This document shows positions 1 to 64,000 of a DNA stretch of 64,000 bases, one piece after another; positions within the stretch are counted from its first letter, which is position 1; each line of letters starts with the position of its first letter. This stretch comes from Podarcis cretensis (lineage: Eukaryota): NCBI GenBank assembly GCA_951804945.1, contig OX638155.1, positions 63,240,001-63,304,000 of the forward strand. Direction: 5' to 3'. The translations under genes were made by a program, and so were the position numbers. The notes under the pieces are model-generated. The model did no database searches. It was given only the letters and a program-made list of their open reading frames with translations, and was not told the DNA's origin.

Positions 1-891
1 CAACATGTACTGAATAACAAGTAATGCTAGAAGCAGAAAAAAATTAATCAAAACAATAACAACAACATCTTGAGTGTGTTGTATTGGCTACCCCTAATCT
101 AGATAATGAAAGTAGCCCATCTTTGTTGCTGAACAAAGAGCTACATTCCACCAACAGCCATCATTTTACAAGTTGTTTCCCATGAGCATTACATCTTTGA
201 ACAATATGTCCTATCTGCAGAGGCCAACAATGTTCCTGTTAATTAGCCATTGTAAATACACTGGGTTACAAAACAAAACCAAAGACAAAAGAACCAATTA
301 ACCCAGTCCTGTGGGGAAAATATTAGCGCCCACCAATGACACTTGAAGTCTGGGGTGATATCATAAAATCGTAACTGGCTTAAATAGTGCAATGACTCTT
401 GTCTTGTTATTTTGCAATATTCGCCACATGTGTGGAATTGAATTTGCACTTGTTTTAATAATTCAGCTCTTGATTTATGGCAACCCATTCTTTCCTGACC
501 ATTAATTTTTATGGGCCTTCATTTTCTGAATTACTAACACATGGTATATCTCAATTAGATTCTATTAGCATTTTACCATTTAAAACATGTACATGGTGCA
601 CAGTCCTGAATTATCCCCATGGACACTTTAAAACACCATATAATGAAAATATTTAATATGGAAGGCTTTTCTGTTTGCGCGATGTTATATATAACACCAT
701 GATCTCTCTGTCCCCTAGTGACTACTATCGTGGAACTGAATCTGATCACTTTGTAGTTCAATTTGTTCTTCATTTGGTTTCATTGATCTCTAGGGAGCAT
801 GGACTTAGCCATCCTAGGAATGTTACATTAGATATCTGGCTAATATTAATTAAATAATATTATTGCTTCATACCCCTTTATGTGGGCAGGT

Positions 892-945
892 TACTTTGAA
901 GAAGGAACCTGTATATTCTACTTTGAAGAAGGAACCTGTATATTC
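892..945. repeat. Perfect 27-bp tandem duplication
   Basis: TACTTTGAAGAAGGAACCTGTATATTC at 892-918 and 919-945. Confidence 0.95.
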
Positions 946-1599
946 ATTAAGAGCATTGGCAGTTCTGTTGGTCCAAAAGGACAACAATCCTCTGGAAACA
1001 GCAGTAAAAACTGTTCAATCAGTGCAAAGATTTCTCCTTGCGCTATAGAGCTCTCCCACTCTTTCCCTCCACACGCATGCAAGGGAAAATACTTTCATCC
1101 TAATGCCCTCCTTTGTCGCCCACCGCTAAGGATAATCATGATTTGGGAGTACCAGGGACAGGGTGTTTTCAGCTGTGGCTTCACACTTGTGGAATTCTCT
1201 CCCCCAGTAACACCACATGCCTCCCTCTCTTGTATTTCAAAATATCTTAAAAAGGTGTTTTTAAACCTGCTAAGCTATTTATTGTTGTGGTAAGTTTTTC
1301 CCCTCGCCCCTGCCCTATTTTGTATGATTTCCCTGAATGCTGTTTTTATTTTTTATTTTGTCAATTATTTTGTTTATTGTTTATTGTGAACCACCTTGTG
1401 AGGGGAGGAAGAATGATCTCAAATAAGTAAATCCGTGTATACAGTAGTGTCCAAAAATTGCATTAGTGGAAGACAGCAAATGACCTTTTTCCCCCCTTCC
1501 TCCCTTCTGTGACTCTTGAAAAGCCTTTTCAGAGGGATGGGGGACATTTCTGAACAACAAGAGCTGTATGGGGCTGTGGTGGAGAGAGGACTCAATCTG

Positions 1600-1827
1600 A
1601 GAGCCAGCATAGTGTAGTGCTGTCATTGGACTAAGACCTGGGAGACCAGGGTTCAAATCCCCACTCAACCATGAAACTCTCACTGGGTGACTTTAGGCAA
1701 ATCACTGCCTCATCCTTCCCTACCTCACAAGGTTGTTGTGGGAATTAAATGAGGACAGAGAGAAGTGTTCACTAGCTTGAGCTCCTTGGAAGGTGGGATA
1801 TATATGCCATAAATAAATAAAATAAAC
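1600..1827 (+). mobile_element. Old tRNA-derived CORE/MIR-like (Squam3-related) SINE
   Basis: A-box-like TAGTGTAGTG, B-box GGTTCAAATCC, CORE-like CTGGGTGACTTTAGGCAAATCAC, CCTACCTCACAAGGTTGTTGTG and an (AAAT)n tail. Confidence 0.75.
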
Positions 1828-3325
1828 AATAAGTCTGAAATTGGATAGAGGAATGTTGAACCACTGGATGGCCACTTGTGCAATATTTTTCTGCACAGTT
1901 TCAGATCATCCTCTTCCCTCGTGCCCCCACAACTCTCTGGAAATGATTATTTGATGGGTAATGGGCTTCAGAAGGAATGCAACCTGTTTCCTTGAACATG
2001 TGGCTTTGAAAAGCCTTTCAACTCTATGAACTTTAGCAAGAAAATTAAACCTCAGCAAAAAGCAATGTTGCGGAGGTTGATTTTTAAAAATATTTTATTT
2101 CCCATACACCCTACATCTAAGTGGTTCACATAAAATATGCATTAAAATTATCAGTGAGAAAGCTGAAAGCTAAACACAAATCAAAATATAAATAAAACAC
2201 ATTATATATATATGCATATGCATTTGAATTTTGCATATGAGTAGGCTTACCTAAACAAAAAAGTTGTGAGCAGGCACTGAAAACAGTACAGGGAAGACAT
2301 CTGCCTAATGCCAATGGGCAGATAGTTCCAGGATGTAGGTGCTGCCATGCTGAAAGATCGATTTTGCGAAAATATCCCTTCAGACAGCTATTCTGCTGCC
2401 CGCCCACAGCTCCATGTATGTACCGCGTTCTGCTAAATCTCTGTGCCTAACTGTCAAATGTATTTACGGAGCAGGTGGCCGATTAAAAGGCCATAGCTTA
2501 GCCCTCTGTGCATAAAAAGTTAAGCTTCCTTTGAACTTTTTAATGACATTTTCAGCTTGCTTCTGCGGTGCCTAAGATACTTTCCCTTATCTGAGAGGAA
2601 TTCTTTGATATAACCTTGGCGGTAGCCGTGCAACTGTTCAGTTGTAATTATGTGACTGTGGTGCTGAAGGATAGAAGGAAACTGTGGTAATGGATATACT
2701 CAAAAAGGATGGAGGGTCACATGTCAAATTGCCTTGGCTGGGAGACACTCTGTGACCCTGAGGGCAAAGTAATGATGATTACTATGGGAACCAATAATTC
2801 AGCACCACAATATATCATAATATATATCAAGTGAACCCTCCATAAAGCAGGATATTCTCCAGTAATGCATGTCTAATTTTAGTATAATACAATGACTGAG
2901 AGGAATTTTTTTTCTTTAAATGAGGTTCTTCCCTTTTAAACGAGCTTGAAATAATCCCAAGGCTGCATATTCTTTTGATAAAACTATTTTAGCAAATTCA
3001 ATCCTGATGCAGAATGAGTTTTCTGCAAATTGCTATTTCCATTGATAATATAATTTGGCAAACCTGCCCTCTGTTACACATTTCTCTCTAGGTTTTTATT
3101 TTTATAGCCATAGGGTTTAGTATCTATAGACAAATGTTCTCCCTCCTTCCAAGGCTTTTGTATATAGAGAGCACTTCTCTATAGAAGAACACTTCTATCC
3201 ATGTATGCGTACTTTATCTTTATATACAATGATAATTTGCTTCCTGGTTACCTCTCATTTTGATATGGTGTCTGCTGCAAATATTGGAAGATTAGTTGTT
3301 TTTTATTATGAACACAGTTTAAAAA

Positions 3326-3327
<2 letters not shown>

Positions 3328-3364
<37 letters not shown>
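3328..3364. repeat. (GT)n microsatellite
   Basis: Direct reading. Confidence 0.97.
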
Positions 3365-3365
<1 letters not shown>

Positions 3366-4623
3366 AGTATGCTACACCTTGGAGACCTTTTGCTGATGTG
3401 CAGGCAAAGCAGATTTGGGAATGGCTATCATGGGGAACAAAAGGGAAGAGTCAGCCCACAGTAAAGAGGCAAATAAGGAAAGTTAGAGGGACTCAGGAAA
3501 GAGTTGGGAGAGCAGAAAGCATTTGTCTGAAGACTTGGGAGTGAGTATGGGCGGGCAGAAGGCTAATTTTGTTTTCCCATTTTTCCTATCTTCAATTCAG
3601 TTCTCCAGATTTCTATAGCAATTTGCATAATCTTCATGAAAATTTGTCAGCGTTTTCACACAAATCTTTCCCGATGAACATATTTTCGACATATGCAGTT
3701 TTGACTAATGCACACATTTTCTGTGAGCGAACACCTTTTCGTATGCTATTTTTCATGTATGCATGGATTTTTATGTCCCGTTTCACTTGATATCCATTTG
3801 TGTACACGTTGGTTGGTTGGAGAATAGCATCTCAATATTCGGAGAAGTGTAAATTTTTGAAAGATAATTGAGATTCAGTTCATGTATAGGTTCAAGAAGT
3901 GCAGTTTCTCATTAAGATGCAAACAGAATAGAATTTCTCTGACATCTCTAGGAGAGAGTGGCTTTGGTGTGCAGAAAATAAAACAAAAATGTTGTGAAAG
4001 GAGGTAAAAGACACAACTGCAGCCTTGGACTCCTCCCATTCATTTCACTGGATCTTCCTGCTAGATTGTGATGCTACTGAACTGCAAACATAGCTAAAAT
4101 GACTTATATCTGTAGAGTCTAGAATAATTGCTAAAAAGCCTTGGGGGTATCCAACTAAACAGTTAGGCTAGAACAACAAATTGTAGCTGTACAATGTAAC
4201 TTTACTGCCTTTCTTTCTCCCCACATGCCCTTGAGTTTCCTGAATCTGCTCTGGGGGTTTCCACAACCTTTTCCCTAAGCCAGATGGGAAATGATAGGGG
4301 CAGATGGGGAGCAGAGAGGGAAGCAAAGTTCTACTGTGCAGCTAAAAGTTGTTGTGCTAGCATAACTGTCTGTATTAAGGCAAGGGTTTAAGGCAAAGGT
4401 TGGGAAGAGTTCCCCCAGATGTTGCTGGACTGCAGCTCTGTCTATTGGCCACGCAACTTTATTATGAAAATGTCTTGCAAATTTGTCACAAAAGACCACC
4501 GAGGGTTCAAATATTCTTTCAGAAAGACAGTCCAGTCACCCCCCAGAAAAGTGCAACTGGGTGACTTCTTGAGGATACAATGGAGGAAGCCAAACACTCT
4601 TTTTCTGCTCACTACCATGTAGC

Positions 4624-4745
4624 ACATAAGAGCAGAAGAAGACCTCTGTTGGATCAGGCCAAAGGTCCATCTATACTCATAGCAAGCATGTTCTCAATGT
4701 GGCCAATGAGACGCCTATGGGAACCATACAAGCAGGACTTGAGTG
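4624..4745 (-). mobile_element. CR1 LINE 3'-end fragment
   Basis: CATAAG...GGATCAGGCCAAAGGTCCATCTA resembles the reverse complement of the CR1 terminal stem-loop region. Confidence 0.55.
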
Positions 4746-5570
4746 TGTAGGCATGATAATATGCTCTAACTGTGTTTGGTCACATATTGTTGTTCTCCAG
4801 CTTCTTTAATCTCATTTTGCAATCAAATATGAAATACTAGCATGGTCAAACGGGCCAAAGCACATTTAATTTTCATGGTTCTTGCTTCCTCCTGTTCTCA
4901 ATGAAGAAGCAAATTAACAACCAGTCCTTCATCTTACATATATTTATGAAGACAGGATTATGGCAACATGAGTCGAAATTTTAATGGAAACAATATTCTG
5001 CCCCTGGAAAGATTTATATCGATAGCTATGTAAACAGTAATAACTAGCAGGAAATTGCAAATAATTAGAAGGATTACAAGCTGTGTTTGCCCATTATTCA
5101 TGTCTAGACTCATAGATAACCCCCCAGTTTTATTTATCTCACCTGTTGTCCCTTTCTTTGTGCTCATTACTTTGCTAATTACAGGTAATCGGGTGACTTA
5201 TGTGACTGCTACATACAGCCATGCTAATGAAGGATGTTGTGCAGGAAGATGGAATCTAAAATATATCTAGATAAATATTTTGCCAATGGAAATATTGGAG
5301 CCGTACTTGACAGATTCGACCTTTCCCCCTCCATTTATCATACCCTTGTATTCTTGCCTTTTCTTCTTTTTAGCTTGTCTGAGGGTCAAACTAGACATGA
5401 TGTAAAATGTGTTTTGTATTTAATGTGCATCCCCTCTCCCCCATGGCTCCTTTAACCAAAGAAAAGTATGTTAGGAGCACTGATTATGGATCTCCCATGT
5501 CGCATCTAGTATGGCCTTGAAATAACACATTTGTAGACTTCTGTATTTTGTAGACTGTATGTTTCTATGT

Positions 5571-5893
5571 TCTTGAGAGTCCCATGGACTGCAAGAAGAT
5601 CAAACGTATCCATTCTGAAGGAAATCAGCCCTGAGTGCTCACTGGAAGGACAGATCGTGAAGCTGAGGCTCCAATACTTTGGCCACCTCATGAAAAGACC
5701 CTGATGTTGGGAAAGATGGGGGGCACAAGGAGAAGGGGATGACAGAGGACAAGATGGTTGGACAGTGTTCTCGAAGCTACCAGCATGAGTCTGACCAAAC
5801 TGCAGGAGGCAGTGGAAGACAGGAGTGCCTGGCGTGCTCTGGTCCCTGGGGTCACAAAGAGTCAGACACGACTAAATGACTAAACAACAACAA
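5571..5893 (+). mobile_element. Bov-B (RTE-clade LINE) 3' fragment
   Basis: Near-identical to 20141-20484 (TCTTGAGAGTCCCATGGACTGCAAGAAGATC...GACTAAACAACAACAA), with a short internal deletion and a (CAA)n tail. Confidence 0.93.
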
Positions 5894-6865
5894 TGTTTGC
5901 TTCCTTAAATCAAACTTCTTTACCTGTTTTATACACTGGCCTGGTCCATGTACTAACAGGGAAGCTTTATAGCTGGGACAGAGCCATTAAGAAACAGTCT
6001 AAATCTGCACAAGCATAGATCTGTTGATGGGTATAATATACTAACTCCATTAATAAGGATAAAGCAAATTTTAGAATGACTGAAGATTGATCCATGGTAA
6101 TTATAAAAGGGACTGGTCAATTTTAACTGCTAGGCTTTTTGCACTGCAGTGCTTTATGTGTATTTGAAATCACATATGCAAATATAAAATGACAAGAAAT
6201 GGCATAATCAATGAACAAAATGCTGAGATTATCAACGTAGCTTTACAGAATGCAATGTACAGCATTCGTGATTCTTTTTGTTGGGTGAATGGCATACACC
6301 ACGTTCTAAAGCTTCGATCTCCTGAAAAAAATTCCATCATAATCCAAAATTCACAGTTATCCAGATTACTCGCTAGTGATGCTAAAGACCTAATGTTATA
6401 TATTTGCAGGAGCATATTAGAAGGTAACCAGATCTACTATGGTTTTAGAAAGATAAAGCTTGCAATACACAAAATGATAACTCACAAATGTAACTTTCTA
6501 CATTTTTAAATTTGGGGGGGGGGGGGGGGAGGTTTGTGAAATGTGTAGCTTCCACATTATTTCTCCACTCTGACCAATTAGTTGAGATGAGTGTTTGAAT
6601 ATTCTCTATTACATATTATAATCACTTCAGAAACACTACATATTTCTCACCACCATTGAAATAATTCAAAATAATATTATTTATCACTGTTAACAATGTA
6701 ATTGACACCAATAAGTGAATGAAAAAGGTCAAATGCACAATGAAGATGGCTGTCAGATTTCTGGTTGGATTAAAAAATGGTAAGTGTAAAATCTGACTTG
6801 ACTCCGGGTCTGTGTCACAGGTTTAAGTTATCCTGAACTGATGCGTTTTGATAACCTGATGGTGA

Positions 6866-7770
6866 TATTATTATTATGTATTAAATTTGTATACCGCCTT
6901 CATCCACAGAACTCAGGGTGGTTTACAGCATAAAAATAAAAACACAAATACATAATTAAACAAGAACAAGAAGGGGGGGGACGCATAACCCCCCCCCCCG
7001 CAAACACATTTAAAAGGACACAGAGTGTTAATTAGCCAAAGGCCTGGTTGAAGAGAAATGTTTTCTCTTGGCACCTAAAGATATATAATGAAGGCACCAG
7101 CCAAACCTCCCTGGTGAGAGTATTCCACAAATGGGGAGCTATTGTGGAAAAGGCCCGTTCTCGTGTTACCGCCCTCTGGACCTCTTGTGGAGGAGGCACA
7201 CGAAAAACGGCCTCCAATGATGACTGTAGGGTCCAGATTGGTTCATATAGGGAGAGGCAGTTCTTGAGGTATTGATACCCTCCAGCATTTTTCCGATGAA
7301 AATAGGGACGTCTCATTCTATAATGAAAATTTTACGATTTATACCCTACACATCTTACTGGGTTGACCCAGCCACTCTGGGCAGCTTCCAACACATATAA
7401 AAACATAATAAAACACTAAACTGTTTTTTTAAAAAAACCTTCCCTATTCAGGATTGCCTTCGGACAGCTCGGGGATCAGATAACTCCATACCCTCCAACA
7501 TTTCTCCAATAAAAATAGAGACATCCTAAGGAAAACTGGGACATTCCAGGATCAAATCAGAAACCAGGACAGCTTCTCTAAATCAGGAACATCACTGGAA
7601 AATAGAGGCACTTGGAAGGTCTGGTATTGCGGTCCTGAACTGTTTTGCGCTTTAGAGGTCAACGCCAGCACTTTGAATAGGGCCTGTGAACTAATTGGCA
7701 GCCAGTTCAGTCAGCCCAGGATCAGTGTAATAGGCTCAAACCATCTTGCCCCTGTGAGCAACCTGGCACT
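6866..7770 (-). mobile_element. L2 LINE 3' fragment interrupted by an insertion at 7275-7623
   Basis: Minus-strand translation ...RERAFSTIAPHLWNTL...FRCQEKTFLFNQAF matches the C-terminus of the intact L2 ORF (RARAFSAAAPTWWNAL...FRRACKTELFHLAF). (TTA)n-type tail near 6866. Confidence 0.85.
7275..7623. mobile_element. Composite non-autonomous DNA element (hAT-like MITE) nested in L2
   Basis: Ends ATACCCTCCAGC / TTGGAAGGTCTG are imperfect inverted repeats. GTATTG is duplicated on both sides (7269-7274, 7624-7629). A second copy of the left end sits at 7487. Confidence 0.65.
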
Positions 7771-9531
7771 CAGCTATACAGCTGCAAATAAAATATTTTA
7801 TGTGTGTTTTAAGTGCATTATACAATGTGACACTAGATGGCAATGGTGAGCCTTATGGAAAATTCAATGTATTTTTAAAAACACTTCTTTTTTTAAAAAA
7901 AAGAAAGCATTTCCTGAACATTTTTTAATGTGTGTAGATTCCACCCAGGATGCCAAATTCGGCGCCCTGAGCAGTAATCTGAAAGCCTCAGGCTTTTTGT
8001 TTTTTTAAAAAACACAGTTGTGTTTTCCTTCGATCGGATCACATTCTGCAGCATGCACAATCTTTCTAGAAATGGAGTGCTGACATTTCACAGCGGTAAT
8101 TTCTTCTTAATGGAATGGCTTTAAATATAATGTGTTGGTATCTCACTGCTTCTTCTCTTGGTTCCATTTCTTTTTAAAAAAATCAGGGTATGCCTACACT
8201 CAGTAGGAACATGACAGCCGTGGCAAGTGCTAACCAGTCCTCAAGTGTGCATAATTGCTCGCTGATGCTTAGTGGCTTTTAAGTAAAGGTAGAAGGTGTC
8301 ATTTACTGGCATTATCTTCCATTTCACTGCCACAAGGATGATTTCAGAGGTAAACCTTCCCCTGCAGAAGGAAAGTAATAATTAATGACAGAGCTTCATG
8401 CAAAGGAGCACCAGGAATCACAATGGGCTTTAACAAACAATTGATGTGGGAAGAAAGGGCATTTTATTCTCCACTGCCAGGCAGTGGTTTTATCCCTTTT
8501 AAGACAGAGCAGCAGGGTTCTTTTTAGAATTACACATTGAACATTTTGAGGATGCTGTGGGTAACCAGGGGACCTGATGTTGCAAAAGAGTTGAAAGATA
8601 TTATTTGTCTTACTTACAGAGGTTGGGGATTCTGCTGAATCCTTAGCCAACTTTATTCAGTGCAGGAATAGTCAGCCTTGGTGATTTAAAGCAGCTAAAA
8701 ATAAACATATTGAGTAAAACTAAAGGTTCTTTTCCCCTTGCATGCTGGCTTGCATTTCCTGTTTCCAGTTATAGGCTTGAAAACCGAGCAGGTTAAATGG
8801 ATGTTTGTGACACATTGAGTCTTTAAATAGTTTAAATGGTTCTGGGACCCTGGTTTGGCTGCAGGTCCATGACTTATATTGAATAATGTGCATTCTGTTG
8901 TCCAGCTTTATGTCTATGCTTCAAGAAATCCTAGTGCAATGCCTGTGTCTCCACAGCAAATATGATTGAAGCGCAAAGTGTGGAAGATGCTATTCTCACC
9001 AGACTCTGATCTTCTGCTCTGTTTAGCAGAGCAACATTTGAATCTTCAGGTCAACGGTGCCTTTGATGGATACCCTCATGAATCCTAAATATGCCAGTGC
9101 ATTCATGGTTGTATTTGAACATGCTATGTGTTCTCGTCTGTGAAAGCTTATACTACGTGAACTTTGTTGAGGTGACACAGAACTCTTTCTTGGCTTTGCC
9201 ACAACAAAGTTTATCTGTGGAGGGGACGCAGGGCCACATGCACCAGCCCAAATCCCTCCAGTCCCAAAACCTCCAGTGATAAGCAGGAAGGTGTGAAGGG
9301 TCACTTATAATCCTCTCCATGATTGGGAACACTGTGTGGTCAAGGATCTTGTATATGTTCAGCCAAACATGCTTTCAGCCTCTTTTTAGACCTTCTTGCG
9401 CACGTAAGAGAGGTGGAGGGGGCAGGGGAAGTGCATGTGAGCCATCCATGGATAGAGTTTAAGAATGGCTGAAGAGAACTAGATACTTTTATCCCTCTGT
9501 GATTTATTCCCATAGAGTTAGTGTCAGTGAG

Positions 9532-10016
9532 TGTCAGGAGTCCAGGTTCCCAGCTTGATAACAGTAAGCGTAGCTAATTAAAAAGGTGGATTTATTTAAA
9601 AAACAACTAGATAGCTCTGGACAGCTCTAACAAAGCCACCCGCACCATTTCTCAAGATGACCCTTCTGAAGACTCCTGGCGTCGACAAAAGATATTGCAC
9701 TTACGAACCTTGCTTCCTATCTAGTAGCCCTCCCATTCGCCGACTCTTTGGACTTAGTGGATCTGCTCCTACCTCTTCCTTTTCTGAGAGTCTGTATCTG
9801 AGTCCATTCGCGCCTGTTTGTGCTTCTGGTGAGCTTTGGCTGTGTTCTAGCCTCCTCTCAGCTATTGCCTTAACAGCCTGCCCGTCAAGGTCAGGAAGAG
9901 CTGAAGTCTGCAGCTGCTGGCTTCCCCTGCCCTGAGTAACATCAAAGCCTCTCTGTTCCTGGCTGCTTTCTGCAGTTGGCTGCAAACCATCACTTGGAGC
10001 TGGCTCATTCCTGACA
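9532..10016 (-). mobile_element. Solo LTR of an LTR retrotransposon or ERV
   Basis: TG...CA ends with 8-bp inverted termini TGTCAGGA/TCCTGACA. Exact 5-bp TSD GTGAG (9527-9531, 10017-10021). Minus-strand AATAAA at ~9590. Confidence 0.88.
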
Positions 10017-12152
10017 GTGAGGATGTTCTTTACTCTTTGTAAGTAAGGCCAGTTGGAGCCAGATCAGAGGAGACTATAGATGGTGCAGGATGTGTGTAGT
10101 CACTCCGTGATGGTGCCAAACAATGGTGTGGATAGGGGTGATTCAGGGTGATTTTACCCTACCCAAGATGCACCAAGTTGGATCAGAGCCCCCAGAAGCC
10201 TCATGTTGATCTGCTTCTGTACTCTCATCTGTTCTGTGCATTCTTTACTTAAAGCAACTTGGAAACAGGTTGGAATTATATTTTTAAGCACGTATACACA
10301 ACAAATCTTGGGACTAAGGCACACCCCATTCATGTGGTTTCTGCAGTGGGATTCGGTGAGTGCTGGAGCTACAGGAGTGGGCAAACCCAGGAACACCTGC
10401 ACCAGTCAAAAGTTTCTAGGAACAATCCAGGTGTCTCATTATTTTATAAACTATATTAACATCTCCAGATTGTTGTGGGAGTTAAAAATCCACTTGGCTG
10501 CTCAGCTTCGTATATACTCAAATGGAATCACGGTGCTACCCTGAGCGTTGAGAGACTATAAAGTAGAGTGAAGCCTACTAAAACAAAAGGCATTGCTTAA
10601 GAAGTTGTCACACATTGCAGAATGGCAGCAGAACTCTCCTGCTATGTCGCCACACTTCAATGAACTCAATTTTTCCCCAATTAATTCTTGAAGCGTGGGA
10701 GTTCTGCTGCTTAGCAGAGGCTCCTTGGATAGCTCAGCCAGCTCGTGTTTTATACTATCATTCATTTCCCTTTTTTAAAAAAGGAGTGCTGAATGAAGGT
10801 TACATTTTAACTATCTATGGACGTCTGCATCCTGGGTATGGAAAATGGGTCCTGCAGGTTCAGAACAAGTGTCCGCTTGGCTGCTGGTGTGTTATATTAA
10901 ATGAGTGTACAATCTGTGTGCCTGTATACACCTAAATAGTATCTGTGAACCCAACAGTTGAGCTGTACAAATCAACAAGTGCACCCACTTTCACACAAAC
11001 ATTTGTGTAGGGACAGTTTGTACCTGTGTTCAATCTACTATGTGAATAAGTCTCATTTGATCTAACATCATCCTTTAAACCGTGACCAGAAAGACACAAG
11101 TAAGAAAAGGGGCATTCTTCCAGTCTTTGTTCTGGTATTCAGAATATTTTGCTTTGGCCGCCCTGTACCTACTTCTGATAAATTTCAGATTCAGGTAGGT
11201 AGCCGTATTGGTCTGACACAATCGAAATATAGAAAAAAATAATAAAAAATTGTCCAGAATAACAATAACAAAACCATGAAGCAAAATATACTCTTTCATT
11301 GATCCTGGTTACATGCAGAAATGGGTTCTTGGGTCCTTGAGAATTAAATTATAAAGTTCAGCCCCACGTTAGAAAGAGGAGATCAAGAAGGATGATAAGC
11401 ACATGCATTTTTTAAAGGTTATATTTTACATCAGGATTTTATAATGGCGACCCTGCAGAAGCCTTGCTAAGTTAACCTCTGCTCAAATTGTTATGATTTG
11501 GTGATAAAAAAGAAATCTTAATTCTATATTCCGCCTAACCTTAGAATTCACCTTGTAAAATGCATTCCTTATGAACCTCCATTTCAACTTCAGTAATATC
11601 CTTTTCAGTGAAATCATTATCTTTAAAGGGAATAAATTAATTAGCACCATCTCTTTCCCTTATTTGGTCATCAATTAAATCTGAGAGATATGCTATCCAC
11701 GGAAATGTCTGCTCAAGCAGTATGGAAATAGAGGAGAAGATGCTGCCTTGATTAGTGGGTCAGATCAGGGAATGGATGGTCCCTGTGGACACAAGAACCC
11801 CAGGCATGCAGGTCTGTTGCTAGGCAACTATATTGATCCTCTCCAGCATCTTCTCAGACAGTCTCATCTGCTCTTGAACACCACCGTTTACAGCAAGGCA
11901 GCAGTTAAATACTTGGCTTTAATATTTATGAAGTAAACATTTAACTCTTTGAGATTGAATGCAGAATGCAATTTGCTATTCTCTTTCTTTCTTTTATACA
12001 TGAATAGCCTATCTTAGTAGGTTTCCTTGTTGGGTTGCCACTGCCAGGGGGTAGAATGTATCTCTCTGAATCACTGATCATCTGATCTGGTCTTGAAGCC
12101 CTCTGAAAAGAGACTGAGGAGTGGTAGGTCAAAACCTCAATCACATCTGTCA

Positions 12153-12404
12153 TTGCATGGACAGGCGGAGACCCCCCCAAGCCCCAGGTGACCCCCGGGA
12201 GGAATAATGACACCTGACAACATGCTTTGGGGATTAAAATTGGCCACAACTTTATTAAATTCTCAGATGTAGGAAGACCTTGGCTTAGGCATTAGGCGTT
12301 TATCCCTCCCAGTCCCCAGCCAAGGATCTGGGGAACATCAGGGTTATCTAAAGTGGGTGGGGATTGGACTGACTCTGGAGAATGTCTTTTCAAGCAGAGA
12401 GCCC
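12153..12404 (-). mobile_element. 3' fragment of the unclassified AATAAAGTTGTGGCC element family
   Basis: Shares GCCTAAGCCAAGG..CCTACATCTGA, AATAAAGTTGTGGCC and terminal GGTCTCCGCCTG...CAA with 44817-44960. Confidence 0.8.
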
Positions 12405-12839
12405 GTATCTCTCTGAATCATTGAGGATGGAGGAGAGAGGAAAACGTCCAGTTGCATAAGGAGAAGTCATTCTGCGCCCACATTTATTTAATTGAATCCC
12501 ACCCTCTGTCTATTTTTCCTCTTTTATTTCATTTTTTAAATAAAATAAACATTATAATTGTTTCATCAGCAAGGAATTCTAATTATGTGTTGCTCCAGTT
12601 ACGAGTACAATTTATTTATTTATTTTTTTGATATTCATTTCTATGACTTTGAAACATATACCATTGTGGCAAGAATGCTTGGGCTCATTGTGATTAATTT
12701 TTAATGCATGCTCTTCTTCACACCAGGAAGCGAGTGTAAAAGAAATGTCTTCTTTCTCAATCTGGTTTTCAGATATAGTTGTTTGTTTCAATTGAAACTA
12801 AATCACACTTCATTCTCGTTGAAATCTATGGGGTTCAGA

Positions 12840-12930
12840 GTATAGTCCTGCACATGTGTACTGAGAGGGAGGTCCCATTGAGTTTAGTGGAACTGAACTC
12901 TAGGCAAGTGGGGACAGGATTGCAGTGTTA
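12840..12930. mobile_element. Short old palindromic MITE-like repeat (other copies ~19225-19305, 28826-28903, 34835-34925, 49865-49948)
   Basis: Recurrent degenerate unit GCAATCCTA..ACTTACCTGGGAGTAAGCCCCATTGAA..GACTTACT..TAGGATTGCA with inverted ends. Confidence 0.6.
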
Positions 12931-13142
12931 GTTAGCCTAGGCCATCTTTTCACATCAATTTCAATGGGATCTAACAGTGTGGACAGTGAATCCAGCCCAC
13001 CAATGTGGGTTGAAATCCAGCAATGTTTTTACCCCTAATGCTCATTGTTCCTCATGGATAGGATTGCAGAGGGAGAGGAATTTTAAATTTCACCACCCCT
13101 TGGCTGAAGTGCAGATGATGACATACCCTGACAACACACAGA

Positions 13143-13392
13143 GAGAAGAAGAAGAAGAGTTTGGATTTGATACCCCGCTTTATCACTACCCGAAGGAGTC
13201 TCAAAGCAGCTAACAATCTCCTTTCGCTTCCTCCCCCACAACAAACACTCTGTGAGGTGAGTGGGGCTGAGAGACTTCAGAGAAGTGTGACTAGCCCAAG
13301 GTCACCCAGCAGCTGCAGGTGGAGGAGTGGGGAAGTGAACCCGGTTCCCCAGATTACGAGTCCACCGCTCTTAACCACTACACTACACTGGC
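13143..13392 (-). mobile_element. Young tRNA-derived SINE (Squam3-like)
   Basis: Highly similar to the copies at 30165, 54954 and 58610. tRNA head GCCAGTGTAGTGTAGTGG...GGTTC, CORE-like CTGGGTGACCTTGGGC, (CTT)n tail. Confidence 0.9.
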
Positions 13393-13539
13393 TCTGGGAC
13401 TGAGACTGGGTATTTAATTTTGAAAAATGAAATACATGGTTGTCATTTATGTTGTTATCATCATGTGTAGTTAGGCTTCAAGATGCTTTTTTTTATTCCC
13501 TGAGAACTTCACGGTCAACCCCTTTGAAGGTCATAAGGT

Positions 13540-13686
13540 CAGTGCTTTTTTGTTTTTAAAAAATGTTCAGGGGTACTCTCATTTCCTACTCATATTGAAA
13601 TACTGCCCCTCAATGAGGCCAAACTTAGATTCACAAAATGTTTAGGGTTTTGCCTTCCCCTGTATCCCTCCAGAAAAAAAGCACTG
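13540..13686. mobile_element. Small hAT-like MITE
   Basis: TIRs CAGTGCTTTTTT / AAAAAAGCACTG. TSD not clearly preserved. Confidence 0.6.
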
Positions 13687-14504
13687 CACAGGCTTATTGT
13701 TACACTACAAGCAATGCCCCTAATTTACTTGGTACATTTCAGTCAATATGATACAGATTTTCACAATGATTTCATCCTTTCTATTCATTACAGCTTATTG
13801 ATCGACTTTCTATTTAGTAACATGTCAGGATGTCTTCTTTTAAAATATTTAAATCTAGCACTTGGAACCCCATCACAAAATACTGGTCTAGACTTTTTAT
13901 TCTTATTTTATTTCTTTTCCCCACTTTATGAATAGCAATGGTGTCATGATACTTTTTTTTATTTCTGTTTCACCCGACAATAATGATCTTTGTAGAAGCT
14001 GCTCCTGCTAAATTGCTTCCAGCTCTCAGACCAGCATTATCACAATTGCACAGTGATGACATGATAATTTTATACCCCACACCATTAAGTCGGTTGGAAA
14101 TAAATTACAGCCATCAGCCATGATAAAACAGAGTCAAATGCATTAACAGCATCAGAGTCTCTCATTACGATGGTACTATAAATGCATACTGCCACTTCAG
14201 TCACACAAAACATTTGTTATCCACTTCCACATGGTGTAGATTGATGCCTTTACAGAAGAAATGGATCTGGACTATGAAATCATACAGAGCATTTCCCAAA
14301 GCACCCATGGCCAGCCCTATCATTAGATGGAGTGAGGCAACTGCCTCTGGCAGCAGATGCTTGGGAAGGCATAGAAGTGTTGGAGGAGGGAGCTATGTGT
14401 GCTTTTGAAACCTACTCTGCCCCCTGTAAAGCCTCAGGGGTAGTGGGGGGTGCTGACCTGTCCCCAGTGTGGAAACAAGGTTCAACTACAGAAGGTCAGA
14501 AGCA

Positions 14505-14660
14505 TGCTTAGGCCTTGGTGTTTTTTACTGCAGAAGCTTTTGATCCCTGGCATATCCAGGTAGGGCTGGGAGAGAACTCTGTCCAAAATCCTGGAGTGCC
14601 ATGACAATCAGTGTATAATATTGAGCTAGGTGGACCAAGGGACTGATTTCGTATATGGCA
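14505..14660 (+). mobile_element. Degenerate tRNA-derived SINE with CR1-type tail (related copies ~55385-55532 - and ~57280-57450 -)
   Basis: Shared CCAGGTAGGGCTGGGAGAG...GAGCTAGRTGGRCCAA..GACTGAT tail segment. Confidence 0.55.
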
Positions 14661-14753
14661 CTGGTATTCAACTGGTGGGTCAGCACCCACTACTGGGCTA
14701 TGGCCTGGTGTAAAATGGGTAAAAGTGCAGCATTATCACCATATAAAGATTCT

Positions 14754-14786
14754 GAGAAGAGAAGAGAAGAGAAGAGAAGAGAAGAG
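14754..14786. repeat. (AGAAG)n pentanucleotide microsatellite
   Basis: Direct reading. Confidence 0.9.
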
Positions 14787-14992
14787 ATGAGATGCATGAT
14801 TGGGTCAAAAAGGGGTCACAAATCTCAAAAAGTTGAAGACTGCTGGTATAAAGTCAATTTCTATGTCCCAAACTACCCACTTGGCAGGTTATTGTATGTG
14901 GAATAGGAAGAGGGAGGCACCAGCTTGTCTCAGGCTGAAAAATGCTTGAGCCAGCTCTGACTCTGGACTAGGTTTTGTGTGATTTTACTATA

Positions 14993-15218
14993 CAGTGGTA
15001 CCTCAGGTTACATACGCTTCAGGTTACAGACTCCGCTAACCCAGAAATAGTACCTCGGGTTAAGAACTTTGCCCCAGGATGAGAACAGAAATCATGTGGT
15101 GGCGGTGCAGCGGCAGCAGGAGGCCCCATTAGCTAAAGTGGTACCTCAAGTTAAGAACAGTTTCAAGTTAAGAAATTACCTCCAGAACGAATTAAGTTCT
15201 TAACCTGAGGTACCACTG
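14993..15218. mobile_element. Tc1/mariner-pogo (Tigger-like) MITE
   Basis: TIRs CAGTGGTACCTCAGGTTA / TAACCTGAGGTACCACTG with TA on both sides. Same family at 54864 and 61706. Confidence 0.92.
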
Positions 15219-15994
15219 TATCAGTAACGGCAGATGTCAGAGAGCGGTCTGAACTTTTCAGCCACCACTATGAAGTGGCAATCAGAGTGGAAGAGCCAGG
15301 TTTGTTTTTTTAAAAAAACTATTTTTAGTTGTGTTTATGATCTGTTTGTACATCAACTTGAGATGCATGTAAAATAAATAATAATCATAGTACCTGTATA
15401 GTTCAAAACTGCAAGAGAGCTTTGCTTCCAGTTTGGGCCAGAATTTGATCAGCCAGCAAAAACCTAAGTGAGACCAAAACCAATCAAAGAATCAAAAAGA
15501 AAAATGTGACATTTTGTGATATGGCGTTTTTGAGTATGATGTGCCTTTGCATTGGAATTGGAACTAAGAGAATGAAAGAATGAATGTGGGCTATGCATGG
15601 TTATGAATAAAATAAATGATGGAGGAGCCTGCATGATAACTCTAACTTCTAATACAGATCACATTACTAGGCCACATTTCATACTCATTGCCTTCTTATT
15701 AATGCAAATAAATGTGAATAATTCCCATGGTGATTCTTATGACATCCTGATGAATGCTGGAGGGGGTGTATTTGGTACTGTTCCAATAAAATCCCAATGA
15801 ATTCAAAGTATTCAGACACTTTGAAGAAAATGTGAGCACTTGGCACTGTAGACTGACCCCATTCTGGAAACATCTATGAGCACAGCAAAGCCTCAGGGAC
15901 TTGTAAATATGTGTCAGAAAATGAGGACAGCAAGACTTAAAGAAAAGTATGCTGAAGGCCATGCATAAACGCTGTCACAAATAAGCCTTGTGAC

Positions 15995-16278
15995 CAGAGC
16001 CGGCACTATCATTAGGCAGTGTGAGGCAGCAGTCTTGGGTGGCAGGTGCTGAAGGAAGGTAGCAACAGCCCCACAACTATTCCCCTCAGAGTCACCTTGA
16101 CTAGCCTGCTCTGCACCTCCTAACTTACCTTGCTGCTTCAGCTGGGATAGAAGATGCAGTCTCATCATCACCAGTGTCAAAATAAGACTCAGCAGCTGGT
16201 CAGGCCAGGTCTGTGTGTAGAATGGTGGGGGCTACTTTGTCCTTGTCTTAGGCAGCAAATTGTCTCGGACCAGCCCTG
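15995..16278. mobile_element. Old hAT-like non-autonomous element (related ends at ~14310-14960 and from 58141)
   Basis: Ends CAGAGCCGG / CCAGCCCTG. Degenerate 8-bp flanks CTTGTGAC / CCCATGAC. Confidence 0.55.
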
Positions 16279-16969
16279 CCCATGACCCAGTTTCATGAGC
16301 TGTTGTCTTTTGCAGTTGGCTCCAGCTGGTGGATTCTGGGGCTCCAGCAAAAACCTAAGTAGATCTCACAAACCTAACGTCTAACCACCCCTGAGTAGGC
16401 ACAATTATTATACCCATATTGCAGATTCAGATGAGGCTGAGAGAACAATGGCTTACCTATCTAGTAAGATTATGGTCAGAGAGAGGCTTTCACCAGGGGT
16501 GACACCATTTTACACCAGCTTTTTGACACCCAGTGGTAAAATCAATATTACCAGATGGGTTTAGGGCAGGATGCAACAGCTCCACTCCCTGGGGTGACTT
16601 ACCATTAATCCTATGGAAATGCATGGATATTAATCAGCTTAAATGGACATGCTCCTGCATAATGACCTTGTGGATCAGATTTATATGGGACGTGAAAGAA
16701 AAGAGCCACAAATGCAAGCAGTACTGAGATAAGTCTTCCTCAAAGCGGGGGGGGGGAGCATGGTTAGAAATCAGTGCATAAACAAATTAGGGTATAAGGC
16801 ATGAAGATTAATTTCTCATGTGATGGGGAATATTGGAATGATTGCTACTAACTCCCACATGCAGAACAATTGGCATGGATAAAGAAAAGAAAAAGCTTAG
16901 TTTCTGGATAATCTAAGAATAGCTTATGTAAGAGGAAGAAATCGTGTCCTCCCTTAAAGAGGGCACATG

Positions 16970-17714
16970 TTGCAGTGAGACCTGGAAACCAAAACCCTGT
17001 GTTGTGGGTGGGTAAGATTGGTCAGCCACAACACCCGATTGGTAGGTCCCTCGATGCTGGGTTCAATCTGGCCAATGGGTGCAGTCCATCGAGGGACCTT
17101 TATATACCCATGCACGTGACCCAGAGCTTCCTCTTTTGGCATGTGCATTTAAAACACCCGCCCACCTCTCCCTACTTTTAGGGCTTTTGCGCTTGACCTT
17201 GCTATGCCATCGTGTATCATCTGTCGTTGGGATAGGGGCACGGCAGGAATTTTCCCCACTTGGCTGATTGGCTGTTGCCATTTGGGTTTCGTCTGCCGCG
17301 TAGCAAATCATCACAACTTGTAAGGTTGCGGATAGGCTCTGGTTCAGGTGATAGGGATGGGAGAACGCTCTCGCCATCCTTATGTGAAGGGTATTCTGTT
17401 AAAGGAATCCAGGGACTCAAATGGTTTGGTCAACCCTTGAGAGGGGGTTATGCCTGTGCCTGAGTCCAGGGGGACATCTGGGTGGCGGACATAGTCTGTT
17501 CCTGCCTTTCCACCTATCCAGGTGTTCACCATTGGCTCACCTGTGCTGGAACCCTGGGTCAGCACTACCTGCATGGCAGAGAGCTAGTCGAACCAGACCC
17601 TACACTTTCTGTAATCAATAAAGTTGTGGCCTAAATTCTGCCAAAAACCAAAACCAAAATTTGAGTCAAGTGTGAATTTATTTAGGGGAGAGGTTTCTGG
17701 GTCTGAACACGCAA
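16970..17714 (+). mobile_element. Unclassified 745-bp non-coding element with promoter and poly(A) module (possibly DIRS/Ngaro-derived)
   Basis: Imperfect inverted ends (TTGCAGTGAGACCTGGAAACC vs reverse complement of the right end TTGCGTGTTCAGACCCAGAAACC). CCAAT boxes and TTTATATA at ~17099. AATAAAGTTGTGGCC at 17617. No TSD. Confidence 0.75.
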
Positions 17715-18289
17715 AATAGTAGCAGAAAAGCAGGGCAGGGGAGCAGATACCAGAAATATATTCTGTGCTTCTTTAAGCAGCCAAATGCACAGCAAAGGAA
17801 AAAGAGTTTACATTTTCATCCTGGACATCCATGTGTGTCATCTCAACCCCCTGAGAACCTGAATGCATATAAAGCCAAAATGAAAAAGCAACCCATGTGC
17901 ACCATAAACACAAAACAAATAGGCAAGCTTGTGTTTACTGCTATTTTCCTGGCATTTCTTTTATCCTACACAAATAAATAATGTATACAAAAGCACCAGT
18001 TATGCTTTATATACCTGCCCACAAAATAGTGTACTTTTTTTTTCATTTGATCAAAGTAATCTATAGCTTTTATAGGACTCATGATGACTTTTATTGGAGT
18101 CTTTATATTTCTTCAGTTTTCCGTCCTACTGTAAGGTAGCCTGCTGGGTTTTCTTTCTGTCTTCTCATAATCTTGACTTGATTTTCAGAGGTTATATTAT
18201 CGGCTCCAAAAAAAAAAACACCAGGAACCTTAGGGCTGTAATGGAAAGCAAAATGAAGCTGTGGACTCAGGGTGGGGCAGTGTAAAATA

Positions 18290-18580
18290 GAGATCATTTA
18301 AAAAGGTAGCTGGCAATATTGTAACACAGTGATACATATCTATGATGAGACCATACTTGAAATACTGTACATTTCTGTATAACGAAGAATATTTGCAAAT
18401 AACAAAGAATACTCTGCACCTGCAAAAGGTGCAGAAAAGGGAAAACAGTGGTTGGAGGGGCTGGTGAAATTTCCACTAAAATGAAAGGTATAAAGTCTGG
18501 GATTTTTTTACTTTAGGGGAAAAGTGAGTAGGAGAGGACAGGGCAAGAGTTTATACAATTATGCATGGTGTGAAAGAATT
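18290..18580 (+). mobile_element. Ancient CR1 ORF2 C-terminal remnant
   Basis: Reads SMMRPYLKYCT, KVQKR and VYTIMHGVK, versus recalled CR1 motifs SMVRPHLEYCV, EKVQKRA and VYKIMHGVEK. Confidence 0.7.
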
Positions 18581-18986
18581 TGACTTTGTTTTCCAGGACT
18601 GTTTGTATGGAGTGGTGCATGTTTTTCTATCTGTTACATATCCTCGTTCATTGGGGACTATGCGGTTAACTTAGACACCTAGCAAACACCCTGAGGCTGA
18701 AGTATAAAGGTAGCAAAACCCCCACTGTTTATGTAAGAGAAGACAGATCTCTCAGCTAAAGGGCTTTATGACTTCCTGAGGTCCACTGGTCCAGTTTTAA
18801 TGACATTCACTTGGGTCTTCACAGTGCCAAGCAGTGATGCTTGAGGAATTTGGGGCACCATTCAGGCCTCCTTTGAGAGAAAGGGCATGATATCAATTTA
18901 GGTTGTCATTGCGTTATGGTGGTGATTAGTACTATTAGTTTTACTACTGAGATTTTGTGCTGTCCATGCCACACCTGGAGTTGGTA

Positions 18987-19190
18987 CAGTGGTATCTTGG
19001 TTGTCGAACGGAAGTGAGTGTTCAAGTTTGTGAACGCTTTTTGGAAGCCGAATGTCTGACTTGGCTTCCACAGCTTCCAATTGACTGCAGGAAACTCCTG
19101 CAGCCAATCGGAAGCCACGCCTTGTTTTCGAATGGTTCCAGGAGTCGAACGGACTCCCGGAACAGATTATATTTGACAACCAAGGTCTAT
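18987..19190. mobile_element. Tc1/pogo-type MITE (second family)
   Basis: TA|CAGTGGTATCTTGGTTGTC ... GACAACCAAGG inverted ends. Internal CTGCAGCCAATCGGAAGCC is shared (inverted) with 29830-30080. Confidence 0.75.
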
Positions 19191-19320
19191 ACTTTTGAGT
19201 AAGCATAAGGGCACTAAGGTACCAACACTAAACTGACTTACCTGAGAGTAAGTTCTCTTAATTTAGTGCTACTTACTCTGAGCAGCAATATTTAGGCTTG
19301 CGCTATAAGGTGACCCTATT

Positions 19321-20484
19321 GCAAACATGCGCTGGATTATGGAGAAAGCTAGAGAGTTCCAGAAAGACATTTACTTCTGCTTCATTGACTATGCAAAAGC
19401 CTTTGACTGTGTCGACCATGGCAAACTATGGCAAGTTCTTAAAGAACTATGGCAAGTTCTTAAAGAAATGGGAGTGCCTGATCACCTCATCTGTCTCCTG
19501 AGAAATCTCTATGTGGGACAAGAAGCTACAGTTAGAACTGGATATGGAACAACTGACTGGTTCAAAATTGGGAAAGGAGTACGACAAGGCTGCATTTTGT
19601 CTCCCTGCTTATTTAACTTATATGCAGAATTCATCATGCGAAAGGCTGGGCTGGATGAATCCCTAGCCGGAATTAAGATTGCCGGAAGAAATATCAACAA
19701 CCTCAGATATGCAGATGACACAACCTTGATGGCAGAAAGTGAGGAGGAATTAAAGAACCTTTTATTGAGGGTGAAAGAGGAGAGTGCAAAATATGGTCTG
19801 AAGCTCAACATCAAAAAAAACGAAGATCATGGCTACTGGTCCCATCACCTCCTGGCAAATAGAAGGGGAAGAAATGGAGGCAGTGAGAGATTTTACTTTC
19901 TTGGGCTCCATGCAGATGGTGACAGCAGCCACGAAATTAAAAGACGCCTGCTTCTTGGGAGAAGGGCAATGACAGGCCTAGACAGCATCTTGAGAAGTAG
20001 AGACATCACCTTGCCAACAAAGGTCCGTATAGTTAAAGCTATGGTTTTCCCAGTAGTGATGTATGGAAGTGAGAGCTGGACCATAAAGAAGGCTGATCGC
20101 TGAAGAATTGATGCTTTTGAATTATGGTGCTGGAGGAGACTCTTGAGAGTCCCATGGACTGCAAGAAGATCAAACCTCTCCATTCTGAAGGAAATCAGCC
20201 CTGAGTGCTCACTGGAAGGACAGATTGTGAAGCTGAGGCTCCAGTACTTTGGCCACCTCATGAGAAGAGAAGACTCCCTGGAGAAGACCCTGATGTTGGG
20301 AAAGATGGAGGGCACAAGGAGAAGGGGGCGACAGAGGACGAGATGGTTGGATAGTGTTTTCGAGGTTACCAGCATGAGTCTGACCAAGCTGCGGGGGGCA
20401 GTGGAGGACAGGAGTGCCTGGCGTTCTCTGGTCCATGGGGTCACGAAGAGTCGGACACGACTAAACGACTAAACAACACAACAA
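19321..20484 (+). mobile_element. 5'-truncated, inactivated Bov-B LINE (RT C-terminal half)
   Basis: RT motifs FIDYAKAFDCVDH, GVRQGCILSP and LRYADDTTL. In-frame 21-bp duplication at 19424-19465, frameshift at the poly-A near 19813, stop at 20101, (CAA) tail. Confidence 0.95.
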
Positions 20485-22489
20485 ATGAGTATGTACACTG
20501 AGCTCACGTGGGGTAAGGACATCGCCGCCCCATCAACACCCCTTGGTGTGAACACAGCCAGAAACAAATCTGACACCAGTGAAGCTGTGCTGATGTGAAC
20601 ATGGGGGTGGAAACACTGTGAGACATGCAGGGGAGAGGAACAACTTCATGGTGCTTTAATGTGAACACAACTGTTGTGTGCATTGACTAAGCAATCATGA
20701 GTAAGTCAGATGACTGCAGTTAGTCAGTCAACCAGCTATTGATTGTCAACAGGTATTGGCTAGCATTAACTTCCATTGCCTATATGCCAGATTAGTCTCT
20801 CCCAGATCACAGTAGTTGCTGCCATTCAGAAAACATAATCTTTAGACTCACGCATCACATTTGCTTCAGTGGGTAAGCAGTGGCAAAAATTATTCATATG
20901 AAAGGGGAAACAGCAATGTCTAAACCAGCCTTGAAAAATATTGACCTTCAAGCAGAGAAGAAGGTGACAGCTCTTTTTTCTTGTAGGCCCCATTTCTAAA
21001 AGGAAGGTAAAATAGAACAAAGGAAGGCAAAACATTCTATTTCTATCTCCTAACCATTTCTGAAATTGGCCTTGTTGCATTGTGTGTTCGCAGCGATATG
21101 AGTCCATTGTTCCTCATTTATAGTTTAATTAATAGCTTTGACACTGTTGTAAGAATTATCATTCATCTGGCTTTTGCTTCACTTTTAAGTAATAGCTATT
21201 ATTGCTGTCATGTTTCTACTGGCGTATGTATTTAAGATGTGCTGAAAAAATTTTGTGTGAAAAACCTAAAAGATGTTCCAAAAAAGCTTTTTTTAAAAAA
21301 AGATTGGCTCATAAGAAATTAATATGGATTCTAATGTACACATATGAACCTCATGAAAACCTTATTTCTCCTTTCTACCCACTCCCCACAAAAAAGCCCC
21401 AGCAGGGCAGCTAACCACTTTCAATAGCATCTTAACACCAAAAACATACCGTGAAATCCTGTGTCACTGAATTTCACTCACTGACGCAAAACAAAAACAC
21501 CCACCAATATCACCTGGGTTGAATATTGGCCCTGAAATTTATTTTGAAGTTTCCAAACACATATATGAGCAAATAAATAAATAAATACATTCTGCTTTGA
21601 ATTTAATCAAGAAGTTGACAATATTGAAAAAATGGCACTACAAATGGAACATCAAAAGTCTCATCAGAAGATAAGATTTTCAGTAATTAACCACTTAGTA
21701 CTTGGAAAATGGAACGCTTCCTGCCAGCTTTACAAATAACTATCAATATGTGATTGATGAATCTATCGATCAGCTCTGTACTTTTGTGGGATCGATATTT
21801 TTCTGCATAGAAGTTGCAATTCATTGCAGTGAGTGTGAGACGGGGTGGGGAGGTGGGACGAGAAATGGGGAGGGGGGAGAGATGCTGGTAGATCCTTTTG
21901 CTTCCATACAGCACATACCAGATGTTTTCGTAGAATGGTGATCATGCTTATGAAAACAGATTGCCCTGTGAACAAAATTTTGATGGGCTGATTTAGACTT
22001 TTAGCTCAATCTTGGGAGGAATAGATTCTATTACTCTCTTGGTAGAGTGTTTTCAAATTTGATTTTCAGCATGTGCAAGATGTGTCCGCAGCAGTCAATG
22101 TTTCTGAGTAGTGTGCACATAAAGGCTAATGCACGCTTTTAAGGATTGCCATTAATCGTCAATTAAAGATGTAACAGAAAGCACTGCACTGGCATTAGTT
22201 CACATTACAAAATAGAAATCACAGTGAAGCTTTAACCAATTTGGTGGAAAACAGCAAAACCTTCTTTAGAAATCTTGCAAAATGTTTGCCATTGGCTGTG
22301 AATTGTTTGAGTTTTGTTTTTTGAAATTTTAATTGGCAGCAGAAAAAAGAGCTATCAACCCACTTTGGGAACCAGTCGGTGAAAAGCAAAGTATAAATTC
22401 TAAAAACTAAAAAAGCATGACTTTTGGCTCAGACATTACAATGAAACAGAATGAAGAAAAGGAGTGTATGCATATAAAATTAGGAAATA

Positions 22490-23155
22490 ATAATAATTTA
22501 TTATTTATACCCTGCCCATCTGGCTGGGTTTCCCCAAACACTCTGGACAGCTTCCAACAAAATATTAAAATACAATAGTCCTTCAGATATTAAAAGCTTT
22601 GCTAAACAGGAGCAGCTGGAAGCAGCAAAGAGGGAGATCCCAGGCCTCCCCTGCATTAAATGGAGCAGGCCACGCCCCCCAGGCCAGCCGATTGGCTGGC
22701 CAGGGGATGACGCGATCAGGGATTCCCTCAATCGCGGGGAGGCTGAGAACCAGCCCCCACGCGCATGGTGGGAGGGTGAAGCCCGGAACCCCACCTCCTT
22801 TCTACGTTGGAAGTGGCTTTCCTAAACAGGGCTGCCTTTAAATGTCTTCTAAAAGTCTGGTAGTTGTCTTTTCCTTTGACATCTGATGGGAGGGTGTTCC
22901 ACAGTGTGGGTGCCACTACTGAGAAGGCCCTCTGCCTGGTCCTCTGTAACTTGGCTTCTCGCAGTGATGAAACCACCAGAAGGCCCTCGGTGCTGGACCT
23001 CAGTGTCCGGGCTGAATGATGGGGGTGGAGATACAGTGATACAGGGCCGAGGCCATTTAGGGCTTTAAAGGTCAGCACCAACACTTTGAATTGTGCTCAG
23101 AAATGTACTGGGAGCCAATGTAGGTCTTTCAAGACCGCTGTTATTTGGTCTCGGC
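22490..23155 (-). mobile_element. L2 LINE 3' fragment with an internal 205-bp insertion
   Basis: Translation VLTFKALNGLGP...RQRAFSVVAPTLWNTLP...FRRHLKAALFR matches the L2 ORF end. TTA-rich tail near 22490. Confidence 0.88.
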
Positions 23156-23420
23156 GTACCATAGTAAGATGCTCTTAATTTTCTGCTCTGGTGTTTCCTT
23201 TTTTCTTTGATTCCTGCACTCATTATTCTTGTCTGCTGGTCAGTGAGAGAGACAATTTCTCACATTGAGAATAAACATTTTTCACATCACTTTTGCTCTT
23301 AAGGAACAGTTTGCTATTCAGAAGAACACAGAAGACTCGTGCTCTGTGCAGGGTATCTAATGCTAGGCTGTGACATAGGAAAAATCCAAACAGACCTGTG
23401 GTGCGCATGTGATTTTCAAA

Positions 23421-23545
23421 GAATCATAGAACTGTAGAGTTGGAAGAGACCCCAAGAGTCATTTAGTCCAACTAAAGCATCCATGACAGATGGCCAACCA
23501 ACCTCTGCTGAAAAATCTCCAAGGAAGGAGAGTGATTTTCTTGAA
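23421..23545 (-). mobile_element. CR1 3'-end fragment (related piece ~55640-55705)
   Basis: GAATCATAGAA..GAGTTGGAAGAGACC..TAGTCCAAC...CTCCAAGGAAGGAGAGT. Confidence 0.7.
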
Positions 23546-25051
23546 TGGACTAGATTTGTGAAGGAAATTGAAGATGAAGAGGGGAAAGAACCTTAAATTA
23601 GTGCCACTTACTTTGAACATATCCTCCCCCCTTTTTAGTTCCCCACTGAATAGCAATGAAGTTGTTGCAGTAATGAAATAAACTGCATTTTTTTTAAAAA
23701 AAAATCAGAACAACAGTTCCTAGAAATGTCACTTTCCAGTGATCTTGAGAATGATGCTTCCCCCAACCCCTTTCTCTGCAAATAGATACCAATTTCCATT
23801 TTACGTCGCTCTTCATAATTATAGAGAAAAATAACTCTTTTGTCTGGAGTCATGGCCCTCCCCACACTGCAAATGCTGGATGTGGCATTTTAAGAGGTGC
23901 AAAAACCTTCTCCAAACATGCAGAACGATCAGGGTGATATTGTGCAGATGTGAGAAGTGAAAAAACAAACAAACAAACCCATAACGATTTAAATGGCTCT
24001 TGTGAAAATGGCCTCCTGTTTTTCATTTCTGCAGCCATATGCTTTTAGCACAGTGAATGAAAGATGTTGCAGGATCCATCTAAAAATAATAGAAACAAAT
24101 CAGTAATTGTTCCTAATGGCTTCAAAAGAGTATCAGAATCCATAACTATCAAAGCTAATCTAGCAGAAGAAGGGGGAGGGAATGAAATTGCTTCTCCTAT
24201 GGAAACAAATTGTAATTAATTCCTTAATTTGCCAAGGCATTTGCAGTATATATTTAATAGCTCCAGCATTCAAAGGAGCCTTGCCAAACAGCTTTATGAA
24301 GAAACATGATCTATGTGTAGCCTCAAGCAGATACTATCTAGTAACTCACTATGCCGTACAAAAGAACTGCGCACAACAGGAGTCTCATGTTTCAGATTCT
24401 GATGCCTCAGGATGCTCTGATCTTCAAGGATAATTTTTTATATATTCTGTATCACCTGCACATCAGTTTTTATAAACGGAAGATTCAGAACAAGCTCAGT
24501 ATCCACATATTTTGCTTATATTGGTTAACCCATTAAATGTTAACATGAGCAAACAATGCAGTTATATAAAATGTCATCCAAAGTTGGCTATGAGTTGCTT
24601 TGGACTGGTCAGGGGCGGCTCAAGGCATTTTGGAATCCAAGGCAAAATGCCCAGCTGCTACCTCCATGATGAATGGGGGCAAATTCTGTAAGGGCTTCTC
24701 CTCAAGAACCTCTTGAGGTGCTTCCTTTCCTGATCCCCCCCCCCCCGGGCTTTGCATCAGCTTCTTCTTCATTAAAAGCCGGCACAAAGCCCTGGCTGCA
24801 AAGCTAGGCGGTGGAACACCTCCCCTCTCACCATCTTGGAAGGAAGGAAGGCATTCCTCAGAGCTTTGCTTGGTCTCTTTCTGCCCTAGAGGCTGGGGAG
24901 ACCAGCAGCAAATCAGTTCTGATTATGGTATATCATTTGAGGATGAGACTCAGGCTTGCACACTCTTCTTTTGGCCTACTCCATACAATTGGGAGTGCTT
25001 GTCTTAGAGCCACATTCTGAGTAGTTTAATTGGCTCTTAGGCTGAGCAAAA

Positions 25052-25388
25052 AAAGGTAAAGGGACACCTGACCATTAGGTCCAGTCATGGCCGACTCTGG
25101 AGCTGTGGTGCTCATCTCGCTTTATTAGCCGAGGGAGCCGGCGTACAGCTTCTGAGTCATGTGGCCAGCATGACTAAGCTGCTTCTGGCGAACCAGAGCA
25201 GCGCATGGAAACACTATTTACCTTACTGCCAGAGCGATACCTGTTTATCTACTTGCACTTTGACCTGCTTTCGAACTGCAAGGTTGGCAGGAGCTGGGAC
25301 CGAGCAAAGGGAGCTCACTCCGTCACGGGGATTCAAACTGCCGACCTTCTGATCGGCAAGTCCTAGGCTCTGTGGTTTAACCCACAGT
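25052..25388 (-). mobile_element. Sauria SINE (slightly 5'-truncated)
   Basis: Matches the copies at 26273 and 32251. (ACCTTT) tail. Confidence 0.92.
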
Positions 25389-26272
25389 GATTAACAAAGT
25401 GTTTGGGCTTTTATCTGTCATACTATTGGGTTGGGGGCACTCTTGGGTCACCCAATGCCAGCTTGGCTTTGGGGCCCTGGGGGGTGCCCCTTTAAGCATG
25501 GCCTGCACATCTGGGTGAACTCCAAACCAGCAGGGCCACAGTGAGCTGGTCAAGTGACAAACCCAAGTTTTTCATTGCAAGGTGGAAGAATTCCTTCCCA
25601 TGCTTTGTGGTGGAACCACAGGAGGGGCCTTTATATGAGCCCAGAAGCAGGGAGGGAGTCAGAGGTGCCAGCTTCTCTGGAGAAGTGAGGGGGCTAGACA
25701 CGATATTCTGAAGTCATGCAATGTCCTAACATCACACCGGGTGCCCTCTGAACAATGTGTGCCTGTCCTCCTCAAAAAAAGATTGTGGGGGCATAGTGCT
25801 CCAGCCCCCAGGAGCCAGCAATCTTGGAAGGAGTTGACCCCTCCTACCTTACGGAAGTTCCTTCATGGACTATGTTTTGTTTCTGTTGATCTAATTGGTT
25901 CAGCTGCAGACCCTCCAATATTTTATAGTTAATATAACCTCCCCACCCCCCATCTCTTGCCCTGAGTCTTCTGTGAGGTGTGAACTTTATGCATAGTGAT
26001 GTGACAACAGAGACTTAGACTTTCTTTCCTTCATTCCTTAATGAAACAGCAGGATTTTCGTGTGGTCTCTACATAACTGGTCCACTATAAGGAGGGAAAA
26101 ACAAAAAGAAGGGAGAAGACAGTATTGGAAGACAATGTCATTTAAGGGATACAGTCTTGCCTGGCATTATTTTAAAAGAACAGAAAGAGACCAGTTCACT
26201 GATGGCGTACTTTCCTCCTGAACCAGCAGAAGCAGCAACTAGCCTCTTTGATCAGTGTTAACCTAAAGACCT

Positions 26273-26630
26273 GGGAGGGACACGGGTGGCGCTGTGGGTT
26301 AAACCACTGAGCCTAGGACTTGCCGATCAGAAGGTTGGCAGTTCTAATCCCCGCGATGGGGTGAGCTCCCATTGCTTGGTCTCAGCTCCTGCCAACCTAG
26401 CAGTTCGAAAGCACATCAAAGTGCAAGTAGATAAATAGGTACCGCTCCGGCGGGAAGGTAAACGGCGTTTCCGTGCACTGCTCTGGTTCGCCAGAAGCGG
26501 TTTAGTCATGCTGGCCACATGACCCGGAAGCTGTACGCCGGCTCCCTCGGCCAATAAAGCGAGATGAGCGCCGCAACGCCAGAGTCGGTCACGACTGGAC
26601 CTAATGGTCAGGGGTCCTTTTAGCTTTACC
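26273..26630 (+). mobile_element. Full-length Sauria SINE
   Basis: GGGACACGGGTGGCGCTGTGGGTTAAACC head, Bov-B-like tail ending CTTTACC. 14-bp TSD TAACCTAAAGACCT (26259-26272, 26631-26644). Confidence 0.95.
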
Positions 26631-26977
26631 TAACCTAAAGACCTAATTGAAACTAACCCAGAACTAAGCCTGGGGTATGCAGAGACCAAAAGATGTTGAA
26701 TATTTATTTATTTTAAAAGCTGTAAAATAATCTCTGTGGGGGGGAAATATTTTGCTTCAAAAGATTTTCCAGCAGTGACAAAGTCAGGGTTTCTGTTGAA
26801 ATTTCAAAAGAGAGGAATTGGTCGTAGATGCAGATTCTGAAATATTAATCACCAAGGAGAGTTTAATGTTCACTGCAGTTTGATAGGGCTGAACAGCTGG
26901 CGATAAAGACAGATCAGAAACCTGTACTTCCTTTTTTTTTCAAGGACCAAGGGTGAGGGGAAATTGTCTAACACTAT

Positions 26978-27224
26978 AACCTAGCAGTTCGAAAGCACCT
27001 CCGGGTGCAAGTAGATAAATAGGGACCGCTTACCAGCGGGAAGGTAAACGGCGTTTCCGTGTGCGGCTCTGGCTCGCCAGAGCAGCGATGTCACGCTGGC
27101 CATGTGACCCGGAAGTGTCTCCGGACAGCGCTGGCCCCTGGCCTCTTAAGTGAGATGGGCGCACAACCCCAGAGTCTGTCAAGACTGGCCCGTACGGGCA
27201 GGGGTACCTTTACCTTTACCTTTA
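26978..27224 (+). mobile_element. 5'-truncated Sauria SINE, different subfamily
   Basis: AACCTAGCAGTTCGAAAGCAC...GTGCAAGTAGATAAATAGG core, divergent 3' half, (ACCTTT)3 tail. Confidence 0.88.
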
Positions 27225-29829
27225 TTGCTGTAAGACTGAGACCCTAAATATTTACTTGCATCACAGTCTTTACAGAACCTAGTCTTCAGTGATTCACCAA
27301 AAGATCTTAGAAAAGGCATCTGAACCAAGATGCAGAGCAAAATGCTTAAAAAATCACACTTTTCTCAATGTTGTGTAGCAGTTGTCCATCCAAAACAAAT
27401 GCATAGAAAAAAATGTTCATTATCTAGACCCAAATGCTATAATTGTGGATAAATTGCACATTATGGTCACAGACTAATAAAATTAGATACATTAAGACTA
27501 TTAAAAACAAATATATAAAAACATTCACCACCCCAAAAGAAGCCAACATAAAATTTCTTGTGATTTGCATTGCTGTTAGAAAAGATTTTGCAACTTTCCC
27601 CGTGCCCCTCAGCGGGACTCTGTTTCACCCCCCGGTCTGTTCCTCCTGCTCTGCCCCTGTTCTTCCCTCTTCCAGGTCCAAAAGGACCCACACATTGGCG
27701 GGTATCATTTGGACGTGCCTAAAATGGTCTCCACTTGTATTGGCCTTTTATGAAATTCTATCAATGGTGCTTAGTAAAAATCCTATAGGAAAAAGGCTCT
27801 ATATTCTGATGGCATGAGCATCATGACGACCAGTAGATTCTTATCTGCTGCAATCTTCAACCACCTTCACAGCCATCGTAACATACCGCATGTTATCTTC
27901 TGCCTGTTCTGTCATTGAGGACTTCTTGGATCATTCTTTGTCTATCTCTTCCCCCTTGACCTTACTGCCTTGAGTAACCCTACTGGAAATATGAGATGCT
28001 GAACGGCTTCGCTCACAAGGATCATAGGAACGTGCAAGCCCACTCACCACAACAAGGTGATTCATCGAGTGGGGGAGATTATATATATATATATATATCC
28101 ATCCATCCATTAGGGAATCCCTAGAACAGATTTAGGGGATGTGCTGGAAGATGGGGGAGGGGCACAGTGGCTGTTCCATTGCACAAGCAGAAATCCTTGC
28201 ACTTACTTATGAAATTACTTAGTGCTACGCTATAGTATTGAATTACAATTTTAACCATTAATATGTTTCCATGTTAATTAGACAACATCAAGACTTAAGT
28301 AAGAGTCCATGAAATAAGCTTTTTAAAAGATAGTGTGGTTTTTAATGGCATTCTCTTTTATACATCGAAAACTGTGCTTTTAGTCTTCAGAATAATCATC
28401 GTCCCTATTTACCTCAGTTTCTGTAACCTATTAGGAAATCATTTCCTGTAGTCTGTAATTATATTGAACAATTTACCTCATCATATTTCCATATGAATTA
28501 AGAAGTAAATAGGAAGGTTAAACAACAGAATAATCAGAGAGTAAGCGGGTAGCGGTTATTTTATTTTTCTGTTATTAATTCTAATAGCATGATTTACTAT
28601 AATGCTGTGAAGTCTCATTTAATGTAAGCATGTTTAATAGCCTATACAAGAGCTGTCAAGAAGGGTTTTGTTTTTTGATGGTTTTTTTTTTTTTGCTTTC
28701 CTATTGAGTGATCTAGTTTCCACTGAAATCAATGACAAATAACCCTTTATTATAATTAGGGCCATCACTCAATTAAAAATATTGTAACCAATCAATGCAA
28801 TGGGTTTTGCTCAATTAATTAATTAAGGCTGCAATCTAAACCCACGTACTTGGGAGTGAGCCCTAATGAATTGAATAAGGCTTACTGTTTAGGATTGCAC
28901 TGCAAATCTGCGTAAAGCTGTAGGTAACTGATCTCTAATTCTGCTGAAAATGCATACTTTCCTTTAGATAATAACTGCAGCAGCTGTAGCAAGTTACCAT
29001 CTTAAAATAGGTATTCCCTCCTGTGTGAGATGACACCTGCAATCCACAGTTCCTGTGTTCCATTAACTTCCATTTTTTAAAAAAGTAAGAAAATTTGGGA
29101 CATCTTTTTAAAACTGGATTTTGCAATTGTACAAAGAAGTGAGAAAAACAAAAGTGCACAACAAAGGGAAGAAAACAACAGAGTACATCCCAAACAGGGG
29201 GAACATGAGGTCAAGAACACTTTACAACAAAATTGAATATAACTTAAAGAAGATCATGGGAGTCCATCTGTTACACAGATGGAAGAGTGTGTTATGCAGA
29301 ACACATCATAGAATCATAGATGTCCTTTGATGTGTCTGACAAGTGGCCCTGTCTATCCAACTCAGGCAAGTTGAAAAAAATTCCACCATACAGCACTAAA
29401 CCACTGTGGTTTTTATTTATCCTTTATTAAACATAGTTTATGGGTAATTTTTTCCCCAATATTGCAAGAGGCCAGATGTTCTTATACTAAATTGGTAAAG
29501 ACAAATTGTTCAAGGAATTTCATTGTTGAACTACAGTTTGATGAGCAGAGGTTAACTAAAGCCACATAATTTGTTCAGATTGTACATCTTTGTTCAAGCC
29601 ATGAAAAAATAACAATAAAAATATGTCAGGAACATAGGCAGTATCTTCTTCCCATTCCCCCCTCCCCAGTAGGAATAGCAGCTGTTCAAACTTTGTCAGT
29701 AATCAGGGTGCATGGAAGTGAATATTTAGGATAATTAAGAAAATGCTGATGTTTCTGAAACCAAGCAAGTGGCAATTTGTTCTAAGGTCACTGGTCCTTC
29801 ATTCAGTAGAAATCTTTCAATCTGAAATA

Positions 29830-30080
29830 CAGGCGTACCTTGGAAGTCAAACAGAATCCATTCCAGAAGTCCATTCAACTTCCAAAATGTTCGAAAATCA
29901 AATCCTGGCTTCTGATTGGCTGCAGGAAGGGCCTGCAGCCAAACAGAAACCACGGAAGCCCCATCGGACGTTCGGGTTACAAAAGAACGTTGGCAAACCA
30001 GAACAATCATTTCCGGGTTTGTGGCATTCGGAAGTCAAAGCATTTGAGTTCCAGGGCATTCGGGATCCAAGGTACGACTG
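29830..30080. mobile_element. Tc1/pogo-type MITE (second family)
   Basis: TA|CAGGCGTACCTTGGA ... TCCAAGGTACGACTG|TA. Confidence 0.85.
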
Positions 30081-30164
30081 TACCACTTCTTGTCCCAGTG
30101 CGCAAGTTACAACTTCAAACTCTCATCTAATATCCCTAGATAGCTCTGCAGAGAGGTTAAGAGA

Positions 30165-30420
30165 GAACAACAACAACAAGAAGAGTTTGGATTTGATATC
30201 CCGCCTTTCACTCCCTTTAAGGAGTCTCAAAGCGGCTAACATTCTCCTTTCCCTTCCTCCCCCACAACAAACACTCTGTGAGGTGAGTGGGGCTGAGAGA
30301 TTTCAAAGAAGTGTGACTGGCCCAAGGTCACCCAGCAGCTGCATGTGGAGGAGCAGAGACGCGAACCCGGTTCACCAGATTACGAGACTACTACTCCTAA
30401 CCACTACACCACACTGGCTC
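30165..30420 (-). mobile_element. Squam3-like SINE
   Basis: Near-identical to the copies at 13143, 54954 and 58610. Tail is (CTT)n grading into (GTT)n. Confidence 0.9.
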
Positions 30421-32250
30421 TCCAAACAAATTGGAGAAATCCAAGGTGGCCATATTAAGAAAGTAGTTTTGAAATAGGGATTACTCAGATCTTTAAGCAT
30501 TTTTAGCTTGACCAAACTAAAGGGCAAAGCCCAGAGAGAACCAAGTCCCAACTATTTGATCAGATCCAGCCCCTTCTTTGCTCTCATGATTGCAAAAGTT
30601 AATTGGCGCTTTTGGAACATCTCAATGCAAGGTTTAGAAGTCTGCACCTCCCTCCATTCATTTTAGTATAATGTAATTTCATAAGCAGACAAAGGTGATT
30701 TATCTTGATATTATCTTTTTAACGGCTCAAATATTTTAATTGTTCAATCTAACTAAACAATTGCATGCTACAGTCCTAATCATACTGGATTGGGATTGAA
30801 TGTGTGCTTTATTAATCACACATATGGGTAACTTGGGAAAGACCCAAAAACCCAAGATCAGTGTGTGGCATTTAAGGCAGAATTCCTACAATTTAATAGA
30901 AAGGGACTACAAATGTCATTACTAGGAAAGACATCTTGCCTTTGGGCAGGTTGTAGCTCACCGGGTTTGTCAATCCAACCCCCTAGGATCCTCTCCAGGC
31001 AATATCCTTCACCAGCACAGCTCCGCACGCTCCTCAAATGATTTTTCCTGGCTGCAATATATCCTTGGACTTTTATGTGTGTCTTTTGGTTGTCTGGACA
31101 AAGGGTGTAGGGAGGTGTGTGAAAACTTCATGTTTTGGCATGGCTGCCATGTAACCTACTAAAAGGGAAGAGTCACATCCATGGTCCCACCCACTTTTGC
31201 TTCTGTTCCTTTAAGAATTCCTTCCTCATATAACACAGGCTCAACCCTTAAATGCAGGGTTGCTTCTAATATCACAAACTAGCTTTCCTCTATTATGTTG
31301 ACTCGCTGTGTAATATAAGCCTCTTTTGTATTTTGCTGCTGTTCCTTATTTAATACAACAACCTCAAAAGTGATCTACAGAATAACGAACCAGACATAAT
31401 AAGTTTCCCCTGGGATTGGAGAACCATTAATTATCAAAATGAATCCTCTCTGAATGCCTCCTAGACCAGTGGTCTGCCTCTATCTAGTTTGTGGTTGCCT
31501 CCATTGCCTCCATTATGAAGGAATTTAAGATTACCCAGGTGGAAGGTGCATTTGGGGGAAAGCAAAATATTTCTGCACTGCAGTGCAGAGATAAAATATC
31601 ACCCCTTATTAAGCAGCGAGAGGCAAGTGCTCTGACTGAATGCTTTAATCTTTGCACAAAACATTGAAAACAATCTTCTTGGCACGCAGAGTAAATATTA
31701 AAGCAGTGTGCTGGTTAACGTTATTCCTGGGAGTGGGACTAATGTCTAAAGAATGAGGAAAGAGATAAATAATGGCGAGGGATGGCTATGAAAAGGCAGT
31801 CTCAGAAGGGCATCTGCAACATAGAACCAGCACAAATAAAAGTGGCCATTGGTCCATCTAGCATAGCTTGCCGAGATACTCGTGTGTCAGAAATATTTTG
31901 CTCATTGTAATTATTATGCAAATAATAAGCTCTAAAAATTTTGTGTCCAGCATCCTGTGCCAAATTCCTCTCCCCCTCTCAGTGTGCTGCTGGCGTTTCA
32001 GGATTCATGTATCTATTAGAGATGTGCACAAGCCCTTTGTATCTGTGCTTTTTTAAAAAAAATATCCAATCTGCTTCTTGGTTGTTCTGTGAATGTAACC
32101 AATTCCCTTCAACAAAGATCTCCCATCTACATGTTTTACACATGCAGAGATGGGATGGGATATCCCATGTCTCAGGGGGTGGTCTGAAAGCACACAATGC
32201 AAGAACCTTGCTGAAGCTAAGCAGGTCTAGATTTAGTGAATGCCAGGTTA

Positions 32251-32610
32251 AAAGTAAAGGTAAAGGGACCCCTGACCATTAGGTCCAGTCGTGGCCGACT
32301 CTGGGGTTGCGGCGCTCATCTCGCTTTATTGGCTTAGGGAGCCGGCATACAGCTTCTGAGTCATGTGGCCAGCATGACTAAGCCACTTCTGGTGAACCAG
32401 AGCAGCGCACGGAAATCCGTTTACCTTCCCGCAGGAGCGGTACCTATTTATCTACTTGCACTTTGACATACCGTACTTTCGAACTGCTAGGTTGGCAGGA
32501 GCAGGAGCCGAGCAACGGGAGCTCACCCTGTCGTGGGGATTCAAACTGCTGACCTTCTGATCGGCAAGTCCTAGGCTCTGTGGTTTGACCCACAGCGCCA
32601 CCCGTGTCCC
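32251..32610 (-). mobile_element. Full-length Sauria SINE
   Basis: 14-bp TSD TGAATGCCAGGTTA (32237-32250, 32611-32624). Confidence 0.95.
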
Positions 32611-33294
32611 TGAATGCCAGGTTAGAAGTACCTGAAAGGGAAATGTCATGCCTCAGAATCCAAGACTGGCTGTCTTGAATGCCAAGGAGGAAAAGTACCA
32701 TTTCAATGCAACAAACAAACAGTATCACATCACTGACACTGGGCTGGGTTATCATGTAATCAGGTGTCATTAACTTCAATGAGCCTGTTTCCAGGTACAG
32801 CATAAGAGGACAAAATCTAATTTTGAATATTCTGGGAAGTTTGAGTTACTGTGCAAATTGATCAAGACCTAAAATAGATCCAACTGTGATCCTTCAACCA
32901 CTCTGAGGATCAGGATACTGATCAGTGAAGGGCTCTGCAAACATTAAATGCAATGTTTGAACAATTTCATAGCAATTACTTGAATCTTCCTTTTGAGGGA
33001 AACTCCCCCCAGCATATATTTATTTCTCTGTTTTGAGAACAGCAGTGCTGTTACTATACAGGTAACTCACATCTTATGCAGGGGTTATATTCCTGGTCAT
33101 CATGCATATAAGCAAAATCATGCAAAGCTGTTTAAAAATCACTGCACTTATCAGCGAGGGACAAACGCGGCTCTCACTCTTCCACTTAGTCTTCCTTCTT
33201 GTCTCTTTTGCTGGATGCTGTTGCAGATGGTATGAAGACCAGGTGGGGTTGACTGGTAGGCAGATGAAGTGCTTAACTGTGGTTCAGATCTAGA

Positions 33295-33602
33295 GGTGAT
33301 TGGCAGCTGCCAATCTCTTGAACTCATCAACGTTTTCCATGGATGGTCTCAGAATGTCTGTAAACCCACGAATGATCTTGCGACTGCATTCCATGGAGAG
33401 GTCAAAGTTTGCAATCAGATCATTTGTGTGCTTTATGACTTGGAAGAGTTGAGAAAATTGCTGCACATTCTAAACTTGATTTGACCAATTCCTCCAGCAA
33501 TTCCACAGTCAATACCTGTTGGCCCTCAATTAGCTCTTCCAGTTCTTCCTGGATGAGGTCTACAAAGCTATCACCATCCACTTGCCTGGCCATCTGCACA
33601 AT
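33295..33602 (-). pseudogene. Fossil pogo/Tigger-like transposase C-terminal fragment
   Basis: Manual translation across frameshifts: IVQMARQVDGDSFVDLIQEELEELIEGQQVLTVELLEELVKSS / QFSQLFQVIKHTNDLIANFDLSMECSRKIIRGFTDILRP..DEFKR / QLPIT. Resembles recalled Tigger C-terminal motifs (ARQVGGEGF, DPSMERS, QLPIT). Confidence 0.7.
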
Positions 33603-33940
33603 GATTTATTATTTTTCTTCTTCATGTGCCTTAAAATATAAATTGTGTCCCCTTTTTTAAGTTAATGGTGGAAAAACATCATTAATAAGAAGGAAGGAAA
33701 AGATACAATGTATATGCCTAGAAGGACTTTACAAAGCAGGTCACAGAGCCATCATAAACCAACAAAAATAGCATCATCCATTGCAGTTAATTGAAATTTG
33801 ATAGGATATGTGTTATTTATTTATTTTTACCAAATGCCTTTCACAGACTATCAAAACATCAGATCAAAATGCCTCAGAAATGATAGCAGGATCTCACATG
33901 TGTATCCATTGTCAGTGGGGTTTGGTGTATTTTCTTAAAT

Positions 33941-34082
33941 AAGCTTAAAGTGAAGAATTGCCTAGCCAATAACAACATGAAACAAGTGTGGCAGGCACTG
34001 CAGCAACTACAAGGGCAATACGAGGAACACAGTTAATGCTGATGATGTGTTAGCGAAGGAGCTGAACATCTTCTTTGCCCAT
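33941..34082 (+). mobile_element. Fossil Rex1/Babar-type LINE fragment (EN-RT linker)
   Basis: KLKVKNCLANNNMKQVWQALQQ / NYKGNTRNTVNADDVLAKELNIFFAH resembles the recalled Rex1/Babar linker motif (NN.RQVWQG...NYK...LAEELN.FFARF). Confidence 0.6.
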
Positions 34083-34373
34083 GTGTCAATCTTATCATCT
34101 GGCCCAGATACTGAAATGCGGTGACCACCTCCAGACATCTTTATCCCCTTTAAAACCAGAAATGTTGTTAAATTACCAGCTGCTGATTCCTGAAATAATA
34201 ATCCACACAGACAGTATTACACAAAGAACTCATGTATCTGGAGAAGGTATGTTTTCAGATTATGTACACCTGTCTTTGCCACCTTTGATGTTACCTGTCA
34301 CCCCACAGTTGTGCTCCCAAGTCCGGTTTCTTGCTCCCTGAAATCAGCATCACATGAGTGATGGAAGAGTAAG

Positions 34374-34592
34374 CAGTGGCAGAGCTTCATGCTCTGGCAC
34401 TGGGGGGCAGAGAGCAGGTGGGGGCAGGGCTGGCACGCACCCTGGGAACATGGTGTGCTGCCCACAGGGGCGTGGCATGTGTCCTGGGGGCGTGGTGCCC
34501 AATGCGGGTGGGGGGCAGCCGTGATGGTACCCCACTGGGATCGCGCTGCCGGGGCAGTGCACTCCCCCCGCACTCCTCTTCCTCCGCCAGTG
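34374..34592. mobile_element. GC-rich hAT-type MITE
   Basis: Ends CAGTGGCAGAG / CTCCGCCAGTG. 8-bp TSD AGAGTAAG / ATAGTAAG (1 mismatch). Confidence 0.8.
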
Positions 34593-35667
34593 ATAGTAAG
34601 TTGAAAGCACAAACATGAACAGCCAAACCAGTCACTTACTAAGGAAAGAGAAAGCAAAACGAGTAGCTTAGGAATATCTGCACTGCCAAATGCCACATTC
34701 AGGAACATCAGACTAGAAGTATGGTACCCTCAAGATGTTATTGATCAACAGTTCTCATCTTCACTAACTTTGGGCTGGGGCTGAGTTCAAATACATCAGA
34801 GGGCACTGCATTGACTAACCCTGCATCAGACTTGCAATACAGTCTTATGTATTTGGAAGTAGGTCCCATTGATTTAAATGAGGTTTACTCTCAGGTACAT
34901 AAGTGGAATAGGATTTCAATCTTATACAGACTAACCAGGGGTAGGTGAGGATGTCATGGAATTCTGATGCAGAAATTGCCAGTGTTTGCTTATTCATCCC
35001 ATGTCCAGAATGGAAATCAACCCAGTAAATATTGGTATTCAGTGCTGTTGTTTTCTGTCTGAAAACAAAACAGTAATTGATCATCTATTATGGGGGTTCT
35101 ATGGGGGATGACAGAAACACACAAAAATAATGTATAGTCACACCCTTGGAACTGCCTCATGAGGCCTGCTCAGAGCATTGGCTATGGTAACCTCTTGGGT
35201 GCTCTTTTGAGTTCTGATTGGACAATCCTCCTTCCAGCTTACACCTCTAGAATATTGTTAAAGAACATGCACATCAATCAAATTAGCAAAACTCCTAATT
35301 CAATAACAATAGATTTCCCTACTAGTGTCTAGTAGAGACATCTTCTTTTTAAAAAGCTTTATTATTATTTCCTTAGAAAAGCAATCAACTGATCTATAAG
35401 CTTCTTGAGATGTTGTATACTCGTTTAGGAGGAAAAACATACTTTAGTTCTCCTTCATTCAATCACAAATGCCTGTAATCTTATTTGTCTCTTCTTATTT
35501 TGCATTTATGTCTTTTAAGTGCTACAAATTAAATATTTCAAAAATTGCATGTAATGTACAGTGTGATAAATGCAGTCTAGGCTACTTGGCTAATCACATT
35601 TTGCTTGTTGATCCAAAATGTTAATTCACACTGACCTAATTTAAAATGAAACACATTAGGAATCTGA

Positions 35668-35723
<56 letters not shown>
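35668..35723. repeat. (AAT)n microsatellite, the 3' tail of the L2 element
   Basis: About 18 perfect units directly after the L2 3' UTR. Confidence 0.95.
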
Positions 35724-35725
<2 letters not shown>

Positions 35726-35881
35726 TTTATTTATATCCCGCCCTCCCCAGCCGAAGCCGGGCTCAGGGCGGCTAACAACACTAAAACAGTATGACATTAT
35801 AAAACATTATAAAAATGAATTAAAATCAAAATTGATGGCAACCATAAACTAAAGTTTTGTAAAGATTGCCAGAGGAGGGGG

Positions 35882-38866
35882 TCAGGCTGCGCCCTGACCA
35901 AATGCCAGGTGGAACAGCTCTGTCTTGCAGGCCCTGCGGAAAGATGTCAAGTCCTGCAGGACCCTTGTCTCTTGTGACAGAGCGTTCCACCAGGTTGGAG
36001 CCGCAGCCGAAAAAGCCCTGGCTCTAGTTGAGGCCAGCCTAACCTCTCTGAGGCCTAGGACCCTGAAGGTGTTTTTATTTGAAGATCGTAAGTTCCTCTG
36101 TGGGGCATACCAGGAGAGGCGGTCCCGTAGGTACGAGGGCCCTAGGCCGTATAGGGCTTTGAAGGTTAAAACCAGCACCTTAAACCTGATCCTGTACTCC
36201 ACCGGGAGCCAGTGCAGCTGGTATAGCACCGGATGAATGTGATCTCTAAGCGAAGACCCCGTAAGGAGTCTCGCTGCGGCATTCTGCACCCGCTGGAGTT
36301 TCTGGGTCAGTCTCAAGGGCAGCCCCACGTAGAGCGAGTTACAATAATCCAGTCTGGAGGTGACTGTCGCGTGGATCACAGTGGCTAGGTCAGGGCGAGA
36401 GAGGTAAGGAGCCAACTGCTTAGCTTGGCAGAGATGAAAAAATGCCGCCTTTGTTATAGCTGCAATCTGCGCCTCCATGGAGAGGGAGGTATCGAAGATT
36501 ACACCCAAACTCTTAACGGACGGTGCTGGCACTAATTGCACCCCCGCAAGAGATGGGAGTTGCCCCCTCAGTCCCATGTCATCCCGTCCCAGCCAGAGGA
36601 CCTCTGTCTTCGAAGGATTTAACTTCAACCGGCTCCCACGTAACCATCCAGCCACAGCCTCCAAGCATCTGATCAGTGTGTCTGGGGCCGAGTCCGGGTG
36701 GCCGTCCATCAACAAATAGAGTTGGGTGTCATCAGCATACTGATGGCAGCCCAGCCCAAAACTCCGGACAAGCTGGGCGAGGGGGCGCATAAAGATGTTA
36801 AAAAGCATCGGGGAGAGTATTGCACCCTGAGGCACACCACACACCAAGGAGTGGCGGGATGACAATTCCCCCCCAAGCGCCACCCTCTGTCCCCGACCAG
36901 AGAGAAACGAGCGCAGCCATTGAAGGACTGTGCCCTGGATCCCCACGTCGGCAAGGCGGTGGTCCAGGAGTTCGTGATCGACCATGTCGAAGGCTGCTGA
37001 CAGGTCTAGAAGAATCAGCAGCCCCAACCCGCCTCGATCCAGCTGCCTGCGGAGATCATCTGTTAGGGCGACCAGAGCCGTCTCGGTCCCATGACCAGCG
37101 CGGAAGCCGGACTGGAATGGATCCAGAGCTGATGTTTCATCCAGAAACCTACCAAGCTGTTCAGCAACGGCTCTCTCAATCACCTTACCCAGGAATGGAA
37201 GATTCGAAACCGGGCGGTAATTGGATAGATCTAAGGGATCTAATGATGTTTTCTTTAAGAGCGGGCGCACCACTGCCTCCTTCAGTTCCCCTGGGAATGT
37301 CCCGGTGCCAAGGGACAGATTGATGATATCCCCCAGGGGGGCCCGCACCTCGTCTGGACACGCTCTAATCAGCCAGGACGGGCACGGGTCGAGAGGACAG
37401 GTGGTGGGCTTTCCAGCTTGGAGGAGTCTGTCTACATCAGCTGGGGATATCCAGTCAAAGTGGTCCAATACTGAACCCGAGGACAGTCGAGGGGCCTCCA
37501 GTTCCTTTATTGTATCCAAATTGGCAGGGAGGTCATGGCGGAGCAACAAGACCTTCTCCGCAAAAAAGCTCGCAAATGCCTCACAGCTGTGTGTCAGATT
37601 GTTATTTAAATTTGGCTGTCCTTCGAGGGACGTTAAAGACCGAATTATACTAAATAATTGCGCCGGGCGAGAGCTAGCGGATGCAATGGAGGCCGAGAAG
37701 TAGGACTTTTTAGCGGCCTTCACTGCCATCTCGTAGGTTTTCATAAAAACCCTATAAGATGTTCTTGAAGCTCCGTCACGGGCACCCCGCCATGCTCGCT
37801 CTAGCCGTCTGAGGTCCCGCTTCATTTTCCGGAGCTCCTCGGTAAACCAGGGAGCCCGGTTTCTGCGGGGTCGCAGAGGGCGCTTAGGTGCGATCTCATT
37901 GATGGCTGCCAGGAGCTGGGTATTCCAGGCCTCAACAAGCTCAGTCAATGAGTCGCCAGGGGGAGAAAGGTCCCGCAAGGCTTGACGGAATCTATCAGGG
38001 TCCATCAGCCTCTGCGGGCGAGCCCAAATTGGCTCGCCACCCAAGCAGGGTGGGGGTGGAACGTCAATCCTGGCTTTCAGAGCATAGTGATCAGACCATG
38101 GCACCTTCATCGAAGGAAACATGATCACATCTATACCGACGCCAAAGATCAAATCCAGCGTGTGGCCTGCTTGATGTGTGGGGCCCGAAACAAACTGGGA
38201 GAGCCCTAGTGTCGCCATGGAAGACACCAGGTCCAGAGCCTGTGAGGAGGGAGTGGCATCAGCATGGATGTTGAAGTCCCCCAATACCAATAGGTTAGGG
38301 AACTCCAAGGCCCAGCCGGCCACCGCCTCCAGCAGGCCTGACAGGGCGGCTGCTGGTGCGCTAGGTGGCCGGTACAGCAGCCAGACAGCCAAGCTCACCT
38401 CGGAGCCCCACACTAGGCCAACACATTCAATGCCGGGGATCGATGGCGATGGTAGAGCCCTGAAAGAACAATCTTCCCGGATTAATAACGCCACCCCTCC
38501 CCCCCGGCCCACAGTCCGCGACTGGTGAAGGACGGAGAAACCCGGGGGCGCCATCTCTCGTAAGGTAACAGTATCCCCTTCGCGCACCCAGGTCTCAGTC
38601 ACACATGCCAGGTCAACCCCCTGCGAGGTGAAGAAATCTCGCAGGGTGGCGGTTTTGTTGCCTATAGACCTGGCATTGCACAACACCAGTGACGGAGGTG
38701 AGTAATCCTTGCTCACCCTACCCTCGTCTCTCGGAATGGGGCGCAGATTGGAAGGGGTACGAGCATATCCGTATCTCGATCCCCTTTGCCTATGACATCT
38801 GCCCCCACCGCCATACCTCCCTCGCCCCACCACGGTAGCAATCCCAAGCCTCATACTCGCCTCCAT
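35882..38866 (-). CDS. L2 LINE polyprotein: apurinic-like endonuclease plus reverse transcriptase, 994 aa, uninterrupted
   Basis: APE motifs CNARS, VTETW, LGDFN, TLDL and WSDH. RT motifs NYRPVSNLPFLGK, LLDLSAAFD, GVPQGAILSP and YADDTQLY. L2-type C-terminus SRLDYCNSL..GLP..LQRVQNAAARL..LHWLPV. Confidence 0.96.
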   Translation of the reverse strand: MEASMRLGIATVVGRGRYGGGGRCHRQRGSRYGYARTPSNLRPIPRDEGRVSKDYSPPSLVLCNARSIGNKTATLRDFFTSQGVDLACVTETWVREGDTVTLREMAPPGFSVLHQSRTVGRGGGVALLIREDCSFRALPSPSIPGIECVGLVWGSEVSLAVWLLYRPPSAPAAALSGLLEAVAGWALEFPNLLVLGDFNIHADATPSSQALDLVSSMATLGLSQFVSGPTHQAGHTLDLIFGVGIDVIMFPSMKVPWSDHYALKARIDVPPPPCLGGEPIWARPQRLMDPDRFRQALRDLSPPGDSLTELVEAWNTQLLAAINEIAPKRPLRPRRNRAPWFTEELRKMKRDLRRLERAWRGARDGASRTSYRVFMKTYEMAVKAAKKSYFSASIASASSRPAQLFSIIRSLTSLEGQPNLNNNLTHSCEAFASFFAEKVLLLRHDLPANLDTIKELEAPRLSSGSVLDHFDWISPADVDRLLQAGKPTTCPLDPCPSWLIRACPDEVRAPLGDIINLSLGTGTFPGELKEAVVRPLLKKTSLDPLDLSNYRPVSNLPFLGKVIERAVAEQLGRFLDETSALDPFQSGFRAGHGTETALVALTDDLRRQLDRGGLGLLILLDLSAAFDMVDHELLDHRLADVGIQGTVLQWLRSFLSGRGQRVALGGELSSRHSLVCGVPQGAILSPMLFNIFMRPLAQLVRSFGLGCHQYADDTQLYLLMDGHPDSAPDTLIRCLEAVAGWLRGSRLKLNPSKTEVLWLGRDDMGLRGQLPSLAGVQLVPAPSVKSLGVIFDTSLSMEAQIAAITKAAFFHLCQAKQLAPYLSRPDLATVIHATVTSRLDYCNSLYVGLPLRLTQKLQRVQNAAARLLTGSSLRDHIHPVLYQLHWLPVEYRIRFKVLVLTFKALYGLGPSYLRDRLSWYAPQRNLRSSNKNTFRVLGLREVRLASTRARAFSAAAPTWWNALSQETRVLQDLTSFRRACKTELFHLAFGQGAA

Positions 38867-40624
38867 TTACAGAATATAAAAGCAAACAAACAAAAACAAT
38901 TACACGAAAACAAACCAATCCCCACCCCACTCCCCAACCACCCCACCCCAACCCAAGATAAATCAAAACAAAATAAAAGTACATGGATAAAAACCACCGC
39001 TTATGGTGGTACAACAAAGCAAAAAAATAAAAACAGTTTAAAACATATAAGAACACTTCAAACAACCGCTGCAGCAGCACCAGTGTCCCCGAAGCTGCGG
39101 CGGTGGTGAGCGTGGGCCCCGCCCCCTGGCCTGATGGAGAGTGGGCCTGCAGGGGGAAGAGCCCTCCCCACAAACGCACGGCAAAGCGGCAGCAGCGATG
39201 TTCCGAGGCCTCCTTGGAGTCTTTTATGCTGAGGTGGAGTCTGGGGCCCGCCCCCAGGCCCAAGGTGGAGAAATGGAATAACATTACTGTTCTCCCAGCT
39301 GTTACGTTTACAGACTTTAACATTCTTCCATGTTGTTTTCCACTGCTAGTTGACATTGATTAAAACATTATTGTTTTGCAGAGAAATAAATTTGCTAAAT
39401 TAGAACACTTGCAAATTGTGTGTTGAATACAACATGCTAAAAGAGTTCCTAACCTTAATGGTCCTTAATGGGGGTGGGAAGACACATGATACTGCCTTAA
39501 AGACTTCTCAGCAAGGGCTTTAAGAATACAATATCCAAAGATGCACGTCCTTAGAATATTTCATTAACTATTGATTTTTTTCTCCATTGGCAGGATAACA
39601 ACATACTACATGGTTAGCTAGGGATTTGTCCTTTCAGTTTGTCCACAGTGGACAAAATATGTAGCAGTTTTACAGAACAATGAAAGCTAGGGGCTCTCTG
39701 ATCTAGCATTCTGTACTGAGCACAGATGTTTCAAGTACAAAACAGAGCTTCCATTCCATTCATTTTAGTGGAGGAAGGTAATCTGGGCACACAATCCAGA
39801 GAGTTACTATAGTTGTCCTCAATGACTTACTTTAGTTTTTATGTTGTTTACTAAATCAGCAAGCCATATTGCTTGTGCTACTTATGGCTGTTGCTCAAGA
39901 AATGCAACTTCTAAAATGTACTAGGTATAAAGAGCTAGTTACTCTAATCTCTGGGAATGTGGCCAAACTACAGTGGTATCCATTAATGGATACATTTTGT
40001 AGTCAAACATGCATGTTTATAGCCATTGTGACAAAAGCACTAATATGTATTGGCAGAGTAATGCAAGGAATAAAGGAAGATTCCTGTCCAGAAGAATAGC
40101 TATGGCCAATTTCTACTGTCTATGTTCTGCCTCCATTGTAGGAAGCAGTATGCAATTTATTGAACATTCAATAAATATTCACCTTAAAGAATTCCCTGGG
40201 TGCATACCCTAAGGAAATGTTTTCTGAATTCCTGGATTCCAGGACAAGCCACAGCTCGAATAGACACATGTAGTTCTTCTTGTCTAACCTCTTTTCATCT
40301 AATCCCCAAGAAGATTAGAATACTAGGCATTACACACACACACCCCACAAAAGTGTTATTCCTATGCATATGTTCAATATCCAGAGACAGACACATTCCC
40401 CACTCCTGATTTAAAGCCAGAGCATACATAACATTAGTTAGTGGGAAATGACAAAAGAAGCTTCTCCTTTATCTGTAATTCATAAACAATATTTTATATT
40501 TGAAACTCGTGTCAAAATATGAGCCTTTGAGACTCTTTTCCGTGTTGGAGGAAACATGGAGATTCATAATGTGATAGTCGGACTCCATGCAAGAAGCTAT
40601 TCTATGGATTACACCTAAAAAGTA

Positions 40625-40952
40625 GGCCACATCCACACCATACATTTAAAGCACTATGATACCACTTTAAACAGCAATGGCTTCCTCCATAAAGAAATCT
40701 GGGGGCTGCAGTTTGTTAAGGGTGTTGAGATTTATTCAAAGACCCCTATTTTACTCATCGAGTTACAATTCCCAGAGTCCCATTTGAAGAGAATAAATTG
40801 TTAAGCCACTCTAGGAATTGTAGTTCTGTGACCAGAATTGGGATTTCCTAACAACTTTTACCCAAAGAATTCTTTCCCATAATTCTTTGGGCAAAGGCAT
40901 GACTGTTAAAAGTGGTATTGCAGTACTTTCAGTGTATGGTGCGAATATGGCC
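40625..40952. mobile_element. Palindromic non-autonomous DNA element (PIF/Harbinger-like by its termini)
   Basis: ~55-bp imperfect TIRs GGCCACATCCACACCATACA..ATACCACTTTAAACAG / CTGTTAAAAGTGGTAT..TGTATGGTGCGAATATGGCC. Confidence 0.7.
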
Positions 40953-41693
40953 TGAGCAAGGAGAAGATTGTTTTGGAAGAAAAAGAAGACATTCCATATT
41001 GAATATAATGCTGACAGAAATACCAGCTAATAGGACATGCCAGTTTGGGCATGGAGGGAAGCTCAGCTATTAAATCTTACTTAACATTGCTTGCAGACAG
41101 AAGCCTTTCACCCTCTTACTACAGGAATTTATTTCTGTCCCGACTGAATATTGTTTTCAGAGATATTTTTCTATCACTCAGCAAGATCTTTATAATCTTT
41201 TGCCCATTTATTTCAGGTGATATCTGTCATGATTGGAGACCAGTATCGTCTGTCACTGTCACACTAATCTGAATTTCAGACCATCTAGATCCTCAACTAT
41301 CTCATTCTCACATACACTGACTAATGAAGGAGTCCACTGAAAATAATGTATTGCCTCCCTCTCCAATCCTTCATATGACGTGGACTGCATTTGTAATAGC
41401 TCCTGGGGCAACTGACTATGTGCTGGCAAACATCCCCCCCCACTCCATAGCTTTTCTTCCAATAAATTAAAATAGACCATTGATCACTTTCAAGCCACTG
41501 TCCCTAAGACATAGGGGTTCCACAAATCCACTTGGCACAATGCCAGCAGTCGTTACCCTCCTCACCCAATCCATGTGACCTCTTCCTCATGCCCTCATGA
41601 GGTCTCAGAGTGGGCTCCAAGGTTGAGGGGGTCCTTAGCATTGTGGAGTCTTGATACACATCTCCTGCATCAGTGGGTCACACACACAAACAT

Positions 41694-41829
41694 CTGGCAT
41701 AGGCAAACTTGGCCCTCCAGATGTTTGGGGACTGCAACTCCCATCACCCCAAACTAACAGGATCAGTGGTCAGGGATGATGGGAGTTGTAGTCCCAAAAC
41801 ATCTGGAGGGCCGAGTTTGCCTATGCCTG
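41694..41829. mobile_element. Near-perfect foldback hAT-type MITE
   Basis: GGCATAGGCAAACTTGGCCCTCCAGATGTTT..CAACTCCCATCA and its reverse complement form a ~55-bp stem. Confidence 0.88.
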
Positions 41830-42059
41830 CACTAGAAGGAAGCCAGAAAGTCACTGTCTTAAAATATCCTGCAAAGACTCAGAGCAATGCATCATTGAGC
41901 ACTCTGGGGCTTTGTGGGAAATTAAAAATGGAAGTTTCCCATACCTAGCTGCCTAGCTGGCATAGGGCACCCAAGGTAGGCATCAGCATCTGCTGGGACC
42001 TTGGCAGCTGCGCCCCATGTGATCTAATATTTGGTCAATCCAGATCAGTTCTCTGCATG

Positions 42060-43300
42060 CCTCAGTTGCAGCTAAGACTCTGTGGAAGACAAAGCTCCAA
42101 ATCTTTGTTTCCAACTGGTCCAGAAAGCAGGACCATTTCCAAATATAAAGAGAAATCCACATATTGATCCATAACCCTTAGCATCTGGTTCTGCAGCCTT
42201 CTGACACGTGCCACATTTACAGTCTCTGCTGAAAGAGTAGTCTCGTAGACACCATTAATCAAACATGTTTCAGCATACAATTTGCCTTCTTTGGTTACTT
42301 GGTCATGTTGCCATTCAGTTGTGGGCCGCATAGGATCTGATCCACATGATTTTACTTCAATTGATGGCCTAGTTTGCCTAGTTTCCTGAACCTGTACCAC
42401 TATAATTTATGGTATCACCAATTGGCAATATTTTCAATGCCTCCGAAGAAATCTTGATCAATAGCTGGGATAGCTCAACCAGTAGAGAATGAGACTCTTA
42501 ATCTTAGGGTTGTGAGTTCAAGCTCCATGTTGGGCAAAAGATTCCCGCATTGGAATCTAGTTGGACTAGATGGCTTTCGTGGTTGATACTCACTCATCAG
42601 CCGCACCCAACATTGTTGATGGGATCATCATTAGGGATGATGGGAATTATAGTTCAATCATTGCTGCTGTGAATTCATCTGGATTTCTTCCCAGAAATTT
42701 TCTCATTTTCTTGCTGTAACTTACAGCTATCCATAATTTGCACCAAGAGGCAAGTAAATGTTATAATATATTTTAGCATGCCTGTCTTTTCTCAAGACTA
42801 GTTCTCCAAGTCCTGCCAAAAACTTTGTCACAGAAACAGTCAGTTTTTTAAAAACAACAACAATAACCATCATACAAGATTCTGAGAATGGTATAGGGTA
42901 TCAATGATGTTGTATAATGCAGGAATGGAGGTAAATCTATCCAACCAGAACCTGTCTACCAGTTGGAGCACAGCATTTTCTAGAACATCAAAAATAATGT
43001 AACACATTCTGACAGATTCCAGGTCAGTCCTGGAAATAGCAGGTGAGGTCTAGTGTAACCTAGGCATGCATTAAGCCCAGCAAGGATCTGATTACATCAA
43101 TTCGTCACAGACAGTTTAACATCAATTTCTAGCAGAAAGCTGTTTCAAACAGCCCTTGGGTGTTTACAGTTCCATTTGCTTTGTAACCATGTTGATCAAT
43201 AATTCTTTTGCAGAATGATTCTCTAAGTGCTCCTTCACAGATGCAAAATGTAGGTCAATGTACAAAAAAATAAATTCTAAGCATTTCATGGATGAACTGG
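42060..43300 (-). mobile_element. Highly decayed CR1 ORF2 remnant
   Basis: Fragments KCLEFI..SVKEHLENH, LDRFT and QHDQVTK/KANCML occur in the order expected for CR1 ORF2 (recalled ICKHLE, GLD..T, QQCD.AAKKAN.ML). Confidence 0.45.
42464..42586 (+). mobile_element. tRNA-Lys(CTT)-derived SINE with CR1-type tail (Squam2-like)
   Basis: TAGCTCA..GTAGAG.ATGAGACTCTTAATCT.AGGGTTGTGAGTTCAAGC..ATGTTGGGC followed by GTTGGACTAGATG. Second copy at 63297-63441. Confidence 0.8.
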
Positions 43301-43364
43301 TGGTGCGTTGAATGTGGCAATATCTTTGATGGGCTCTGCAGTTCAGTACCTGTGCACAGGTAGG

Positions 43365-43752
43365 CAGGGGCGTAGGAAGGGAGGTGTGGGGGGTGCTGGC
43401 TGCCCCGAGTGTCCTCCCTGAGAAGGTGACAAAATGGCACTTACCGTGGCACTTACCGTGGGGCCTGGCCTGCAGCGCGCCCAAGCCACGCATCTCTCTT
43501 GGGAGTGCCGCGGTGACTCAGGGCCCCGCGCTGCCCAAAATGGCAGCGTGGGGCTTGCATTCGCCAGGTGGATTCCATGGGCAGCTCGTCGTGCCACCTC
43601 CCTGGGTGGATCGCCGTGCTGTCACCCTGGGTGGATTGTCATGGTGCCCAATGGACGGATCGCCCCACCCCCGTGCACGGATCGCTGCTCCCATGGGCGG
43701 ATCGCTCCTGCCCTCACTGCTCTGGGTGCCAGAGCAGCTAGCTACGCCCGTG
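43365..43752. mobile_element. GC-rich hAT-type MITE with internal short repeats
   Basis: TIRs CAGGGGCGTAG / CTACGCCCGTG. Exact 8-bp TSD CAGGTAGG (43357-43364, 43753-43760). Confidence 0.9.
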
Positions 43753-44816
43753 CAGGTAGGCCATTCAACCACATATAGATAAAAATATATGCAGATTGTT
43801 ATGTATCCAAAGGTTATTAACTGTTAGCCCACAGTTGCTGGCAATACTACAAGAACAGAAACACATGATGAATCGTTAATTTTGCAAAGATAATTAGGAA
43901 ATAACTTAGTAATAGTGACTTTTTTAAACCTATCAACAAGTGATGTTGGAATGACATATTATATGAAGAAGCAGAACTGGTCTAGGAATTACACTGCTTG
44001 TATTTTTCCACTGCTTGCCACCATATCATGTCATATCCACAAAAGTAGTCACGATAGTCCAATCTAAAGGAAAATATAAACAGTGTCTATGGTGTTGAGC
44101 CACACAATACCAATATACTGCAAGGTTTCCTAAATCAACTCCAATGTGTTAGATTTACACTACGGTAGCATAAATTTTGTGAAGCAGCAAAGAAAAATAA
44201 ATTACCATCTACCAGAAGATAAATCTCTAGCTTGCCTATGTAGCATGCAACATGTGCAAATGCATATTTACAGCCGGTACTGAGGAAAGGGAAAACAGAA
44301 AGCAATTCATTGCTATCACTTCAATAAGCTACAGAATGTTAAGTAGCTTATTGATTTGTTTAACAAACGTGTGGAATGGGGACTAGAGAAGAAATAATTA
44401 CGAACTCAGAATGAAACAAATGCGCATTTATTTATTAATAAAATTAAGTTGTGTATGCTCCCTGCATGCAGATTAAAAGATCTGCAACAATACCTTCATT
44501 ATAACATTGCTATGTTTCAGGACTAGAAAGCTTGCCATCTCACTGTGTTCACAGATACTCTCCCTTTCCTCCAGTGTGGATAACAACTGTGGATTGCAAT
44601 ATGTGTATCTTTCCCGCCCCCCACCGCCCCACCCAAATGAGCAGGTTTCAAATGAGCTGCTTGAATTTGCTGCATATGGGCAATTCCATACATCCTTGGG
44701 CTTCTGCCAGGGCACCAGCACCTATGTGGGGTCCACTGACAATGCCTGAGCTGCTCTCCCTTTATTTTCATTTTTATTTTTGGCCTGGCACGCTGAGCAG
44801 CACTCGGCAGATACAT

Positions 44817-45560
44817 TTGTGTGCCCAGGCGGAGACCCCTAACCCCTGGGAGACAGTCCGAGAGCAATGAGTCACACATGGCAACGTGTATTGGGATTTA
44901 AAATGGCCACAACTTTATTAACAGTTTCAGATGTAGGAAACCTTGGCTTAGGCATTGGGAGTGTATCCCTCTCAGCCCCCCCCCCCAGAAGGGGAACTGA
45001 GGCACAGCAGGGTTAATCAGATCAGAGGGGGGCACTGCAAAATGCCTGTTTACACAGCCAGCCCCCCCCCTCTCCACGCAACTTTAGGAAGTTCATTGAC
45101 AACCTTTCAACGTATGGCCAGTGACTTCCTTCACACAAGCCCCTTTAACAGGGAACCTGAAAATGCCATTGTGAGGGGGGGGTGAGTCACCACTTCACGG
45201 CCACCCCCCATAAGAATAACCGACTAAAGGATTCCGCCCAAGGCCTAAAACCGCCAAAGTTGTGACAATTGCTAGGGGGAAGGTGAAACCTGAGGAGCAG
45301 GGAAAATTCCTTCCCAGCTCAACAGCAACCATCATAAGACCATAGCAATGCCCGCAAACCTCTCGGTCCACTCACCTGGCCCTGCCCCCAGTGAAGCTGC
45401 AGATTGCCTTGTTTAAATAGGTGTTTGGCAGGAACCCCAATAGTCCACAGCTGTGGGAAGGCAGGCCAGCTCAGGCCAACCGGCATGTCTCAGGGGAGAT
45501 TGGGAGTGCTGTGCGACAGTCCACAAATGGTGCCCACCGTCGGACAGGTGAGCGGTTAAT
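44817..45560 (-). mobile_element. Second, divergent member of the unclassified AATAAAGTTGTGGCC element family
   Basis: Same motif order as 16970-17714: TATTTAAA, TTGCTATG, GG.AGGAATTTTCCC, TAGCAA..TCACAACT, AATAAAGTTGTGGCC, terminal CACACAA. The 5' boundary is approximate. Confidence 0.75.
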
Positions 45561-45584
45561 CTCTGGATCCAGCTTTATATATGA

Positions 45585-45845
45585 TACTGAACTGTGAAGC
45601 AGGAAGTTCTCTGTTGAACTCTTGTCTCTTGCCAAGAATTCACTAGATGCTCGTCTTTACCAAAACACCACCTCGCTCCACTTGTAAAACCTTGTTACCT
45701 TTGTAAAACTCAACCTCATCCCACCTGCAAAATAGCAATAAGAAGAAGAGTATTTTCAGAGTTGTTGCACAGATTATTGAGAGAATGTCTGAGAAGCATT
45801 TTGAATGCTTTAAGGTGCTCTACAAGGTATAAATGTTATTTATTT
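45585..45845 (+). mobile_element. Ancient MIR-like CORE SINE
   Basis: CCCACCTGCAAAATAG...CAGAGTTGTTG..AGATT...AAGCATTTTGAA..GTGCTCTACAA..TTATTTATTT. Confidence 0.5.
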
Positions 45846-48800
45846 CCAGCAGAAACACCACAAAGTCTTCACGTGGTTCAAACAAAACTGATTTGCCCTT
45901 TCTGTAGGTGGTATCCCACTGCTGACAAATTAACTGCTGTACAGTATCACCATAGAACAGGACACAATTCTGTGTTGTGTACAATACTGAAGAACATCTG
46001 CAATAAAGGTTCAGTCAAGTTTAAAAGAGTTCCTTAGGTAACATTGCCAGTTACTCATATTATTTCCCCTAAGCAGTTCAACACATTGCCCAAGACAGCA
46101 CAGGATAAAAGGAACACGTTAATATTTTTTTTTTGGGGGGGGGGGGTGTAGAATAATTTATTAGGACATTTTAAAAGACTGCCAAAAAAGCAAAGTGAAC
46201 AAAGTAGACTTGTTTGCTTCTATGAACTCTCTATAAGTGACAGATCCCTATTCAAAACTTTTCAAAGAACTGTAGGTGTGTATGAAGGAGGGGAAACCCT
46301 TCATAGGTAGGAGTAGGAGACTATTTTGAATAGTAATATACATATGATTGTATGTGAGATCAATTTATGAGATGTGAAATGCTGCAATAAAGCACTGCTC
46401 TACTATTTTTAAAAAAAAAGAAAGGAAAAAAGAAAATCTGTATAGAAATGAAAACTGACAAATCTGAAAATAATTCTTGGAAATAAGAGAAAATCAGACA
46501 GGTTTGTAAACTGTATTTAATTTATCCCCCATTCCTAGCCAGGGTCTCTGTCTGATGTTTAAAAAAATACAATTTGCAATGAAGAAATAATAACAGTCCA
46601 AACACAAGCATCTTTATACTAGGTGTTCACCCGTGAAATCACTGAGGACTAGTGACCAGTGAGGCTATACAAGCAGGGCTGCACTGCTCTCCGGTCTTCC
46701 TAATACTGTTTGTCTCTGCAGGGAGCTGCAGGGTGGGAATGGGAATATCAGTAATGTGAGATTCCTTGCACGTGTGTAACCATTGAATACAACCTAAGCA
46801 TCTTTGTTTAAGCAGCAGACAATATGCCATACAATGTCTGGACGAAAATGTTAGCTGTTTATTCACAAACTGAGAATACATGTTCAGCTGGTTGATGTAA
46901 ATAAAGAGTTCTATGGCCCCAAAATAACTATAGCAAGTCTGGATAAAAATAGAAACAGCCAACTGTGTAGCCAAGAACTTGTATAAGAACTCATCTAGCA
47001 CATTTAGAGAAATAATAAAAATAAAGATCTGAAGAAAAATCAATTGTCCTCAGATTAAATCTCATTTGGTTTACAATGCTCCATGTTGTGGAGGGCAAAG
47101 ACTCTGCTAGGATGCAGAAAAGATATACAGAGAAATAAAACAGAACTTGTTCTGAGGTTTGTGGAATGCCCTCCCCTTTGAGATTCTCCTGAGCATTTGG
47201 CACCCAGTGAAATCATACCTGTTATCACAGGTTGTTTGAGCAACACCTCAATTGGGTTAAGATTTAGGTGGGTATCTATCTCTGAACATGATGGGCAATT
47301 TCTGTGCCTTGACAAAGGTACTTTATTAACCAGGACTGCAATCCCATAATGGATGAAGAAGGTTAATATATTTCAACTGAACTGCAATAAGAGTTATTTC
47401 TGCATTGGAGCATCCATAGGAACGAAACAAAACTCATCAAGGATGCACTTTGTCTCCCTATTTTTAGATCTGTATTTGTATGATCTGGTGCTCAAGTTCA
47501 GTTCACCTGAGATTCATGCTTCCAAATTGGGAAGCATGGCAGTTTTCATATTGCTGTGTGCAGATTGTGCTGTATTTTTATTTTTAACAAAGGTAAATCT
47601 TAGAAGGGGTTTTAAGTGATTTTCTTCATGCCAGAATAGTGAAAAGCTGGTTATAAATTATGATAAAACTAAGCTCTTAGTCTTCTTTAGAGACAATCTG
47701 TTTCTATGTGCTATATGCTAGATGGTCATCTGTTAGGAGTGAGAGTCTTTCAGTACTTACTGTAAGCCACACTTTACTATGTTTAATACAGTATATGCTG
47801 TAAGCCACTCGCAGTGGTTGGGAAACCAGCCAGATGTGTAGGGTATAAATAATAAAATAATAAAAATAATAATAATTACTACTATTACTACTACAGGATT
47901 ATCTCACTCTGCTTTAAAACCCATGTAAAATGTGCTATTGCCATGGCACCTCAGACCTCACAGGCTGTCCTTATCTCAAAAACAACTAACAAATATGCTG
48001 CGCTTAGGCACTGATGTTCCACCAGATTTCGATACTCCTATTTACTCTTCAAGATTAAAGCAAACATCAAAGTGTAGTCATCATCATAAGGGTGGCAAAG
48101 GAACACTAAATCAAATATAATCAGATATCTTGGAAACAGGCACAAAATGGAATATTTTCCAGCATAGAAATTGATGATCATTTTGTTTTGAGGGCATATC
48201 CTTGAGAACACAACTGTTCAGGCACAGATGTGCAGGCTGCACAATAATTTCTTTGCCGCATTATTTATTGTGTGCCCACAAAATACTGAACCAATAAACC
48301 AATGGTAGTCCCTTTGTTCCATTGCTACCTAGCCAGGTCCAGCCTATTGAGGGAATGTGTTTGGCTGATAAAACCTAGGCTGGAGGAATGTGTTGCCTGT
48401 TTCAGTTCCCAGGGCTGACTCGCATCGTGCCTCCTGTACTGCTTCACGCCACAAATGTTTTTGCCTAACTAGAATGTTTCCTTGAACTCTGGCAGTGCCT
48501 CTCATTTGTCTGGATGGAGAACGGAGAGGGATGTGTGAGCATGGGTACCAACTAGCCTACTGTGCAAAGGTAACATTTGCATTTATGGTTCCATTCATTT
48601 CTGCTTCTAGCCCTGTCCACCCCTGGTTTGTGGCCCTTGGAAGCTTGCCCAGAGGCTAATGTGGGCCTCAGGCTGCAAATGTTTTCCTCATTGCAGATTC
48701 AGCCAAATACACTTAACTAGCTTGCTGTTTATTTTCCTCTGTTTTGTTTATCCATGTGACATTACACTACAAGCCTGACAGATATCTAACAAGTCGTGTA

Positions 48801-49085
48801 CTGCCGAATGTTCTATCACTCAAAAAGACAGCCAAGTCAACCATTAAGATTTGCACCCATCAAAAACCTTCATTTATATTCAAGGCTTTCTTACTGTCAG
48901 CATAGTTCTCAGCGGAGCTCAGAGCCACACAGACTCCATTAGCAACCAATAATAAAGGGAAGTCGAAATGAACTCTGTTCCTTTTGCTCCCCCCCCCCCA
49001 TTTTTTTTCTGTTTTAGCCACATGCATGGCTTCCAGGTGACCTCTGAATGTAGACAGAAGCATCCAGAGTGCTCAAGGCAAGTAT

Positions 49086-49099
49086 GTTGTCATGGTAAC
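49086..49099. promoter_or_regulatory. RFX X-box motif match
   Basis: GTTGTCATGGTAAC fits the palindromic consensus GTTGCCATGGCAAC. Motif match only. Confidence 0.35.
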
Positions 49100-50063
49100 A
49101 CTGAAGAAGAGGGCCCCGGCATTTAGAGACTTACAAACAGGTAATTAAATACACCCAGAAGCAGAGAACAAATGCTGGATGCTGCCCCTGATGTAAACCG
49201 TGAATGAAGATAGCTTCTTAACCTTTCACCTTGTGCTGATAATTTGCTGCTCGCAATTTTGCTCTTATTTACATGGATTCATTTTCTGATCGGCTTTCAC
49301 CAAGGACAAATATAATATGTCAATATTAGGGCAGCAGAGAGATTATTATTGACAACATATGCTCCATGGCTGCTTTAATCAGCCTCTTACACAAAATCTA
49401 GTCATCTCTTTATAATGATGATGGCAGAAAAAGCAGAATAACAATCGTCTACAGCTGCCATGCAGCTAGTTTAAAGCAAATATATATATTCATTTATTCT
49501 CATCATTTCTGTGATGCCTATTCACACAACAGGACTTGGAAAGCACATTTTGTATGAGTAAATGAGTTGGTAGCTATATTCCCCACGGCCTTGAGGAATT
49601 ATTATTTTTCTCTGGGATACAGAAGGCATGTGTTTGAATTTTCGTTTTTCATTGCCTGTGCTTCCTAAACACCTCTCTGCATGCTTTTCTGATATCTCAT
49701 TTCACAAGTCAGCTAGCAAAAAAAAAGTATGAGGTTAAAATTATGAATCTAAACTGCTAACAGGACAGATGCAAATATCAATGCACCAATTCTAAAGCAT
49801 TTCAGCATCAGGGAATTAATTGCACAGGTAGAATGAATGAATAGCATGTTTGCAAAGTTAAGACTTAAAACCTATATTTACCTGGGAGTAAGCCCCACAA
49901 AATTTAGTAAGACTTACTTTTGAATAGATATGTAAAGGATTGCAGTGTGATTCCCTGTGTTTTAAGGCTTTAAAGCATGGTGTGCTTTGTATCAATACTT
50001 AAACTGAGATGGCATTTGGGGAGCAGCCATCCCAGTAATAGTTGTATGGTGACAGCATGCAGA

Positions 50064-50429
50064 CAGGGACGGAGCTACCTGTCCCGGCACCCGGAGTGGA
50101 GTGGGGCTGGGCTAGCCGGCCCATGGGGGCAGGGCTAGCGGCCCACACAGTGAGCGTCCCTAGCCGCTCACTGCCTGTGCAGCGAGTGGGGGGGGGGCGC
50201 TGCTAGCAGCCAGTGCAGTGAGAGTCCCTAGCCGCCTGCCTGCTGCCCACGTGGCAAGCGTCGAGAGGGGCGCTGCTTGCGGCAGCATCATCCCTAGCAG
50301 CCCACCACCCACGCAGCAAGTGTCCAGGGGCACTACCCGCATGGCAAGAGGGGTCGGCAATGTCACCCACCCTCATGGCTGACACCCGGTGTGCACCACA
50401 CACCCTGCACCTGCCTTCCTCCACCAGTG
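50064..50429. mobile_element. GC-rich hAT-type MITE
   Basis: Ends CAGGGACGGAGCT / TTCCTCCACCAGTG resemble those of 34374-34592. 8-bp flanks CATGCAGA / CACCCAGA. Confidence 0.75.
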
Positions 50430-52441
50430 CACCCAGAGCCAGTTAGCTATAGGCAGTTGGACTTTCTGAGAACTGCAAGGATTGCCTTGCTGCTTGAGAC
50501 CATGAACCATACAGACTGGTCTTCTGTCTCCAACAGCAACCACCCAGGCAATGATCATCTCATGTGTTTTCTCCCCAGCATATAGCATTCAGAAATATAC
50601 TTGCTCTGCACCTGAAGTTTCCATTTAGCTGCCATGCTTAAGAGAATTTGGCAGACCTGTTTCCCATATCTACTGTTAGACTTAGGTTAGCAGGTATATA
50701 AAGCTAATCTTTTTTAGGGTGCTAACTAGTTTTCTGAGCATCTCTTGGTGTTTGCTTCAAAGTCATCCCCTTTCCAGTTCTATCCTGTCACAATTCTTGC
50801 ATTCCATGTAGAAGCTTCTCCTACCTCATTGATCAAAGAATGATCATGGCGAATCATATTTTGTAATATGATTGAACACAATATATGCATACCCATGGCA
50901 TCCACTTTAAGAGTTAAATTACATGACTGTCCAGCAGAAAGCCAAACATTAACATATCAATAGTTGATCACTCAAAGCTGGATGCTTTCCGATTACTGAT
51001 CTTCCAACCTAATACAAAATGCATTTTAGTAGCGACAGAAGGGATTGATCTTCATGTTTTATACAAGAGTATTTCTTGGCAGTGTCACATGGAAGATTTA
51101 CGAACCCTGTAAATATTAGGAGTGCAGCTAGGCATATAGTGGATCTTTTAAATATTACAGAGGCTTGACTGTAATCTCTAACTCCACTCATCCTTTAATA
51201 AGCAATGTAGATTTCATGATTTTGCAACTCAATTTGCAACCTGTGCACTAAAAACAGAAAGGGCAGAAAGCTGTGGTCAAAGGAAGATGAGCTACCTCTT
51301 CAGACGAATATACCACAGTCACCAACTGATACCCATGTAGAAAAATGTCTCTACACAAGAACAGGATCCTGATCTAAGATGGGCCTTTGGCCTGATCCGG
51401 AAGGCTCTTCTTATGTTCTTATTTATGGTGGCATAGTGAAGACATGTTCAGCAACCTTCCCCTTCTCAGACAGTCCCATCTATGTTGCTAAATCTATGGT
51501 GGTAAATATCATCTGTGGTGCTAAATACAGTTTACTGATGCTAAATCTAAGGTGTCAAATATTAGGGCTCTGCACTGGATTCAGCCAAGGTCTGGGCCAA
51601 ATTGGGCTTATTTGGATGGATCCAAGCATTGAGGGCCAGGCTGGGTGGCCCATAGAGGACATCAGGCAGGAAGCAGAAGCTAAAGCAATGGAACCCAACC
51701 CCTGACATGGGTTATTCCATCTCATCCCATCTGACCCTTTCTACCATCTGTTGGTGACCCAAGGAAGATGGATAAACCAAGAAATCTACAGCCAAATATC
51801 ACTCAGCTGTGTGTGTGTGTGTGTGACTCCCATTTGCCCTCTTGTTCTCTGCTACGGATACAATGGGCATCTTGTTTTCAAGGTGGTGGTTTCCCCCCCA
51901 AAGGGGATTTTATAGCAGAGATGAATTTGCCATTTTAATAAGAATGTTCTAGAACAGGGTGAATCAGAGCTATGTTGCCTTGAAAGACAAAGTTTATGAG
52001 AAAAGAGGCTTGCCAGCTCATACAAAACAATATTCATGGGGTTTCAATATTTTCACACAGCTGGCTTGTACCTTCTGCCACGTGGCATAGGGAGAATTAG
52101 GGGGTGTTAAACTTAAGTGGATATTTTTGTTTCTAAACCTGTGAAAAAATGTGAATAACTAAATTTTGAACAAGAGGTGAGAGAGATATGATTAAAGTTT
52201 CTAGTTTGCACCACAAAGGAGAACAAAGGAAGCTTTAAAGGGGGGCGGGTAGCATCCTCTGGTACCCAAAGGGGAAAATCCAATAATGTGCTCCTATTCA
52301 GAGATCAAATGTCACTGAGGAAATTAATGGAGAATTTAAAAACCGAGCAGTCCTATGGGGGTGTTATCTGCTAATTGTCCACTTCATAATGTTAGCTGGA
52401 TGATTTAAATGCAGTGGGGTATTCATATCTGACAATATCTT

Positions 52442-54075
52442 CTTTTTTAAAAAAATAATATTTATTAAAGATTTTCAAATATAACAAAAAAAAGAAAAAC
52501 ATCCAAATTTAAGGCCTTATTTTCAATATCATCTTTCCAGGACTTCCCCCTCCCCACCCCCTCTTGTATTCCAATTCTTTCAAATAGATTCAACAAATTC
52601 TTACCCCAAATTTTAAAATTATTATCATTAACCCAATTTAAAAAATATTTCCCCATCCCCTAAAATGACCTGTTCCCTTCCACAAGTTCCCCTCTTTAAT
52701 ATAAGATACAGATTAACATAAAAGAATTAAAAAAAAATAAAATATAATTTAACACCCTTTGGATTCCAAATTTCCCTCCCCCCTTTCCCGGTTGCGTTCC
52801 CAATGTCCATCAAATCCACTGTCTCCTGGAGCTCCCACATCTGAACCCTAATCTAAGCCATAATCCTTCACCAGTCCGCTTTGCCGTCTTTTTAGTAATC
52901 TTTACCATCTTTTAATCATCTTTAATTTCAAATGTCCAATCTTAGAAAGGGTCTATCTTCCAACTTTGTCCAGTTCTTGTTTTTCTTGTTGTTCTTGATG
53001 TTCTCTCTTCTCCTCTTTTTTTTTTCTTTTTTTCCCCCTGCTCTCCTGCACAAATGTTCTAATTCCAAAAAGCTTGTAATTCCTCTACAGAGGCTTTGTT
53101 ATTCAGGAACAAAACATTACGTCAAGTCCCTTCCATTCTTCAATAGATAAATCTATTGTCTCCTTTAGTGTGTAGACCTCTGTAGACAAAATAGTGTTCC
53201 ATTTCTGCAGTTTCCCAGGAGATAAAATGTCCGATTCAAATTCCATGCCAGCGATACTTGTAATAACCCACAGCTCCTCTAGAGGGATTATAGTAACTCA
53301 GTTTCATTCCCGATCTCACCCACCAGTCAAAGTAACTTATTATTCCTTGTTTTAAACAGTTTATATCCAATTTATAACAAATGTAACCAGCAAAGTCCTC
53401 ATAACAAAGTTCTCTTTTTGTTCTTCAGTTTTGGCAGCTCCTTTGACAGCTGTCAAAACCTCTATTTCTCCTCTCCAGGCGCTCTCACGGATCGCTCCCG
53501 GGGCTTCCGGGGAGGGTTGTATTTTAATTCACATTCCACTCTTCTCCTCCAGCCCAGCTTATAATTTCCCATCGCGAAATTAATATCTTTATCAAAAGAA
53601 AAGGTTGCGCTCGATCTTAGTTGTCAGGTCCTTTGCTTTAGCTCCTCTACAACAGGGGGGAGGTTGACTTCCTTTTTATACCTCCCCCGCTCGCTCCGAA
53701 TTTAAGAAAAAAATTATTCCCCTTTTTAATCCAAGTTCCAATTACTCACGGGTTGTTCTTTTAAGTCCAGATTTTCAATGGAAGAAGTCAGCGCTCTCCG
53801 CCAAATGGCATGCGGCTTCGCTCGGCAGAGGAAGCAGAGGACTCACAGCACCCCCCCCCCCCGTCACCCGCTCCGCAGCCTTTAAAAAGGCTCCTTCGCG
53901 TGGTCGGGGGGGCGCAAACGGTGCCAGCCGAGTCACCATGCCCATGGGTTTCAGCGCCCATGGTTTTGAGGGTCCCCGCGTCGCCGGTGCGGTAGAACCC
54001 AGCCCCTGCCAAGCAGACTCCCTCCGGAGCTCGGAGGGAGTCCGCCATTCGGCGATGGCGCCAACCCGGAAGTCC
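52442..54075 (-). mobile_element. 1.63-kb non-autonomous L1-like (HAL1-type) retroposon, 5'-complete
   Basis: Exact 18-bp TSD CATATCTGACAATATCTT (52424-52441, 54076-54093). CpG-rich 5' end starting GGACTTCCGGGTTGGCGCCATC. AATAAA and A-rich 3' end. No RT ORF. Confidence 0.85.
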
Positions 54076-54863
54076 CATATCTGACAATATCTTAGCCTGG
54101 GGTGGGTGTATTATTCAAGGCTGTGTAGGTAACTGGTAATTTCTTAACTAAAAATAGTATACATCCTTACCATTTGGAAAGCTAGAAAATCTTCTTCTTT
54201 TGATAACATGGTGAAATTACATGTTATTTATTGTGTAACAGGCAGCTATATATTTCACATCATTTTATTTATTTTATTTTAAAATAGCATTTATTAAAGG
54301 TTTTCTTGGGTTACAAAAATTGTCTCTATTTTCAGGTCATAGAGTCTTTTCTACAGATCAGTTACATTCGATGTGAGACATTAATGTTATATACAGTAGA
54401 AGGTTGAGGGAGAAACGAGGTGAGGAGAGGGGGAAGAGGGGGTGGCAAATTTGCATTCTTTTACTTAGCGTATGTGTGAGGCTTTGTGTCAGCATCACTT
54501 GGGTAGTTTCTCTATTAATTTGTTAGTTTTCATTGGCAATGGGGGGGGGGGCAGGGAGAGCCCTGGGCATGGTCTGTTGCCTTCAGTTGACTGCAGTGAG
54601 TTTTTATAACTTTTTAATTCCATCCGAGTTAGGTTGTTAATCTATCATATGCTTTTACCTTTTTGCATTTCATCTGTGTTGTTTTAATTTGTATGAGCCG
54701 TCCTGAGTCCTGGCCTAGGAAAAGGGCAGGCTATAAATCACCATCATAATATCTCTTCCTTTCCTTAAATGGATTACAGTTAGTGTGGAGGGCACCACAC
54801 TGACTCCCCTCCACCCCAGCTTTGAGCATCTATAGCAGCCCTTTCCTCTCTTGTGCCCCCGTA

Positions 54864-55355
54864 ATGTGGTACCTCGGGTTACAGACACTTCAGGTTACAG
54901 ACGTTTCAGGTTACAGACTCCGCTAACCCAGAAATAGTACCTTGGGTTAAGAAGAAGAAGAGTTTGGATTTGATATCCCGCTTTATCACTACCCTAGGGA
55001 GTCTCAAAGCAGCTAACATTCTCCTTTCCCTTCCTCCCCCACAACAAACACTGTGTGAGGTGAGTGGGGCTGAGAGACTTCAAAGAAGTGTGACTGGCCC
55101 AAGGTCACCCAGCAGCTGTATGTGGAGGAGCGGGGACGCGAACCCGGTTCACCAGACTACGAGTCTATCGCTCTTAACCACTACACCACACTGGCTCTCA
55201 CACTGGGTTAAGAACTTTGCTTCAGGATGAGAACAGAAATTGCACGGCGGCAGCAGGAAGCCCCATTAGCTAAAGTGGTACCTCAGGTTAAGAACAGTTT
55301 CAGGTTAAGAACGGACCTCCGAAATGAATTAAGTTCTTAACCCGAGGTACCACTA
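54864..55355. mobile_element. Tc1/pogo MITE (family of 14993) split by a SINE insertion
   Basis: GTGGTACCTCGGGTTA ... TAACCCGAGGTACCAC ends with TA flanks. Confidence 0.9.
54954..55203 (-). mobile_element. Squam3-like SINE nested in the MITE
   Basis: 11-bp TSD TGGGTTAAGAA (54943-54953, 55204-55214). Confidence 0.92.
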
Positions 55356-56220
55356 TATAGGGGTGCTGCCAGCAAACAGAAAAAATAGGAAGCTGCCTTA
55401 TACCCAATCAGGCCATTGGCCCATCTAGCTCAATACAGAAATCTCTCCTAGCCCCACATAGAGATATCAGATGGAACCAACGACCTTCTGCTTGCAAGAT
55501 AGATGCTCTAGCACTGAGCCATGGCTCTTCCCCAAAGCTGTGCATGGGGACTTGAGTAAGAACGGGCTTCTGAATGTTTCTGCCTAGAGGACGTGGAGAG
55601 ATAAGAGGCAAGGCAACGGTGCACAAGCTCAGAAACGTCTTGATGGAAGAAAGCTCCAAAGAAGGAGAGTCCACAACTGTCCGAAGAATTCCATTCCACT
55701 TTTCCATGGATCTTTTTTTAAAAAATGGAAAACCACATCGCCAAATATATAGCAGTGCAAATTTCGAAGGACAGCTGCTTTTCACTTCATGTATAAGTTC
55801 TGGATGTGTGAATTAGGCAGGTTCTCATACAAATGCAAACAGAATACATTTCTCCCTCAACTCTACCTCGCATCAGGGGCCATGAGGAAGGATTGTTAAA
55901 TCCGATTGATGTGCCTGTTTAGAGCTCCCATCAGCTCCAAGCAGAAAGAGGAGGAATGGATTTAAAGGGCCCCGACAGCTTCACCAGGACCCTTAGAGAA
56001 ACTTTTCCTTGTTGCTTGGCACTGATAAGAGTTCTGAGTGGCTACAGAGCCAAGGAACCACCGGTTTAATCCTTGCTCTCTGTCTCCAATATACCAGCGC
56101 TCCATGCTGGGGACGTTGAAGGGATTTAAAAATAACAACTTCCTCACAGCAGCTCCATAACACTGCTCTCCACAGCACCTGAACTGCCACTGATCCATCT
56201 GCCCCCATCTCCCAGGAAAT

Positions 56221-56234
56221 CCACCAGGGGGCAG
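56221..56234 (+). promoter_or_regulatory. CTCF core motif match
   Basis: CCACCAGGGGGCAG fits CCASYAGRKGGCRS. Motif match only. Confidence 0.35.
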
Positions 56235-56355
56235 GAATCTTTGGAGGGGGCCGTTTTGCCCCAGGTCCTCCCAAACCAGGAACCAGCTCTGGCTTACCAT
56301 GAGCGGCCTTGAGCACACTTTGGTACAGAGCGCCAGGCAGAAATCACGAGTGTAA

Positions 56356-56389
56356 ATAAATAATTAATACAGATAAATAATTAATACAG
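56356..56389. repeat. 17-bp tandem duplication
   Basis: ATAAATAATTAATACAG x2. Confidence 0.9.
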
Positions 56390-58609
56390 ATATTAATTCA
56401 GCATCTGCAGCTCAATGTGCAAAATCAGGTATAAGCTATGCTTTCAGTATTTTACAAGAAGCAGAAAAATCCTACTAGTATGCCTAACTATTTTCAAAGT
56501 GTATGACAAATATTTCAATTTATACTCTTCTTAAAGGTTTCACTGCTGAATATATATGCATATATTCAGGGTGGTATATACGTCACCCTGGACCAATAAA
56601 AGCATATTATTCTGGCCATTTAGATGCTCCCGTTTACAAATTTAAATATTACTTTAATTTAAATTCAGCCAGGATGCTTCTAAGTGGAAGGGAACGCAAA
56701 AGGTTACGAAGGTCTGATTTTAATTTGCACCACAAATCTATATATTGATCATGTTCTAAATAAAACATTTTGCTTTAATAATATTAAAGGCATTTCCCTA
56801 GTAGCTTCTGCTGCTGAACGCTTCCAGCTAAACAGCAGACTTTATTGGCCCCTGTAGCAGAAGCACAAACAAAGTATAAACCTTTGAGGCATGTGAAATT
56901 ATACATTAATAATGAACGAATACCAAATAATAAACAGAACCTTTTGCTGTTCTGCTTTGGAATGCTGGAGCAAAATCGACGCAAGGAGGAACAAGGGGAG
57001 CTCTATTCGATGTGCAGATTTATGGGGACGTTGTTCTCTATGTGCACAAAAATCCAACTAATGTAACGATAAACTTAAAGCAAAATTTCAGCGTTATGAA
57101 TCCAGAGAATTTATCACTTTACATAACTGCAGGGTTAGGCTATAAAATGGTTTGCCCGCATGTGGTACAGAAATAAATAATGAGTGTATTAGGAAACGTG
57201 AATGCATTCATGGGCTCAAATTAAATTGTTTACATTCATGAATGCAAGAGCAGACTGCAAAGCTTGGGAATGTAGCAACATTGTAAGCTTCCTTAAGCTA
57301 AGACTACTGGTCCACCCAGCTTAGTACTGATCACAGTAATGCAGTGGCAATACAGGCAAAGGCCTACTTAGCCCTATCTAGAGATATTGGGAACTTAACA
57401 CAGAACCTTCAGCATGCAAATCATAGTCCTTCCGCAAGCTTTCACAGCTGGAGCAGACCTTTCCAAAGATGGGCAGCTCCATGCATGGATATCAAAACAT
57501 TTGGACGATCTGTGCACCACCAACTTTGACACGTAGAATATTTTCTCTGATCTCAGATTGAATTTCATGATGCACACATGTCTTCTGTAATCTCTAGACT
57601 AGACTGTGCCTCTCACTTCACATCCATGTGACCTAGAAAGTGGGCGAAAAATAAGTAAGTTTGATCACATGGAGAAGCATGGCGGCTGGGGTCCATTGCG
57701 TCATGCTACTAGTTGTGTACGCTCAACAGAGCTTGGGAAATCTTAAGTCACAGCTTCGAGTGGATGGGAATTTTCAAAAAGTTTCTGATGCAATATGGGG
57801 GTTGGCTGCTTAATTATGAAAGTGAAAAATCCCAGGCTGTTGGTTGTGTACATGGGAGGTCCACGCTCTCGCTCTTCAGCCATTTCTGTTACCATAACAG
57901 CACTTTTTGAAGCAGATATAATCAGAGGGATGGCATCACATGGAGAAACAGGCTGCTTTTCAACAGTGTGAACAGCTGCTGAGTTTACACATGTTAACTC
58001 TTTAAGAATGGAAGTTGATGCAGTGTCTTACACAGGTAAATAAAATCTGTTTCAGCTTATATCAAAGCCAGAGTTGATCCTAAAAGGCCACTACTTACAA
58101 CAGGGAGGGAGAACCTGTGGCCATCCATGTGTTGTTGGAGCAGGGCCGGCCCAGCCATTAGGCAGAGTGCAGCTGCTGCCTCAAGCGGCAGAAGCCCTGT
58201 GGCGGCGGCAGTGAAGAAGTGACACATGCATTGGTGCTGAATTGGGGTGAGATTGTGTCCATTTTGGGTGAGATTTCACCCCAAATCAGCTAGACCTTGC
58301 CTGAGATCGACGTCGATGCTGACAGTGCTTCTCCGCCAGTGACAGATGTGGCAGACTGTGAGGTGGCAGCAGTGGCAGTGGCAGCAGAGAGAGTGGTGCT
58401 GGCGGCTGCAGTAGCAGGTATGGTGTTGGCAGGAGCAGCAACTGCAGCAGGGTTAGACATGACCTGGCAACGGAGCTGCCGCGGCCGGGTGTGCCTCGCC
58501 ACGGCAGAGGAGGACTGCTCTCTGTCCCTGGGTCAGAAGAGCTGCTGCCACTAGGCGCGAGGTGTGCCGCCCACTCTTGAAGCTATATCAGTGACAAGAA
58601 AACTACCTT

Positions 58610-58851
58610 GCCAGTGTAGTGTAGTGGTTAAGAGCGATAGACCCGTAATCTGGGGAACCGGGTTCGCGTCCCTGCTCCTCCACATACAGCTGCTGGGTGA
58701 CCTTGGGCCAGTTACACTTCTTTGAAGTCTCTCAGCCCCACTCACCTCACAGAGTGTTTGTTGTGGGGGAGGAAGGGAAAGGAGAATGTTAGCCGCTTTG
58801 AGACTCCTTCGGGTAGTGATAAAGCGGGATATCAAATCCAAACTCTTCTTC
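58610..58851 (+). mobile_element. Squam3-like SINE
   Basis: GCCAGTGTAGTGTAGTGGTTAAGAGC...GGGTTCGCGTCC...GATATCAAATCCAAACTCTTCTTC. Confidence 0.92.
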
Positions 58852-59068
58852 ATCTTAACCTTTAGCCCAGCCTTTGGGCAGGTTTGGCTAGGAAATTTAA
58901 AACAAGTCAAGCTGTGCATACATTTTTCTAAGGGTGACTGTAGATTTTTCTTTAAGAAATAAATCATATATTACTACCTTTCAATATTAATTATGGTAAT
59001 TCTTTTCCCCATGGGTTGTGAATCAAATAACCCAAAATTGTATCGTGTAAGTGTGTAATTTTCATTCA

Positions 59069-59092
59069 TATATATATATATATATATATATA
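59069..59092. repeat. (TA)n microsatellite
   Basis: Direct reading. Confidence 0.9.
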
Positions 59093-61705
59093 ATAGCTTC
59101 TCGGTTTCTTTATTTTTGTATGTCACTGAATTATATTTCTTTATTAAATAAATAAATATAAGTATATTTGTTAACAGTCAACAAGATTAGGCTAGATGGA
59201 CCAATGCTCTAATCTGAAGCAAAAGAGCTTCCTTTGTTCACCATAATTTCTCCCCCACAAAACAATCTGATACTATGTGGTTCATAATGCTGGTGCCATC
59301 GTGGTTCAGCCATACTAATTTATGCATGTGCTGGGGTTGAAATGGAGCAGGTAGTGCTTCGAAGACTGTTTTGCAATATTGATTTTTAACCATGGCATTA
59401 AGAGAATGATTGATGTCCAATGCAAATGGGTATTTGGCATTGTCTTTTGATTCTTGGCTGAAAATTCAGACATATATCCATAGCAACAGAGGAGCAGATA
59501 TCTTCGGGAATAGGGCGATCATGATACGCCTCCTTCTGTGCCTCAGTGACAAGCGTTTTGTATGTCCTCAAGGTGTTTCTTTGCCGCAGTTTTATACTCC
59601 TACATGGTTTAAATGATCCACAACAACAAGGCAGGTAGTGTCCATCCTATTGTTTTGTAATCATGATTTTAAAATGAAAAGCAGCTGTCACTGGTAATGT
59701 CAAAGCACATTTGCATAGTCAGGACCCATATTTAATGATGTAATCGATTGCATTTATTATGTATTGTGTATTTTCTGTTTTTTATATTGTGATTTTATGT
59801 TGTGAACCACCCTGAAATCTACAGGTTTGGGGGGGGTATGCAAATTTTAACAACAACAACAACAAAATGAGAGCTAAAAACATCTGGCATGCTTACAAAT
59901 GCCAAGCATTTGGGAGGATACCACTGGGTTGTGGTTTTTAAAATGACAACAACAAAAACAGCCTACTTATTACCTAAACTGGAAAGTAGTTTTTAGACTA
60001 TCAAATGTGTTTTATACTACTGAATAAATTCCAGAAAAATCAAGCTAAGGAAAACTAGTAATATCTAAGACACTAGTTTCACACAAAAGTCTTGTCTCAC
60101 ACCCACAGCCACAAATCACATTTATCATTGCTTCTAGAGATAGTTCTCCGATCAAAAAACATGCACCTTTGTGGTGGTGGTGGTGGAGAATTCAATCTAC
60201 ATCCAACAGAATAAATTTCTGTCTTTAATGAACAGATCTGATAGGCAGTCACAACATTAGTCACCTGTCTATCACACATATCCAAATTTGGTGTACAACT
60301 AATGTGCTGTGCATACCATTTTATCAGGATTTTGAAATATCATGCAAATGAGCTGCAGCTCCACAGGCTTGGCTCAGAAGCTATAAGCATAACCTCATAC
60401 TAGATCTGCAGGAGACAAGTCTAGTTGCCTTTGTTTCGGAAGGGTATCTTTCAAAATGCCCCAAACAATGTCCAGGGATCAGATTCCTCTTTTAAAATGT
60501 AGACATGTTGGGATTTTACAGCTACAAGAACCTACAGTATAGTAGCTTCTACTTTAATTTGGTAAATTATTATGTTTCAGCAGCTCCAAGAGAAATATAA
60601 GCCATTAGCAGCATGCGGCGCTTCTCCAGGGATACAGCACAATAGCACTCTTTCAGAGATGCAATCAGTTCTCAGGGAGGTTGTTTCCTGCATGATTCCA
60701 GGCTGCTCCTTTAGAGGAAAAGCTCCCCATAAAAGAAGCAGGAAATGCATGACATGTTTCAGCAACGGGCCATTATAATTTAATGGGGCATTATTAAAAT
60801 ACGGAAAAGAAAAAGTGCCACGCTTAAAAGGCCTTCACGTGAATTACCCTCCCTCCGTTTCAAACTGGAAGCATCTGTGGCACGTTTTTTTCATACGCTT
60901 AACCTTTTCCTACCTCCGGTGGGAAAACAAGCATTCAGTGCAATAGATCAGCTGTGTTAGTCTTGTGGCCGGAGATAGACAGAAAAATAGGACACTCGGA
61001 ATCTTAACTACATGCGATGTTAGCAGAGTGATTAGTAAATATGTTGTTTTTTAAAAATTAAGTACCAGGAGTGTGGAGTGGGAAGATAGTGTTAGTGCAC
61101 ACAGGGAAGGCAGGTTTAACCCTTCCTAGTAATAATGGGGGCAACACATAGCAATTAGCACTAGGGAAAAAACTATTGTCCTCAATGGGAGCTTTCCCCT
61201 CTTAGTGTCAATTGTTGCAAGAAGAGGATGTTTTACTAAGATCATGGCTGGGGAGGGAAGACTTAGACTGCCCCATGCACTGCAGTGTTGATACCTAGCC
61301 TTCCACACACACCCCACAAGCCTGTTTTTTAAAGATGTGATTGCTAATCATGTCATTAATGTCACACATAGTTCAGCCTATGTGTAATGCAAGATAACAG
61401 TTAGCAATACACATACAGGCATATACAGAGTCATTTTCATTTTCAATGTACAATTAAACAATTATACATAACAGCTTCCCACTGAGCTGTTATACTGTAC
61501 TTTACAACCAAGGGACATTAGATGGCAAAAGAAGATGCATGTGTACTTCTTTATCATATTTTTAATAGTAAGGGGTTGGTTTTGTTAGCTGTTCCTATGA
61601 GCTTCCATGCTTTGGACTTTAATTAGAGCCATCAGCCATCTGTCTAGGACCATCATAGTAAGTATCATAGCTAATTGTCCAGCTATGGGTTGGCCGTTCT
61701 TATTA

Positions 61706-61947
61706 CAGTGGTACCTCGGGTTAAGTACTTAATTCGTTCCAGAGGTCCATTCTTAACCTGAAACTGTTCTTAACCTGAAGCACCACTTTAGCTAATGGGG
61801 CCTCCTGTTGCCGCCACACCGCCGGAGCCCGATTTCTGTTCTCATCCTGAAGCAAAGTTCTTAACCCACGGTACTATTTCTGAGTTAGCAGAGTCTGTAA
61901 CCTGAAGCGTATGTAACCTGAAGCGTATGTAACCCGAGGTACCACTG
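61706..61947. mobile_element. Tc1/pogo MITE (family of 14993), opposite orientation
   Basis: TA|CAGTGGTACCTCGGGTTA ... TAACCCGAGGTACCACTG|TA. Confidence 0.93.
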
Positions 61948-63296
61948 TACATGTAAAGTGTCTTAGACAAGCGTTTCACCCCTTTATTCACATACAAACA
62001 AATTACCAAAGTGGGTACAATGGGAAAGGATCAAACAACAGACCGAAACCATGTCCTTAACGAACTGCTTTGCTTTCTGGGCAATGGATATTGAAAGTAT
62101 CTCTATATGATAAGCATTTGTTGAAGCTTGGCAGCTGAAGTGTTTCTGTGACACATTTAGCAAGCTGGTGATAAAGTCATCCTTAACAACAGAGGGGCGG
62201 CAGGGAGTGGGAGAGAACGGCAGGGAAGAAATAAGCCTCCCTGAAGTCTGGTCTTTCCTAAATCATCCCCAGAATATTATCAAAGCTTTCTCTCTTTGGC
62301 ACATGTGTAGGTGGTTGACAGCTGCACAATACTGATAACTAGTTACCAGCATGGAGCTATTTCCACTGTATTTATTCAAAGACCCCTAATGACAAGTTAT
62401 AATTGGCCTATCTCTAAAAAGCATGTTACATGCATGATCTAAACTTCTAGTAATTTCAGAAACTGCATTCAAAAATAGCTATTTTTATTTTTTTGGCCTT
62501 TTCTTCACTTGCTTCTGTTCCTTAATTGAAGAGACCAGCTCTGAATACACTTACTAGCTCTCAAGAAAACCAGAATAAGATTGCACTATAAATATGATTT
62601 GGCTAGATCTCTGGGTTTCAAAGCTATAATGCAGCCTTAAGGAATACTAAAGCTCTCTTGACTGCTGTGTCATTTTAAGTCCCCATTAACTCACTGCAGA
62701 GTCACTTTTGAGCCTAGTTATCTGGCATTATGAAGTCACTGTGGTGAGAATCTTCTTACAGGAATCCAAAGGCATTCCTTGGGAAGGAAATGCATCTTGT
62801 AGAGTCAGCAGATTCTATGAAATGTCGACTCATAAGGCTCGTGTCCATCTCGTTAATTATTTACTGTTATTGGTTTGTTTAGTCCCTTGGCTTCTGTAAA
62901 TGTGGTTTTCTGCAGCCCTAGTAATGCAAAAAGGGGGAATGGACAAAAAAAAGGGATCATAGGAGATATCTTGGGCTTAGGCATTTTGGGTATAGTCAGT
63001 CCCTTGAAGCAAACTGGGAACCTGTGAGAATGATAAAGAACTGGCTTAGAATGCTCATATCACTCAGTCTCATTTAGTACTATTGCCACCATATTCCATA
63101 TTAATTGCAGTTTGTGGACCCATTTTCAAAGGTAGCCCCAAACACAATGCATTGCAGCAATCTGGAGGGAAGACTATCAAGACATGAAACACTGCAGCCA
63201 GACTATCACACTGTAGTTGGGTCATGGCTAGCATTTTGTTGTTGTTAGTACAGGGCAGGTAACAGGGCAGATTACAACAATTTAAAATTCAATATT

Positions 63297-63441
63297 CATA
63301 GAATCTGTGAATTGTAGAATTGAAAGGGGTCACAAGGGTCATCTAGTCCAACCACGTGCAACGGAAGAATCCTTTGCCCAACATGCGGCTCAAACCCACA
63401 ACCCAGAGATGAAGAGTTTCATGTTCTACTGAATGAGTTAT
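63297..63441 (-). mobile_element. tRNA-Lys-derived SINE with CR1-type tail
   Basis: Reverse complement matches 42464-42586 and extends into a CR1-like (ATTCTRY) terminal repeat. Confidence 0.8.
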
Positions 63442-64000
63442 GATAAAACAAATTATAATCACGGAAATAGGGTGAGACCTGAAAACACATCTCATGTGTC
63501 AAGCTCAAATTCCCTAACAAAACCTTTGCCAGTTACCCTATCGCTCCCCTTGGCCTGTTAGCACACAACTCACTACCCCTAGAGGACTTCACATTCAATC
63601 TTCAAGTTGATCCTCACTTCCTTAACTCTGGAGTCCTTTGGGCTTCTCTTGGGATTACAACTGTGGTCTTCAATCTACTTCAGCAACAACTGTTGCATCA
63701 GGTTTGAAAGGAAATCCATGCCTAGAAATCAAAGGGCAAATGAAAGAAAACATGGAATAAAGAGAAGTCTAGATGAGTCCTTAGCTTCAGCACTTTCTTA
63801 AAGTCTAGCATAGAGCCTTGCTCTCTTCTTAGTAGACCTCCTTGAGCTCTTCACTGGAATGATATCAGCATCTAGGTTGGAGCTTCAGTTTCTTTCAGAT
63901 GCCAACTTCTGCCATTGGCCCTGGCTCCCGTCATGCTTTCCCAAGGCTCTCCTGAACCTCATTTAAGGTCCCTTGCTATTCCACTCCACCCAACTTCAGC

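Follow-up and report, generated by a model that had tools for sequence, protein, structure and literature searches.

The question raised by this locus is whether a U-rich hairpin in a lizard repeat could act as an ENE, an RNA element that clamps the poly(A) tail, and how such an element, lying several hundred bases away, could find the tail at all. The window analyzed here, a stretch of 64,000 nucleotides from Podarcis cretensis (contig OX638155.1, positions 63,240,001 to 63,304,000), contains two diverged units with the features of LTRs and a fragment of a third relative (Table 1). Judged by comparison of the copies, the conserved RNA structure is real in both LTR-like units, and an ENE-like function is plausible on the modeled folds. 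To the more specific reading, in which a group of lizard LTR-type retroelements carries in R a poly(A) clamp of the ENE type, short and with a single domain, we give an even chance.

Table 1. Positions in the window of the repeat units and of the elements of the predicted RNA structure
Feature	Position	Strand	Remarks
Copy 1, solo-LTR-like unit	16968-17709	+	742 bp, TGTT...AACA ends; boundaries inferred
Copy 2, diverged solo-LTR-like unit	44822-45546	-	TGTCC...GGGCA ends; boundaries inferred
Copy 3, 3′ fragment of a relative	12153-12346	-	Carries 15-nt poly(A)-signal box
TATA-like box (17101) and AGCTTC initiator-like motif (17125)	17101-17130	+	Common to copy 2
P1 outer stem, 5′ strand	17199-17207	+	Copy 1
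Side hairpin within P1	17212-17241	+	Copy 1; loop GUUGG, third junction arm
Lower (basal) stem, 5′ strand	17242-17247	+	Copy 1; pairs with 17292-17297
Internal loop, 5′ side, AAUUUUC	17248-17254	+	Identical in copy 2
Upper stem and variable apical hairpin	17255-17286	+	Copy 1; stem 17255-17258/17283-17286
Internal loop, 3′ side, UUUCG	17287-17291	+	UUUCA in copy 2
Lower stem and P1, 3′ strands	17292-17306	+	Copy 1
Long-range helix, 5′ arm	17311-17345	+	Copy 1; invariant 9-mer 17311-17319 and further segments
Long-range helix, 3′ arm	17590-17631	+	Copy 1; includes box AATAAAGTTGTGGCC at 17617-17631
P1, side arm, and ENE-like hairpin	45268-45349	-	Copy 2
Lower stem	45315-45309/45283-45277	-	Copy 2; flanks loops 45308-45302 and 45288-45284
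Upper stem	45301-45298/45292-45289	-	Copy 2
Long-range helix, 5′ arm	45238-45265	-	Copy 2; same 9-mer at start
Long-range helix, 3′ arm and poly(A)-signal box	44905-44959	-	Copy 2; hexamer 44919-44914

The LTR character of the units is indicated by TG...CA ends, a TATA box, and AATAAA in U3-R-U5 order. The TATA box lies ~132 nt from the unit start in copy 1 and ~127 nt in copy 2, and AATAAA lies 93 and 98 nt, respectively, from the unit end; we infer that R begins near 17101-17130 and is ~515 nt long. Copy 1 is flanked by CACA/CGCA, an imperfect 4-bp target duplication, and copy 2 by CACC/CACA, so that, with the ends chosen here, each copy shows agreement at three of four bases; exact duplications exist at alternative TG/CA pairs, for example, a 6-bp one for copy 2. 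The insertions are not fresh, given the one mismatch per flanking duplication and a CpG depletion like that of the window (0.29 to 0.36 in the units versus 0.31). Among the window's frames, Pfam identified no retroelement gag, integrase, or recombinase frame next to the copies, and the units are therefore read, on these features, as solo LTRs of ERV, Gypsy, or Ngaro origin. The Pfam run covered 188 of the 203 frames of at least 70 aa, the 15 omitted ones overlapping the LINE at 35.8 to 39 kb, and its yield in the window was limited to two LINE-type RT frames and one weak match below the cutoff; an exact protein look-up returned no match. With respect to Ngaro, the Xenopus A and B repeats, given as 236 and 152 bp in the part of PMC9210276 drawn on here, are shorter than the lizard unit, and the lizard units are known as solo units alone.

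Other repeats surround the copies. A 264-aa RT fragment (RVT_1, E 3.8e-22) at 19309-20100 on the plus strand, 1.6 kb after copy 1, is taken as a LINE piece. On the minus strand, positions 35882-38866 contain an uninterrupted 994-aa LINE ORF with endonuclease and RT domains, whose product shares 95% identity with a UniRef protein of Podarcis muralis and which is probably a young insertion. A long inverted repeat at 41696-41827 is MITE-like, and both of its strands give mir-5408 scores that fall short of the gathering threshold. A 330-bp repeat, presumably a Sauria-type SINE, is present in several copies (25052-25387, 26292-26627, and 32254-32611), two of them as an inverted pair 904 nt apart, and a 251-codon open frame without a Pfam match (29722-30477, plus strand) overlaps a repeat copy.

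Copies 1 and 2 are nearly unalignable, with no blastn match between them and a global identity of 48% versus 46% for shuffles. Their global alignment score is 281 versus 187 ± 15 in 100 shuffles (maximum, 231.5), and they have ordered islands in common, namely, the P1 strands, loop blocks of 12 and 6 nt, a 9-mer (at 17311 in copy 1 and at 45265 in copy 2), and the 15-nt poly(A)-signal box. Because these islands are ordered and the global score is above that of every shuffle, the two copies are considered homologous. The box, for which no report was found in the literature, is identical in all three copies; copy 3, 76% identical to copy 2, has neither the hairpin nor the 9-mer, and searches of the window with the box and with the descriptor introduced below found no further copies with the hairpin.

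The strings quoted in the preliminary description of this locus were verified at their places in both copies, that of copy 2 lying on the minus strand. Two U-runs, U4 on the 5′ side and U3 on the 3′ side, make up much of an internal loop in which 11 of the 12 bases are identical between the copies. G-C pairs are adjacent to the U-runs or 1 nt off on the apical side and are 2 nt from them on the basal side, where AA/CR lies between. The strands of the upper stem are spaced 23 nt apart in copy 1 versus 5 nt in copy 2, and this variable apical length is as expected of a hairpin cap. The lower stem of copy 1, previously drawn with 7 bp, is effectively 6 bp, because G17298 had been drawn in two pairs. 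The enclosing stem P1 is present but is not simply nested around the hairpin; as it also encloses a side arm of 27 to 33 nt, the architecture is that of a three-way junction.

The compensatory change that had been proposed for the stems, with both U-tracts kept, is borne out. The stems differ at 9 of 22 positions, yet 11 of 11 pairs are kept, in a register set by the invariant loop blocks, through four double changes and one single change (G-U to G-C). When the changes were placed at random, all 11 pairs survived in 293 of 2,000,000 simulations, a value that applies to the comparison of two copies alone. A descriptor of G-C-rich stems around two U-runs, free of family-specific bases and with thresholds set after the motif had been seen, has two matches in 128 kb (both strands), at copies 1 and 2 only, where 0.1 were expected; 40 shuffles gave four matches, never two in one. 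Two looser settings recovered the same two sites, and no match was found in the window at U4/U4, U3/U4, or U5/U5 (at least four U's on the 3′ side). Rfam 15, which may hold no generic ENE model, gave nothing relevant for the whole window or for either unit at loose thresholds.

The orientation of the structure can be judged from its G-U pairs, which number 6 of 49 in the shared helices of copy 1 and 4 of 46 in those of copy 2 (10 of 95 together), with no non-pairs among the 49 or the 46. Since these G-U pairs would be A-C on the other strand, the LTR-sense strand is favored. Folding z-scores are weak alone and equally good antisense (-1.98, -2.08, -2.33, and -3.29); for the whole R regions, 0 of 100 and 1 of 100 shuffles fold as well. 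Separately, a GAAAC-like string had brought an antisense hammerhead into consideration, which was rejected by eye against the consensus, as no cleavage triplet follows the third stem and Rfam has no match.

In R-length contexts, copy 1 is predicted to fold largely as drawn, with the six inner lower-stem pairs at P 0.81 to 0.99, the upper stem at P 0.91 to 0.95, and 12 of 12 loop bases unpaired at P 0.91 to 1.00; the outer C-G pair of the lower stem reaches P 0.00 to 0.17. The same pairing had been claimed for copy 2, where every pair can form and an excised core of 40 to 51 nt folds as drawn (P 0.78 to 1.00), but where the fold predicted in context differs, the ENE-like stems having P 0.00 to 0.03 in 12 of 12 folds. 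A competing hairpin, in which the U4 run is base-paired, is predicted to be 4.6 to 4.7 kcal/mol more stable, and when the full R is constrained to contain all four helices, the penalty is 8.3 kcal/mol. Because the energy model scores no triples, this misfold lowers the case for an ENE without ending it; the lack of triples in the model is also why 30 added A's leave the predicted folds unchanged.

The 9-mer follows P1 by 3 to 4 nt, and its complement, which overlaps AAUAAA and continues beyond it, lies 306 nt downstream in copy 1 and 346 nt downstream in copy 2. In copy 1, the helix extends beyond the 9-mer by segments of 9, 4, and 8 bp and leaves the first four hexamer bases unpaired. Over five boundary choices for each copy, the core pairs of this long-range helix have P 0.88 to 1.00 in copy 1 and 0.76 to 0.99 in copy 2. 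As the 9-mer helix and the P1 core are invariant, neither can contribute covariation, and the arms outside the 9-mer were compared with shuffles instead. At 25 to 35 nt, pairing of arms from the same copy stands out (0.000 to 0.005 for copy 1 and 0.006 to 0.040 for copy 2), and swaps between copies 1 and 2 do no better than shuffles (0.07 to 0.77). The result weakens at 45 nt (0.09 to 0.11), two arm swaps with copy 3 also pass 0.05, and a register in copy 2 like the inner one of copy 1 lies 2 to 7 kcal/mol above the free ensemble. Among other AATAAA sites, 12 of 130 have an upstream complement of at least eight Watson-Crick pairs, all of them A-rich.

The interval to AATAAA, given previously as ~310 nt, is accurate for copy 1 (311 nt) but not for copy 2 (~350 nt). 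With the long-range helix, which brings the poly(A) signal to the U-loop, the distance problem is removed: from the U-loop to the inferred 3′ end there are 32 steps via the helix versus 354 nt in copy 1 and, with the fold imposed, 24 steps versus 393 nt in copy 2. On these models, the element would thus lie near the polyadenylated 3′ end, as predicted from the signal, and in the sense orientation, as is asked of an ENE. The designation as ENE-like is retained in part. In its favor is a conserved structure on the sense strand that lies upstream of a poly(A) signal and leaves a U-rich internal loop open; against it are U-tracts below the five triples of PAN, basal G-C pairs that are not adjacent to the U's, and the preference of copy 2 for another fold.

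Several smaller features of R may be recorded here. GUUG occurs in both side-hairpin loops (17226-17230, plus strand; 45323-45320, minus strand) and is complementary to CAAC of the 9-mer, so that a local pseudoknot competing with the long-range helix is possible, although the match may be due to chance. A second shared hairpin (17394-17406, plus strand; 45154-45140, minus strand) presents the loop GUUAA on differing stems; with its self-complementary UUAA, this might form a kissing loop. Three short A-runs just after the poly(A) box, at 17643-17659 (plus strand) and in copy 1 only, may be a third strand encoded in the unit itself or a site at which oligo(dT) misprimes. Splice-donor-like motifs occur in R at differing positions (17320-17324, plus strand; 45377-45371, minus strand) and may be relevant both to poly(A) suppression and to the earlier suggestion that the RNA is intronless.

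It can be hypothesized how these parts would work together. Pol II would start ~25 nt after the TATA box, and R (~515 nt) would fold such that the long-range helix loops out ~300 to 340 nt and brings the cleavage site next to the junction. Once polyadenylated, the RNA may fold its tail back into the U4/U3 loop and form U-A-U triples, about three in number. Further contacts in the minor groove or in a pocket could conceivably come from the mismatched AA/CR, from the basal G-C stem, and from P1, which is invariant. A tail docked in this way would be expected to slow deadenylation of the element RNA. Less firmly, it could be speculated that the long-range helix half-hides AAUAAA and so tunes poly(A)-site use between the two LTRs.

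One observation speaks against a clamp, in that the A and C bases of the loop and the P1 bases are as invariant as the U's, and a pure poly(A) clamp has no obvious need of any of them. This leads to the main rival, in which the loop is a sequence-specific protein site in R, with a role in CTE- or RexRE-like export, TAR-like trans-activation, or Gag/packaging, and closes by A-R, A-C, and U-U mismatches without a third strand. Such a site would explain why the P1 core and all but one of the 12 loop bases are invariant while the flanking stems vary freely, and why the hairpin lies 70 to 180 nt after the inferred start site; according to the portion of PMC12789967 used here, structured protein sites in R, such as TAR and RexRE, are the rule in retroviruses. 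The recurrence of the GUUAA loop on differing stems would suit a multi-motif RNP platform. We nevertheless regard a protein site as an unlikely explanation, if one of real weight, as Rfam gives no matches to such families, facing U-runs between G-C stems are the stated signature of an ENE, and the long-range helix sets the tail beside the loop; Pfam found no cognate coding region among the frames of the window. Were this rival right, the hairpin would still be an undescribed covarying RNA motif in the R region of a reptile retroelement.

Clearly less probable is a poly(A)-site switch, in which the feature under selection is the helix half-hiding AAUAAA and the U-loop is a flexible hinge. Here, the junction and the GUUG side loop would compete with the helix, silencing the signal in the 5′ LTR and freeing that in the 3′ LTR. 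The placement of the hexamer inside the long-range helix in both copies, the identity of the box in three copies, and the display of GUUG(G) by both side hairpins are consistent with a switch, and in HIV-1, hairpins at the poly(A) signal suppress 5′ polyadenylation, as described in the same portion of PMC12789967. The invariance of the loop sequence would be left unexplained, however, and a shared 4-mer in arms of 27 to 33 nt is within chance expectation. As R is the same in both LTRs, an outside trigger would also be needed, and none was found. A switch may act together with either the ENE or the protein-site reading.

There is a slim chance that an ENE-like element, once functional, has decayed or been repurposed in these solo copies, notably copy 2, or that the islands merely evolve slowly and pair by chance. 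Counting in favor of this reading are the predicted misfold of copy 2, the age of the insertions, and a local alignment score that random windows reach in 11 of 3000 cases, with the motif itself overlapped in at least 4. Chance is excluded by the simulated covariation and by the descriptor and 11-mer counts, and the shared-helix pairs are all intact in both copies. Finally, that the islands are DNA sites for LTR-binding factors (NF-kB/NFAT-like GGAATTTTCCC and IRF-like GGTTTC) with only incidental pairing is very improbable and largely refuted by the covariation, for while the 11-mer, which resembles Rel/NFAT motifs, occurs exactly twice in the window (0.05 expected) and an NFAT-like core is present in both copies, strict 10-bp kB and ISRE consensus patterns are unmatched in either unit, the two motifs are not equally spaced (a difference of 19 nt), and the four compensatory pairs, P1, and the long-range complementarity would go unexplained.

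Returning to the reading as an ENE-type clamp, a vertebrate LTR with an ENE would not be new in kind, since cases in stickleback retroviruses have been reported. What would be new, on the features described here, is that the loop is short and has an invariant AA/CR, that it sits in a junction, and that a helix links it to the poly(A) signal. Among the papers searched, none describes an ENE from a mobile element of a reptile or another amniote, although the supplements of the primary ENE surveys could list lizard ones; for vertebrate mobile elements, these papers place such a tail-protecting device only in one fish. A lizard ENE with so short a U-loop would suggest that a class of vertebrate elements escapes searches built around longer U-runs, and it would test how few triples suffice. 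How a distant ENE finds its tail would in turn have a concrete answer in the long-range helix.

More tentatively, and in our estimate probably going too far, a whole module of reptile LTRs can be envisaged in which a single helix holds the poly(A) signal and passes the new tail on to a minimal, three-triple ENE in the junction. Such a module would couple 3′-end formation to tail protection and would place an ENE in amniote mobile elements. Solo LTRs would then be potential sources of stable, PAN-like RNAs of ~500 nt and could donate self-stabilizing 3′ ends to host transcripts.

When placed beside known systems, the lizard hairpin is most readily compared with the ENE of KSHV PAN. The ENE signature in the parts of PMC7583470 and PMC13541005 used here is a U-rich internal loop next to G-C pairs, and both elements are stem-loops that lie upstream of a poly(A) signal and whose G-C-rich stems flank an asymmetric, U-rich internal loop. 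In the lizard loop, two further nucleotides between the 3′ U-run and the basal stem correspond to the AU bulge of PAN as described in that part of PMC13541005. The PAN ENE forms five triples (PMC7583470), whereas the lizard U4/U3 loop would allow at most about three canonical ones; for the model systems of the ENE review, four consecutive triples are cited as supporting a triplex, and three are given for telomerase. Also unlike in PAN, an invariant AA faces CR where the U's of the lizard loop give way to the basal stem, and the hairpin sits in a three-way junction, 370 to 390 nt from the signal but joined to it by a helix.

ENEs in mobile DNA are reported from plants, fungi, a slime mold, and stickleback retroviruses, also inside LTRs, in the sections of PMC7583470 and PMC13541005 drawn on; the lizard element, compared with these through reviews, differs in its amniote host. 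For Evade, G-C pairs immediately next to the U's are essential in the excerpt of PMC12501189 used here, whereas the basal G-C pairs of the lizard hairpin are 2 nt from the U's. Unlike the dENEs of Evade and TWIFB1, the lizard hairpin has one U-loop rather than two and does not qualify as a dENE, and no match to an adenosine triad or pocket motif is found in it. The MALAT1/MEN-beta triplex is similar in having a U-rich internal loop with a C in the U-run, but the lizard loop is far shorter and a canonical AAUAAA is present. A genomic A-rich third strand of the MALAT1 type is absent as a shared A-tract, runs of at least four A's occurring only in copy 1, after the signal. For a tRNA-like structure, ARAGORN reports 0 genes and Rfam none in either unit, with the proviso that mascRNA-like folds may be missed.

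The fold of R as a whole recalls a different group of systems. Retroviral R regions are 15 to 250 nt long in the relevant part of PMC12789967, a range that the inferred lizard R exceeds. The HTLV-1/BLV RexRE and the HIV-1 poly(A) hairpin resemble the lizard fold in that a long, folded R closes a distance at the 3′ end and AAUAAA lies in a helix. Unlike these, in which the fold joins the hexamer to the cleavage site or hides the hexamer locally, the lizard fold would join the hexamer region to an upstream U-loop.
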